Shown piece after piece: positions 1 through 64,000 of a stretch of DNA of 64,000 nt. Location of the stretch: contig NC_043008.1 of the NCBI RefSeq assembly GCF_006345805.1, positions 6,510,001-6,574,000 on the forward strand, in the 5' to 3' direction. This stretch comes from Octopus sinensis. Its lineage: Eukaryota. Both the position numbers and the translations under genes were made by a program. The notes under the pieces were generated by a model. That model was not told the origin of the DNA, ran no database searches, and was given only the letters and a program-made list of their open reading frames with translations. Positions within the stretch are counted from its first letter, which is position 1, and each line of letters starts with the position of its first letter.

Positions 1-186
1 GGACATTTCTGAAAAGGGTTGTAAAAGACAGTGTGAACTCAGTTTGCTTTCAGGTTTATTCTAGCCATAATCTAAATCCCAAAGAACTCAGTGAAGGATT
101 GTGGATGACAGAATTATTTGATGTGATTCTGTACACATTATCAGCAGACCACCAAGAAGAAAGATAAAGCTGATTATCTACAGATA

Positions 187-582
187 TCTTTATATATAAA
201 AGTCAAGTTGTGTGTCTATCTCCTATGATTTAGATTCCTAACTACTCCCACATTTTGCGGTGCAGTTTAACCAAAACCGGGTATCTTATAGTCGTGATTC
301 ATATCGAGCCCTTCTGGGTATTAGCACGCGTCTACGATGAGTCTACGATTTAAAAAATAATTTACCATCATTTTTTTCCATTTTAATGCAATTTTTCGCT
401 ATTATATAAGGGAAGTAACTCTCTAAAAATGTCTACGATGAGTCAACGATTTAAAAAATAATTTACCATCATTTTTTTCCATTTTTAATGCATTTTTTGC
501 TATTTTTTGGCTATAACTCTCTAAAAATGCTTATATAGTTATTTCCCTTACAAACCCGAGCAACGCCGGGCGATACTGCTAG
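187..582 (+). mobile_element. Non-autonomous Helitron, copy 1
   Basis: Starts TC (TCTTTATATATAAAAG) after A186 and ends CTAG (579-582) before T583. Subterminal hairpin CCCGAGCAACGCCGGG at 555-570, no TSD. Internal ~100-bp tandem duplication (330-430 / 431-529). Near-identical copies at 14994 and 27624. Confidence 0.85.
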
Positions 583-980
583 TTTAAAATAAATATAAAG
601 CTATAGGATGTAATAATTTAAACATTAGCATCCAACCATAAAAATGTAGCAGGAATATTTAGCAACCAGATCACTATGCTCAATGTTGCAATTCACTAGA
701 ATATTACCCACATGGAAAGAATCTGACCAAACAAGACTTTGTATAGAACTGACTCCAACAACAATTTCATCTTTTAGCATGCTTCTTTCTGAGCCTAACA
801 ATCCCTGTATATATTTCGTGCACCTTAGCTACTTAAGCAGAGAGATGATGAAGAAATGGCAGACAAATGGTGAACTCTATTGATGTTTTGTCATTCGTAG
901 TAATGACATTTTTGGGGTTTATGAAAAGAGTAAATATTTTATGAAAAATCTCAACAGATATCAGTGTTCTACTTCTTAAC

Positions 981-1094
981 AGAAACCGTACCAAAGCAGG
1001 CAGTCAAGGTGGGGTGCGATCCTCTGCCTTGCCAGCTCCTGTCAAACTGTCCAACCCATGCCAGAATGTAGAAGAGACGTTAAATGATGATGAC
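981..1094 (+). mobile_element. Family E SINE/LINE 3' module fragment
   Basis: GTCCAACCCATGCCAG...GACGTTAAATGATGATGAC matches the 3' end of the copy at 40231-40762. Confidence 0.65.
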
Positions 1095-1121
1095 AATAAT
1101 TATGAAAATAACTCAGAACAT

Positions 1122-1124
<3 letters not shown>

Positions 1125-1169
<45 letters not shown>

Positions 1170-1255
1170 CACACATATATAAATATATAGACACACACAA
1201 ACATGCTCATATACATATATATATATATACATACACAAACTTATATATATATATG
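1125..1255. repeat. (TA)n/(CA)n microsatellite
   Basis: Direct inspection. Confidence 0.95.
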
Positions 1256-4200
1256 TTGTATGCTTCATGTATGTTTTTGCTTGCATTTTATTTGTTTTAT
1301 TAAATTGTTTGCCTTTTCCCTGGAGTATGTGTACTGCTTACAGTTTATCAAATCACACAAAACCATAGAACATGCTTGAATAAATATGAATACATGAACG
1401 AACCTATACAAACAGAAGTGAAAATGCTCAACTTTCCTCGTGGATAAATAAGATCCCTTGAGACAAATAAATGTTAATCAAAACAAATAGAAGTGAATTG
1501 TCACCATAAAATTCAATGAAAATGTGACTTGGACAGTATAATTAAATTTGGACATATTTAAACAAATTGAAGAGGAGTTTTCTAATCAAGTTTTTGTACT
1601 TTTTGTTGTCATCAACATTGTAGTTCCTTTTTAGTGTTTATTTAGTTATTTTTTTAAAATTTCATATTAGTCTCTTGTTAGAAAGAAACAACCTAGCATG
1701 TACTTTAATAGTTCAAGCAGAATTTGCGTTTCTTTTATATTTCATTTCAGATCCACCAAATTAATAAAGAAAATATTTAATTCACAAAACGAAATTACTT
1801 TCCTTTGACTAAGCACAAGTTTAATTTTATTAAACAAGAAGGACATAGTTGATTGAATTAACCTTAAAATATTATTGATAAAGCAAAATATGAAGAATCC
1901 AGTACACCCTAAATCTCTTCATGTCATATTACATTTGGATTTTATTTTAACTATCATTATATTTTTAAAATGACAGCATCTGCGAGATAAACCACTATCA
2001 AAGAAGTCGACATTAGGAAAGTTACACAAATGTGTAACTATTAAGAAGAAATCTAATGAAAAGGATTTATGTTTCATCTAAGTAGGGCAAATTTAATTCT
2101 TTTTCTGTGTAGAATGTTTGAAATTTCTGAAATGGTTCTATTTATTGGGAAGGCACACAGTTATCAAAGAAAACTATGGCAGCAGAAAATGGCAGAAAGA
2201 ATGGAGAAGGAGGAAAGAAAATATTATTTAAATAAATTGAGGGAGTTTTTCAGCAGTTTCTTAATTTTTGGTTTTTGTAGTTATTTTCCTTTTCTTTACA
2301 GTATTTTAATTCAGTTTCAGCTCTATTTTCTAATTTGTCTTGTTTGTGTATATGTAGGGTACCTAAACAGGAAAATATTGAATTAAATTATTTCAAATCA
2401 GAGAAATAATCCAGGTTTGTAAGTCTTGCTTTTATATATTTAAATCTTTTGATGAGTTTTAAAGTTGTTCCCAAATTGCTGTAATTAAATACACTAATTT
2501 GTTTTTGTATTTTTTTGTTTATATTTTTTGTGTTTCTTCAGAATATGAACCGCAACATCAAACTAAATATGAAAAGCTTAACCTTTTGATTCCTTGAAAA
2601 CAGAAATATATTAAGAAGGCTAACATAAATTATTTCTCAAAGAAATGTATTCTCCAAGATCATTGCTTCTATGATGTATTTGCTATCTACCTTCAATTTT
2701 CAGCAATAAAAAATACCAACAAAACTACAAGAATTTTGGCACATTATATCTTTCTTTTTCATGATATTTATGCATGAGAAATCACAAGATTTTATCAACA
2801 ACTTTTTTTGTTCAAGTAGGTTTTGACCAACAGATTTAAGCAGTATAACATTTTCTTCTTTCCTTTCTTTCCTCATCCAAAGAAATTTGAATTCTTTTAC
2901 ATTTGAAATTAACATAGATTTTTCTCTAGATGTGAATCTCTTATTTGTGAAATCTCATTTTCTGAAGTTTCAATGAATAAGTTACAGTTCCATTTAATGA
3001 AAGCATCATCTTTGCCAATACAACATTATTACTTCGACTTATGCAAGAAACAATTGCAGATAATCTAATGCAAATTTACCTCATTTCAAAAGAAATGAAA
3101 AAAATATTGGAAATCTAAAAGTTTCTAAGTCAGAAGGAATGTGTAAATGTCAAGATGATGGATAGTTAGTGTATATTGTGTGCGAGAGAGAAAATATAAT
3201 TGCTTATAACTCTGGCAAAATACTCTCTAAATAATAAAGTTGGTTCTGAAAGATAAGAATGCAAACTAAGAGAAGGTATTACTGATGTTGATGAAGAGAC
3301 ACTAAATGGTTGTGGCTCCTTTTTTTTTCTTTTTTGCTGCTTTATTTGGTTTGGTTAAGGATTATTTATTCTCAGAGAATAAAAATTTAAAAACAAAAAT
3401 ATATCTGAAACTATTGATATTTTAATGTGACTTCTTCCTTTTACAGTTTTGTTCATGGTTGACTTGATATATATGTGAGCAGATGTAATAAAGACTCCTA
3501 TCTTTTATAAAATGCAAGTTCATGACCTACTAGAAAGAATCTTCACCACAAATAATTAAAACATTTTGTTACAAAAATATTAACTTTCTTCTCAAGTAAT
3601 TTATTTTGTCTTCTAAACTACAAGTTTTCACCAATCCTTTCTTCTGCCAAATTCCTTTTACTGGTCCCTTTTTTTTTACAGACATCGGATAACAGTGCTG
3701 ATTAACATCTAATACATAAATCTTAATAATCAGGTGACAACTTACAAAGGAAAGGGATACTCTCACTGTCCTCTGGCTAATTAATTTGAAAAAATAAATA
3801 ATTATCAAGATTAGAAGTGATTGACCTATTCACAGTGGTTTTAATTGATTAAGCTAATCAATTGTCACTACTAATTTGGAAAATGTTAAAAGTCAATGAA
3901 AGAATGAAATTACCAGCTAATAATAAAATGGAAATAGTTGGAAATAAGAATAAAATGGAAATAGTTGACTCAATGTGTATGAGAACTGTTAGATTCCAGT
4001 TGAAAGATAAGATACAAGGTTCTGCATGAATGACCATGGGTTTTTCCTTATTGTGAATGATGACTAAAGACTAAGCATAAAACATCAAAGATTGTTTGAA
4101 AACTGAAATCATTGTCTGGCCTGTGTATGTGTGATGACAGCAGAAGGAAGAGACTAAAGTCTCATTAGACTTTTACTAATTTCTTAAGTAATTCTTTGTA

Positions 4201-4357
4201 ATTCAGTATTAAGAATGGATGAAATAATTAGCTGTCATTCTGAGATATAAGAATAAAGATTCACAAAAAAGAATGTCAAACAGCTACGTATCAGAAGTAG
4301 TCGTCTTTTGGACTTATTGTATGATCTTCATTGTGCTCCATTTATGATGCTTATGTA

Positions 4358-4615
4358 AAGGCACGTGCCCTAGTGGTTAGGGTGATGCACTCATGGTTGT
4401 TAGATCATGGGTTCAATTCCCAGCCCAGGTGGCACATTGAGTTCTTGAACAAAACACTTCATTTCACATTGCTCCAGTCCCCACTTTTGATCGGAGGGAA
4501 TGTTGGCCTGCTCACCTAGCCAGCAGGATAGCATCATTTGAAGACTAAAACAATGCAAAAAGTGCATTGTGACCAGCGATGTGTAACAACATCTGATAGT
4601 CTGTTCAATCACATA
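4358..4615 (+). mobile_element. tRNA-derived SINE (family D head)
   Basis: GGCACGTG..TAGTGGTTAGG box A and GGTTCAATTCC box B, then TTCTTGAACAAAACACTTCATTTCACATTGCTCCAGTCC shared with 14500, 47256 and 59360. Confidence 0.75.
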
Positions 4616-5460
4616 ATCATGAGATCATACTTATAAACAGAAAAAATATATCATGTGGGAAAAAGGCCTACCTGGAAAGTAAATGTGCTACAGAATAGAT
4701 CATATAGGATACCTGTATTCATCCAGAAACAACAAACAGAGAACATTAACACCTGAATTCACTCATAGATGCTCAGCAGAGTAATTAAAACCTGAGTTTA
4801 TCAGATTCTATGCATTCAGCAGAGTATTCTGCATTTACTCACAACTATTCAGTAGAATAACTAGAACCAGATTCCAAAACACAAATGAAGATTGTGTGTT
4901 ATGTATACTCAGGTATAAAGATAGAAGAAAAAAACCAAAATCCAAAGTGATCTTAGCTTTTTAAAGTGCCTAACTGCTGAAAATAGATATCTATGGTCAA
5001 TATGTGATATCTGTGGTCGATACGAGATATCTAACATCCATACAACATCAGAAGATGTTCTGAAATAATGCTATACTTCACAGTTATCGTACCAAATTCG
5101 AATCCTTTCAAGATATAGACAAATTGTAAAAGTTTATAGTTATGTGTTTAAGAAGTATGTTTTGTGACGATGTGGTTGTGGATTCAATCACACAGTGTTG
5201 CACCTTTGGCAAGTAACTTCTTTAAAATAGCCTTGGAAACTGTGAAAGACTGATCTAGTGATGCTGTATCTAACTTTCTAACGTAAAATATTTCCTTGAA
5301 AAAGATCTGTTATTTCTATTTTAATGTATCACACACACACACAACTTTCTTTATATACTTACATATATGTGAGAATGTGTGTGTGCGTGTGTGTGTGTGT
5401 GTGTAAATATGTGTATACACATAGAGACAGATAGTTAGACGTATGCACATACACACACGC

Positions 5461-5700
5461 ATTCTTTTATTCTTTTACTTGTTTCAGTCATTTGACTGTG
5501 GCCATGCTGGGGCACCGTCTTGAAGGAGTTTTAGTCAAACAAACTGACCTCAGGATCTATTTTGTTAAGCACAGAACTTATTTTATCCTTCTCTTTTGCC
5601 AAACCAATAAGTTACAGGGACATAAACACACCAACATCGGCTGTCAAGCGGTGATGGGGAGGGGGGACAAACACAGACACAAAGACACTCACACATAGAT
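5461..5700 (-). mobile_element. Family B SINE, 3' half
   Basis: TTTTACTTGTTTCAGTCATTTGACTGTGGCCATGCTGG...GGGACAAACACAG, homologous to the full copy at 22536. Confidence 0.8.
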
Positions 5701-5826
5701 ATGTACCCAGTGGTTGTCTACACCTTATGCAGAGTTTGACCAACTCCTGTACCATCACCTTAGAATCATCATGACATCTTGGCATCTAATGTGACTTTAA
5801 ATCAGACAATGTTTTGAAAAAGCACC

Positions 5827-6012
5827 CATCATCATCATCATTGTTCGACCGTGGTCGAGACAATGGAATTTACTATGTTACGCCAGACTTCACGGTCCAT
5901 CATAGCATTACGGAGGTCCTGTTGCTGGATGCCTGTATCCCTGGAGATTACATCAGGGTAGGAGAGTGTGCACCCTCTGGTATTGCGAGCACCCACATAG
6001 ATGGCACATCCG
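5827..6012 (-). mobile_element. 5'-truncated RTE-type LINE 3' end
   Basis: Minus strand encodes ...TRGCTLSYPDVISRDTGIQQQDLRNAMMDREVWRNIVNSIVSTTVEQ* followed by a (GAT)n tail. A second copy lies at 62213. Confidence 0.75.
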
Positions 6013-6165
6013 ATTTGGGCCACCAAGAACTGCAGATCAGTTCTGATCTTTGTGGATCTTAAAATGTCTTTTGAGGCCTCCATTAGATTTGCAAACCTTC
6101 TGGCATACACTGCATTCAAAGGTGTGCACAGACATATAGGCAGAATAGTTGGTGGGGGTTCGTTT

Positions 6166-6427
6166 TCAATGGCTTCGCAAATGAGATTTGAGCCCAACAA
6201 AAGAAAGGCATGGTCTGTCACAAACTGTGTGCACAAAAAGATCATTGTCATTCACTTTCTCGATCATTACATTCTTCCTTAAATCTCTTTTGAGTCTTTC
6301 TTGTGTTATCCTGGTTTCTTCAGATACTTTCACTCCACTCCACACTTTGTTTTGTAATCCATCTCAATCTGAAGCAAACGTTTCTATATCTTCTGGATCC
6401 ATTCCAAGTGACTTCATAGTAGTCCTT

Positions 6428-6432
<5 letters not shown>
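6166..6432 (-). mobile_element. RTE (BovB-like) LINE ORF C-terminal relic
   Basis: Manual minus-strand translation: IRTTMKSLGMDPEDIETFASD*DGLQNKVWSGVKVSEETR...KRDLRK...VCDRPCLSFVGLKSHLRSH*. This resembles the RTE C-terminus with its C..C....GL.SH.R.H motif; one internal stop. Confidence 0.6.
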
Positions 6433-6481
<49 letters not shown>

Positions 6482-6602
6482 GTATAATGAAATGGGATAT
6501 GCAGGTGAATGATATTCCCCTAAATTTGTGCTGTTAATTCTTAAAACTCATTTTCACTTCTGATATATATGCTTATAAATATCTATGTCTGTATGAGTAT
6601 GC

Positions 6603-6641
<39 letters not shown>

Positions 6642-7137
6642 CATACATACATACATAAGCATGTGTGTGCGTGTATGTACTTGTTTGTGTTTTTGTATAC
6701 TTTGTCAGAAAAGAGACTCCACCAAAGAAGCATTAATAAGCTGAAGAACCAGCGAGTGAAGTGCTACTGCAAGTTATACAAATAAACCATGGAATACAAT
6801 CCAATTTGAGAATTTATTAATCCTTATAATGATACTTTGAGGCACATCTCTGCTTGTTCAAGAAAATCAAATTTGGGAATTTTCAGTTAAAATGAAAGCT
6901 GAAACTTCTTACAGATCTGTCAATTGCTCAGTTTGACATAATGACATTTTATTCAAAAATATTTCCTTTTTCATTTATTAAATTGGGGGGACTTAACGTA
7001 AACGAAACTTAAGAATGACTTGAAGCTCTATAAGTGAAGCAGAAAAATTACAGAATTTTACAATTTGCATAATTCAGTGATATAGATAAATCTCCTCGAT
7101 GAATACTCAACTAAAGAATTATAGAATTATAGATTAA

Positions 7138-7366
7138 CCCTTTTGATAGCAGCTTGCGAAAGACTGTCCCTCCCTCTATTTCTATGATAGAAATTGATTT
7201 GAAATTATCTAAATTCAAAACTTCCCATCAAAATTTCATGGGAAATTATGTTCCAAATACACAGTTAAGAATGACATTTATTTTATTAATACTTCAATAT
7301 TTTCAAAATTAATTGAGAAAAGGCAGAATATTTTGATAGAAATATGACATGGCAATAAAAGGATTA
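7138..7366. mobile_element. Degenerate piggyBac-like (TTAA) MITE
   Basis: TTAA|CCCTTTTGATA left end; decayed AAAAGG..TTAA right end. Confidence 0.35.
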
Positions 7367-7497
7367 TTAATATCCTATCTTATTTTATTCCTGGAAATGT
7401 TAATAAAAAGATGTCCTCATAACCTATTTATTAATGAAATCATATAGGAGAGATTTGAATCAATTTATTTCACTTTTAAAACGAAATTGTTTTTATA

Positions 7498-7675
7498 GTG
7501 GTAGCCATGGCTGAGTTTGTTTCTCATCCACATGACCTCAAGTTCAGTTCCACTGTGTGGCCCTTGGGCAAGTGTTTCTACTATAGCCTTGGACTGACCA
7601 AATCCTTGTGGGGTGGATTTGGTAGATGGAAACTGAAAGAAGCCTGTCGTATATATGTATTAATGCTGGTATGGG
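7498..7675 (+). mobile_element. Family B SINE, 5' half
   Basis: AGTTCAGTTCCACTG box B, CCTTGGGCAAGTG CORE-like motif, GGATTTGGTAGATGGAAACTGAAAGAAGCC. Confidence 0.75.
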
Positions 7676-7689
7676 TCAGACAGTTTGAC

Positions 7690-8150
7690 TGAAACTGGTC
7701 AGCTGCATGAAGTTCCAGTCTGGTTTGGCATGGTTATATATATTGGGTAAAGACTCCATTCGATCATGAATGACCACGGGACCGCACTTAGGAAAATTCC
7801 CCTCCAAGGCACAAATCCAGGTGAGGTTGTTTTGTCGTGTCGCCCGGTCCAAGAATTGAAACCACAATTTTATGATCATGAATTCCACACCTTAACTACT
7901 AAGCGGTGTACCTCTGTCTTGTAAACAATACTTGTAGAAGATATTTCAACCGTTTTAATTGCGTAGTCATGGAAGTTAATAAGCTGTCATCATATTTCTT
8001 CTGTATGATGCTGATTACTTTGATTTCCGAGTTGTCAGCACGATGACGGTGATGTCATCTCTCTACATTGAAATGTCTTGCATTTGTCCTAGTTCAAGTG
8101 GAATACTTCTTAATAAATTTAAGTTACACATCAATAGTTTAAGAGTCCAA
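7690..8150 (-). mobile_element. Decayed L1/Tx1-type LINE reverse-transcriptase fragment
   Basis: 8059-8036 (minus) encodes DDITVIVL, resembling the RT YADDITVIV motif, with LRSIPLELG upstream. Frame is broken by stops. Confidence 0.4.
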
Positions 8151-8185
8151 ACATTGAGATCAAGCGAGAGAATGAGTGAGCAAGT

Positions 8186-8187
<2 letters not shown>

Positions 8188-8254
<67 letters not shown>
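8188..8254. repeat. (GA)n microsatellite
   Basis: Direct inspection. Confidence 0.95.
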
Positions 8255-8257
<3 letters not shown>

Positions 8258-8807
8258 CATCTCTGATTGTGTATATGATTTAAAATGGTTCAAATAGAGG
8301 CCATTTGATCAGATGATGGAGCAGATACCACTCTGAATGGAAATGTTCCTGCAACTGTAAATGAGAAGAAAACCAAGTGAACTAAAGGACTGTTTTCCTA
8401 TCAAATGGCACCAGTGATGTTGTAACTGCTATCAATGTGGTTGAATGAGCAATATTTCAATCAAACGTTCCAGAGAAAAGCCCACGGGATTCAAACTTCC
8501 TTGAAAACCAAGAAATTACAATAAAGAAGGAAGACAAACAATAAGAAACAAAAAAAGAGTAAAAGAAAAGCCAAAAAAAAGTTATCACAATTTCACTGTT
8601 TTTGCATTTCTTTTTCAGATTGGCGAAAACATTTTAATCCATAATCTTCAAAGATTAATTCCCAAGCAATTGATGGAATGGAACTTTTCCTAAATGAATT
8701 CCTGGATTAAAGTATAATTTATACAACTACTACTACTACTACTAAACGTATGGTTAGTTTTGTTTATACTAATAAAAAAAAATACTAATAAATATTTTTC
8801 TATATGA

Positions 8808-8815
8808 ATTATGAC

Positions 8816-8865
<50 letters not shown>
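8808..8865. repeat. (ATT)n microsatellite
   Basis: Direct inspection. Confidence 0.95.
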
Positions 8866-8869
<4 letters not shown>

Positions 8870-9250
8870 TTTTAATGGCGATCATTGTTGAAATGACATT
8901 AAATGTTGTTATTAATATATATTTTTTAAATAATTTTATTGTTGTTATTATTAGTCAAGTGTCATAGAGTAAAAATTTCATTGAATATGTTTTTAATCCT
9001 CATTTGAAAATATTTCATTTCAGTTTTAATGGTAATGTTGTTGTTGGATATATAGTTATCTTATTTCTCTTTTACTCATTTTAGTCACAAATCCAAGTCC
9101 AAAGAACAAAACTGTAAAAGTCTAAATAGGGAGAAGAAACAGTGATGAAGAAGAAGAAGGAGAAGAAGAGGTGACCAATGACAAGGAGTATTGCCATAAT
9201 AATACCCCCAAATATTGAACTTACTGACCGTCTTTCCACTTACTTCCTGC

Positions 9251-9251
<1 letters not shown>

Positions 9252-9312
<61 letters not shown>
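9252..9312. repeat. (CTAT)n microsatellite
   Basis: Direct inspection. Confidence 0.95.
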
Positions 9313-9858
9313 GTTTTCCCCTTTTACATTGACATTTCTGTGATAAATGATCCCTATTGATCGGCCCAACTTTTTTTTCATGATCCCTTTTGATCAGAAT
9401 TCCCCGCCCCCACTTTCTTTCCCTTCTTCTCAAAAAGAAAAGCTCTACTTTGTATTTTGTCCCTTCTGCATTCAGCCCTGTGTGGCCAATAAAGAAATCT
9501 ATCTATCCATCTATTCGTCCGTCCGTCTGTCTGTCTGTCTATCTGTCTATCTATCTATCATTCTCTCTATCTACCTGTCTGTCTTCCATCCTCCTTACAA
9601 CCACAGTTAGAAGAATTGTCATGGAAGTGCCATTCTTACAGAAATATTGCTACACCTTTCTTGTGATCCTTATCATAAATTATAAACATTGAAATTCAAA
9701 ACCTTCAGGTCTGTATGTATCTCCAGACTTTTGGGTACATATTTCCAAGGTTATGAATGAGAAATAATGGCATTGCATAGACTAACTTCTGAGTTAGTAA
9801 TGGATATACTAACTGTGTCAAATTGTGCATTAGTGTACCAACACCGAGTACCTTAGAT

Positions 9859-10191
9859 CAGTGGTTGTTAACTGAGGTCCGTATAAGACTTTGTTGTTAA
9901 AATATATGTGCAACAAATTAGGGTTAGCGTTATATTTCTCTGGTATTCAACATTTTTTAAATATAATTCCTAGTATTTTCTAATAGAAATATAATAGGAT
10001 TTTTTTAATATACAATGAGTGGCTATGGAGGTCCGCTTCCTCTCTCTTAGGATGCACAAATACTTTCACACACATGTACCTGGGACGGGTACTTCAGCCT
10101 ACTAAATTTAGTCACAATGTTTTGGTCAGCCCAGTAGTGTAAAATAAAACTCAAGAGAGTCCATAGGCACAAAAATGTTTGAGAAACACTG
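9859..10191. mobile_element. hAT (Charlie-type) MITE
   Basis: Imperfect TIRs CAGTGGTTGTTAAC ... TTTGAGAAACACTG. Flanking 8-mers CCTTAGAT (9851-9858) and TTTTAGAT (10192-10199) fit a decayed 8-bp NTCTAGAN-type TSD. Confidence 0.65.
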
Positions 10192-11337
10192 TTTTAGATG
10201 CTGGTGAAATTCATCTTTTCTTCTCTTCTCATCTCTTTCCTTCTCTACTGCCAGTAAACAACTCTGTGACATGTTCAACTTGAGAACTATTGAGTGTGAT
10301 AATTTCCTTGATAGGTGAGAAATTATTGCACTTGAATCCTTTTATTTTTTCTACCCAGTTTTTACATGTTCGTCTGACTTTGTAGTGGACATTTTTTGCT
10401 TGTCAAAGATTGTAGATATTGGGTTTATGTCACCAATATATCTGATACTTAGCATTGAGAGGGCATAAGTGAGAGGGTAGATGTTTATCTGACTGACTCC
10501 ATTTATGACGAATTCCAGGAAGATGTTGGGCACTGGTGTAGAAAGCACAGAATCTTGTCTAAGATATCTTTCTTCATTAATTTTACTGTGTTTTTCTACG
10601 CTAGGATATGTGTGTGTGCACATATGCGTGTGCTCACGTGTGTGTGTGTATGCATGCATGCACATAAATGTGTATATGTGTGGTGTGTGTAATTTATAAA
10701 AATGCAACAAATATTCATACATTATAGAATAATGCATTGTTTTCTATAAAGCAGTTTACAACCATCTGGTACTTAGTTAAGAGTAGACATTCCAAGCAAT
10801 TGAACAACATTTAATAGTCCTGACTAGTATTGTATTACCGTATTAGTAACATCATACATAATATTTACTGTTACAGCTTGTCAGTTAGTAATCTGACATC
10901 TAAATAACGAGGGAAGGAAGTAAAAGTGATTTAAGGAGAAGAGCAAGCAGTTCAAGAAATGATGCAATCTTATTGAGAATTGATTTGGGAGTGAAAATAA
11001 CGATTGGTTGCTGTTGTTTCCCTTCAAGTTTGACTATGAATGAGCAGACCTCTCATCAAAGATGCTCCAGCTAGGACGCGTTAGTTTTTATATTGTATTT
11101 AAGATTATATTTTTTTAATAGTTATTTCTTTCTCTTTCTTTTTTTTTTAAGATGATAGAATATAATTTGTGTGTCTGATTCAGGCAGATTCAACATCAAC
11201 GTAAAATATATCGTCTTTGGGTTGCTAGAAGTAAAACTGAGATTTGAACTGCAAAAATATTTATTCGATTGTAAGTTACTGTTGAAAGAGAGACAGGAAG
11301 AAGTGACATAACAACAATGTGAATACTGCAATAATGC

Positions 11338-11488
11338 TTGAGTATCATATCAAATACTGATTCAATATTTGAGTATCATATCAAATACTGATTCAATATT
11401 TGAGTATCATATCAAATACTGATTCAATATTTGAGTATCATATCAAATACTGATTCAATATTTGAGTATCATATCAAATACTGATTCA
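11338..11488. repeat. 31-bp perfect minisatellite, ~4.9 copies
   Basis: Unit TTGAGTATCATATCAAATACTGATTCAATAT repeated without spacers. Confidence 0.95.
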
Positions 11489-11519
11489 GTAAAATGTCAT
11501 TATTTATCACTAATTCCAA

Positions 11520-11790
11520 GGTAGTGAGCTGGCAGAAATGTTAGCACACCAGGCGAAATGATTAGCAGTATTTCGTTACATAACTGGCACCCATGCCAGT
11601 GGCACATAAAAGCACCTGTTACACTCTTGGAATGGTTGGTGTTAAGAAGGGCATCCAGCCATAGAAACCAAACCAAATCAGACTGGAGTCTGGTGTAGCT
11701 TTACTGCTTATTAGTTTCTGTCAAACCATCTAACCCATGCCAGCATGGAAAGCAGATGCTAAATGATGATGATTATGAGGATGATATGTG
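11520..11790 (+). mobile_element. Family A SINE head joined to a family E 3' module
   Basis: GGTAGTGAGCTGGCAGAAATGTTAGCAC head, then AAGAAGGGCATCCAGC...CCCATGCCAGCATGGAAAG...GATGATGAT. Confidence 0.7.
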
Positions 11791-13705
11791 ACCCCACTAC
11801 TTCATTATACAAAGTGTCCTTCCTTTTTTTTAAAGATTGTGATCTGGGGGGTGAGTTGGCTGCTATTTGAAGGAGAAGAAGAATGATGTACAGTTTCAGG
11901 AATCAGGAGAAATATGGAATGCAGCAAAGCACATGTTTCTATTTGATCTTTCTGCAGAACCCTTTGAGACCCACAACTGGAATCCAACGGTGTTGGTTAT
12001 CTTCCTCCAGATCATGGGGGTCAGTTGAACTAGAAGCTAACCGCAAACTACGACGGCAAAGGGTCCAACGATTATGTGCTAGTGATGAGAATGGTTACTA
12101 GTGGGGCAGGGCATCATTGCAAACTCTTTCCCAACTTACCATTATCATTCTTGGAGACACAATACATTGAATGCGATTCATATTATGAATCTATTTGGCC
12201 TTCATGCAACTCTTCGCAACAAAGAAGCAATTTAATAAAAACACTTAACAGTCAAATGGTGCTTTTTTTTTTGTCTTCTTTTGTTTTGAGAACTGTTTCA
12301 GACACATCAGAAAGTTTCAAAAGAGAATAAACTTCTTTCTATTATTTTTCTCTATTAAGAAATTGGTTTCATAAATAAATGTGCATTTAAGTAAGATAAT
12401 CTGCGAACCACTGGTTTACCGACTGATAGGACCAAATTCCTGCAGTGAAATATATCAGCTACAGCGTCTTGGTCAGGAGGCTGACCCTTAACATCCCACT
12501 TATTATACCCCTCACTGAAATCAATACGCAATATAATACAGATATGTTTGTGTCAGTGTATCTATGTACATTGTAGGGGAAGAGAAAAGAGAGAGAGAGG
12601 AGGTGGAGGAGGAGGAGGAGAGAAGGGACGAAGGTGGTGGGAAATGCGGAGTAAAATGAGTGATAGGATGCAAAGAGAACAGAGAACATTATTTACATTT
12701 GAAGATAGACACATACCAAATATTAGCCATAAAATATCATTTTCAAATTAATAGACTTTTCAGTTAATACAGCAAATCAATAAATACTTGAGGATATCTA
12801 TAAAAATATCCATATGATATTATTTATACAAGTCTCTTTCAAACCAATGCACTTTTAAACAGAGAAGGAAATTTTATATGGCATACACTATGTTTATTAT
12901 GTCTGTCTATGAAAACAAGATAAGTTAGGAAATTATTTGTGGCCAATTCGTACATTTATTGCAGAACTACAAGTAAAATTGATTTGCTTCCAATAGGCAA
13001 TAGTGAGGAGAAAGTTGAAGAGGTCTTAATTCCATATTTCTCTCTATTTATTGTCAAGGAGTTTGGCATTCACCTAGCCATGACTTCACATTCTAATGGA
13101 GATTTATATCTAAACACACATCTCTCAAAAACTTCTTTCATAATCACTCTCAAGTATCTGCTTCACTTTGTTTAGTTTCTCTCTCTTAACTTTATTGACC
13201 TATATCTCCATTTCTTGACCACATTCAACTAGAACATATATGCATTCAGAAAAATCAATACCATACGTTTGGAGCAAGAAAAGAATACATTCATAAGGAT
13301 AAAAAGGTTATCCCTCAGATTAATTTTCTTATTTGTATTTCTTCTGATTCAATCTTAGAAGTTTTTAAAAAAATGTTGTTTTTTTTCTCTTGAAAGTTAA
13401 AATAAGAAGGGAATATCATTTAAAATTAGAATACCAATACCTGGTAATTAATTCTTTAAAAACAAAATTTTATATGTTAGGTCTGTAACAAATTAACTGG
13501 GTTTTGCAAATTCTAAATGAAACATGTATTTTGGGATAAGATATTTTACAACTGATTGCTCTCTCTTAATTAAATAGTTTAATCATACAACTGTTGTATT
13601 TGTTTCAAGCAGCAAGTACAACAGCTGAACATTTTGGGGAATAAATTACAACCCAAGAAGTGACCAAGATGTTACAGAAGCATGAAATATTATAAGAAAG
13701 GGCAT

Positions 13706-13992
13706 CAAAAAGAGAGGATTCTAGCTCAAAGACTTCAAATAAATTTCTTCAAAAATATTTACCAAAAAGAGAGGATTCTAGCTTAAAAGGCTTCAAATAA
13801 ATTTCCTCCAAGATATTTACCAAAAAGGGAGGATTCTGGTCCAAAAGGCTTCAAATAAATTTCCTCCAAAATATTTACCAAAAAGGGAGGATTTTGGTCC
13901 AAAAGGTTTCAAATAAATTTCCTCCAAAATATTTACCAAAAAGGGAGGATTTTGGTCCAAAAGGTTTCAAATAAATTTCCTCCAAAATATTT
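13706..13992. repeat. 58-bp minisatellite, 5 copies
   Basis: Unit starts at 13706, 13763, 13821, 13879 and 13937; consensus CAAAAAGGGAGGATTTTGGTCCAAAAGGTTTCAAATAAATTTCCTCCAAAATATTTAC. Confidence 0.95.
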
Positions 13993-14499
13993 TCAAAATT
14001 AATTGATGAACCAGAAACATAGCCAAGAATCCTACTCTCTTAACTGATGGAACAAAGTCCCAAAATAAAGCTACAACTCGATCACATACATTATTGATAA
14101 GCTTAAGATCAACTTCCAGTATTTGTGGAAGTTCCGTGATTATTTAGAAGATTGTTGGAGAACCATAGACTAAAGAATTACTTTTGAAATCTCTTTTACT
14201 CTTTTACTTGTTTCAGTCATTTGACTGCGGCTATGCTGGAGCACCACCTTTAGTTGACCAAATTGACCTCAGTTGTTTCACACACATTGGCAATTAACAG
14301 TTAAATATATATCTTTTATCTTTAGTTTTCCCTTAAACAACCATAACTATTATCAGAACCTCACTCCACATACCTGAACTTCCCTCAATTATTTCTGTAT
14401 CTGTTAACAAATACATTCTCTGTTTTGCTTAAACACCCCATGTGTATAAGAATACATGAGTGCTGTGTGTGTATGACTGTGTGGTGTGTGTGTGTGTGT

Positions 14500-14775
14500 G
14501 GAGGCACATGACTTTGTGGTTTGGATAATTTGTTCAGGATTGTAAAGTCTTGAGTTCAATTCCTGGTGATGCATTATGTCCTTGAGCAAGACACTTCATT
14601 TCATATTGCTCCAGTCCACTCAACTGGCAAAAATGAGTTGTACCAGTAATTCAAAGGGGCCAGCCTTGTCACACTCTGTGTCAGGCTGAATATCCCTGGG
14701 AGCTACACTAGGAAGCTGTTCCATTGATCAAATCAACTGGAACTCTTGTCGTCATATCTGACCACATGCCAGGTT
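14500..14775 (+). mobile_element. tRNA-derived SINE (D head + C body)
   Basis: GGAGGCAC head, GAGTTCAATTCC box B, CAAAGGGGCCAGCCTTGTCACACTCTG...GATCAAATCAACTGGAAC body shared with 51660. Confidence 0.75.
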
Positions 14776-14993
14776 TAACACACACACACACACACATATA
14801 CATACACACACACACACCACACACACACACACACACACATACATGCATGTATACTCACATACATACAAATATGTGTGAGAGTGTGATTACATTTACACTA
14901 CTTAAAAATAATTACTAAGGCTGAAATACTTAACTGAACACTTGAGATCAGTACACCAGCATGGCCACAATCCAACAATAAACAAAAGACTAA

Positions 14994-15363
14994 TCTTTAT
15001 ATATAAAAGTAAGGTTGTGTGGTGTCTGTCTCCTACGATTTAGATTCCTAACTACTCCCACATTTTGCGGTGCAGTTTAACCAAAACCGGGTATCTTATA
15101 GTCGTGATTCATATCGATGAGTCTACTATTTAAAAAAAAATTTACCATCATTTTTTTCATTTTAATGCATTTTTTCGCTATTATATAAGGGAAGTAACTC
15201 TCTAAAAATGTCTACGATGAGTCAACGATTTTTAAAAAACTTTACCATAATTTTGTTTCCATTTTTAATGCATTTTTTTTGCTATTTTTTGGCTATAACT
15301 CTCTAAAAATGCTTTATAGTTATTTCCCTTACAAACCCAAGCAATGCCGGGCGATACTGCTAG
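14994..15363 (+). mobile_element. Non-autonomous Helitron, copy 2
   Basis: A|TCTTTATATATAAAAG ... GCAATGCCGGGCGATACTGCTAG|T. Same family as 187-582, with a short internal deletion. Confidence 0.85.
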
Positions 15364-15408
15364 TTGAATATAAGAATGTATACTGAATTTAAAATATTTG
15401 TACTATTA

Positions 15409-15782
15409 TTATTACCTCCGCCTTAGCGAAGGTGGAGGTATTGTTTTCAGTCGTGTTTGTTTGTTTGTTTGTCTTTGGACAAGTTATCTTAAGAACCGCT
15501 GAATGGATTCAGATGAAACTTTTAGGAATGTTAGGCCTCGTGTCTGGCACAAACTGATTAGATTTGGGGATTGATTTGGTACCGGACAAAGATTCTGCAT
15601 CATTTTCTCGTTTATTTTTTACATATTTTTTGAGAGTGGTCGAGTTCATTTTTAGTACTCTTGTTTGTGAGAACAGTCCAGCTTATTTCAGATATTCTCA
15701 TCTTAAAAGATCATCTCTGGTTAATCGTTGAAAGGACGTTGGTTTTGCCTTGGCAAAGGTTTGCACTCTCTGAATGCTCTTT
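15409..15782 (+). mobile_element. Helentron-associated (HINE/DINE-1-like) non-autonomous element
   Basis: 5' TTATTACCTCCGCC with hairpin ACCTCCGCCTT-AGCG-AAGGTGGAGGT, internal (GTTT)n, 3' sub-TIR CCTTGGCAAAGGT and small hairpin GCACTC-TCT-GAATGC before a T-run. Confidence 0.65.
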
Positions 15783-16212
15783 TTATAATTATAATTGCAA
15801 ACAATTACTCTACAAATATTCTTGACATGTCTGTGTCTTTACTTATACCCCTGACAACTGTATGTCCGTCTGTCTGTCTGAGCACAACATCTTAGCATTG
15901 CTTCTGCTCTTGAAGTGAAGTAATACTTTCCTGGGGTCAATAGTATCTACCAACTAACCTCCTTCACTCTAAATTGCTAGCTGAGAGTCGAAGACAGAAA
16001 CAATTATTTTACAGTCCAAGAAACACTTCAAAAACACTTGAAGCAAATACTGAGAGACGGAGAGCAAGACAGAAAGAGAAAAAGAGCAAGAGAGAGAGAG
16101 GGGGGAGAGAAAAAGAGAGGGTGAGAGAGAGAGGTGGAGCGATTAAAGATGCAGGGACATCATAAATTTTATGTCCTTATATTTCTTTCCCGCTCTCCTA
16201 CTTCATGTTTGA

Positions 16213-16432
16213 CCCTTCACCATTCAGATTACGCTGTCAAATGTAATTCTTATTTATTACACTATTTTGAATTTATCGTACATTATTTTGCTGCTTTGAG
16301 ATTTTGATGATGTGTTTCTTTACTTTTAGAATGACATTGTAGGGTGGGTGTAAGAGACCTGATCTGTCCAGTTTGAACATAAAAACAGAAAGACTATTTG
16401 GGCCTGATATGGCTAGTTTGGACACAAAAGGG
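16213..16432. mobile_element. piggyBac-like MITE
   Basis: Ends TTGA|CCCTT ... AAGGG|TTCA (decayed TTAA sites); 220 bp. Confidence 0.55.
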
Positions 16433-16520
16433 TTCAATCTTCATATCATTTCCCCTGCCTTTCTTTTACATGTTTACTTATATCCTCTGTCATGCAGTTT
16501 CTTTAAAAAGAATATTGTGA

Positions 16521-17063
16521 AAGGGGATGGTCAATTACATTGACCCCAGTAATTCACTGGTACTTAATTTATCAACCTTGAAAGTATGAAAGGCAAAGTC
16601 AGCCTCCGTGGAATTTGAACTGAAAACACAGCGACGATGGGTGAAATACCTATTTCTTTACTCCCCACAAGGGGCTAAACACAGAGAGGACAAACAAGGA
16701 CAGACAAACGGATTAAGTCGATTACATCGACCCAGTGCGTAACTGGAACTTATTTAATCGATCCTGAAAGGATGAAAGGCAAAGTCGACCTCGGCGGAAT
16801 TTGACCTCAGAATGTAGCGGCAGATGAGATACCTATTTCTTTACTACCCACAAGGGGCTAAACAAGGAGGGGACAAACAAGGACAGACAAACTGATTAAG
16901 TTGATTATATCGACCCAGTGCATAACTGGTACTTATTTAATCGATCCTGAAAGGACGAAAGGCAAAGACGACCTCAGCGGAATTTGAACTCAGAACGTAG
17001 CGGCAGACGAAATACTGCTAAGTATTTTGTCCAGCGTGCTACTGATTCAGCCAGCATGCCACC
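16521..17063 (-). mobile_element. Family A SINE, head plus tandem body units
   Basis: One head (17016-17063) followed on the minus strand by body units at 183-bp period (junctions 16833/16834 and 16650/16651). Body carries the GCCTTTCATCCTTTC.GG.TCGATTAAATAAGT.CCAG motif, which resembles the SINE Meta domain. Confidence 0.85.
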
Positions 17064-17179
17064 TTCTCTATTACTATAATTTATAACCACATATTACTTA
17101 TCTGATTAGAGTTACTTTCCTTAACCTTTAACAAAAGTTTGGTAAGAACATGCAGCTGTATTAATATAAATTCTGTTTC

Positions 17180-17621
17180 AAGGCAGCAAGCTTGCAGAAA
17201 TGTTAGCATGCTGGGCGAAATGCTTAGCGGTATTTCATCTATCTTTATGTTCTGAGTTCAAATTCCGCTGAGGTTCATTTTGCCTTTCAACCTTTTGGGG
17301 GTCGATAAATTAATTACCAGTTGCATACTGGAGTCAATCTAATTGACTGCTCCCCCTCTCCCCAAATTTCAGCCCTTGTGCCTAGAGTAGAAAAGAATAT
17401 TTAAAGATGGTGAGCTGGCAGAAATGTTAGCACATCGGGTGAAATGCTTAGTAGTAGTTCGTCTGTCTTTATGTTCTGAGTTCAAATTCCGCTGAGGTTG
17501 ACTTTGCCTTTCATCCTTTCGGGGTCGATAAAGTAAGTACCAGTTGTGTATTGGGGTTGATCTAATCAACTGGCCCCCTCCCTAAAAATTCCGGGCATTG
17601 TGCCTAGAGTAGAAAAGAATA
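17180..17621 (+). mobile_element. Two full head-to-tail family A SINEs (variant 3' end)
   Basis: 17180-17400 and 17404-17621, each head...GTTCAAATTCC...TGTGCCTAGAGTAGAAAAGAATAT. Confidence 0.85.
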
Positions 17622-18690
17622 TATATTGATATTTTCAACATTTAACATATTTCTTCACGAACAGAGATGAAGAAATTCTACAAAAGAAACATACGCTTAT
17701 AATGACCCCTAATTGCTATTATTAGGTTAAATACATTCATCACATTATTTTTATCTCCTCTAATCAGCCAAACACAATTTATTAAAAGTTAATAGCGTGT
17801 AAAATAATGTTTTTTATAAGACTATTAACCTCAGTTTTAGAAATGAGTAAAATCTACGTTTCAAATCAGTTTTGATCTCCTATCATCAACTGACATAATC
17901 CTGGATCAGTATGTAGTACCAGACTGGATTTGAACTATGCATCTGTATTTCAAACTAAGACAAGTAATGCTTTTATCAAATGAACCACACTGATTCCGGT
18001 ACATAATCTTCTCAACAACAACTCTTCAGACATTTAGACATTTAATCAATAGACAGATGCAAGAATTTTTCTATTATTTTCTGAAAAGCGAGTTTAATCT
18101 GCAGAGACTTGAAACCAAGTCTGTCAATTTTTATACAAATATAAAGATTATTAACAGCTAAATTAAGAATATCATGAGCAGAGGAAATATATGAACCTTT
18201 CTGGAATTCAGAAACGTGTGTATACGTGCATGCACGTGTGTGTGTGTGTGTGTTGATTTGTCATATTGATTTGTTTTAACAAACATCTTAAAAGTCCATT
18301 CGGTTATAAGTATACTGCTGTAGTTGTCCAGTGAAATAATGTCACAAAATCCATAAGACTGGTGTGACGCATCAGATAACGTGATGCAAAACATATAACA
18401 AATGATAGGATGTATTAGGATTACACACAATGTAGGAATGTAATGTAAAATCTGTTAACAGTAGTCTTGCTGTTGTTTCTGATGCTAAACTTTAACACTG
18501 CGTTGTAGATATTTACTGTGAACTGACCAAGGAGTTGTTACTGACTCTTTGGGGTTAGTAGTTCTATCCTTCCTAGATATTAAGGCAAAATTGTGCTGGT
18601 AGGATTTGATCTCACAATTAGATGCTCATGAATTTTATTTAGGCATTCTTTCAGGCACACTCCAGTTACCCCACTTTAATAATAATAATA

Positions 18691-18734
<44 letters not shown>

Positions 18735-18749
18735 GTAATAATAATAATA

Positions 18750-18910
18750 CGATCACCATGTCACGTACATATGGTTGTGATGCATGTGCCTGGTGTCCCC
18801 TTATCAGGCAGGTAGTCATGATAGGTATATTAGGCTTCGTATATTTTACCCCAGCATCACTTTGATGGCATGTGCTGCTCTCTCAGTCAATGATAATAAT
18901 AATGATGATG
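18750..18910 (+). mobile_element. SINE-like 3' fragment with (ATA)n tail
   Basis: GC-richer block flanked by (TAA)n and ending CTCTCTCAGTCAATGATAATAATAAT; family not assigned. Confidence 0.4.
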
Positions 18911-21482
18911 ATTTCAAATGTTGACACTAGGCCAGCAGTTTTTGGGGGAGGGCTTAAGTTTACATTGATCCCAGTGTCTAACTGTTGCTTATTTTATCAA
19001 CTCGAAATCAATTCTACAAAGGCAAAGTCAACCTTGGTGGAATCTGAACTCAAATAAAAAATGCTGATACACATTTCTGATTATTATATAATATATAATA
19101 TATAATTAATATATAATCAGTTTTTATTGCTTGTTTTATACTGTTAATTAAAATATTGTGATAATGTATGATAATCATATGACTGTGAACGTTGTATGTA
19201 ATTCTGGTTTCCACATGTAATTGGAGAAGGATTAAAGGAAAGCCCCAGAAACCAGGTCCCATAGAATAACTGATGTACCATTTGAATCATCAGACGATGA
19301 TGTGATGTGTAGAACATCATGGAATGGAAATATAGAAGCTAACGGTGGTGGATGCTGGTGATGATGATGATGATGACAATGACAGCAGTGGTGGTGGTTG
19401 TGGTGATAATGATGATGATGATATCAGTTAAATAAGAAAGCTGGATGGAGGAATAATGATAAATGAACAGTAACAGTAAAGATGGTGATGATAGAATTTG
19501 TAGATGTATATTACTAATAAGAACAATTGGGAATGATTGATGGTGAAATTGTTGATCATTGAAGATGTCCCAAAATGGTGACAAAATGTAAAATAATTCT
19601 TGACTTTTGCCAGGTTTAGTGCAGCTACTGTAGTAAATAGAATTTTTATCTAAGGTGTTGTTATGGTGTTTAATAGATAAGAAGAACTGGGTTTTAGATA
19701 TGGCAATGAAATGGTTGCGTAAATTTATAAAGGAAGAAAGAGACGACGATGTATAGTAATTTCGAAGGCCATGTAATTCAGAGATGTTGGCAGCTGCTAA
19801 AATGTGCAGTAATTGATGCAGTGGTGGTCTGGGGATAACTACAGGAACTGAGAGGTTGTAGAATTGATGGTGGTGCTATGAATCATAGTTTTGGTCTTTA
19901 TATTTCTGATTATAGGGAGTTCTAGCTTTGGCAAAACCTCAGAATTTTATAAGGAATGAGGAATGAGAATTGGTAATTGGCTTTGCATTTTAGTTCATTA
20001 CTTATTTTAATGGCCTCTGCTGAGGAATGAAAGAAAGAAACTTTGCTCCTGTGTGGATTGAACTCTGAATGGTGTAGAGAGAGAGAGTGAGACTGTTAGA
20101 CATTGGGAAGTGTTTTGGCGAGTGTTCTACACATTCTAATATCTGTGTTCTTTGGGTTAAGAAAAATGATATTTAAACAAAGTTAATTACTGCCATGATA
20201 ATGAGAGACAGGGCAAAAGGCAGAGAGATAATACCAGAATATATTCCACCTGTAAATGGATGCAAAATATGTGATTACACACCTGTGAGAGAGAGAGAGA
20301 GAAGAGAGAGCATTATATGTGAGTGAGTGTGCGTGTGTGTATGTGTGTGTGTGGTGTGGGTATGTATGTATTTATGCATGGTGTGTGTGTGTTTATGTGT
20401 GTGTGTGTATGTGTATGTATGTCTGTGAAACAGTGTCAATTATTTCTGCATATGAAAGAAAACACGCAGTGTGTGTGATTGCTGTTACACTGATAATGAA
20501 AATGTATCATATCTCAAACGCCTGCAATACATCATACAAAATCTGAAGTACCAAACAACAGAATGTGGAACCAGACACAGCACATCTGACACATCTTGCT
20601 CCATTATTATCTATAAGTTGCTTCAACACATTTAAACTGCAGTTTCTGAGAAACAAGTCTGCGTCTTCAAAGCTGAATGAGGTTACTCAATAACTTTGTC
20701 TTGTCACTAGCGAGCTTAAACTAATGATCATCTTAATTGGTTTCAATAAGAAAATACACAAAACGATATAACGAGAGAGACTAGTGTGCACTTTAGAACA
20801 AGTAGAAGCAATTATTTTGTATTGTTTCCTAATCCATCATATTTATAATTCATTATTATAGTTTTGACATCAGATAATGAATGATATATTTAATTTTTGA
20901 ATGGCAAAAGCTATTTCTAATAAACTAATTTAAACTGTAATTAAAGTTATGTCACTTATTTTGTAGATCATAACCAAGTGGCTACGTTTGATATGATTTG
21001 TATTTTTTTTAGTTCCTTCTTTCATCCTTTAACCTCTCAACACCTTTTATAAGTACGCCTCCTTCTCTAATATATTTCCATTCAATAATGGACAATCTAC
21101 TTTTGTGAATCACATCACAATTTTACAAGTGCTGGTGCCAATAAGAATCGGTGCACATGATTTTGTGAGTAAATACCAAAGAGATATTCTGGTAAAGCAA
21201 GGCTTTGCAGAATGAAAATCAACCAGCTGACACACACATGACAAACACAATCCGTAAGCGGAACAGTAAAAATGTTTAAGCCCGTTCTCAAGTTTGATTT
21301 TCTTTCCATTATCTACATTCCAATGGTGAAGATTCGTATTCTTGTTAGAAACCAACTCCTTCCTTACAGGAAGAATTCAAATAATTATAAATAGAAGAGT
21401 CCTCGTATATATATGCTTTATGACAAACAATACACACAAATGCATGTATATACACTTATTTTTAAATAATATGTGACTTAAT

Positions 21483-21817
21483 TCTGTTGTGTCTGGGGAA
21501 AGTCATTTTCTTTTTGTGCCTTATAATTTAACACACTCACCTGTAAAATTTCCACTTATTCTTATTTTTATTTTCCTAAAGTTTTCGTTGCGTCTTGCAA
21601 CCTTTTCAATAGTCTTGACTCGGTCCATTATTTACACTGCCTTCCCTTTTGTTTACTTGTGCGCACAAACAGACAAAAGGGAACACAGTGTAAATAACAG
21701 ACAGAGTGTGTTACATAATAAGGCACAAAAAGAAAATGATTCTCCCCAGACACAACAGAATATGTTTCAACACACGAACTCATATAAAGAATCTTGCAAA
21801 CCAAATCCAAAAACAAA
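21483..21817 (+). mobile_element. Fold-back retroelement (Penelope-like), copy 1
   Basis: Long inverted arms around a TTGTGCGCACAA centre, A-rich right end, 12-bp direct repeat ATGTGACTTAAT at 21471-21482 and 21818-21829. Confidence 0.6.
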
Positions 21818-22535
21818 ATGTGACTTAATATATATTTTCTCCTGTCAGATGGAAAACATACAAGTTTTAAAATAGCAGCAGTGCTAAGAATATTCTGAGA
21901 CTAATATTATGCCATAAAATCTCATTCTTCAGACCTTCAATTTATTATAGAATTTTTATTAGGGAAATCTTTCCATCTGCCACCCATCCTCTTTGGCTTT
22001 TTTATTTCTCATTTTTTTTATTGTTTTTTCATTTATTATTTGATAGGACATTATTATGTCTTGTGAAACACTTTTAAAAATGAATTTATTGAATCTTCCA
22101 AATCACAGAATGTGTTTAGAGATAATCAATAGCATATTTAGAGCTAATCAATAGCAAGTCTAGATATTTCCTAATCAGCTGAGATCTTATCAAAGAGACC
22201 TGAATTGGTAAAGAAAATCTTTTAAATAACACAAGATATAAATGATATTAAAGACAATTACAATACGGAAGCTATATAAATTTTAGAAAAATTTTCTATT
22301 ATTGGTTTGGTCTGAAGGAAATGGCATTATTAATATTCCTCTTGAACAGGGGCAAGTCAACAATAGCAAGACCAACATAGGTAGAGTAGGAATTCCAGAA
22401 ACTTATTGTTTCTGGAAGTAAGGACTGGATATTAGCTTTAGTGCATAGTCAGGGTTTTACTCTCATTTGACACACCAGCTGTGGACTTCAAGGGGCCTCA
22501 TGGCAGGCCCTACATCAGATTTTTTTTTTTTTGTA

Positions 22536-22908
22536 GTTGTTTCAGTCATTTGACTGCGGCCATGCTGGAGCACCGCCTTTAGTCGAGCAAATCGAACCCG
22601 GGACTTATTCTTTGTAAGCCCAGTACTTATTCAATCGGTCTCTTTTGCTGAACCGCTAAGTGACGGGGACGTACACACACCAGCATCGGTTGTCAAGCAA
22701 TGCTGTGGGGACAAACACACACACATATATATATATACATATATACGACAGGCTTCTTTCAGTTTCCGTCTACCAAATCCACTCACAAGGCATTGGTCGG
22801 CCCGGGGCTATAGCAGAAGACACTTGCCCAAGATACCACGCAGTGGGACTGAACCCGGAACCATGTGGTTGGTTAGCAAGCTACTTACCACATAGCCACT
22901 CCTGCGCC
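22536..22908 (-). mobile_element. Family B SINE, full length
   Basis: Minus strand: GGCGCAGGAGTGGCTATGTGGTAAG head, GGTTCAGTCCC box B, CORE-like TTGGGCAAGTGTCTTC, TA/TG tract, 3' GACTGAAAC end; many CpGs retained. Confidence 0.9.
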
Positions 22909-22954
22909 TATATAAATTTTAAAGATGGTTGGATGTGAATAAATAAAATCTCCA

Positions 22955-23120
22955 GATGCTTGGCATCATCTTGGAGAATGTCGAGGGATTAGCACTGGGC
23001 CACCAGCGATGGAGAGCAGTGGTGGACCAGGTCAGTTTTACGCATGATGATATCTCTCAGACCACTAACCCGGAATGGCCCCAGCTTCAACAAGCAAGTG
23101 CATGAAGCAAGCAAGCAAGT
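22955..23120 (+). mobile_element. RTE-type LINE 3' end relic
   Basis: Encodes MLGIILENVEGLALGHQRWRAVVDQVSFTH, like the RTE C-terminal 'A.DR..WR..V' motif, followed by a (GCAA)n tail. Confidence 0.55.
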
Positions 23121-24614
23121 ATAGCCTGATGGTAGTGGACCCTGCTTGTGTAGTCTGATGGTAGTGGGCAATGTATGAGGGGGGGGGGGTAGAGAAGGAG
23201 AGAGGAGTCAGTGGGAAGCATTTGAGAGGATTTGACATGAGACTAGTACACTCTGAGGAACAAAGGACAGTGTGTTGTTGAGAGAATCTGTGTGTGTGTG
23301 TGTGTGTGTGTGTGGTTAAGTGTATACACACACACACACACACATTTATATATATAGTAAAAAGGAGGAAGAGAGAAGAAACAACTGAAAACCCTTTCTT
23401 TGGATATAGTCTAAGATGTATCTGTTTGTGTGTGTGTGTGTAGAAAAGCAGTGCCAACCCAAATATTAGAGCAGGACTCCATTGTTGGCCACACATGGGT
23501 AACTGATGGAGAATGGTCAAGTATTTTCCGATTCTGAAATACAAGGTCAGTCTTTGATTATACAATTAATATGCATAAGATAAAAGATTAGATTGAATTT
23601 AATTCTCAGACTTTTAAGATGATTGAAGCTCATAATTAGAAGGTTGTTCCTCACCAAAGAATTCTGTGATAAATTATTGAAAACACGCAGCTGCTCTTAA
23701 AGAATTTTCGTTTTGTGATAGTGTTTAGTAAATTAGTATTTAAATAAAAATTGGAAATGTTTTATTTATCCATTTTCATGCTTAGATATTTAACTAGTTG
23801 GCATGAAATAGCAAGTGCTTTTATTTAGCTCCTGATATATAATATAGCTTTTATTTAGCTACTTCATAATAATATATATGCCTTATCGAGAATTTTAGGA
23901 TGTTCTTAACCTAGAAGTTAGGTGAAAATAATTGATAAAGAAATCAGTTCTTAGACATTATTGCTTCCTGGAATTTTTATTATAAAAACAAAACAGCAAT
24001 TTCTTTAATGGATTTTTCCGTTTATTTTCTTCTAAAAATTCAACATAAAATTCTCATATCAGGTTAAACAGACTCAAGATAAGGAATCTATTTCTTGCAT
24101 TTCAGCTTGTTTCATTTCTTTATTTTGGTTAAATTTCACATGGCATTAACTTCAGTTGTCTGACAGGAACTTATGTTTACAGCAGCAACTTTGGTAGCTC
24201 AGGATCAATAGACTTTCAGTTCAGCCATCCGTGACAAAATTTAATATAATTACCAGTTGGGATGTAAAAATAAATTGATCATCTTAAAGATACTAAGATT
24301 TAATTGGAAGAAGAATATTTTTAAACAAGGTATTTTTAAACACGGTGCAATTTGTTTTTAAATTTTTAAATAACTGAAGTCTTAAACATAAACAAAATAA
24401 CAACATAAACAACCAGAATATTCCGATATCAGCATGGCTTTGGCGCTATGGCTAACAGGTTTACTCTACAACAAAGCGGTTCTATGTTTGATTCCCCAGT
24501 CGAGTATCTTGGTTCCCTTATAGTCTCTGAGCAATATTTGGTGGACCGAAACTTGATAGAGGATCATCAGTCATACACATTTACACACACACACACATAA
24601 ATCATATATATATA

Positions 24615-24772
24615 TATGACGGGCTTCTTTCAGTTTCCATCTACCACATCCACTCACAAGGCTTTGGTCAGACTGATGCTATAGTAGAAGACACTTGCCC
24701 AAGGTGCCATGCAGTGGGACTGAACCATGTGGTTTGTTTGCAAGCTACTTACCACACAGCCACTCCTGCACC
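24615..24772 (-). mobile_element. Family B SINE, 5' half
   Basis: GACGGGCTTCTTTCAGTTTCC...GACACTTGCCCAAGG...ACCACACAGCCACTCCTG. Confidence 0.8.
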
Positions 24773-24859
24773 TATATACACTCATACACACAGAGACACA
24801 CACACTAATACACACACACACACAGAGAAGTGTGTGTGTGTCTGTATGTATAAACAGAC

Positions 24860-24965
24860 AGTATCATCATTATCATTGTTTAACATCTGTGTTCCATGCT
24901 GGCATGGGTTGAACGGTTCAACTGGGGTCTGGAAAGCCAGGAGGCTGCACCAGACTCTAGTCTAA
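24860..24965 (-). mobile_element. Family E 3' module fragment
   Basis: CATCATTATCATTGTTTAACATC...CCATGCTGGCATGGGTTG...GGCTGCACCAG. Confidence 0.7.
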
Positions 24966-25739
24966 TCTCGAAATTTTTCCACAGCTGATGTTGTATTTAA
25001 AGTGAATTGCTTATGGAAATTGCATTTACAGAGGTGTGTTTAACAATATTTAGAAATTAAAGTTTGTCATTATTAGTGCTGGCTAATCCTAGAGGACATC
25101 TTATGTCATAAATTGCAATTTTTGAATTACAAAAATATTGACTTTTGAAAACGTTTTTTTTCTTGCATTTTGCATCTATATCATTCATTGATATTTCATA
25201 CCCATTCACATTTGATACTACAGTGTCAAAAAACTAAGATGTTTACTATTGCAATTGAATAGAAAAGGATAAATATGCTTGTTTTTCAGTGATCCCAATT
25301 TGGTACTTTTCAAAAAATTTATCATAACTTCCAAAATAATTCACATATGAAGAAACTTTAATTACTATATATTATTTTAACTCCTAAGAGACCTGGCAAA
25401 GCCAAAAATATGAATAAATTAAATTGGCAGTTAATGGCTTAATATTTCCCCATAACCAGACATGTTTTCATGGAAGGCTGGAAACAGTAAAAAAAAACAC
25501 TGTTGTTTGCTAGTGTTTACAACTACCATGTACTTTCGAGACATGGAGGCAGCAAAGCACCCACTGCCACACATACAAGAGGGGCTTCTTTTATTTTTTC
25601 CATCTATCAAACATAATCACAAGGATTTGGTTGGTCTGGGGCTATAAAAGAAGTCACTTTCTTATGGTGCCATGCAGAGGGATTGAACCTCAGAAATATG
25701 TGGTTGAAAAGTAAGCTTCTTAAGCGCAGAGCCACACAC

Positions 25740-25897
25740 ATATATAGGTACAGACATACAGATATATATATATATAAAATACATACATATATATACCCAT
25801 ACATACTTAAATATGTATATACAGATATATGTGTACATACATATACACACACACATGTATATATAAGTATGTGTATTATATATGTATATATATATGT

Positions 25898-25940
<43 letters not shown>

Positions 25941-26115
25941 TATATACATATATACATATGTACATATATATATATACATATATACATATATACATATATA
26001 TATACATATATACATATATACATACATATATATGTATATATATACATATATAAACATATATATATATATAAATATATACATATATATATACAAACATATT
26101 TGTACACACGTATAT
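25740..26115. repeat. Compound (TA)n/(TACA)n tract
   Basis: Direct inspection; source of the Y/I-rich ORFs. Confidence 0.95.
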
Positions 26116-26629
26116 TTGATATTCTCTCATCTCTCTGCTTCTCACAGTCTCTCCTTTCCATTGCACCATATATTAATGTTGCATAGTGAAAGATTGTATC
26201 AAATTTGTTGGTATCTGATATTCTTTTCCTTTTATTCTCCTTTGCTACTAACCAGCTCTCCTTCTCCATCATTTCCTTCATTCTTGACATCCATCACTCT
26301 CTCACTATCACTCATCTATATCACTACCCATCACTCAAGCTCAACCTCCCCAACTCTCACTCTCAATCTCTCTCTCTTTCTCTCAGCATTTAAACTTGAA
26401 GCTACCATGTCTCTATTGAAAAACTACTTTTAGCAAATGTCCCCTCCCCCTCAACCATACTGTCATTTCACTCACATTGTAAAGCTGTTACCAAATGAAT
26501 GAAGATAATACAGTCAAGAGAACCCTTTATTGTTTTCTAGTTAAGGTCATGCCAACCTTGGTAGCGCTGGTGCTGAATGTTCAGAAAGACTTCCAATCAT
26601 AGAAGTCATGTCAATATGAGTAACATATG

Positions 26630-26805
26630 AAGGCAGCGAGCTGGCAGACATGTTAGCATGCTGGGCGAAATGCTTAGCAGTATTTCATCTAGTTTTACGT
26701 TCTGAGTTCAAATTCTGCCAAGGTCGACTTTGCTTTCATCCTTTCAGGGTTGATTAAATAAGTACCAGTTACGTACTGGGGTCAATATAAACGACTTAAT
26801 CCGTT
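26630..26805 (+). mobile_element. Family A SINE, 3'-truncated
   Basis: GGCAGCGAGCTGGCAG head through GACTTAATCCG; abuts an opposite-strand family B copy. Confidence 0.8.
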
Positions 26806-26807
26806 TT

Positions 26808-27122
26808 TTTGACCCCAGTACTTATTTTTGAAGCCTGGTATTTGTTCCATCAGTCTTTTTTGCCAAACCGCTAAGTTATGGAGATGTAAACACACCAACA
26901 CTGGTTGTCAAGTGGTGATGGGGGACAAACACAGACACGCACATAGATATATACATACATGTATATACGACAGGTTTCAGCTTCCATCAACCAAATCTAC
27001 TTACAAGGCTATGGTTGGCTCAAGACTAGAGTAGGTGACACCTGCCCAAAGTTTCACACAGTGGGATTGAACCTGGATTCATGTGTTTTGGAAGCAAGCT
27101 TCTTACCACACAGCCACTCCTG
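26808..27122 (-). mobile_element. Family B SINE
   Basis: CCAAACCGCTAAGTT...GGGACAAACAC...ACCACACAGCCACTCCTG. Confidence 0.8.
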
Positions 27123-27623
27123 ATGTGTGTGTGTGAGTCATTAAATGCCAATTAGTGTGGATGTATTATGAGAGGGGTGTATCATTACCGTATTCATCCT
27201 GAGAACGCTTCTCATATTTACATTTAACGAGATATCAATAACAGACAAGAATTGTCCTGCATCAGTGGTGGAACTGCTGTATCATGTGATTTCTGTATAT
27301 TTTACACCTCATCAGCAGCAGGCATCCACTAACCATATGCTGATCAAATTTCTCTTCCTCTGATATATATATATATATATATATATAAACAGTTAAATCT
27401 GCATTAAGTAGGATTTAAAGACTGCCTTTCACTAATAATACTGGCTCTGTTGTTAATATCTGATTTATACCCAGCCTGCTGGTCATTAGCAACACTGGTG
27501 ACTGAATAGTTGCTGTCAACCCCCCCCCCCCACACACACTCATATATACATACATGCATATAGAGAGGCAATTATATGGATAAACAAATTAAATATAACA
27601 GCTTGAGTTTAATATATAATATA

Positions 27624-28129
27624 CTAGCAGTATCGCCCGGCGTTGCTCGGGTTTGTAAGGGAAATAACTATATAAGCATTTTTAGAGAGTTACTTCCCTT
27701 ATAAATTCGGGCTTTCTTAGCCATTTTTGTTTTGGTGTCTTCAAGCCATGAAGTCGTTGTTCTAAAAGAACGCTGGTTTCCTTCACAACGCATTACAACG
27801 TTGATTTCTTTACACTCCCTTCCCCACAGCTTCACGAGGGAGGGAAGGGGGAGAAGCAAACAGGTGCAGCTGTGAGCGTGGACGCCAACTCCGCCGCCAT
27901 CGACATACGATGCATTTTATGCATTAAAATGGAATAAAAAATGATGTTAAATTATTTTTAAAATCGTAGACTCATCGTTGACGCGCGCTAATAGTCAGAC
28001 GGGCTCGATATGAATCACGACTATAAGATACCCGAATTTGGTTAAACTGCACCGCAAAATGTGGGAGGAGTTAGGAATCTAAATCGAAGGGGACAGACAC
28101 TCACACAACTAGAGTTTTATATATATAGA
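27624..28129 (-). mobile_element. Non-autonomous Helitron, copy 3, with a 216-bp insert
   Basis: Minus strand A|TCTATATATATAAAA ... CCCGAGCAACGCCGGGCGATACTGCTAG|T. Segment 27704-27919 is absent from copies 1 and 2. Confidence 0.85.
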
Positions 28130-28998
28130 TATATATATATATATGTGTATGTATATGTATGTATGTATATATTACCTCTGATGGTGCATATTTTTGCTGT
28201 TTAAAGACATCCCATCCATCTTTTTAGGGGTCTGATGAAACATGAGTGAAGGGTTGAGGATTTGTTTAAAAATTCTAAAGTCTTAGGTTCAATTGGCTTC
28301 TTGAGTAAGTTCCTCTACCACAGCCTCTGGTCAATCTGAACCTTGTGAGCAAATCTGGGCATGTGGAAACTGTAAAGAAGCCTGTCAGCTAGACTGTTCC
28401 TGTAATTAAAAAAATCCAGTTTTGCTCCATGTTGTGTTTACTCGTATTCTCCCCACAGAATCATTTTAAGGGTACCGATGTCCATGGAATACTCAGCCGT
28501 TTAAATAGTAACAAGCTGTATGTTCAATTGATCCAATAACTGAATGCTCATTGTCGAAACTGATGGAGGATCAATCATGTGATGTGACTTCCTTTTTCAT
28601 AAGAGTGTGATTTGAAAGGAATTTGGCTGTTATGTTTGGCATTGTCGAATAGACAGATGTAGTCTTAAAATATTATATTATTATCACTTTTACGCCTTTC
28701 ATTGTTCGTTAAGATCAGGACAACTTTATATGTTTATAATATTATTGTGACTGGAAAGGAAAAATTCTTTGTTTAGTTTACAAAAAAAGTTCTTTTAAAT
28801 TCTTTAAAAAACTGTGGATTTGGTTTGTGGTGAAATATTCGTTTTACTTTATTCAAGAATCTTTTTTTTTTTTCATCTAATCTGTTAGCAAACCTATTGT
28901 TAAACAAGATTTCTATTTCTTTTATTGGAGTATTATATCTGCTGTTGTACACTAAGATACAGATGTTTTTTGAAGGTGTTGGACCAAGAAGAGAGAGT

Positions 28999-29040
<42 letters not shown>

Positions 29041-29192
29041 CAGTGAGAGAGATATGGGGGGAAATGTCTGGATAGAGGGAATGAAAGCTTCTTGGAATAT
29101 GTATACATACATATATACTTATATATGTGTATATCTGTACGTATGTGTGTGTGTGTGTGTTTGGGAAAATGTTGCACAATTTATATATATAT

Positions 29193-29234
<42 letters not shown>

Positions 29235-30023
29235 CACACACACATATATATATTTATTTATTTATTTATTTATTTATTTATACAAGGGTGAAATTAAAAC
29301 AAGAAATTTGTAATAGATGAAAAAAAATTAAAATGTATGGTAGAGAGAGAGAGAAAGCGAGAGAGAGGGAAGGGTGGAGAGATCGGGGTGGGAAAGTATA
29401 CAGTTTATCTATCTGTGTGTATTTAGATTTGTGTATATAATCATGTGCGTGAGGGAAAGAGAAAGAGAAAGTAAAAGTCTGTGTGTGTGTGTGTGTGTAC
29501 ATACATGCACATATGTGTATAGTTTGAATAATCTACTACGAAACAAGACAAATATATGCACAGCTGTTAAGATATAAAATCTTGGTAGTGAAGAGAAAGT
29601 GGCATCAAAGTAGCTAATTTAGAAATATTAGTTTCTAAATCAGAAAGAAACATCAAAGAAGATTTTATGACAAAAAATATTGTTATTTAAGAGAGAGCTA
29701 AGACCTCCCAATTAAGTTAATGAAAAGCAAAAATTAAAGAAAATTAATCGATAACATAAAATATGTGTGTCTGGAAAGCTGATGGATGTATTGGAGAACG
29801 TTGGGCAGTGGACACTTGGGTGCTATAATATTAGTGACCACCACTATAAACTGGAACTGTTTGGCAATTGAGCATTGTTCCACTGAACGTTACAGTGGGT
29901 GGGAGGGGCCCTATTGATCTGCTGGAAATAACAGTTAAATCTTTAAAACATATTTTACTGTTTTAGAAGAGGAAAAGACAGCTTGTGTATTGCAAATAAA
30001 AAAGACCCCTTAGGTCATGAATC

Positions 30024-30638
30024 ATCATCGCCATCATCATCGTTTAACATCCGCTTTCCATGCTAGCATGGGTTGGACGATTTTGATGGAGGGCTGGCGA
30101 ACCAGATGGCCGCACCAGGCTCCAAATTTGATCTGGCAGAGTTTCTACAGCTGGATGCCCTTCCTAACACCAACCACTCCGATAATGTAGTGGGTGCTTT
30201 TTACATGCCACTGGCATGGGGCCAGTCAGGTGGTAATGGCAATGACCTCGCTAGAATCTTTTTACACATGCCACCGGCACAGGTGCCAGTAAGGTGACAT
30301 TGGTAACAATCACACTTGTTGACCATGGTATTGCATGTAGAAATTTCCTCTCTGAGGTATAAGTCCAGGCAAGGTTTCTTATAGAAGACCAGCAGTCGCC
30401 CATGCATACCAGCCCCTCCTTTCCACACCACTGATGTTGTCCAAGGGAAAGGCAAAGGGGCCGATACAGCTTGGGACCAGTGATGTTGCAACTCATTTCT
30501 ACAGCTGAGTGAATTGGAGCAACGTGAAATAAAGTGTCTTGCTCAAGAACATGACACACAGCCTGGTCTTGCAATCGAACTTACTACCTTATGATTGTGA
30601 GTACGACACTATAACCACTGATTCATGTGTCTTCACTG
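30024..30638 (-). mobile_element. Composite SINE: family D head + family E 3' module
   Basis: Head at 30490-30638, E module with TAGGAAGGGCATCCAGCTGTAGAAAC and (GAT)n tail at ~30024-30043. Confidence 0.8.
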
Positions 30639-30758
30639 CAAATAAGCTAAGATAAATTAATGGGATGGTCACAACTGGAGTGAATTTTCATTATAGTTTG
30701 GCTTGACCAGAGATCACCGAGAGCTAAAAAAATAACAATAATTTGTATTTTTCATTGT

Positions 30759-30823
<65 letters not shown>

Positions 30824-32580
30824 GAGATTAGTGAATAATGTGAAATTAAGTAAACTCTGGAATGAATCATGGACCATTTTCCCCAAACAATCGACAGACA
30901 TAGTAACATAACAAAGATTCTATTTTCTTTATATCTCGTCTTACATCAAAATTTCTCAGAAATCAGAAAGGTTGGTCGGCATCAAATTTTAAGTAAGACC
31001 CAAGTGTATACCACAGTCTTATGCAGACCAGAAATACTCTTCAATTATTCCTCAGATTAATTATTTTGAGTTTTTACATTTTCTCTTTACTTTATTTTTT
31101 TATCTTTTTAATAATAGTAAAGGAATGAATTTGTTGAAAATAAAAAAAATATTGAACAGGTGAATAGCTAAAAGGTAATTATTCTTATATGTTGTATTTT
31201 AAGGAATGATGCAGCACTGTTTATCAGAAGCTGTGAATGCTGGTGATGGTACGGTGTTTATCTGAAGGTACAAAATGAACTTCATCAAGTACAGTACAAT
31301 AATATGGTGTTTATCTACATATGTATATAATGCGATACAAACTATATATATACAGTTTAATGTCTTGTTCTGACTGAAACAAAGAGAATAGTTCTTGTCT
31401 AAGAATCAATGTGGTTTATTGATAGAGAATATATGTGTGAACATGAAGCACGATATAAGCCAGACAATCAATGTAATTTATTGGTCCAAGAATAATCTGT
31501 GAACATGGAACGAGGTATAAACTATAAAACCAATTGCAATCATTTTTGAACATGAAGGTTTAATGGTAGAACCAATTTCATTTAATGATGCTGACTTGTT
31601 GTAACCCAAATATTGAAGCACAACAACAACGAGTTATATAGTTTTACGAGACACAATAGATTATAGTTTGAAACTCTGCCAAAACTGCTGGGAATTCAGA
31701 TATAACAATTCTCTGGTTGGAAATAGATTTCTCAATAGGGACTGATTTGTAGGGAGTCGAAGTTGCAGTCAACCCCCCTCCCCCTCCCGACCTTCCCTGT
31801 GACAATGGTTCCTGTAATATTCTGTAATATTCTGTAATATTCTGTAATATTCAACCTATGAACTATTTTGAGTAGAAATTATGGTTCAGTTTGATTAAGA
31901 CAATTATGTTGAGTAATTATGTAGAAATGTGTATGAGTCACAAGGTCAACGACTTCTGTGGGAGACGAGGTAATGATCACTGAACTTTTCCCCACCCCTA
32001 ACCCCACTATTATTACTGGTACTTATTTTATCAATGTCAATGAGATGAAAGTCAAAGTTGGTAATGAATTTAGATCAGTAACAATGGAGTATGAACCGGC
32101 CTAACAATATAAAATATTAATAGTTTTCAGTTGAGAATCATGAATGAAATTAAGTGATGGTCAATCTGAAATATCAGAAGTGGTAAGATAACCAATATGG
32201 AAGAACAATTGCAGTCTTTTGTATAGAATCTATTGTGAAAGGTACCCATTAGAGGCTGATGGGTGTTTTATAACATCAGTAAATAGCAATCTGTCAGATT
32301 GAGTCTAGCAAACCTTTCACTGGCTAATGTGATTGTCTGTTTGAAAGTTATATCCTCAATACTCAAGATAATACAACATTAACAAGATATATTTATGACA
32401 GTTTAAGTTAGGATAATTAAATAACATTAAATTAATAAGTAATAAATAAATATATATTAAAGACACCTGAACTTGGAAATGATATAAATATACTATAAAC
32501 ATTTTTTTTTTAAACTTCTTTATTTTTTTTGCAAAACTTTCATTTATAAATGATTATCTCCTGGAGACAAGCCTAATTCC

Positions 32581-32651
<71 letters not shown>

Positions 32652-34718
32652 AATATATACATATATATTTATATATATCTTCTCTCTCTATATATATATA
32701 TCTACACATACTTACATACATACATGTATATATATATATATATATGTACACATACTTACATACATACATACCCATATATATATATATATATGTATAGGTT
32801 AAAATAGAAATGTTTATGAGATTGTGGTGTTTGTACCTTTATAGAGATTTCTAATAATATTAGTCAAAGGAGATGCTTCTAGTGAAGAACAGAAAGGAAG
32901 CGAACATCAATTTTATGACAGCTTATTCCACATTTTGACTCAAAATATGTTAAAGAATATTTTGATGCCAAAATCTAAATCTTTTGCATTTCAACCAAAT
33001 TCACAAATATTTTCATTCTCTGATACCAGTAATAGCATTGGATTTATAGCCAAAAGTGGTAACTAAGCTTGCCTTCCACGCCTTGCTGCAAATAGATGGA
33101 GCAAGTACAATTTCCATTATTGGTAATATATAAGTGTTTTATTGATTAGCAGGTTTACATTCCAAGTATAGCACAAATATAGCTGAGAGAGATGCTCTCT
33201 TATGTCAACAAAACGACTAATTACCTATGAATAGATTCACTCAGTTAAGAAAAAATATGTAATTGACTATATTAATCACATTCGCATCAATAAATACTAA
33301 TATCAATCTAGATGTCATTAAGAAATGTTCACGGTGTCCAAAAATATTTCAGTAGCTAAGATACTGAATGCTTCACATTTTAATCAAGTTTTCTCGATGA
33401 TCAGTTTTGCAAAATGGCAAAGCTAACTTTACAGATGCTTCATAAGTATTCAAGTAAACCACCAAACTTTAAGAAACAGTTATAATTAAAAAGAAAGCTC
33501 ATCAATTTTCATTCATTTCTCCATTAAATGAGCTTTTGTCCTTTGTTTCATTTTTTTTTCTTGTTCAGGATTCAAAATTTTAATTAATTCAAAAATATTG
33601 CAAAAGACAGGTAATTAAGTAAAAAGATTAAAAAGTTTAATAGAAAAATTATGAAGGCAACACACAAAATTCCATTCTATTTGATGTGTTTTAGTTAGTA
33701 ATAATACGAGGGAAATATGTCAGAAAAACGTTTATTTTCAATTTTCTTCATTTGGTCTCAATTATGGAGATGAAATGACTAATGCAACATCAAATAAGCT
33801 GATGTTTTTATATAGCTTCTAGTCAAAGAAGAGCTGTTACCTCAGGCTATTTAGAAGTCTCCTAACAAGTAAACTACCATAGAAAAAACATCTAAAAAAC
33901 AACCAGCAAGTTAGTTATATAATCTCAATACACACAACACACAGCATTCTTCTTTTAACAAGCATGGCACTGAAAACAAAGCAGAATTACCAAAGACGCT
34001 GAGGCAGTGATTTAAACCTTTCTTGTCAATGAGTTCTGGTATATTTATTTGACATGCTGATAAGAAACGGGGAAAATTAACATGTACGTTGCCGATCCAT
34101 TCATTAACTTTGCACCATGCTACCATTAATCAATGTCAAACGAAGTGCCAATTTATTGCCAATCAATTTTTGCAAAGATTATTATATTCAATATGTTTGT
34201 TGATCTTTATGGAGTTTCTTTGTGCTGTCTGTATTTGCAACAGTGGATGCACTCCAATCGATAATTCTCTTGCATCTACTTCAGAAGTTGTTATATTGCA
34301 ACAAAAGGTTACAAAAACTGGGCATCTTTGCCCCAGAAATATGGTTACTTGTTGCAAAGATCAGCATTGTGTAATGGGAAGAATTAAGCAAATGCAATAA
34401 CACCCAGTCTGTATGTTGGACAAAGAGAGAAATCTTTATCTAAATGTTTGCATTGCTAATCTCTACCAAATGTAATATTATAAAAGCCATTCCAGTGACG
34501 ATATTTATGAGAAATTTTTCAAAACATAATATTGAGCTACTAATATCCCTATCTCCACGCCAGTATTTAGAAGTTCATACAAGAGAAATGGAAGTGCAAA
34601 ACATTTATCGCTACGTCTGGTTTAAACCTCCTCCACCATCATGGAAATGCAGCCTCTCTGAAGTTAGATCCAATAAAAATTCATTAGTCTATTGCTTTTT
34701 CCCCACTCTTACTAATTC

Positions 34719-34943
34719 TTTATTGCCGACAAGGGGCTAAACATAGAGGGGACAAACAAGGACAGACAAACGGATTAAGTCGATTACATCGACCCCAGTG
34801 TGTAACTGGTACTTATTTAATCAACCCCGAAAGGATGAAAGGCAAAGTCGACCTCTGCGGAATTTGAACTCCAAACATAGCAGCAGACGAAATACCGCTA
34901 AGCATTTTGCCCAGCATGCTAACGTTTCTGCCAGCTCGCCACC
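34719..34943 (-). mobile_element. Family A SINE monomer
   Basis: Full head and body, flanked by an imperfect ~22-bp direct repeat TTTTTCCCC(A)CTCT(T)ACTAATTC (34696-34718 / 34944-34964) consistent with a TSD. Confidence 0.85.
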
Positions 34944-35419
34944 TTTTTCCCCCTCTACTAATTCCAGTTCATTGAGTGTGGCCATGCTGCAGTACTACAT
35001 TCAAGGATTTTAATCAGCTATATTGACCTCTAAGCAGTGTATGCATGTAAATATACTTCCAGTGGTAGGCCACTGTTTTGCACCTGAGTAATTAAGATTT
35101 CACTAAGGGCCACACCTTTAATAATAACCATTAATCATTTTCTAATTCTTTATAGAAACTTGGTCTCTGTCAGGTAGTGTTGCTAATATCACATAAGCAA
35201 CAGCAAATTATAATATCACATATTCAACATGTCAGACTTCTAATCCTACCAAATATTATGTAGAAATGATTAATTCCTTTACTCTAACTGTCCACCAGGG
35301 GACACCACATGTAACAGCATATCACAGTTTCACAGAAAACATGTTATGTTTTTAACGATAAATATTTGAAACTTTTCAGGAAAGTAATTTATAATTTAGT
35401 TTTCAGCAGCTTTGATTTA

Positions 35420-36200
35420 TATAATCACATGTACGTATGTATACATACATGCATGCATATATATATGAGTATGTGTGTGTGTGTATAATCACATGTACGT
35501 ATGTATACATACATGCATGCATATATATATGAGTATGTGTGTGTGTGTATAATCACATGTACGTATGTATACATACATGCATGCATATATATATGAGTAT
35601 GTGTGTGTGTGTATAATCACATGTACGTATGTATACATACATGCATGCATATATATGAGTATGTGTGGTGTGTATAATCACATGTACGTATGTATACATA
35701 CATGCATGCATATATATATATGAGTATGTGGTGTGTGTATAATCACATGTACGTATGTATACATACATGCATGCATATATATATGAGTAGTGTGTGTGTG
35801 TATAATCACATGTACGTATGTATACATACATGCATGCATATATTATGAGTATGTGTGTGTGTGTATAATCACATGTACGTATGTATACTACATGCATGCA
35901 TATATATATGAGTATGTGTGTGTGTGTAATCACATGTACGTATGTATATACATACATGCATATATATGTATGAGTGTGTGTGTGCATAATGACATGTATG
36001 TATGCATACATACATGCATGCATATATATGAGTATGTGTGTGTGTGTATAATCACATGTACGTATGTATACATACATGCATGCATATATATATGAGTATG
36101 TGTGTGTGTGTATAATCACATGTGCGTATGTATACATACATGCATATATATGTATGAGTGTGTGTGTGTGCATAATGACATGTATGTATGCATACATACA
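35420..36200. repeat. ~61-64-bp minisatellite, ~12-13 copies
   Basis: Unit TATAATCACATGTACGTATGTATACATACATGCATGCATATATATATGAGTATGTGTGTGTGTG; starts at 35420, 35484, 35548, 35612, 35673 and onward. Confidence 0.95.
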
Positions 36201-36288
36201 TGCATATGTCTGTGTGTATTTGCATGCAAGTGTATGTGAATATGAATGTATACATAAATACATATACATGTGTGTGTGTGCTCATGTG

Positions 36289-36362
<74 letters not shown>

Positions 36363-37289
36363 CGTACCTTCTATTCTGCACAGAAGTATCAAGCATTTTA
36401 AATTTTGAAGAAAATATATTTTAAAATTTAATCTTTAGCATCCCGCAGGCAGCTGTTATTAGAAATGTTGTTGTTATTGTTGTTGTCATAAAACCTTAGC
36501 GTTTATTTTATTAGAAATATTTTTGGGATAAACCTTTTAACACTCAGGAAATCATTTTCCCAAAGCAATGCCGATTCATTTTCTTCATATTGGAATCTAC
36601 ACATTAAAAGATTATTCTTTAATAATTTTAAAGGATTTTAGCAGTTGCACTTAATGTAATCTTGATTTCAGTTTTGTTTTTGTGAATTCTTCATTCCTTT
36701 TTTTTAAATTGCCCATCTCTTATCTCTTTAAAATATTATTCTATGTGGAATTGTCAAATTCCATAAACAGTTGTCGGGTTATAAATTATCTAAACTTTTA
36801 GTTATCATTATGTAGTCAGAAAAACTTATAAATTGAAACAAATATACTTTTAAATACAAAATAAACGAAAATATGGAAACGTATGGAGTTAAAAGGTCTG
36901 GGGAATGTGAGTGAAAACGGTTTTTTAATCTGAAAACATTATGAAGATAACATTCTACTTGACATCCAGTATGATAATTTCATTCACATCTATTATGCAC
37001 TGTTGTAATTTAAATCTCTCTACTAGAAGGTTGGTTCTGTATTTTATTGATCAAAATGGTAGAAAGTTAAAGTTGACCTTAGTGGAATCTGAACTATAAA
37101 GAGCCATACTTAAATAGGTGCCATAAGGCAATTTTGGCTTATGATTGAAGAGTTCTGCTCATTCACATATTGGAAACTCAAGTTTTAAGTTTAACGCTGA
37201 CCAATTCTTTTATTAGAAATCATACAAAGTCACTTTTGTATCAAATTGTATGACTCTCAGCATTTCATTCTTGTTGTAATATTAGTTTC

Positions 37290-37650
37290 AAATTTTGGCA
37301 CTAGGCATGCAATTTCATCGACTCCAGTATTTTACTGGTACTTATTTTAAGGGCAAAAGGCAAGTTTGATCTTGATGAAATTTTAATTCAGAATGTAAGG
37401 ACAGATGAAAAGCTAAGCATTTTGCCTGACCTGCTAATGACTCTGTCAGCTCACCAGCTTCATTCTAGTAGTAATATTGTTTTCTGCTAGCCCTTTTAGG
37501 GAGATGGGTTAGTCAATTACATTGACCCCAGTACCGAAACCCTAAAGGATGAATGGCAAAGTTGACATTGGCAAAATTTGAACCTGGAACAAAGAAATGC
37601 TGTCAGGAATTTTGTCCAACATGTTACTCATTCTGCCAGCTCACTCTTTT
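37290..37650 (-). mobile_element. Two decayed family A SINE remnants
   Basis: Degenerate AAAGGCAAAGT.GAC / GGTACTTATTT / CTGCCAGCTCAC motifs. Confidence 0.55.
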
Positions 37651-38428
37651 CATCTTTGTGCCAATAACAAAAGCTTACCAGACAGTAGAGTCTTTGACTA
37701 CAATGTTTAACTCTAATACTTACAGAGAGGAGACACATAGCCAGATTAAGGGACCGGGTTATGAAAGTAACAGAACAAGTTACATCACAACTAATTAGAA
37801 TGAAAACTAGCAGACGAGATGCAGTGCAGTTTAGTGTCAGGGCAGGATACAAACAATATCCTCTTCCGAGTGAAACAACTACACAAGTTTTTTGCTAAAG
37901 AGTAAACCACTGTTTTCTACAGTCAGTGGTTGCTAAGATGAATGTTAAGTGTGAGTCGTACAGTCTCATACAAGCCATTCTGTGTCATTAGCTAAGCAAG
38001 AACCATCAACGTGTTTAGAGAAGAATTTAATCTGCAAGTAGGTGTCTATTGGAATTCGGTTCTCAGTGCCTCATGTATATTATAGTTCGCCAGTACTAAC
38101 AGAAGAATTTAAGCTGTTTGTAGGACTCTGTATGTCAATGACTACAGCCTACTTTGTCAGAGAATGAGATGAGAAACTGCAAAAGGTGGCAGCAAGCCGT
38201 ACATCTAGAGGGTCTCAAAGAGAGCTAAACAATACTTATAAGTTTTATTGGACAAGCCAGAGGGCAAAAACTTGTTACCAGTTGAGAAATGGCCATATGC
38301 AGGAAAAAAGAAGATAGAAATTCAATATGGTGCATCTAACGTAAACTGTAGACGCTCTGAAGGTGTAATGTAGTTGTAGAAAGGTTGATAAATAAAGAAA
38401 GACTTGTAGCAGACTGAATTGCCAAGCA

Positions 38429-38553
38429 TGAGTCATGGATTAGCCATAACCACTTTGCATCATTGGCCAATTAACTGACCAATCAGCATTGAGCCACCAT
38501 GTGATGCAACCTTCTAGAACCTTCTAGAATCCATGTGAAGGGGTTTATAAATA
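38429..38553 (+). promoter_or_regulatory. Putative heat-shock-type Pol II promoter
   Basis: TGAGTCA (38429-35); palindrome ATTGGCCAAT (38462-71); GACCAATCAG (38477-86); HSE TTCtaGAAccTTCtaGAA (38512-29); TATAAATA (38546-53). No downstream ORF recognised. Confidence 0.5.
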
Positions 38554-38963
38554 GATAAATTTTTAGCGCCGGAACTTCAGAATGTTGAAGGCTGCCGCTA
38601 CGAAAACAACATTCTTGTTTTCATTTTCCTGTTTATGCAAGAGCTTGTTTATGTAAGAGATGCACTGGGGGTGGGGTAGTGGTGGTGGTGGTGGTGGTGG
38701 TAGGTGGGAATAAGCAGGAAGAAATTTTATGAAATAAATTCCTTCTAATATTCATAGGGTTCTCTAGAAGCTGTTGATACCTTTTGTTGTTCATGGAAAA
38801 TAACCCCTACTATAGGTGGGTGCCATGAAAGCAAAGTAACCAAAATACAAAGTGGGGTGGAGTGGGGTGGGGTGGAGGGGGCAGGGGGTTGTTATCTTTA
38901 CTGGCAACAAAGGGATTCAAAGACAGCATCTGATGTTGATTGTTTGATTGATGATTTTTTTCC

Positions 38964-39184
38964 CTTGTTTCAGTCACGTGACTGTAGCCATGCTGGAGCG
39001 CCCCCTTTAGTCGAGCAAATCAACCCCAGGATTTATTCTTTGTAAGCCTAGTACTTATTCTATCGGTCTCTTTTGCCGAACCGCTAAGTTACGGGGACGT
39101 AAACACACCAGCATCGATTGTCAAACAATGTTGGGGGAACAAACACAAACTCACAAATATATAGACACACATACACATATATAC

Positions 39185-39215
<31 letters not shown>

Positions 39216-39245
39216 CACACACACACATATATATATATACATATA

Positions 39246-39277
<32 letters not shown>

Positions 39278-39437
39278 CGACGGGCTTCTTTCAGTTTCCA
39301 TCTACCAAATCCACTCACAAGGCTTTGGTCAGCCCAAGGCTATAGTAGAAGACACTTGCCGAAGGTGCCACACAGTGGGACTGAACCCAGAACCATGTGG
39401 TTCGTAAGCAAGCTACTTACCACACAGCCACTCCTAC
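38964..39437 (-). mobile_element. Family B SINE, full length with expanded TA tract
   Basis: Co-linear with 22536-22908. Confidence 0.9.
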
Positions 39438-39444
39438 ACTGTGA

Positions 39445-39760
39445 ATAAAATATGATGACAGATGGCAGAAATAAACGTTGAATGTATGATTTATGATAGA
39501 GGGGCAGAATGAGGTGAATATGCTTTGTGGCAGGGTAGATGACCAACGTAGCTCAAAGAAGCTGAGATCAAAACTAGATATAACAAGAATCTGATGTAGA
39601 CGTGGGAGGATTACAGTTGGTTAAAAATTATATTCCAAGTTAACTAAATGGAAGAAGTTGACATGAGAAAATGGTGATGGCTGACCACAAGACATTAAAG
39701 GTCATAAAAGAAATGTCAAGGGATTGCAAGCGTTGGTCAGAAATTGTCTTGGAGAAGATA
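39445..39760 (+). mobile_element. Decayed RTE LINE 3' relic
   Basis: LRSKLDITRI matches the LREKL.IR segment of the RTE at 45890-46700; many stops. Confidence 0.4.
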
Positions 39761-40230
39761 GATTCATTTGAATATGTGAAAATGGACATTAAATTGAGAA
39801 TTGTGATGCTTGTTTTAACTTTACTGAAAATAATTAAATATAGAAAGAAAATATAAAATTTCAATAAACTTTAGATTTAATCAATTTAGTTATAGTAGAA
39901 AGTTATTTTATAATTAGTGCTCTTAATTAATGAACTATGTTTTAATTTGAGATTAATTGATTAAAAAATTTTGAGAAACTGTAATTGTTTTAGTTATTAT
40001 TCAATTCTACATAAGTCTTGAATATAGTTAAAGGTATTCTGGCCATGACCACCTCATCTGTTTTCTAGATACTCTGTACTCAGAACTTATTTATCCAATG
40101 GTCCTCTTTTTCACAAGAGTGCAGAGTATCTAAAAATCTGAGAGATATTTAACTGCTATTTCTAGCAGGTTGAGAGACCACATAGAATCTTGTTCATTGT
40201 CCTTAGAGTTTTCTACATAATCAGTTGTTT

Positions 40231-40762
40231 AAAAGAGACACCATTTGGCACCATTCAAGTGTGGTCGTTACCAGCGTCGCCTTACTGGCACTTGTGCCTG
40301 TGCTAGTAGGGTGCCAAGAGCACCTTCCGAGCATGATCATTGCCAGAGCGGCTAACTGGCTTCCATGCTGGTGACACATAAAAGGGCATCATTCGAGCGT
40401 GATTGTTGTCAGAGTGGCTAACTGGCTTCCATGTCAGTGGCTCGTAAAAGGGCACCATTCGAGCGTGATCATTACCAGCGTCGCCTTACTGGCACCTATG
40501 CACGTGGAATTGTGTAAAAAGATTTGAGCGAGGTTATTGCTAGTACCACCTGACTGACTCCCATGCCGGTGGCACATAAAAAGCACCCACTACATTCTTG
40601 GAGTGGTTGGCGTTAGGAAGGGCATACAGCTGTAGAAACTCTGCCAGATCAAGATTGGAGCCTGGTGTGGCTATCTGGTTCACCAGCCCTCAGTCAAAAT
40701 CGTCCAACCCATGCTAGCATGGAAAGTGGACGTTAAACGATGATGATGATGATGATGATGAT
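40231..40762 (+). mobile_element. Family E element with internal ~50-bp subrepeats
   Basis: Repeated GGCACCATTCGAGCGTGATC..ACCAG units, GGCGTTAGGAAGGGCAT, CCCATGCTAGCATGGAAAG, (GAT)8 tail. Confidence 0.85.
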
Positions 40763-41527
40763 TTGAACTAACAGACTTCGGTTCCCTCGACCACAACTGT
40801 AACCATTCCGCTCCAGTCAACTCAGACTTCCAAACAAGAATCACAACAAAATTCAGATATTTTTTCCGCCATAGTAATCAAATTTTTAAAACAGACATAA
40901 ATTTTGAACATGTGTAAAACATGCAGCAGTAACATTTCATTTCCAATCTCAACCATACTTCACTTAGAATAAATTATAATGGTGTAATAACTTGGGAAAA
41001 AAAAATTGCTTAAAATTCTTGCCTTAAGCAACATTATTTCAGTATTTTAACTTTGGAATAGAAATTTGGAATTAACAATGTTTTTTTTTTTATTCAAATT
41101 GGCCTATGTTCACCTTGGTTAATTTTTACTTTCTTACAATATAAATGGAATGCATTTTAAGATGAAAACTACATGCTAAACATGATCTGGATTAATATTC
41201 GCTTTTTTTTACCTTTCTGTAGATTGAATGACATTTATTATGTGTAGCAACAAAGACATGTGTATGTGCAAGAATATTTATATGGGAATTTCGGTTTATA
41301 TGGGAATATCTGTCTATTTGTTGATGCAAACAAGCAAGAATGTGAATCTATGCAAATGTCTAAGAGTTTGTGAAGCTGTGTGAATGGGTTATTTACATGT
41401 TGCCTACGCAAAGCAAAGAAAATCAAATATCAGGATGTCAATAATGATAAGAATGTTGAAATTTGAATACCCTAACAGCCCCATGTTTGTCCTAGCCATA
41501 TGAATAGCTCATCCTGCCTTTATTAAC

Positions 41528-41928
41528 TATTTCTTTACTACCCGCAAGGGGCTAAACACAGAGAGGACAAACAAGGACAGACAAACGGATTGAGTCGATT
41601 ACATCGACCCCAGTGCGTAACTGGTACTTAATTTATCGACACCGAAAGGATGAAAGGCAAAGTCAACCTCGGCGGAATTTGAAGTCAGAACGTAATGACA
41701 GATGAAATACCTATTTCTTTACTACCCACAAGGGGCTAAACACAGAGAGGAAAAATGGATTAAGTCGATTATATCGACCCCAGTTCGTAACTGGTACTTA
41801 TTTAATCGACCCCGAAAGGATGAAAGGCAAAGTTGACCTTGGCAGAATTTGAACTCAGAACGTAATGGCAGACGAAATACTGCTGAGCATTTCGCCCGGC
41901 ATGCTAACGTTTCTGCCAGTTTGCCACC
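41528..41928 (-). mobile_element. Family A SINE, head plus two body units
   Basis: Junction GAAATACC|TATTTCTTTAC at 41711/41712; period 184. Confidence 0.85.
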
Positions 41929-42439
41929 CCTAATGCCATAGCATCTTCATCTTTGTGACTATCTTAGTCTTCATTTCTTCCATCAATGGACGGCCAAGCT
42001 CAAAACAGTTATTTCTTTTTTTCAATTCACACGTGTCACCGTGAGGAACATTGATAATAATTTGATAAATTCACTCCTTGAGAAGATTACACGAGATGTT
42101 TTTTTTTTAAAGTTACCACAGCCAATACCATGCTGGAGCATTATTTTCATGAAAGAAAAAAATTGAAGGGAGAGCAGGGATAGAAACAACTAATATATCT
42201 CATGCATCAAAGATTTCCTGATTATTTTTCTTTTACAGACAAAAATTGCAACTGCCAAAAGAAAGGTTTGGAAGAATGAATGTTCCAAAGAAAGATGAAT
42301 GAAATGAATAGAAAATGATTTGACAAAATTAAGAAGTGAAATACATGAGTTTGGCAATTTCAGCATTCAGTGAAAGGCTCGTGAAATCATACATTTCAAG
42401 TGGATGTAATTTTCAAGATAAATCGAATAAGAATTGTTT

Positions 42440-42479
42440 TCAATGAAATATCATATATACATACGTAGATACATATACA

Positions 42480-42547
<68 letters not shown>

Positions 42548-42643
42548 TAGATAGATATATATGTATGTATATATAAATATAAATATATATATATGTATAT
42601 ATATAACTGTACAATTATATACATATATATTTGTACAGTTATA

Positions 42644-42707
<64 letters not shown>

Positions 42708-42780
42708 ATTGCACAGTTATATATATATAATTGCACAATTATATAAACTGTACAATTATATATATATATATTTGTACAGT

Positions 42781-42829
<49 letters not shown>

Positions 42830-42850
42830 ATATATATATAATTGCACAGT

Positions 42851-42882
<32 letters not shown>

Positions 42883-42885
42883 GTT
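42440..42885. repeat. Compound (TA)n/(GA)n tract with embedded TG(C/T)ACAG motifs
   Basis: Direct inspection. Confidence 0.9.
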
Positions 42886-43465
42886 AGATGAGCATGTAGG
42901 GTGAAGAATCTATGTGCATTTATTTGTAATTATGTGCAAATATTTATGTATGTATGTGTTTGTTTATGAATAAATTTGTATCTAGGAGCACGTGTTAGTA
43001 TATGTATGTGTATGTGTGTGTATATGTGTGTGTATGCAAGTCCATAAACATACACTTGTGTACGTATCCACAGATACGTGAGTACGGATGCATTGTACTA
43101 TGACATGTGATGCGCTTAACTTACGTAAGAAGGAAGTTGCGTCTGTGTTTTACTGGTAGAAGTAATCAATAGACCTTGCAGTGAAAAGCTACTCTGGTTC
43201 AGTACTTGACAACTACATAATAGCTGAAATAATTGATGGTATCATGTTAACCATTACAGCTAAAATAGCATTCTTTGAAAAGAGACTGCATTGAAGAAAT
43301 ATTGAGATTTGGTTTTTCCGTTCAAAAATTTTACTTTGGTTTTACTGTTTTACTTGTTTGCACTTGTGCACACATGCCCTCCCACCATACCACCACCACT
43401 CACACATGAATACACACGTCCACACTTACACACACATCAAGGTATGTATTCCAGTATTGCTATAT

Positions 43466-43472
43466 AATAATG

Positions 43473-43504
<32 letters not shown>

Positions 43505-43522
43505 TATAATAATAATAATAAT
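43466..43522. repeat. (AAT)n microsatellite
   Basis: Direct inspection. Confidence 0.95.
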
Positions 43523-43772
43523 AAAAGAAGCATTCAAATGCTTCACAGAGGCATACAGTCAAAAGAAGTATGTAAGACATCCATTATATACGCTTATGAA
43601 ATATTATTTTTATAAACACCCACACAAAACCATAATTTAAACCAGAAAATACTTAACACGTAATAGTAGACTTGAAGGAATCGGTAAGTACATACACCCC
43701 CCCACCCCGCCACCACCACCATCATCTCCACCTCCATCATCATTGGCATTTAAACATCCATTTTTCCATTGT

Positions 43773-43979
43773 TGTTGTTGTTGTTGTTAATCAACAAGAC
43801 GGGTAAGGGTGATTAGGTGATGGTCTAGGGCTTAGGGGCGGGAGATCCCAGACCTTGGAAAAAAAAAACTTTGGTCGTCTTGTTGTAGTCAAGGGCTCTT
43901 CGTTGACGCTCGACACCACTTGGAGGTGACTCTCGAAGTTGCTGTAAATGGAGATCTCCAGGTCCAAATTCTTGAACGG
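43773..43979 (-). mobile_element. 5'-truncated non-LTR retroposon insertion, family unassigned
   Basis: 14-bp TSD CATTTTTCCATTGT (43759-72 / 43980-93), (AAC)n tail on the minus strand, GC-rich body. Confidence 0.75.
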
Positions 43980-44061
43980 CATTTTTCCATTGTGGTATGT
44001 TAGGCAAAACTTATTGAGACAGATTCTCTGTGGTCAGATGCTTTTTTGGTCACTAACCCTT

Positions 44062-44382
44062 GCACTCCGTCGATTACGATGACAAGGGTCCCACTTGATA
44101 CGATCAATGGAACAGCTTGCTTGTGAAATTAAAGTGTAAGTGGCTGAGCACTCCACAGACACATGTACCCTTAAAGTAGTTCTCAGGGAGATTCAGCGTG
44201 TCACAGAGTATGACAAGACTGGCTCTTTGAAATACAGGTGCAATTCATTTTAGCCAGCTGAGTGGACTGGAGTGAAGTGAAATAAAGTGTCTTGCTCAAG
44301 CACACAATACGTCACCGGGAATTGAACTCACGACCTTACGATCATGAGCCGAATGCCCTAACCACTAAGCTACACACGCTCA
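44062..44382 (-). mobile_element. Family C/D SINE, full length
   Basis: 11-bp TSD CACTAACCCTT (44051-61 / 44383-93); box B GTGAGTTCAATTCCCGG on the minus strand. Confidence 0.9.
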
Positions 44383-45889
44383 CACTAACCCTTAATGTCT
44401 TACCTTTAAGCTATTTTCATTCTGATGGTTCTTGGAACTGATAGAACTGGAGAATGCAAACAATATCATCGTTTGTGATTAAGTGATTTTCATGAAGACA
44501 CACGGAAACAACATTCATTCACAGATACACATGTATACATACATAAACACACACACATACACACACACACCACACACACACACTAATTCTCATCACAAAT
44601 GGAGGTGAGTATCAGTGTTGCTATGTGGCATGTTTGAATAATTGTGAAGATCACTTACATGAAAACATTGGTTGCCTTGTTAAGCTACAAAATAAGCATA
44701 TGTATATATATATATATATATATATGCTTTATTTGGCGTTAGGTAGGGTATCCAACTGCAGAAATCATGCCAAAACAGATGTGGAGCCCAGGTAACTCTT
44801 AAGCTCTAATGTCTGCTTTGGTTTCTACGGTTGGATAGCTTTCCCAATGCTAACCACTTTACAGAGCATACTGAGTACTTTTTCCATAAAACCAGCAGTA
44901 GTGAAGTTGCCATGTAATTCACAAGACAAAGAAACATAGTTCCTCAACTGAGTGTGATTGTAGCAGAGAGTTAATGGCTTTATGCCAAGTATTGAGAGTT
45001 TAAATATGATGAAGGAGCAGGTATAGATGTGTTGCTGTAAAAGAGGTACATGCCCACCACTACATTATATAAGGGTGAGTGGCAGCAGTTGGAATGAAGA
45101 CCATGGTGGTTGTGAAGAGGTGTGAGAGCATATCAGAGAGAATAATGACAGAGTTGTGGAAAGGTTAGGTGGACAGGTTCATAAGAGTGTAAGAGGAGAG
45201 TGACAGATGACCAGAGATGGGACTGGAGGTGAATGTAGTGGATGGAGCAAGAACCTTGGTGTAGTTGATGATGAATATCTGTATTGGAGTGTTGAATAAC
45301 TAGGAGTGGCTCAGGAAGGAAGAGGTGATGCGTGACAGTACAGAAAGGGTGGAGAACAGCAGAAAATAGAGAGATGATGTGTGCAGTGTGAAAGTGGGGA
45401 GGCAAGAGAAACAGATGTATAGCGATATCTATGGATTTAGAGGTATGTGAGGGTTTCTACTGTGAGTGGAGGACAAAGGTGGTGGGTGTGAGGCCAACAG
45501 CAGCAGATATGAGAGTGGTGAGAATGACAGCAAATGCTAAATATATGGTATGGCAGTCCTAAGATGCAGCTCAGAGATACATAATGGTGCAGAAAGGGAT
45601 GAGTGGGGGAAAATAAAGTAGGGGAGTATGATACACAAAAATGGCAAATAGATTCTAAGTAGACGTGATTACAATGCGAGATGGATGTGACTGGTAGAAC
45701 AAAAAGGGATAAGACGTGTGCAATATTCTGCTCTTATATGATTATAGCAGCTGAACAGTGTTGCAATTGGAAGAACGGCAGGCTGGGTGTTAGAAAGATG
45801 GAAATTAGGGAAGGCTTGGTTGGACAGATTGAATGTAGAAGCAGGGCCCAGGGAGAGTGTAGACATAAATGCAAAGCTATTAGAACCTC

Positions 45890-46700
45890 CCTTTCACTGA
45901 GACAGACAGGCCTTCTTTAGCACAGCAAATCACCAGTCGTCTTGCTTCTTTGTGATCTCCTTCATGAATTACAACATCTTCAGTTGAAATTTTATCTCAT
46001 GTCTTCCTGGGTATGTGTCTCCTTCTTTCACGATTTCCATCAATATATCATAACCAGCATATTCTTATACATACGTTCTCATTTATATGCATTGCATGAC
46101 CATACCAGGGCATCTTTTTTCTTGCATACAGTATTTCATTCGTCTTATGCTCAATTTTTCTCTTAATGCATTGAGAGAAAAATTGAGCATAAGATGAATC
46201 AACATTCAACAGAGAGTACTAGTCTTGTCCCTTTCTCATTTTTACAAGTCCTCTGCATCCATAGCCCTCATCATACTACCATGTAGAACTGCTGTTTGTA
46301 CACAAGCATCATACATTATGCCTTTCATTCTTAGAGAGAATCCCTTTCTTACCAACAGAAGTAATGGCTCTCTGAACTTTCTCCCCACCGTTCTTGTTCT
46401 AGCAACTATCCTTTCAGAACATCCTCCTCCACTGTTAATTAGGTTTCCAATGTAACAAACACTAACCACTACCTCATGGGCATTGAAGAAAAATCACTTC
46501 TTGCGATTTCTTGGTGTTCTTTGGGCTCCTGCACATCTGCCACATACACTCTATTTTCTATGGTAACCTTCTGGTGTAGCCTTGGCTTGCATTGAGTACC
46601 CTGTATGGAATTTCAACTAACATCTTTCCGATATACTGAGCAGGGCCATTTTCCTGATGGAAGTAGTGTCCTCTCTGCTTACAAGAACTTCTATACATTT
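45890..46700 (-). mobile_element. Decayed RTE LINE ORF2 3' portion
   Basis: Minus strand: GKWPCSV..., SGGGCSERIVARTR...KFRE.LLLLVRKGFSLRMKGIMYDACV, ALREKLSIRRM...WYGH. Frameshifts and stops throughout; 44800-45890 may be its 3' UTR. Confidence 0.75.
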
Positions 46701-47255
46701 CTTCCTAATTCAAATAAAGATTCTTCTCTAAGAACAAAGCCATCAGTCTGTAACAGCTCTTTTGGTGAGGTGGAACTGCAATGAATGATATATCTAATGG
46801 CCTTCTTAAACTTCCCTGCTAATCAAAAATCCTTTTTTATCTTTTCTTCATCTGCATCTTAGATTATGTTTTATAAATTCCAGTCCCAAACCAGAAAACC
46901 ATATGGTCTGACTGGTACTATTAATAAAAGAAATTAATAGCATTGATGTCATTTTTACTGCTTATATATATTTATTTCTTGGGTGTTTTGTCAAAATATT
47001 TATTCCCACACAGACATTTACTCTCATCTATACACAAATATTTATTGGATTCAGAAACATCCAAATCCTGGCTTCTTTCTTCCCCGTAAGATATTTTAAA
47101 TCATCTGTCCAATAACGAGTCTGTTCTGTCTCATTCTATTGTAAATATTTTGTATTTTTCCAGTCCAGAGGACATTTTAATGTTTGGCTGAGTTGATTCT
47201 CAATACAAAGGAATAAAACAACACAAATAAAACAACAAAAAACCTCATTGATAAA

Positions 47256-47510
47256 GTGGCAATGTGTGGCTTACTGGTTAGTGTGTTGGACTCATGATTG
47301 TAAGATTGTGGTTTCAATTCCTGCACTGGGTGATGTGTTGTGTTCTTGAGCAAGACACTTCATTTCTTGTTACTCCAGTACACTCAGCTGGCAAAATTGA
47401 GTAATCTTGTGAAGGACTGGCGTCCTATCCAGGGGTGGGGGTAATTTATACACCATGGAAATTGGGAAACTGGCTCTTTGAGTCTATATAACTCAGGAAG
47501 GGTCTTTATC
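47256..47510 (+). mobile_element. Family D SINE with V-domain-like body
   Basis: GTGGTTTCAATTCC box B; GGACTGGCGTCCTATCCAGGGG resembles the V-SINE core. Confidence 0.7.
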
Positions 47511-48099
47511 CTTTTTTTTTTTTGTAATTAAAAAAAGAAACCATCATCACAATTATTATTAAATGACAGAAACTGCTACTGTCACTACAACCACCACCAC
47601 CACCACCACCACCACCACCACAAACACTTTTACTACTCCTCCTCCTACCCTGATTAAAACTCCAACTTTCCAAAGACTACAATAAAATATTTGGCATTTC
47701 AACAAAATGCACCGACAATTATTCTAAGTATGTAAGTGCAAGTTTTTAAGTAATATTTTCCTTTTCACTGACTCTCAATACCATTCAATGGCTTTTCACA
47801 ACAGTGCAATATTTATTTTTTGTTTGTTTGTTTGTTTGTTTGTTTTGTCCAAGACAACTATGTCAGGTGTTTTGTGCTTGCATTTGATGGAAAAATGTTC
47901 ATCATGATTTTTTTTCTTTTTATCACACAAACATATTGAAAGCTATGCTTCCAACAGGGTTATTATTGTGGAGTTTTTTACATTAACATCATATGAAGGT
48001 AAACTCTTTGATGATATTTCAGGGAATGAACAGATTTTGTGCGCTTTTTTTTCCTTTACAAATTTAATGCGCATATAGGTGTTTGGAGATTGTATGTGT

Positions 48100-48146
48100 G
48101 AGATATATATATATATATATGTGTGTGTGTGTATATATATATGTAT

Positions 48147-48179
<33 letters not shown>

Positions 48180-48500
48180 ATATATGTATGTATGTATATA
48201 TATATACTTTATATATATACACACACACACATATATATGCTTACACACACTATAATATATATATATATTATATATATAATATAAATATATATAATATATT
48301 ATATATATATAATATATTATATATATAATATATATATATATAATATATATATATAATATATATATATATTAATATATATATATATAATGTATATATATTC
48401 ATGCATTATATATATACACATATATATATGCTTAAGTATACATACAGATATATATGTATATACACACACACACATCCATATACTTATATCTATGTGTGTG
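48100..48500. repeat. Compound (TA)n/(CA)n tract
   Basis: Direct inspection. Confidence 0.95.
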
Positions 48501-48819
48501 AGTGTCAATCTATCTGCCTATGCATACAAACATACTTTTGCAAATACACACACACATACACACACACGCACACACAAAGGCGGTGCCCCAGCATGGCCAC
48601 AGTCAAATTACTGAAACAAATAAAAGAACACAGGCACACACACACACACACACACACACTGACACACACAGTGTACAGTCATAATACTGTTGAGAATTCA
48701 TTTAAGAACAAATACTAAACAGATTTTCAAACGAACTGTGGCTGCTAACACAAATGACAAAACTGTGTGATTGGGTTTCTCACTTCCCATTCTTTGAAAC
48801 GGTATTTATGTCTAAACAC

Positions 48820-48854
<35 letters not shown>

Positions 48855-49210
48855 CATACGCACACACACACACACATTTGTATAGAGTATTTAAAAATGT
48901 ATGGATGTTTAGATAATTGGAATCTTCAGCAAACATCAGACGCTTCCCTTTCTCTCTCTCTCCGTGCGCACAGATATATATTGTGTGTGTGTGTGTGTGG
49001 TTAAATACATAGAAACGTTTATCGTGTGGGCTAATTGTCCCATAATCATTCCAAATAACTGCAACAATTATAGTGTTAAATTAAGATGAATACTTATAGC
49101 TCCTTGCATCGTCTGAAATCTAGGTTTCGTGTCTGCTAGGAATGGTCATATTTGTTCAAATCATTCTTCGTCTTGATTATATTAACCCATTAGCAGATTC
49201 CTATGTCAAA

Positions 49211-49362
49211 TGTATCATCCTCATCATCATCATCATTATTGTCATCATCATCATTATTGTCATCATCATCATTATTGTCATCATCATCATCGTCATCCTC
49301 ATCATCATCATCATCATCATCATCATTATCATCATCATCATTATCGTCATCATCATTATTGC

Positions 49363-49396
<34 letters not shown>

Positions 49397-49627
49397 GTCA
49401 TCATTATCATCATCATCATTATCATCATCATCATTATCGTCATCATCATTATTGCCATCATCATTATTATCATCATCATTATCATTATCGTCATCATTAT
49501 CATCATCATCATTATCATCATCAGCATCATTATTGTCATCATTATCATCATTATCATCATCAGCATCATTATTATCATCATCCTCGTCATCGTCATCGTC
49601 ATCATCATTATCATCCTCCTCATCATT
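49211..49627. repeat. ~420-bp imperfect (CAT)n tract
   Basis: Direct inspection; source of the poly-H/D/M/I/S ORFs; contiguous with a family E 3' end. Confidence 0.95.
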
Positions 49628-49790
49628 TAGCATCTGTTGTCTATGCTGGCATGGATTGAACGATCTGAGAGTTGCATCAGGCTGCAGTCTCCTTTGGCAT
49701 GGCTTCTACGGCTGGATGCTCCCCCTAATGCCACCACATTACAGAGTGTGCTCTTCTGCTGCCTCTTCATAATCTGCCATGCTGCAATGT
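49628..49790 (-). mobile_element. Family E 3' module
   Basis: TTAGCATCTG..CTATGCTGGCATGGATTG...TTCTACGGCTGGATGC. Confidence 0.7.
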
Positions 49791-50911
49791 CACGACTCCA
49801 CCATATCTCTAACAGGGTGGCTAAATGGGTTCCATGTCTTTTTAAAAGGCAACCCATAACTATGCAGGGTGCGGTTGTTACTCCATGAAGTATTTTCAAA
49901 ATACTCGCGTACCCTATTTTAGATATTAAATATCCCTAAATGGAGTTTTTGTATATTAATTGCATCGATAATCTCAAGTAATTTAAGTTTTTCAACTCTT
50001 TATGTAATATATACGACAGACCCGTTCTCTTTTGTTCTTGAAGTCTACAAAATGTCATCCAATGTCAGGGAGCAAGAAGATGTTTAGCAGCGACTATAAT
50101 TACTTACGTCTCAGACTCATTTTATATATTTTAACTGTTTTTGCTTCGTAATTATCTCTCCTACTTCCCTTATAATAAAGGGACTCTCTCTCTCTCTCTC
50201 TCTGTTTTATTCCAAATCTCCCTTTAATCATTTCCTCCCTGTTTCTGTTTTTCCTATGAAGTGTGACATTAATAATGAAACTTTGGTTTTCATGTCTGTA
50301 TTATTTTGAAAGATAGAAACTTGTGACCATCAACTTCTTTCACAATGGACACGTTGTTGTTGTTGTTGTTATTGCTGATAACGAGATAGTATTTGTTTGT
50401 GATGCTTCAACGATACTAGTAGTAGTAATAGTAGTAGTAGTTTGAGGCGTAAGAGGAGGTTTGTTTGAACTTTGCTACTGGTTTTATGTCAGTCACTGCT
50501 TATGTGATAAGAGAACCTGGCAGTTTGCCCAATGTAAATTAATTTCGATTACACAGCTAGCAGAGTCGGTTGTTTTTATCTTAATGATGTTCTTGACCCT
50601 TATTGTGCCAGACTAGACTTCACAAAACATTATTAGAAGTTAGTCACTAGACAACAGTTTCCTATTTGCTTTATTTCTTAGATTTTTGAGATAGGTATGT
50701 AGGTAAGTTAGAAAATGTTATTACTAACCAATTATTCTTACTATTTCAGTCACTGAGAGAGAAGAGTTTTATTGGTTTATCTTAAATGGGTTGGTCGGGA
50801 AGGACAACAAGTGTTAATTTATAGTGGACACTGACTGTAAAAGGAAAAACTTTATCCCAAATGGCTAATTATGTAATCTAATTTTTGTCTACATTCGAAA
50901 TGATTTAATTT

Positions 50912-51232
50912 AGTTTGCATAATTAATGTCTTTGAGAAAATTATCAACCTGACAATTCTGAATTCTCCTTTCTTAATTTTATTTCATCTAAAATGACGTT
51001 CTTCATATGTAACAAGTTGGCCATATACGATAGTCACAAACTCTGCCTTGACTCTAACCAGATGTCAGGAGTTTGCATGATTAATGTCTTTGAGAAAATT
51101 ACCAAACTGAAAACACTGAAAATTCCTCCTTCCCTATTTTATATAATATAAAATGACATTCTTCATAACAAACAACCTGACTATATAAAGTAGTCACAGA
51201 CTCAGCCTTGTCCCTGTATACAGATATCAGGA
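50912..51232. repeat. Diverged 158-bp tandem duplication
   Basis: AGTTTGCAT.ATTAATGTCTTTGAGAAAATT at 50912 and 51070; both units end near CAGAT.TCAGGA. Confidence 0.8.
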
Positions 51233-51261
51233 CAATGTTCTATATATTGTATCTGTGATCC

Positions 51262-51627
51262 TGGAGGCGCAATGGCACAGTGGCTAAGGCAGCAGGTACA
51301 TGGTTGTAGGATCGGGGTTTCGATTCCCAGACTGGGCTTTGCAAGTGTTTATTGAACGAAAACCACTCAAGCTCCACGCGGATCTGGCAGGGGGTGGGGT
51401 GGTGAACCCTGCTGTACTTTTTCACCACAATTTTCTCTCACTCTTTCTTCCTTTTTCTGTTGTACCTGTATTTTCAAAGGGCCACCCTTGTCATACTCAG
51501 TGTCACGCTGAATCTCCCCAAGAACTACGTTAAGGGTACACTTGTCTGTGGAGTGCTCAGCCACTCACACGTTAATTTCATGAGCAGGCTGTTCCATTGA
51601 TCGGATCAACTGGAACCCTCAGAGGGC

Positions 51628-51658
<31 letters not shown>

Positions 51659-51941
51659 TGTGAAGGTGCGTAGCTGTGAGTTCAATTCCCAGCAACGCAT
51701 TGTATTCTTGAGCAAGACACTTTATTCCACGTTGCTCCAGTCTACTCAGCTGGCAAAAATGAGTAGTATACGTAATTCAAAGGGTCAGCCTTGTCACACT
51801 GAATCTCCCCGAGAACTACGTTATGGGTACACATTTGACTGTGGAGTGCTCAGCCACTTGCACATTAATTTCACGAGCAGGCTGTTCCATTGATCGGATC
51901 AACTGGAACCCTCGTCGTCTTAACTGATGGAGAAAGAAATG
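51262..51941 (+). mobile_element. Two family C/D SINEs in tandem inside one TSD
   Basis: 51262-51632 and 51660-51941; ATCTGTGATCC at 51251-61 and 51942-52. Confidence 0.85.
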
Positions 51942-52087
51942 ATCTGTGATCCACTTTACTAAAAGATATGTGTGACCACTGTCATGTCTGATCATTAGTA
52001 AATGACCACTGTTGTTGTTTATGTTTGAGATTGGTCAGTGTTGTTGGTCAATGATTTGGAGGTTACATTAATATATGTTAATAAACC

Positions 52088-52245
52088 ACTTGACAACCGG
52101 TGTTGGTGTGTTTATGTCCCTGTGCCTTAGCAGTTCAGCAAAAAAGATGAATAGAATAAGTACTGGGGATCAATTCAGTTGACAAAAATTCTTCAATGTG
52201 GTGCCCCAGCATGGCCACAGTCTAATGACTGAAGCAAGTTAAAGA
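52088..52245 (+). mobile_element. Family B SINE, 3' half
   Basis: CTTGACAACCGGTGTTGGTGTG...CCAGCATGGCCACAGTC. Confidence 0.75.
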
Positions 52246-52424
52246 TAGATAATCAAAGATAGTGGTGAATGGTTAGAAGACAGGGCAGCAGAAAGACTAT
52301 ATCTGTCTGTGTGTCCTCATGATGACACATCTTGCAAATAGATTTTTCTAGGCAACCATCCAAAGAAACTGGTTGACACATTTCTCTCTGTAGTTGACAA
52401 TTTTGACAGCTTTTTGCCACAAGA

Positions 52425-53118
<694 letters not shown>

Positions 53119-53806
53119 TAAATTATATAAAAGATGAAGTTAACTCATGACTATTCCTCCTCTTTTGTACCAAATGAGTGAAATAAATCTAAATATATAT
53201 TCAAGAATTTCATAATGAAATAAATATGTCAATTGTTTTTTTTTTATTACATTTTCTTCCAATTTCTTTATGCTGGTTTGGCAACACTGACATTTGAAGG
53301 CACAACAACAAAATGATATAAAATAAGATAGGAAGACACAAAGAAAAAAAGCACAAGATGTCTACAAATCTTCGGGTATGTATATTTATATGGATAAACA
53401 GAAATAGCTAAAGCAATTCACTTAATGTTTTCTAAGTAATAAAGATATGCATAGGGTAATACACAGACACACACAACACATGTAGCAGTGTGCATGTGTA
53501 CATGTTCTTTTCTACCCTGAAATATGTTTATGTAAAGTGACAAGGGCATCGTCTGTCTAACGGAGCCATCTGTCTCAGATCTATCGACTAGAGAAGAGAT
53601 TCTTAGTACAAAGTCAGGATTTTAGCTAAATGAAAATTCGAAGTCACATGCAAGCAGATGATGTTTATGTTCCTCAAAGAAGAAGCTAAGTGTTTCCTGA
53701 GACTGAAGGGATGTAGCAAATATCAAGATCGATATGTGCTACTGGCTTCTTGTATAGCAACACAACATCATTACTTGACAAATATAAACAAACACCAGTA
53801 TATATA

Positions 53807-53854
<48 letters not shown>

Positions 53855-53862
53855 ATCCAAAC

Positions 53863-54030
53863 ATGAAAACACAAACAGAAACACAACAATGCCAGGATGT
53901 GGAACAAGTATAGTGTTATTGGATGCTCAGGAAAGGAAAGAAAGAAGAAGGATTTAACGTTTTGAGCGGAGCTCTTCGTCAGAAACATTGAAAAAGGTAA
54001 GATCCAAGGAAACACACACACACGAAGGCA
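53863..54030 (-). mobile_element. Penelope-like terminal-repeat relic adjoining (TA)n
   Basis: Contains a minimal hammerhead-like motif (next feature); family assignment is inference. Confidence 0.5.
53952..53986 (-). ncRNA. Degenerate minimal type I hammerhead ribozyme motif
   Basis: GUUU-CUGACGA-A-GAGC-UCC-GCUC-AAAA-CG-U-U-AAAU. G12 is replaced by A, so this copy is probably inactive. Confidence 0.5.
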
Positions 54031-54296
54031 CCACATGAGAACCTACATAGCTAAAAATAGAAGTCAAAAATACTTCTGTACCACAGAATGGTCACAAATC
54101 TACTATAGGCATGGTAGGAAAAAATTCCAGTAAACATTAAAAATGTCTTACCTCTGCTAGGTCAGTACAAGCAATTCTGGTCAACTTGGAACCCGGTTTT
54201 GAAATTAGCCCCAAATAGGTGCCTGTTTCTCATCAACAAAAGTCTGCTAGCTTATTACTACTAAAATTTCCCTCAACATGCATCATCATCATCATC

Positions 54297-54588
54297 ATCA
54301 TTCGGGGTCGATTAAATAAGTACCAGTTATGCACTGGGGTTGATGTAATCAACTTAATATGTTTGTCTGTCCTTGTTTGTCCCCTCTATGTTTAGCCCCT
54401 TGTGGGTAGTAAAGAAATAGGTATTTCATCTGTCTTTACATTCTGAGTTCAAATTCCGCCTAGGTTGACTTTGCCTTTTATCCTTTTGGGGGTCGATAAA
54501 TTAAGTGCAGTTGCATACTGGGGTCGATCTAATTGACTACCCACCTCCCTCCAAATTTCGGGCCTTGTACCTAGAGTAGAAAAGAATA
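54297..54588 (+). mobile_element. Family A SINE bodies in tandem
   Basis: Junction AAAGAAATA|GGTATTTC at 54419/54420; the second unit ends with the variant CCTAGAGTAGAAAAGAATA 3' end. Confidence 0.85.
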
Positions 54589-55291
54589 TGTAGGTAGGTT
54601 CTGCTGAACAAATAACTGTGAAGCAGATTGAACATCTCCAAACCCATCAACTTTTAAGTGTGTACACAATTGTGTGTGTTCATATGTGTGTTCATATGTG
54701 TTCATATGTGTGTAGTAATTAAAAATGCTGCAGGAAAAATAATTTAGCAAAAATACAGAAAAAAATAAATACTTATTTTTGTAAGGCTATTAAAAATGTT
54801 TTAAAGTCCTTAATAAATCAAATTTATTTTTGGATTAAAATTTTTAATTTTTTCCAAGAAACATAAAAATCAGAGCTGTTATAGGAATAAATAATTCACC
54901 ATTTCTAGAACAAAATATTTTCAAAATTCTTTTATTTATTAATTTATTAAAGTGTACAAATTAAGAAGCTGTGGTTTCTAACATTGTCCAATACCACAAA
55001 TTTAAGTGGGAAGTTGTTTTTTTTCATTTAGTTAATTTCAGTATTCACTAATTATTTAAACAAGTTGGAGTGATGAGTATAAATGTCAGCACTCACAGGA
55101 GTTGAGCTCAGAATATGAAGAGACAGAACAAATTTGGCCAAGACATAGTGCCTTGGATTCTATGAATTTAGCCACTTCTTCACATTTCAATGAATTAACA
55201 ATAATAGCTTATATAGGCACAAGGCCAAAAGTTGAGGTGGAATGGTCAATTAATCAGGCCCAGTACTTGACTGGAATATCATTTGACTAAC

Positions 55292-55451
55292 CAGGTTTGG
55301 CTGCGTGGTAAGAAGCTTACTTTCTAAACCACATGGCTTCAGGTTCAGTGCCACTGTGTGGCACCTTGGGCAAGTGTCTTCTACTATAGCATCGGGCCAC
55401 CCAAAGCCTTGTGAGCAGATTTGGTAGATGATAACTAAAGGAAGCCCTTCT

Positions 55452-55510
<59 letters not shown>
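55292..55510 (+). mobile_element. Family B SINE 5' half (3' half at 57180-57378)
   Basis: Head, box B and CORE-like motif, then a TA/CA tract interrupted by the mariner. Confidence 0.8.
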
Positions 55511-55521
<11 letters not shown>

Positions 55522-55538
55522 GTTTATAGATATACATA

Positions 55539-56816
55539 TTAGGTAATCCCTTAAAATAATGCAATTTTTTAATACTTTTATTTTTCAAAATTAAGATAGA
55601 TAAATTTCTTTTTTAATCTAAAATATACTCTCCTTCATTTTCTACAAAGCTCTTCCAGCTATCTGCTAGACTTGCAAGGCCCCTCTTCCAAAATTCACTT
55701 ATCCGTGATGAAAAGTACTCCTCCAGTGCTGTTCTGATCTTGTCTATAGAATTCATATATTTTCCATCCCAATGATTTTGAAGACTGTGGAATAAATGAT
55801 AATCAGATGGGGCAACGTCTGGTGAATTATGGTGGGTGGGGCATCGTTTCCCATTCAAACTGCTCCAGCCTTTGGAATGTCATCCTTGCTGTATGTGGCC
55901 AAGCATTATCATACGGAAAGAACACCTTTTGTCTTGAAACCAAAGATGGCCGTTTTCCTTCTAGTGCTGACTTAAGCTGCTTGCAGTAGATTTCCTTTAT
56001 TATCGTTTGGTTAGGATTTAAAAGTTCAAAGTGGACTAAACCTTCCATATCCCAACAAGCAGATAACAACACCTTATGTGGGTGAAGACCTTCTTTAGCC
56101 TGGGGTGCTGGTGTTTCTCCTTTCCCTACCCACAGTCTTTGGCATTTGATATTTTTATAGAGAACCCATTTCTCATCACCAGTCGCTATTTGGTCCAAAA
56201 AAAAGGTTCATTTCTGAGACATTACAGCAAAGAAGAGCACACATTCACACTCTGCATGTGATTAGACTCAGAAAGTTTGTGAGGAACCCATTGACCCAAC
56301 TTGCTGACTTTTCTGATGGCACACAGGTATCAATGAATAGCTGAATGACCAAATCCAAGCTTCTCTGCTAGTTCCTCAACAGTTACGATTGAATTTTGTT
56401 CCTCCATGGTTTGCAGGATGCCCTCATCTATCTCTACAGGTCTACCAGGATGAGGCTCATCTTCTAGGCTGTAGTTTCCAGCTCAGAATTCCTGGAACCA
56501 CCATTGATACTGGCTTACAGTTATTGTCCGATCTCCATATATGGCATTAATATTCCTTGCACTTTCTGTTGTGTTGTTGCTTTTATTAAACTCATAAAGC
56601 AAAATACGCTGAATATGCTCCCTTGTCATTACAGCTTTGAAAAAAAAAAAACTTGTAAAATCAAACTGCACTCTTCAAAACTTGCACTAAGAATAAGTAC
56701 AAGGTAAAATTACTACCAGCTTTTATAGCAAGTTGATGCAGGTAGTTTATCCTGTCCCCCTCCAACTTTTAGTTCATGCAATTGAAAAAAAACACATTAT
56801 TTATGGGGTGACCCAA
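55539..56816 (-). mobile_element. Full-length decayed mariner (Tc1/mariner) DNA transposon
   Basis: 1278 bp between TA dinucleotides (55537-38, 56817-18); imperfect TIRs TTAGGTAATCCCTTAAAATAATG / CATTATTTATGGGGTGACCCAA. Confidence 0.9.
55613..56671 (-). pseudogene. Mariner transposase pseudogene (D,D34D-type)
   Basis: Three ORF pieces: REHIQRILLYEFNK (HTH), IATGDEKWV...KEGLHPHKVLLSACWD...FELL...YDNAWPH, SPDVAPSDYHLFHSLQN. Frameshifted. Confidence 0.9.
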
Positions 56817-57179
56817 TATATATATACATGTATATATATGTGTGTGTGTGGTGTATATATATATATATATATATATGGTAAATGAAAGACAGAAGATGGA
56901 ATAACCAAGAATTTTTATTAATCACGACAGTTGGTTCAACACATCTGGCATAGACCCCTCACAGGTGAGACACTTAACAAATGGTCCAGAAACATCTGGC
57001 AGTGCAGATGTGTCTCATTAGATGATAAATAGATGCAACTTGTTAAAATAACAGTTCCACAAGGTATCTTCCCATTTCATAGCAAAAATGGCAGTACAAT
57101 GAAAGAAATATCTTTATTTATATGGAAGATCAAAAATAAAATCAGAGATGCAACAAAAAAATGAACACGCAATACAGCA

Positions 57180-57378
57180 TCTGTGTTTGTCTCACACGAC
57201 TGCTTGACAACCGGTGTTGGTGTGTTTCTGTCCCTGTAATTTAGCAGTGCAGCAAAATAGACCGATAGAATAAGTACTAGGCTTAAAAAATAAATCTTGG
57301 GGTTGATGTGTTTGACTAAAACCCTTCAAGGCAGTGCCCTAGCATGGCTGCAGCCAAATAACTGAAACAAGTAAAATA
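57180..57378 (+). mobile_element. Family B SINE, 3' half
   Basis: TGCTTGACAACCGGTGTTGG...GCATGGCTGCAGCC..ACTGAAACAAGTAAAA. Confidence 0.8.
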
Positions 57379-57749
57379 TAAAAAATAACCCTAGAAGGAT
57401 GAATGGTAAAGCTGACAATAGGAATATTTGAACTCAGAATCTTTGAGTTATTGTGAAATATTGCATTTGTCAATCATTGAATGGATTAAACTGAATCAAG
57501 CTAATAATTCAAAATAACATTTACGTGACTGGATTTATAAAGAATGGCATTTCACGAATAGAAAGCAACTTATTGCCGGCTTAGTGATTATTTCGTTGGC
57601 TTTGAAGCCAGCAGGATTTTTAGAGAATAGAGATCAATAAACGATTATGAAAGTTCTTTCAATATATCGACCTTCAATTGACTAGCTTCATTTGAACTTC
57701 AAAACCACACAAAATTTCACTATAATGCTACTAATTGTAATTTTGGTTT

Positions 57750-57935
57750 CAAATTTTGACACAAGGTCAGTTATTTTAGGTGAGGAGATAGGTTGATAAC
57801 ATCAAATTATTTCATCAACTGCGAAAGATGAAAGGCAAAGTCTGTCTCAGTGGAATTTGAACTCAGAATGAAAAGATGGTCGAAATGCATCTAAGCATCT
57901 AACCTGGCATGCTAACAGTTCTGCCAGCTTGTTGT
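57750..57935 (-). mobile_element. Decayed family A SINE
   Basis: GATGAAAGGCAAAGTC...GGAATTTGAACTCAGAA...GCATGCTAACAGTTCTGCCAGC. Confidence 0.7.
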
Positions 57936-58006
57936 CTTAATAATAACAACTATAATATTTCTGCTAAAATAATGTGAATATTTACTGGAGTAATAGAATA
58001 TTGTTA

Positions 58007-58338
58007 TGTCAGGGGAGAGTCATTTTCTTTTTGTGCCTTATAATGTAACACATTCACCGGTAAATTTTCCACTTTTTTCTTATTTTTATTGCGTCTTGCA
58101 ACCTTTTCAATAGTTTTGACTCTCATAACTACTCAAAACAGAGAGTCAAAACTATTGAAAAGGTTGCAACACGCAACGAAAATTTTAGGACAATAAAAAT
58201 ACGAAAAAGTGGAAATTTTACTGGTGAGTGTGTTAAATAATAAGGCACAAAAAGAAAATGACTCTCCCCAGACACAACAGAATATGCTTCAATACACGAA
58301 CTCATATAAAGAATCTTGCAAACCAAATCCCAAAATGA
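58007..58338 (+). mobile_element. Fold-back retroelement (Penelope-like), copy 2
   Basis: Inverted arms ~58007-58123 / 58142-58272; 15-bp direct repeat AATAGAATATTGTTA at 57992-58006 and 58339-58353. Confidence 0.6.
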
Positions 58339-58414
58339 AATAGAATATTGTTAGTTCGACATTAACAGAGATTTAATGGTGAGACAAAGGCCCACAGCAA
58401 ACAGTAAGAAGAAG

Positions 58415-58457
58415 GATCATCTGTGCCTGTGCATATATATATATATTTATATATATA

Positions 58458-58502
<45 letters not shown>

Positions 58503-58515
58503 ATATATAATATAT

Positions 58516-58549
<34 letters not shown>

Positions 58550-58572
58550 AATATACATATATATATATATAC
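58415..58572. repeat. (TA)n-rich tract
   Basis: Direct inspection. Confidence 0.95.
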
Positions 58573-58776
58573 TGTCTTCAAAAATGTTTTTTTCGTCTCT
58601 GTTGCATTGCATTCTTTCCTTCTGGGTTGGCCGATCAGAGCGGATCTCAGAATTAAACAGCCGAAATCTGCGATGAGGAATCGGTTTCTGACTGAAGAAC
58701 GAAGGCTTTGAATGACCCGTCTGTCTCTTATGTTCGTCCCTTCGTGTATTTCACGTTATTTATTTATGTAAAGGTT

Positions 58777-58831
<55 letters not shown>

Positions 58832-59354
58832 GCTAAAAATAACCCTTACAAGTCATGAGATAAGGAAAAATATTAATTAAAAGAGAATACACTATTCCTT
58901 TTATATTGCAGTTAATTAATTCCAAAGTACGTTATTACGTTCATTCCATTTCCAAATACAATAGTATGTATTCGAAAAGAGATTATCACAATCAAATTAT
59001 TTCAAACTACATTATTTTATATTCAAAAATATCGTATCATATCCAAAATACATTTCAACAATCAAATCATTTCAATATTTCGTATTTCAAAGTACATTTT
59101 CAAATTGAAATCATTTCAAAATGAATTTATCACTTCAAAGCACATAATTACAAAAGCAAGTAATTAAATATTCCGAAATACATAATTACAAACCTGTATT
59201 ACTTCTTATGAAAGTTACCCATTGCAACGTATGTTTAAAATGGCTACACCTATTTGTCAACAGTGAGAAATTTTCTCTGTGACAAAATACAGAAATGGCT
59301 TTCTAATGGGTTCAAATATACCTCAGATGCATTTGAACTGGTTTCAAGTTTGTA

Positions 59355-59723
59355 TTTGTGGAGGCACGTGGCTTAGTGGTTAGGGTGTCAGTATCATGAT
59401 TGTAAGATTGCGTGGTTTCGATTCCTAGACTGGGCAACGCGTTGTGTTCTTGAGCAAAACAGTTCATTTTATGTTGCTCCAGTCCACTCAGCTGGCAAAA
59501 ATGAGTAACACTGCAATGGACTGGCATCCCGTCCAGCTGGGGAACATATACGCCACTGAAATCGGGAAACCGGGCCCATGAGTCTGGCTAGGCTTTAAAA
59601 GGGTGCACTGCAATGGACTGGTGTCCTGTCCAGCTGGGGTGGAGGAACACATATGCCACAGAAGCCGGGAAACCAGGATCATGAGCCTAGCTAGGCTTGA
59701 TAAGGGCGACGTTTTTGTTTTTA
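59355..59723 (+). mobile_element. Family D/V SINE with duplicated 3' module
   Basis: CACTGCAATGGACTGG occurs twice; 11-bp TSD TCAAGTTTGTA (59344-54 / 59724-34). Confidence 0.85.
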
Positions 59724-61619
59724 TCAAGTTTGTAATTATGCACATCGCTGCTCAATACTGTCACCCTGTATTTTATTTATGTTGAGTCACGGATTCGTGC
59801 AACGAGTCATTGAAGGACGATGGCAATATCATAAAAGAGACCTGCCTCTTGTGTCAGTGTGCAATGCCTCTCTTTCTAGTCTTTGTGGTTGAAAAGGAGA
59901 CAACCACTCTGAAATGCATGCATCCCACAACCAGGTTTGTATCACCGCTTAGTGCCATCTCAATAATGAAACGTACGTAGGAACAAATGATATAAACTTG
60001 TGTTTATCGTAATTACTCATAGATTTTATCTATTTATTTGAATCAGTGTCTCCATATCTGCTCACTTGTATTCCTGTTATAGCCACTCTGACTTGGTCCC
60101 CGTTAAATGTATCAGAATTTAAGTTCAAATCATTTGAACGCTGCTAAGTGTTTTCTACATTGAGATTCCCTCGATCTCATCTGTTCATACATTGTTTCAC
60201 TCTCTCTCTCTCCTCTCTTTCACCTCACCCTCTCTCTCTGTTTAATGTCTCTCAAAGTTTCTAAAGTTTTATGTCATTATAAATAATATGTAAAACAAAC
60301 AGAGGAATGAAAATATTAATATATCACATTTATTATCTAGTTACGATTGTTTTAATAATAGGTGGGGTGAATAAATCATGCTAAATGCTGGAATAATTAT
60401 ACAGCTTGATCCAATCTTTACTGAAAGCCAACTGGCCATTTCCTCAAAACCTTCAAATGGTGCAATACACTTGTATGTGGAAAGTCGTGGTTGTGAATGA
60501 AAGCAAGAATTTGGTAGAAGCAAAGAGGCATGTTTTTAAATTTGCGCAGCAATAAGTACAGAGAGCCATAACTAGGTCAGATGTAACATCAAAGAGGCAA
60601 GGATGACTAGAGAGAGGAAGAAGGAGGTAACAGAGAAAGAAAAGAAGGAAGGAAAATATAAGGAAAGGATTATGAAGAACTGAAAGACAAAAGAAAAGAG
60701 AGGTAGAAGTAAAGTCATACGGCGAAATGGAATGATTAATGCCCATGAAATACTAAGTCAAGCAATAAAATAACAATAAAAAATAATAAAATTACTACAA
60801 TATACAAAATCAGTAAATAGTTACACAACAAAGTTAAAAATCGAAATGGGAACCATTTAGATAAACAGATTAATAATATTCCAGAAAGTGGTGGAAACCT
60901 TTACAGAGGAAAAATGCTTGTAGGATGATAAGCATGGAGAGATTAGAGACCAATAATAATAACAGACAGAATTGAAATGCAATCGATAGAAATGTATAAC
61001 TAATTTATGATTTCCTATAATATTTGTTAGCTAAATGGAACCTTGAAAACGTTTTATTAAATTGGCGTGAACAACGTATCAACAACTCATTATGCTTATC
61101 AATTAGTCTAGACTTACATATTGGGATTTCAAGTGCCTCCTTGCAATGTAAATTGCAACTACATCTACTTCAATTTATATGGAAATGCTATCCATGTAAT
61201 TGACTACAAATTAGAGTAAATAATATTTCTATCTGTTTAATGAAATGTGCAAATTTTACTGAAAGAATGCATGTGATTACTGTGCCTTGATTTGAATGTT
61301 GACTCTGTGACACTGAGGTACCAGTGTACTTTAATGGATGTCTGGATGGAATGATTGCATGCTATATTTAATCGCACAGGTTTCTTAAAGGAGAGTTATA
61401 TCAGTACCTGCAGTTACACATAATATCAGGTTTACCATGTAGCAGATATACAGTACTGTTATAAGAGGAATTGATATAATAGTACTTTCAATAACCAGTG
61501 CCTCCACAACATAAATCTGTCCCTGCTCCTCTCATCATACCATAATCTCAATAACCTTGCAGAAAGCAACCACCGTCACCTATCCACCTTCTCAGTCAAG
61601 GTGACTTGTCAGCCTTCTT

Positions 61620-61820
61620 AGTCAGGTGACCAGATAAGCAGTGGTGCCATAAAAAAGAAGCACCTACGAAATTCTATAAAGCGGCTTGTATTAGGAAGGG
61701 CATCCAGTCATGTCAAGGAAATGTTACTGAAACTCAGACAGTGCAGCATGATGTTGTTCCCTGACTTGTTGAACCTGTTGGAACATTCAATCCATGTTGC
61801 CATTGAAAGCATTGAGAAAG
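61620..61820 (+). mobile_element. Decayed family E module
   Basis: TTAGGAAGGGCATCCAG ... CAATCCATGTTGCCATTGAAAGC. Confidence 0.5.
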
Positions 61821-61885
61821 GCTGTTGCAATGTTGCTGATATAAATATACAGAGAGAGAGAGAGAGATACATGGATATATATCTA

Positions 61886-61986
<101 letters not shown>

Positions 61987-62031
61987 GTGAGGGTGATCCC
62001 CTTCGGCTTGACATCAGTGTGACATTGCAAT

Positions 62032-62174
62032 TCATTTTTACAGTCGAGTGAACTGGTGCAACATGAAATAAAGTGTCTTGCTCAAGAACATAATATGCAG
62101 CCTGGTCCGGGAATCGAACTCACAACCTCATGATTGTAAGCTCAATTCTCTGACTACTGAGCCATGCGCCTTCA
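62032..62174 (-). mobile_element. Family D SINE head
   Basis: GTGTCTTGCTCAAGAACA...GGGAATCGAACTCAC...GCCATGCGCCTTCAC. Confidence 0.8.
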
Positions 62175-62212
62175 CTACAAAGTGGGTATATATATATGTG
62201 TGTGTGTGTGTG

Positions 62213-62350
62213 TCTCCTACCCTGATGTAATCTCCAGGGATACTAGCATCCAGCAACAGGACCTCCGCAATGCCATGATGGACCATGAAGTTTGGCGTAG
62301 CACGGTAAATTCCATTGTCTCAACCACAGTCGAACAATGATGATGATGAT
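62213..62350 (+). mobile_element. 5'-truncated RTE LINE 3' end
   Basis: Same family as 5827-6012 (SYPDVISRDT...STTVEQ* plus (GAT)n). Confidence 0.8.
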
Positions 62351-63319
62351 GGGTGTTTGTATTCTCATGTGTGTGTGTTTGTATAGTCCTTGTTGAAAAT
62401 GATTATTAACATGTATAAATTTAATATAAGTTGATGCATTTATTTAATCTGCTTAGTTGAGAACAACACTGCTGAACACTAGCAGTTTCTTCCTGAGAAA
62501 GATTTATGCAGTACATCAGATTATTTCAAATATAAACAAACAACATTAACTGATGATGTGTCTTATCGTAATTAATACATATCTTGTATTTATAAGTCAT
62601 TATCATAATTATCAGCAAGACAAAAGTAATATCTTACAATGGCAGTTACATGAATCCGAAATGGAAATATCTATGAAGAAATTTCACAGAAAACACTGCA
62701 CGAACATACACACAAGGTTGATAACCGAATAAGAAGAATAAGCTGGAAAGGGGACATTGATATTCTGGAAAATTCTTATGTTTCCATTGTTTGTAGGTTG
62801 ACTCGCACTTCATAAATTAGCACCCAATAGAAGGCAGGTTAAATTTGATAAAAGATAGCCTAGATTAATTGCAGAATCAATACAAGTATATTACTAAGCA
62901 AGAGGGAGCTGTTCAATATACTTATAGCTGCAGGCTGATTCCAATGCACAGAGTTCATAAATTTACTGTTCATATACTGTGTATATAGATTATTAATAAT
63001 CTATACTCTTACTCCTTCAAGCTTATCCTATGAATAATATTATATTTTCTTATTATTGAAACTTTTCATATGAAAATGTATTTCTCTATATGAAATGGAC
63101 AGGCCAAAAATAAAAATCCAATATATATATATATAATATAATATATATTTATATATTTATATATAATATAATATATATTTATATATATGTATATAATTTT
63201 CCTAAAACCGAAATTTAGATTCATCTGAATCTAAATTTTGCTAAACTGATATATATATATGTATGTATATATATGTGTATGTATGTGTTTGTGTGTGTGT
63301 GTATGTATGTATATATATT

Positions 63320-63955
63320 ATCATCATCATCATCATCATCGTTTAACGTCTGTTTTCCATTTTGGCATGGGTTGGACGGTTAAACTGGGAACTGGCAAGC
63401 CAGGAGGCTGCATCAGGCTCCAATCTGATCTGTCAATGTTTCTACACCTGGATGCCAACCACTCCAAGAGTGTAGTGGGTGCTTCAATATTTCCCTTTTT
63501 AATTATTATTACCTCATCATCATCATCATCATCATCATATCTGTTTTCTATGCTACCATGGGTTGGATGGTTTGAATGAGGCCTGGACAGCCAGCGGGTG
63601 CACCAGGCTCCAATTTCGTCCGACAGAGTTTCTACAGCTGGATGCCCTTCCTAACGCCAACCACTCCGAGTGTGTAGTGGGGACTTTTTACGTGCTAGTA
63701 GCACAGGGGCCAGGAAAGTAGGCCTGGCAATGATCACGTTTGGATGGTGCTTTTTATGTGCCACTGACACAGGAGCCAGTCAGGGGTTACTGGCATTGGT
63801 CATGATCGCTTGGTGATTTTTATGTACCACCAGCACTGGAGCCAGTAAGGTGGGCCTGGCAATGAACCCGTTCAGATGGTGCTTTCTACATGGCACTAGC
63901 ACAGGAGCCAGTCAGGCAGACTTGGCATCAACCACGTTTGGATGCTGCTTTGTTA
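63320..63955 (-). mobile_element. Two family E modules in tandem
   Basis: 63320-63485 and 63514-63955, each starting with (CAT)n; the second has the ~50-bp subrepeats. Confidence 0.8.
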
Positions 63956-64000
63956 GTCAAAAGTTTTTGGCCAATGAGAAACAAGTAGTCTATTGCATCT

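What the first reader, a model, noticed from the sequence alone, without database searches (positions are those of the whole stretch)
38429..38614. Orphan, textbook heat-shock promoter with no recognisable gene behind it
Seen within 125 bp: AP-1 site TGAGTCA, palindromic double CCAAT (ATTGGCCAAT), full NF-Y-type GACCAATCAG, a perfect four-unit HSE (TTC-GAA-TTC-GAA at 5-bp period, plus a fifth imperfect CAA) bracketed by CCATGTGA direct repeats, and TATAAATA 16 bp later. About 30 bp downstream (TCAG, ~38578) an 8-bp stem GAATGTTG/CAACATTC (38580-87 / 38607-14) would form the 5' end of the RNA. Established: three or more alternating nGAAn units just upstream of TATA is the canonical HSF-bound hsp promoter layout. 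No Hsp ORF follows. Inference: a heat-inducible non-coding RNA, an alternative first exon, or a stress-responsive TE terminal repeat (TGTAGCAG at 38405 and CCGCTACG at 38595 hint at a ~200-bp solo-LTR-like unit, TSD not convincing). If multi-copy, it would spread heat-inducible promoters through the genome.
Basis: partly seen in the sequence, partly recalled or inferred. Interest (0 to 1): 0.7.

Follow-up and report, generated by a model that had tools for sequence, protein, structure and literature searches.

The report
Orphan heat-shock-type promoter, target unknown
A compact, textbook-looking heat-shock promoter really is present, alone in repeat-rich DNA with no recognisable gene, but this kind of element is well known and the sequence alone cannot show what it drives: a distant gene, a non-coding RNA or nothing.

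Summary
There is an AP-1 site, three CCAAT/ATTGG boxes, a perfect four-unit HSE and TATAAATA 16 bp after the HSE, all within 125 bp. In 500 Mb of composition-matched random sequence, a perfect four-unit HSE occurred 81 times. A TATA box lay beside it 5 times, and two or more CCAAT boxes were never present as well. The HSE is an exact 10-bp tandem duplication (CCTTCTAGAA x2).

The cluster sits in a 1.37-kb island that has no second copy in the window, between two SINE-like repeats. The surrounding DNA is gene-free and rich in transposons. No Pfam domain or chaperone-like exon lies on the + strand for 25 kb downstream, nor on the - strand for 24 kb upstream.

A 74-nt leader ending at a GTAAGA splice donor is plausible. 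The 5' hairpin is weak.

The most likely reading is an HSF-driven Pol II promoter for a non-coding first exon, belonging either to a distant gene or to a lncRNA. A solo LTR or other transposon-derived promoter remains a serious rival. Copy number, orthology and expression could not be tested here. This is a known kind of element, of modest interest.

The parts
38429..38435 (.). AP-1/TRE palindrome TGAGTCA, about -150 from the predicted start site
   Evidence: Read directly.
38462..38471 (.). Palindromic double CCAAT box, ATTGGCCAAT
   Evidence: Read directly.
38477..38486 (+). NF-Y-type CCAAT box, GACCAATCAG, about -100
   Evidence: CCAATCAG occurs only once in the window.
38497..38504 (+). 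CCATGTGA (E-box-like CATGTG), left copy of the 8-bp direct repeat that brackets the HSE
   Evidence: D12. The motif is not enriched window-wide.
38507..38529 (.). Heat-shock element with four perfect alternating units, TTC-GAA-TTC-GAA (38512-38529), plus an imperfect CAA unit (38507-38509). It is built from an exact tandem duplication of CCTTCTAGAA (38510-38529).
   Evidence: (D10). Random expectation is about 0.010 per 64 kb.
38531..38538 (+). CCATGTGA, right copy of the direct repeat
   Evidence: D12.
38546..38553 (+). TATA box, TATAAATA, 16 bp downstream of the HSE
38577..38582 (+). Initiator-like TCAGAA. The predicted start site is A38579, 33 bp after the first T of the TATA box. This is inferred, not measured.
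   Evidence: The spacing rule comes from general knowledge of TATA promoters.
38579..38652 (+). Putative non-coding first exon of 74 nt. It contains only a 24-codon ORF starting at 38582, and a 9-bp stem at its 5' end (38579-38587 with 38607-38615).
   Evidence: (I8). Folding gives z = +0.29 for the leader and z = -2.26 for the hairpin alone.
38653..38658 (+). Candidate 5' splice site, TAT|GTAAGA. A second candidate, GTAGGT, lies at 38700-38705.
   Evidence: Read. Consensus match only, with no RNA evidence.
38733..38754 (+). AATAAA (38733-38738) followed by CA at 38753-38754. This would be the polyadenylation site of an alternative unspliced RNA of about 175 nt. The hexamer is common in this AT-rich DNA.
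   Evidence: Inference only.
37584..38953 (.). A 1.37-kb island with no other copy in the window. It holds the whole promoter and leader and is flanked on both sides by SINE-like repeats.
   Evidence: blastn map, nhmmer with no hit, and blastn of 38000-38700.
38950..39439 (+). A SINE-like repeat with an internal (AT)n microsatellite, beginning about 370 bp downstream of the predicted start site. Its 5' end carries the family's own T-rich tract plus a TTTCAG acceptor-like site.
   Evidence: One search shows copies at 22537-22903, 26812-27121, 24597-24771, 52434-53055 and 55298-55488. The starts are aligned.

Best explanation
This is a complete RNA polymerase II promoter of the heat-shock class. 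The proposed mechanism has three parts.

1. On proteotoxic stress an HSF trimer, or two adjacent trimers, would bind the four-unit HSE at about -67 to -50.
2. NF-Y on the CCAAT boxes (about -100 to -117) and AP-1 (about -150) would keep the promoter accessible.
3. TBP on TATAAATA would fix initiation on the + strand near A38579.

The transcript starts with a short non-coding leader. That leader is either spliced from the GTAAGA donor at 38653 to exons that are not recognisable within the next 25 kb, or it ends early after AATAAA at 38733. The product is therefore a non-coding first exon of a distant or lineage-specific gene, or a stress-inducible lncRNA. It is not a classical chaperone gene in cis.

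Shown: the motifs, their geometry, their improbability by chance, uniqueness within the window, and the absence of coding exons. Inferred: HSF binding, the start site, splicing and heat inducibility.
For: - Motif positions and spacing match the canonical proximal HSE-TATA layout.
- Random expectation for the composite is essentially zero: 81 HSEs, 5 with a TATA box and 0 with CCAAT boxes as well, in 500 Mb.
- The island is single-copy in the window, as expected for a host promoter.
- A consensus-like GT donor lies 74 nt after the predicted start site.
- No ORF longer than 24 codons opens the transcript.
- No Pfam family was found among + strand fragments from 38560 to 64000, and a chaperone panel gave no hit.
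- No Rfam family was found.
- In mollusc HSP70 promoters the HSE nearest the TATA box is described as the key element (PMC6337134).
Against: - Strongly heat-induced genes are usually compact, so a first intron longer than 25 kb would be unusual for them.
- The identical N positions in the two HSE half-repeats suggest a recent duplication rather than long-term conservation.
- Transposon insertions start 370 bp downstream.
- There is no CpG enrichment at the promoter.
- There is no RNA, ChIP or cross-species evidence of any kind.
- In metagenome contigs, the same exact HSE-TATA pattern was mostly LTR-borne and was never next to a chaperone gene.
Confidence: 0.45

Rival explanations
1. A transposon-derived promoter, most likely a solo LTR (U3 with AP-1, CCAAT, HSE and TATA; R with AATAAA) of a heat-responsive LTR retrotransposon family, or another HSE-carrying element. 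It would be left in intergenic DNA after loss of the internal region.
For: - Enhancer, CCAAT, TATA and AATAAA packed into about 330 bp, with no gene behind them, is the classic LTR layout.
- A TG...CA pair at 38043-38754 is flanked by TAGG on both sides and has 9 of 12 terminal inverted repeat positions.
- HSE-bearing LTRs are documented in Arabidopsis ONSEN and in the flatworm Macrostomum lignano, and HSE-bearing Helitrons in C. elegans (PMC12801592).
In the one contig examined in full, the family's HSE blocks flank the gag and pol of a Ty3/gypsy chromovirus.
Against: - There is no second copy in 64 kb, even by nhmmer.
- The TG...CA pair with its flanking repeat and terminal inverted repeats is compatible with chance: 2.7% of shuffles and 12% of real control windows show one.
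- There is no primer binding site, polypurine tract, gag, RT or integrase anywhere in the window apart from mariner remnants.
- With the LTR ending at 38754, U5 would be almost zero length.
Confidence: 0.28
2. A non-functional or decaying motif cluster. Either it is a relic promoter whose gene was lost or displaced by rearrangement and transposon insertion, or a minimal HSE-like palindrome was made 'perfect' by one recent 10-bp slippage next to a fortuitous TATA box.
For: - The four-unit HSE is one exact duplication of CCTTCTAGAA (D10).
- Each motif alone is at chance frequency in the window.
- There are no exons within 25 kb, and transposons lie immediately downstream.
- TATAAA and AATAAA are frequent in DNA with 34% GC.
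Against: The co-occurrence and correct order, spacing and orientation of AP-1, three CCAAT boxes, the HSE, the TATA box and an initiator-like site were not seen once in 500 Mb of simulated sequence. All elements are intact, with no sign of decay.
Confidence: 0.17
3. The true 5' end of a classical chaperone gene (Hsp70/Hsc70, Hsp90 or DnaJ type) with a non-coding exon 1, whose coding exons lie beyond the window end, more than 25 kb away.
For: - Hsc70- and Hsp90-type genes in animals often have a non-coding first exon and an intron in the 5' UTR (general knowledge).
- The donor site lies 74 nt after the predicted start site.
- The genome looks transposon-rich with long non-coding stretches.
Against: No HSP70, HSP90, HSP20, DnaJ, Cpn60, Cpn10 or ubiquitin signal appears anywhere in the window, by Pfam or tblastn. 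Chaperone genes are typically compact.
Confidence: 0.1

Closest known systems
Proximal HSE-TATA promoters of inducible hsp genes (Drosophila hsp70/hsp83 type; mollusc HSP70, for example Haliotis diversicolor, PMC6337134)
   Same: Three or more contiguous inverted nGAAn units lie directly upstream of a TATA box, with CCAAT boxes further upstream. The geometry of about -50 to -67 for the HSE and -33 for the TATA box also matches.
   Different: No chaperone coding sequence follows within 25 kb. The HSE is a fresh-looking exact 10-bp duplication. Inducibility is untested.
HSE-bearing LTRs of heat-activated retrotransposons (Arabidopsis ONSEN; Macrostomum lignano Mag, CsRN1 and Gmr1 families, PMC12801592), and the chromovirus family found here in metagenome contigs (L018 and relatives)
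   Same: Canonical HSEs lie just upstream of a TATA box and start site in a compact promoter module that stands without a host gene. The HSE arrays are built from 10-bp tandem units.
   Different: Here there is a single copy in the window, no gag, pol, primer binding site or polypurine tract, and the termini are not convincing. There is no sequence similarity to those families outside the motif itself.
Drosophila hsr-omega (93D) heat-inducible lncRNA locus
   Same: An HSE/TATA promoter drives a transcript with only a tiny ORF (24 codons here; 23-27 in hsr-omega, from memory) and a possible intron.
   Different: There is no array of 280-bp-type tandem repeats downstream, only microsatellites and SINEs. 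There is no sequence relationship, and expression is unknown.
C. elegans Helitron1_CE carrying HSEs (cited in PMC12801592)
   Same: The concept of a mobile element distributing HSF sites.
   Different: Helitron termini were not examined here, and no multi-copy evidence was found.

Membership tests
HSF-dependent heat-shock promoter (HSE-TATA class) | At least three contiguous, alternately oriented nGAAn units at 5-bp period | tested here: met
   Four perfect units at 38512-38529 plus one imperfect unit.
HSF-dependent heat-shock promoter (HSE-TATA class) | HSE within about 100 bp upstream of a TATA box and start site, in the correct order | tested here: met
   The HSE ends 16 bp before TATAAATA, and an initiator-like TCAG lies 33 bp after the TATA start.
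HSF-dependent heat-shock promoter (HSE-TATA class) | HSF occupancy and heat-induced initiation | not testable with these tools
   No expression or ChIP data, and no eukaryotic read or genome collection, were available.
HSF-dependent heat-shock promoter (HSE-TATA class) | Drives a chaperone or co-chaperone gene | tested here: not met
   No Pfam family was found on the + strand from 38560 to 64000.
Solo LTR of an LTR retrotransposon | TG...CA termini with short inverted repeats, flanked by a 4-6 bp target-site duplication | tested here: inconclusive
The best pair is 38043-38754 (TAGG flanks, 9 of 12 inverted repeat positions). Such a pair is found in 2.7% of shuffles and 12% of control windows.
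Solo LTR of an LTR retrotransposon | Multiple copies in the genome | tested here: inconclusive
   No other copy exists in the 64-kb window.
Full-length LTR retrotransposon (5' LTR) | Primer binding site after the LTR, internal gag/pol, and a second LTR | tested here: not met
   There are no gag, RT, RNase H or integrase domains in the window, no second copy, and no TGG-type primer binding site after 38754.
hsr-omega-like heat-inducible lncRNA locus | HSE promoter, no long ORF, and a long tandem-repeat tract in the transcription unit | tested here: not met
   The promoter and the lack of an ORF are met. No tandem array other than microsatellites lies downstream.
Hsc70/Hsp90-type gene with non-coding exon 1 | Short non-coding exon, GT donor, and a coding sequence in downstream exons | tested here: not met
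   A candidate donor lies at 38653, but no chaperone exon exists in 25 kb. Sequence beyond the window could not be examined.
Known structured RNA gene (Rfam) | Match to a covariance model at the gathering score | tested here: not met
   There were 0 matches in the window. Only sub-threshold microsatellite artefacts appeared in 38300-40300. No tRNA was found.

The most novel reading that the evidence does not exclude
The locus is the start of a heat-inducible, HSF-driven long non-coding RNA, a functional analogue of Drosophila hsr-omega, in what looks like a cephalopod-type genome. Alternatively, it is one copy of an as yet undescribed HSE-bearing mobile element that seeds heat-inducible promoters through that genome.
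Probability: 0.25. Interest if true: 0.5.

Novelty: new member of a known kind. Interest (0 to 1): 0.3.

Why it matters
If the promoter fires on heat shock, it marks a stress-induced transcript that gene annotation based on protein homology would miss. It would also be a compact native heat-inducible promoter, which could be useful as a genetic tool in the source organism. If it proves to be multi-copy, it would add a further animal lineage to the few cases (ONSEN, Macrostomum LTR retrotransposons, the C. elegans Helitron) in which mobile elements hijack HSF. As it stands, it is a well-formed example of a known promoter class whose target is unknown.

Tried and rejected
**Coding content**
- ORF listing found no Hsp-like ORF.
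- Pfam scans covered all stop-free fragments. The + strand downstream and the - strand upstream gave nothing. The rest of the window gave only mariner remnants, one C2H2 finger and weak stray hits.

**RNA**
- Rfam at gathering threshold and a sensitive scan found only microsatellite artefacts. There were no tRNAs.
- The hairpin as a special 5' structure is rejected as weak.

**Transposon tests**
A systematic scan for TG...CA pairs with a flanking target-site duplication and terminal inverted repeats was compatible with chance.
- The hsr-omega-type repeat array is absent.
- There is no CpG island.

**Access to the source genome or transcripts**
- Exact-protein look-ups of three window ORFs were not on record.
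- A homology search with the mariner fragment gave one short hit from an unannotated public read assembly and no taxon.
I then dropped the idea as wasteful.
- A metagenome scan for the full CCAAT-HSE-TATA composite gave 0 hits.
- Literature searches for exact sequence strings of the promoter and of the SINE found nothing relevant.
- Octopus-specific literature on HSE promoters or HSP70 gene structure gave nothing usable.

The identification of the source as cephalopod- or octopus-like rests only on my memory of its SINE families. It is unverified.

Full report
**Observation**

The window is AT-rich (34.5% GC), CpG-depleted (observed/expected 0.40) eukaryotic DNA, full of microsatellites and short interspersed repeats. 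From memory, the repeats resemble octopus SINE families. I could not verify this.

- TGAGTCA at 38429-38435.
- ATTGGCCAAT at 38462-38471.
- GACCAATCAG at 38477-38486.
- CCATGTGA at 38497-38504 and 38531-38538.
- The HSE, TTCtaGAAccTTCtaGAA, at 38512-38529, preceded by an imperfect CAA unit.
- TATAAATA at 38546-38553, 16 bp after the HSE.
- TCAG at 38577-38580.
- An inverted repeat that is 9 bp long, not 8, at 38579-38587 and 38607-38615.

The HSE is an exact tandem duplication of the 10-mer CCTTCTAGAA (D10). Even its 'free' N positions are identical, which points to a recent slippage event that turned a two- to three-unit site into a four-unit one.

**Chance**

Taken one at a time, the motifs occur at roughly chance frequency in the window:
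- TTCTAGAA: 3 found, 1.9 expected.
- CCAATCAG: 1 found, 2.5 expected.
- CCATGTGA: 4 found, 2.8 expected.

The combination is a different matter. In 500 Mb of first-order Markov sequence with the window's composition I counted 81 perfect four-unit HSEs, about 0.010 per 64 kb. Five had TATAAA 10-30 bp to one side. None also had two or more CCAAT/ATTGG boxes within 100 bp on the other side. A genome of a few gigabases would therefore yield about one such composite, or fewer, by chance. The order, spacing and orientation are also those of a working promoter: HSE at about -67 to -50, TATA at -33, CCAAT at about -100 to -117, and AP-1 at about -150, all relative to A38579. I take the cluster to be a real promoter module, or a recent derivative of one.

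**What lies behind it**

No ORF of 90 aa or more in 30-64 kb looks like a chaperone. The longest ORF opening the predicted transcript is 24 codons.

I translated all stop-free fragments and scanned them against Pfam:
- + strand, 38560-64000, fragments of 30 aa or more: 0 families at E <= 1.
- - strand, 14000-38560, to test for a divergent partner gene: 0 families.
- The remaining strands and regions: only mariner transposase remnants (Transposase_1, HTH_48), a lone C2H2 finger at 6052-6114 on the - strand, and a few weak stray hits.

Rfam and ARAGORN found no RNA gene.

'Orphan' is therefore correct for 25 kb downstream and for the rest of the window. The window is transposon-rich, gene-free DNA, either intergenic or inside a very long intron.

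**Local anatomy**

A blastn self-map and nhmmer show that 37584-38953 has no other copy in the window. On both sides lie members of SINE-like families that recur many times in the window.

The downstream repeat begins at about 38950, only about 370 bp after the predicted start site. Its own consensus supplies the T-rich tract and TTTCAG that looks like a splice acceptor.

Within the island the predicted transcript begins at A38579. After 74 nt there is a donor-like TAT|GTAAGA at 38653, and a second one, GTAGGT, at 38700. AATAAA at 38733-38738 followed by CA at 38753-38754 would allow a short unspliced RNA of about 175 nt, but this hexamer is common in such AT-rich DNA.

The 5' hairpin is -8.5 kcal/mol with z = -2.26 when folded alone. 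The 74-nt leader as a whole folds no better than shuffles, z = +0.29. I give the hairpin no weight.

**Transposon hypothesis**

They match as inverted repeats at only 6 of 8 positions.

A systematic scan for TG...CA pairs bracketing the promoter with a 4-6 bp target-site duplication gave one noteworthy candidate: 38043-38754, with TAGG on both sides and 9 of 12 terminal inverted repeat positions. An equally good pair occurs in 2.7% of shuffles and in 23 of 194 control windows of the real sequence.

There is no primer binding site, polypurine tract, gag, RT or integrase nearby, and no second copy. A full-length element is excluded. A solo LTR is neither supported nor excluded.

**An external yardstick**

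No eukaryotic genome collection was available, so I scanned the metagenome contigs. The full CCAAT-HSE-TATA composite gave 0 hits.

The core pattern, TTCTAGAANNTTCTAGAA-N12-20-TATAAATA, gave 27 contigs. About 20 belong to one multi-copy family with arrays of TTCTAGAA units, a TATA box and a conserved leader. None of the 27 contigs carries a chaperone gene.

In L018, two such HSE/TATA blocks lie 5.3 kb apart. They flank a gag ORF (Retrotrans_gag, Ty3_capsid) and a pol ORF (RVT_1, RNase H, rve, Chromo, SH3_Tf2-1). That is, they are the LTRs of a Ty3/gypsy chromovirus.

This family shares nothing with the window beyond the motif. It does show that, by copy number, this exact 'textbook hsp promoter' pattern is more often LTR-borne than Hsp-borne. 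That raises the prior for the transposon reading.

The literature agrees. HSE-bearing, heat-activated LTRs are established for Arabidopsis ONSEN and for four families in the flatworm Macrostomum lignano, and a C. elegans Helitron carries HSEs (PMC12801592).

**Mechanism and weighting**

All the readings in which the promoter works share one mechanism. Stress-activated HSF trimers bind the HSE. NF-Y and AP-1 sit upstream. TBP binds the TATA box. Pol II initiates near 38579 on the + strand. They differ in origin and product. My weights are:
- 0.45: a functional host promoter whose transcript begins with a non-coding exon, belonging to a distant or unrecognisable gene or to a lncRNA.
- 0.28: a solo LTR or other transposon-derived promoter.
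- 0.17: a non-functional or relic cluster sharpened by one recent duplication.
- 0.10: the specific case of a classical chaperone gene whose coding exons lie beyond the window.

The pieces of evidence that would decide among these were not obtainable here: genome-wide copy number, orthologous conservation, heat-shock RNA 5' ends and HSF occupancy. Exact-protein look-ups for window ORFs were not on record, and the protein homology search returned only one short unannotated hit.

**Verdict**

This is a new instance of a well-known kind of element, an HSE/CCAAT/TATA promoter, whose target is unresolved. Interest is modest. It would rise if heat-induced transcription of a non-coding RNA, or multi-copy mobile spread, were demonstrated.

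Noticed in passing
L018:1-7055 (also L001-L003, L006-L009, L011, L013-L015, L019, L021, L022, L024-L026): Metagenome contigs from one set of ENA assemblies hold a multi-copy family with arrays of TTCTAGAA HSE units plus TATAAATA. In L018, two such blocks 5.3 kb apart flank the gag and pol (RT, RNase H, integrase, chromodomain) of a Ty3/gypsy chromovirus. This appears to be a heat-shock-type LTR promoter in an unidentified eukaryote.
   Followed up: partly
window:55616-56207 (-): Remnants of a Mos1/mariner-type transposase (Pfam Transposase_1 at 5e-18; an HTH_48 hit at 5.8e-15 lies on the - strand fragments scanned in the same call, not localised). The reading frame is broken into fragments.
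   Followed up: partly
window:38973-38982: This copy of the SINE-like repeat reads GTCACGTGAC, a perfect palindromic E-box and CLEAR-type motif. Three other copies in the window read GTCATTTGAC. The two substitutions create CACGTG and a CpG about 400 bp downstream of the predicted start site.
   Followed up: partly
window:38662-38707 and 38852-38888 (+): G-rich tracts, a GGT repeat run and GGGGTGGAGTGGGGTGGGGTGGAGGGGGCAGGGGG, lie on the non-template strand just downstream of the putative donor. They are G-quadruplex-prone sequence in the promoter-proximal region.
   Followed up: no
window:35420-36205: A tandem array of a 64-bp unit, 12.5 copies at 91% identity, built from TA/TG/CA-rich sequence about 2.3 kb upstream of the promoter.
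   Followed up: no
window:49214-49626: A very long (ATC)n microsatellite of about 138 copies, which creates spurious 140-190-aa ORFs in several frames.
   Followed up: no
window:6052-6114 (-): An isolated C2H2 zinc-finger motif (FECSVCQKVCKSNGGLKRHFKIH; Pfam zf-C2H2 at 3e-5) inside a 42-aa stop-free fragment. It is probably a pseudogene or a transposon fragment.
   Followed up: no
window:5841-6251 (-) and 62161-62337 (+): Two copies of the same retroelement 3' coding tail (...SYPDVISRDTxIQQQDLRNAMMDxEVWR...TVEQ). A similar tail, ...SRDCKRWSEIV..., lies at 39662-39853 on the + strand, 1 kb downstream of the promoter.
   Followed up: no
window:40316-40493 and 63684-63951: Short arrays of 66-bp tandem repeats, probably parts of one repeat family that recurs at 30184-30318.
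   Followed up: no
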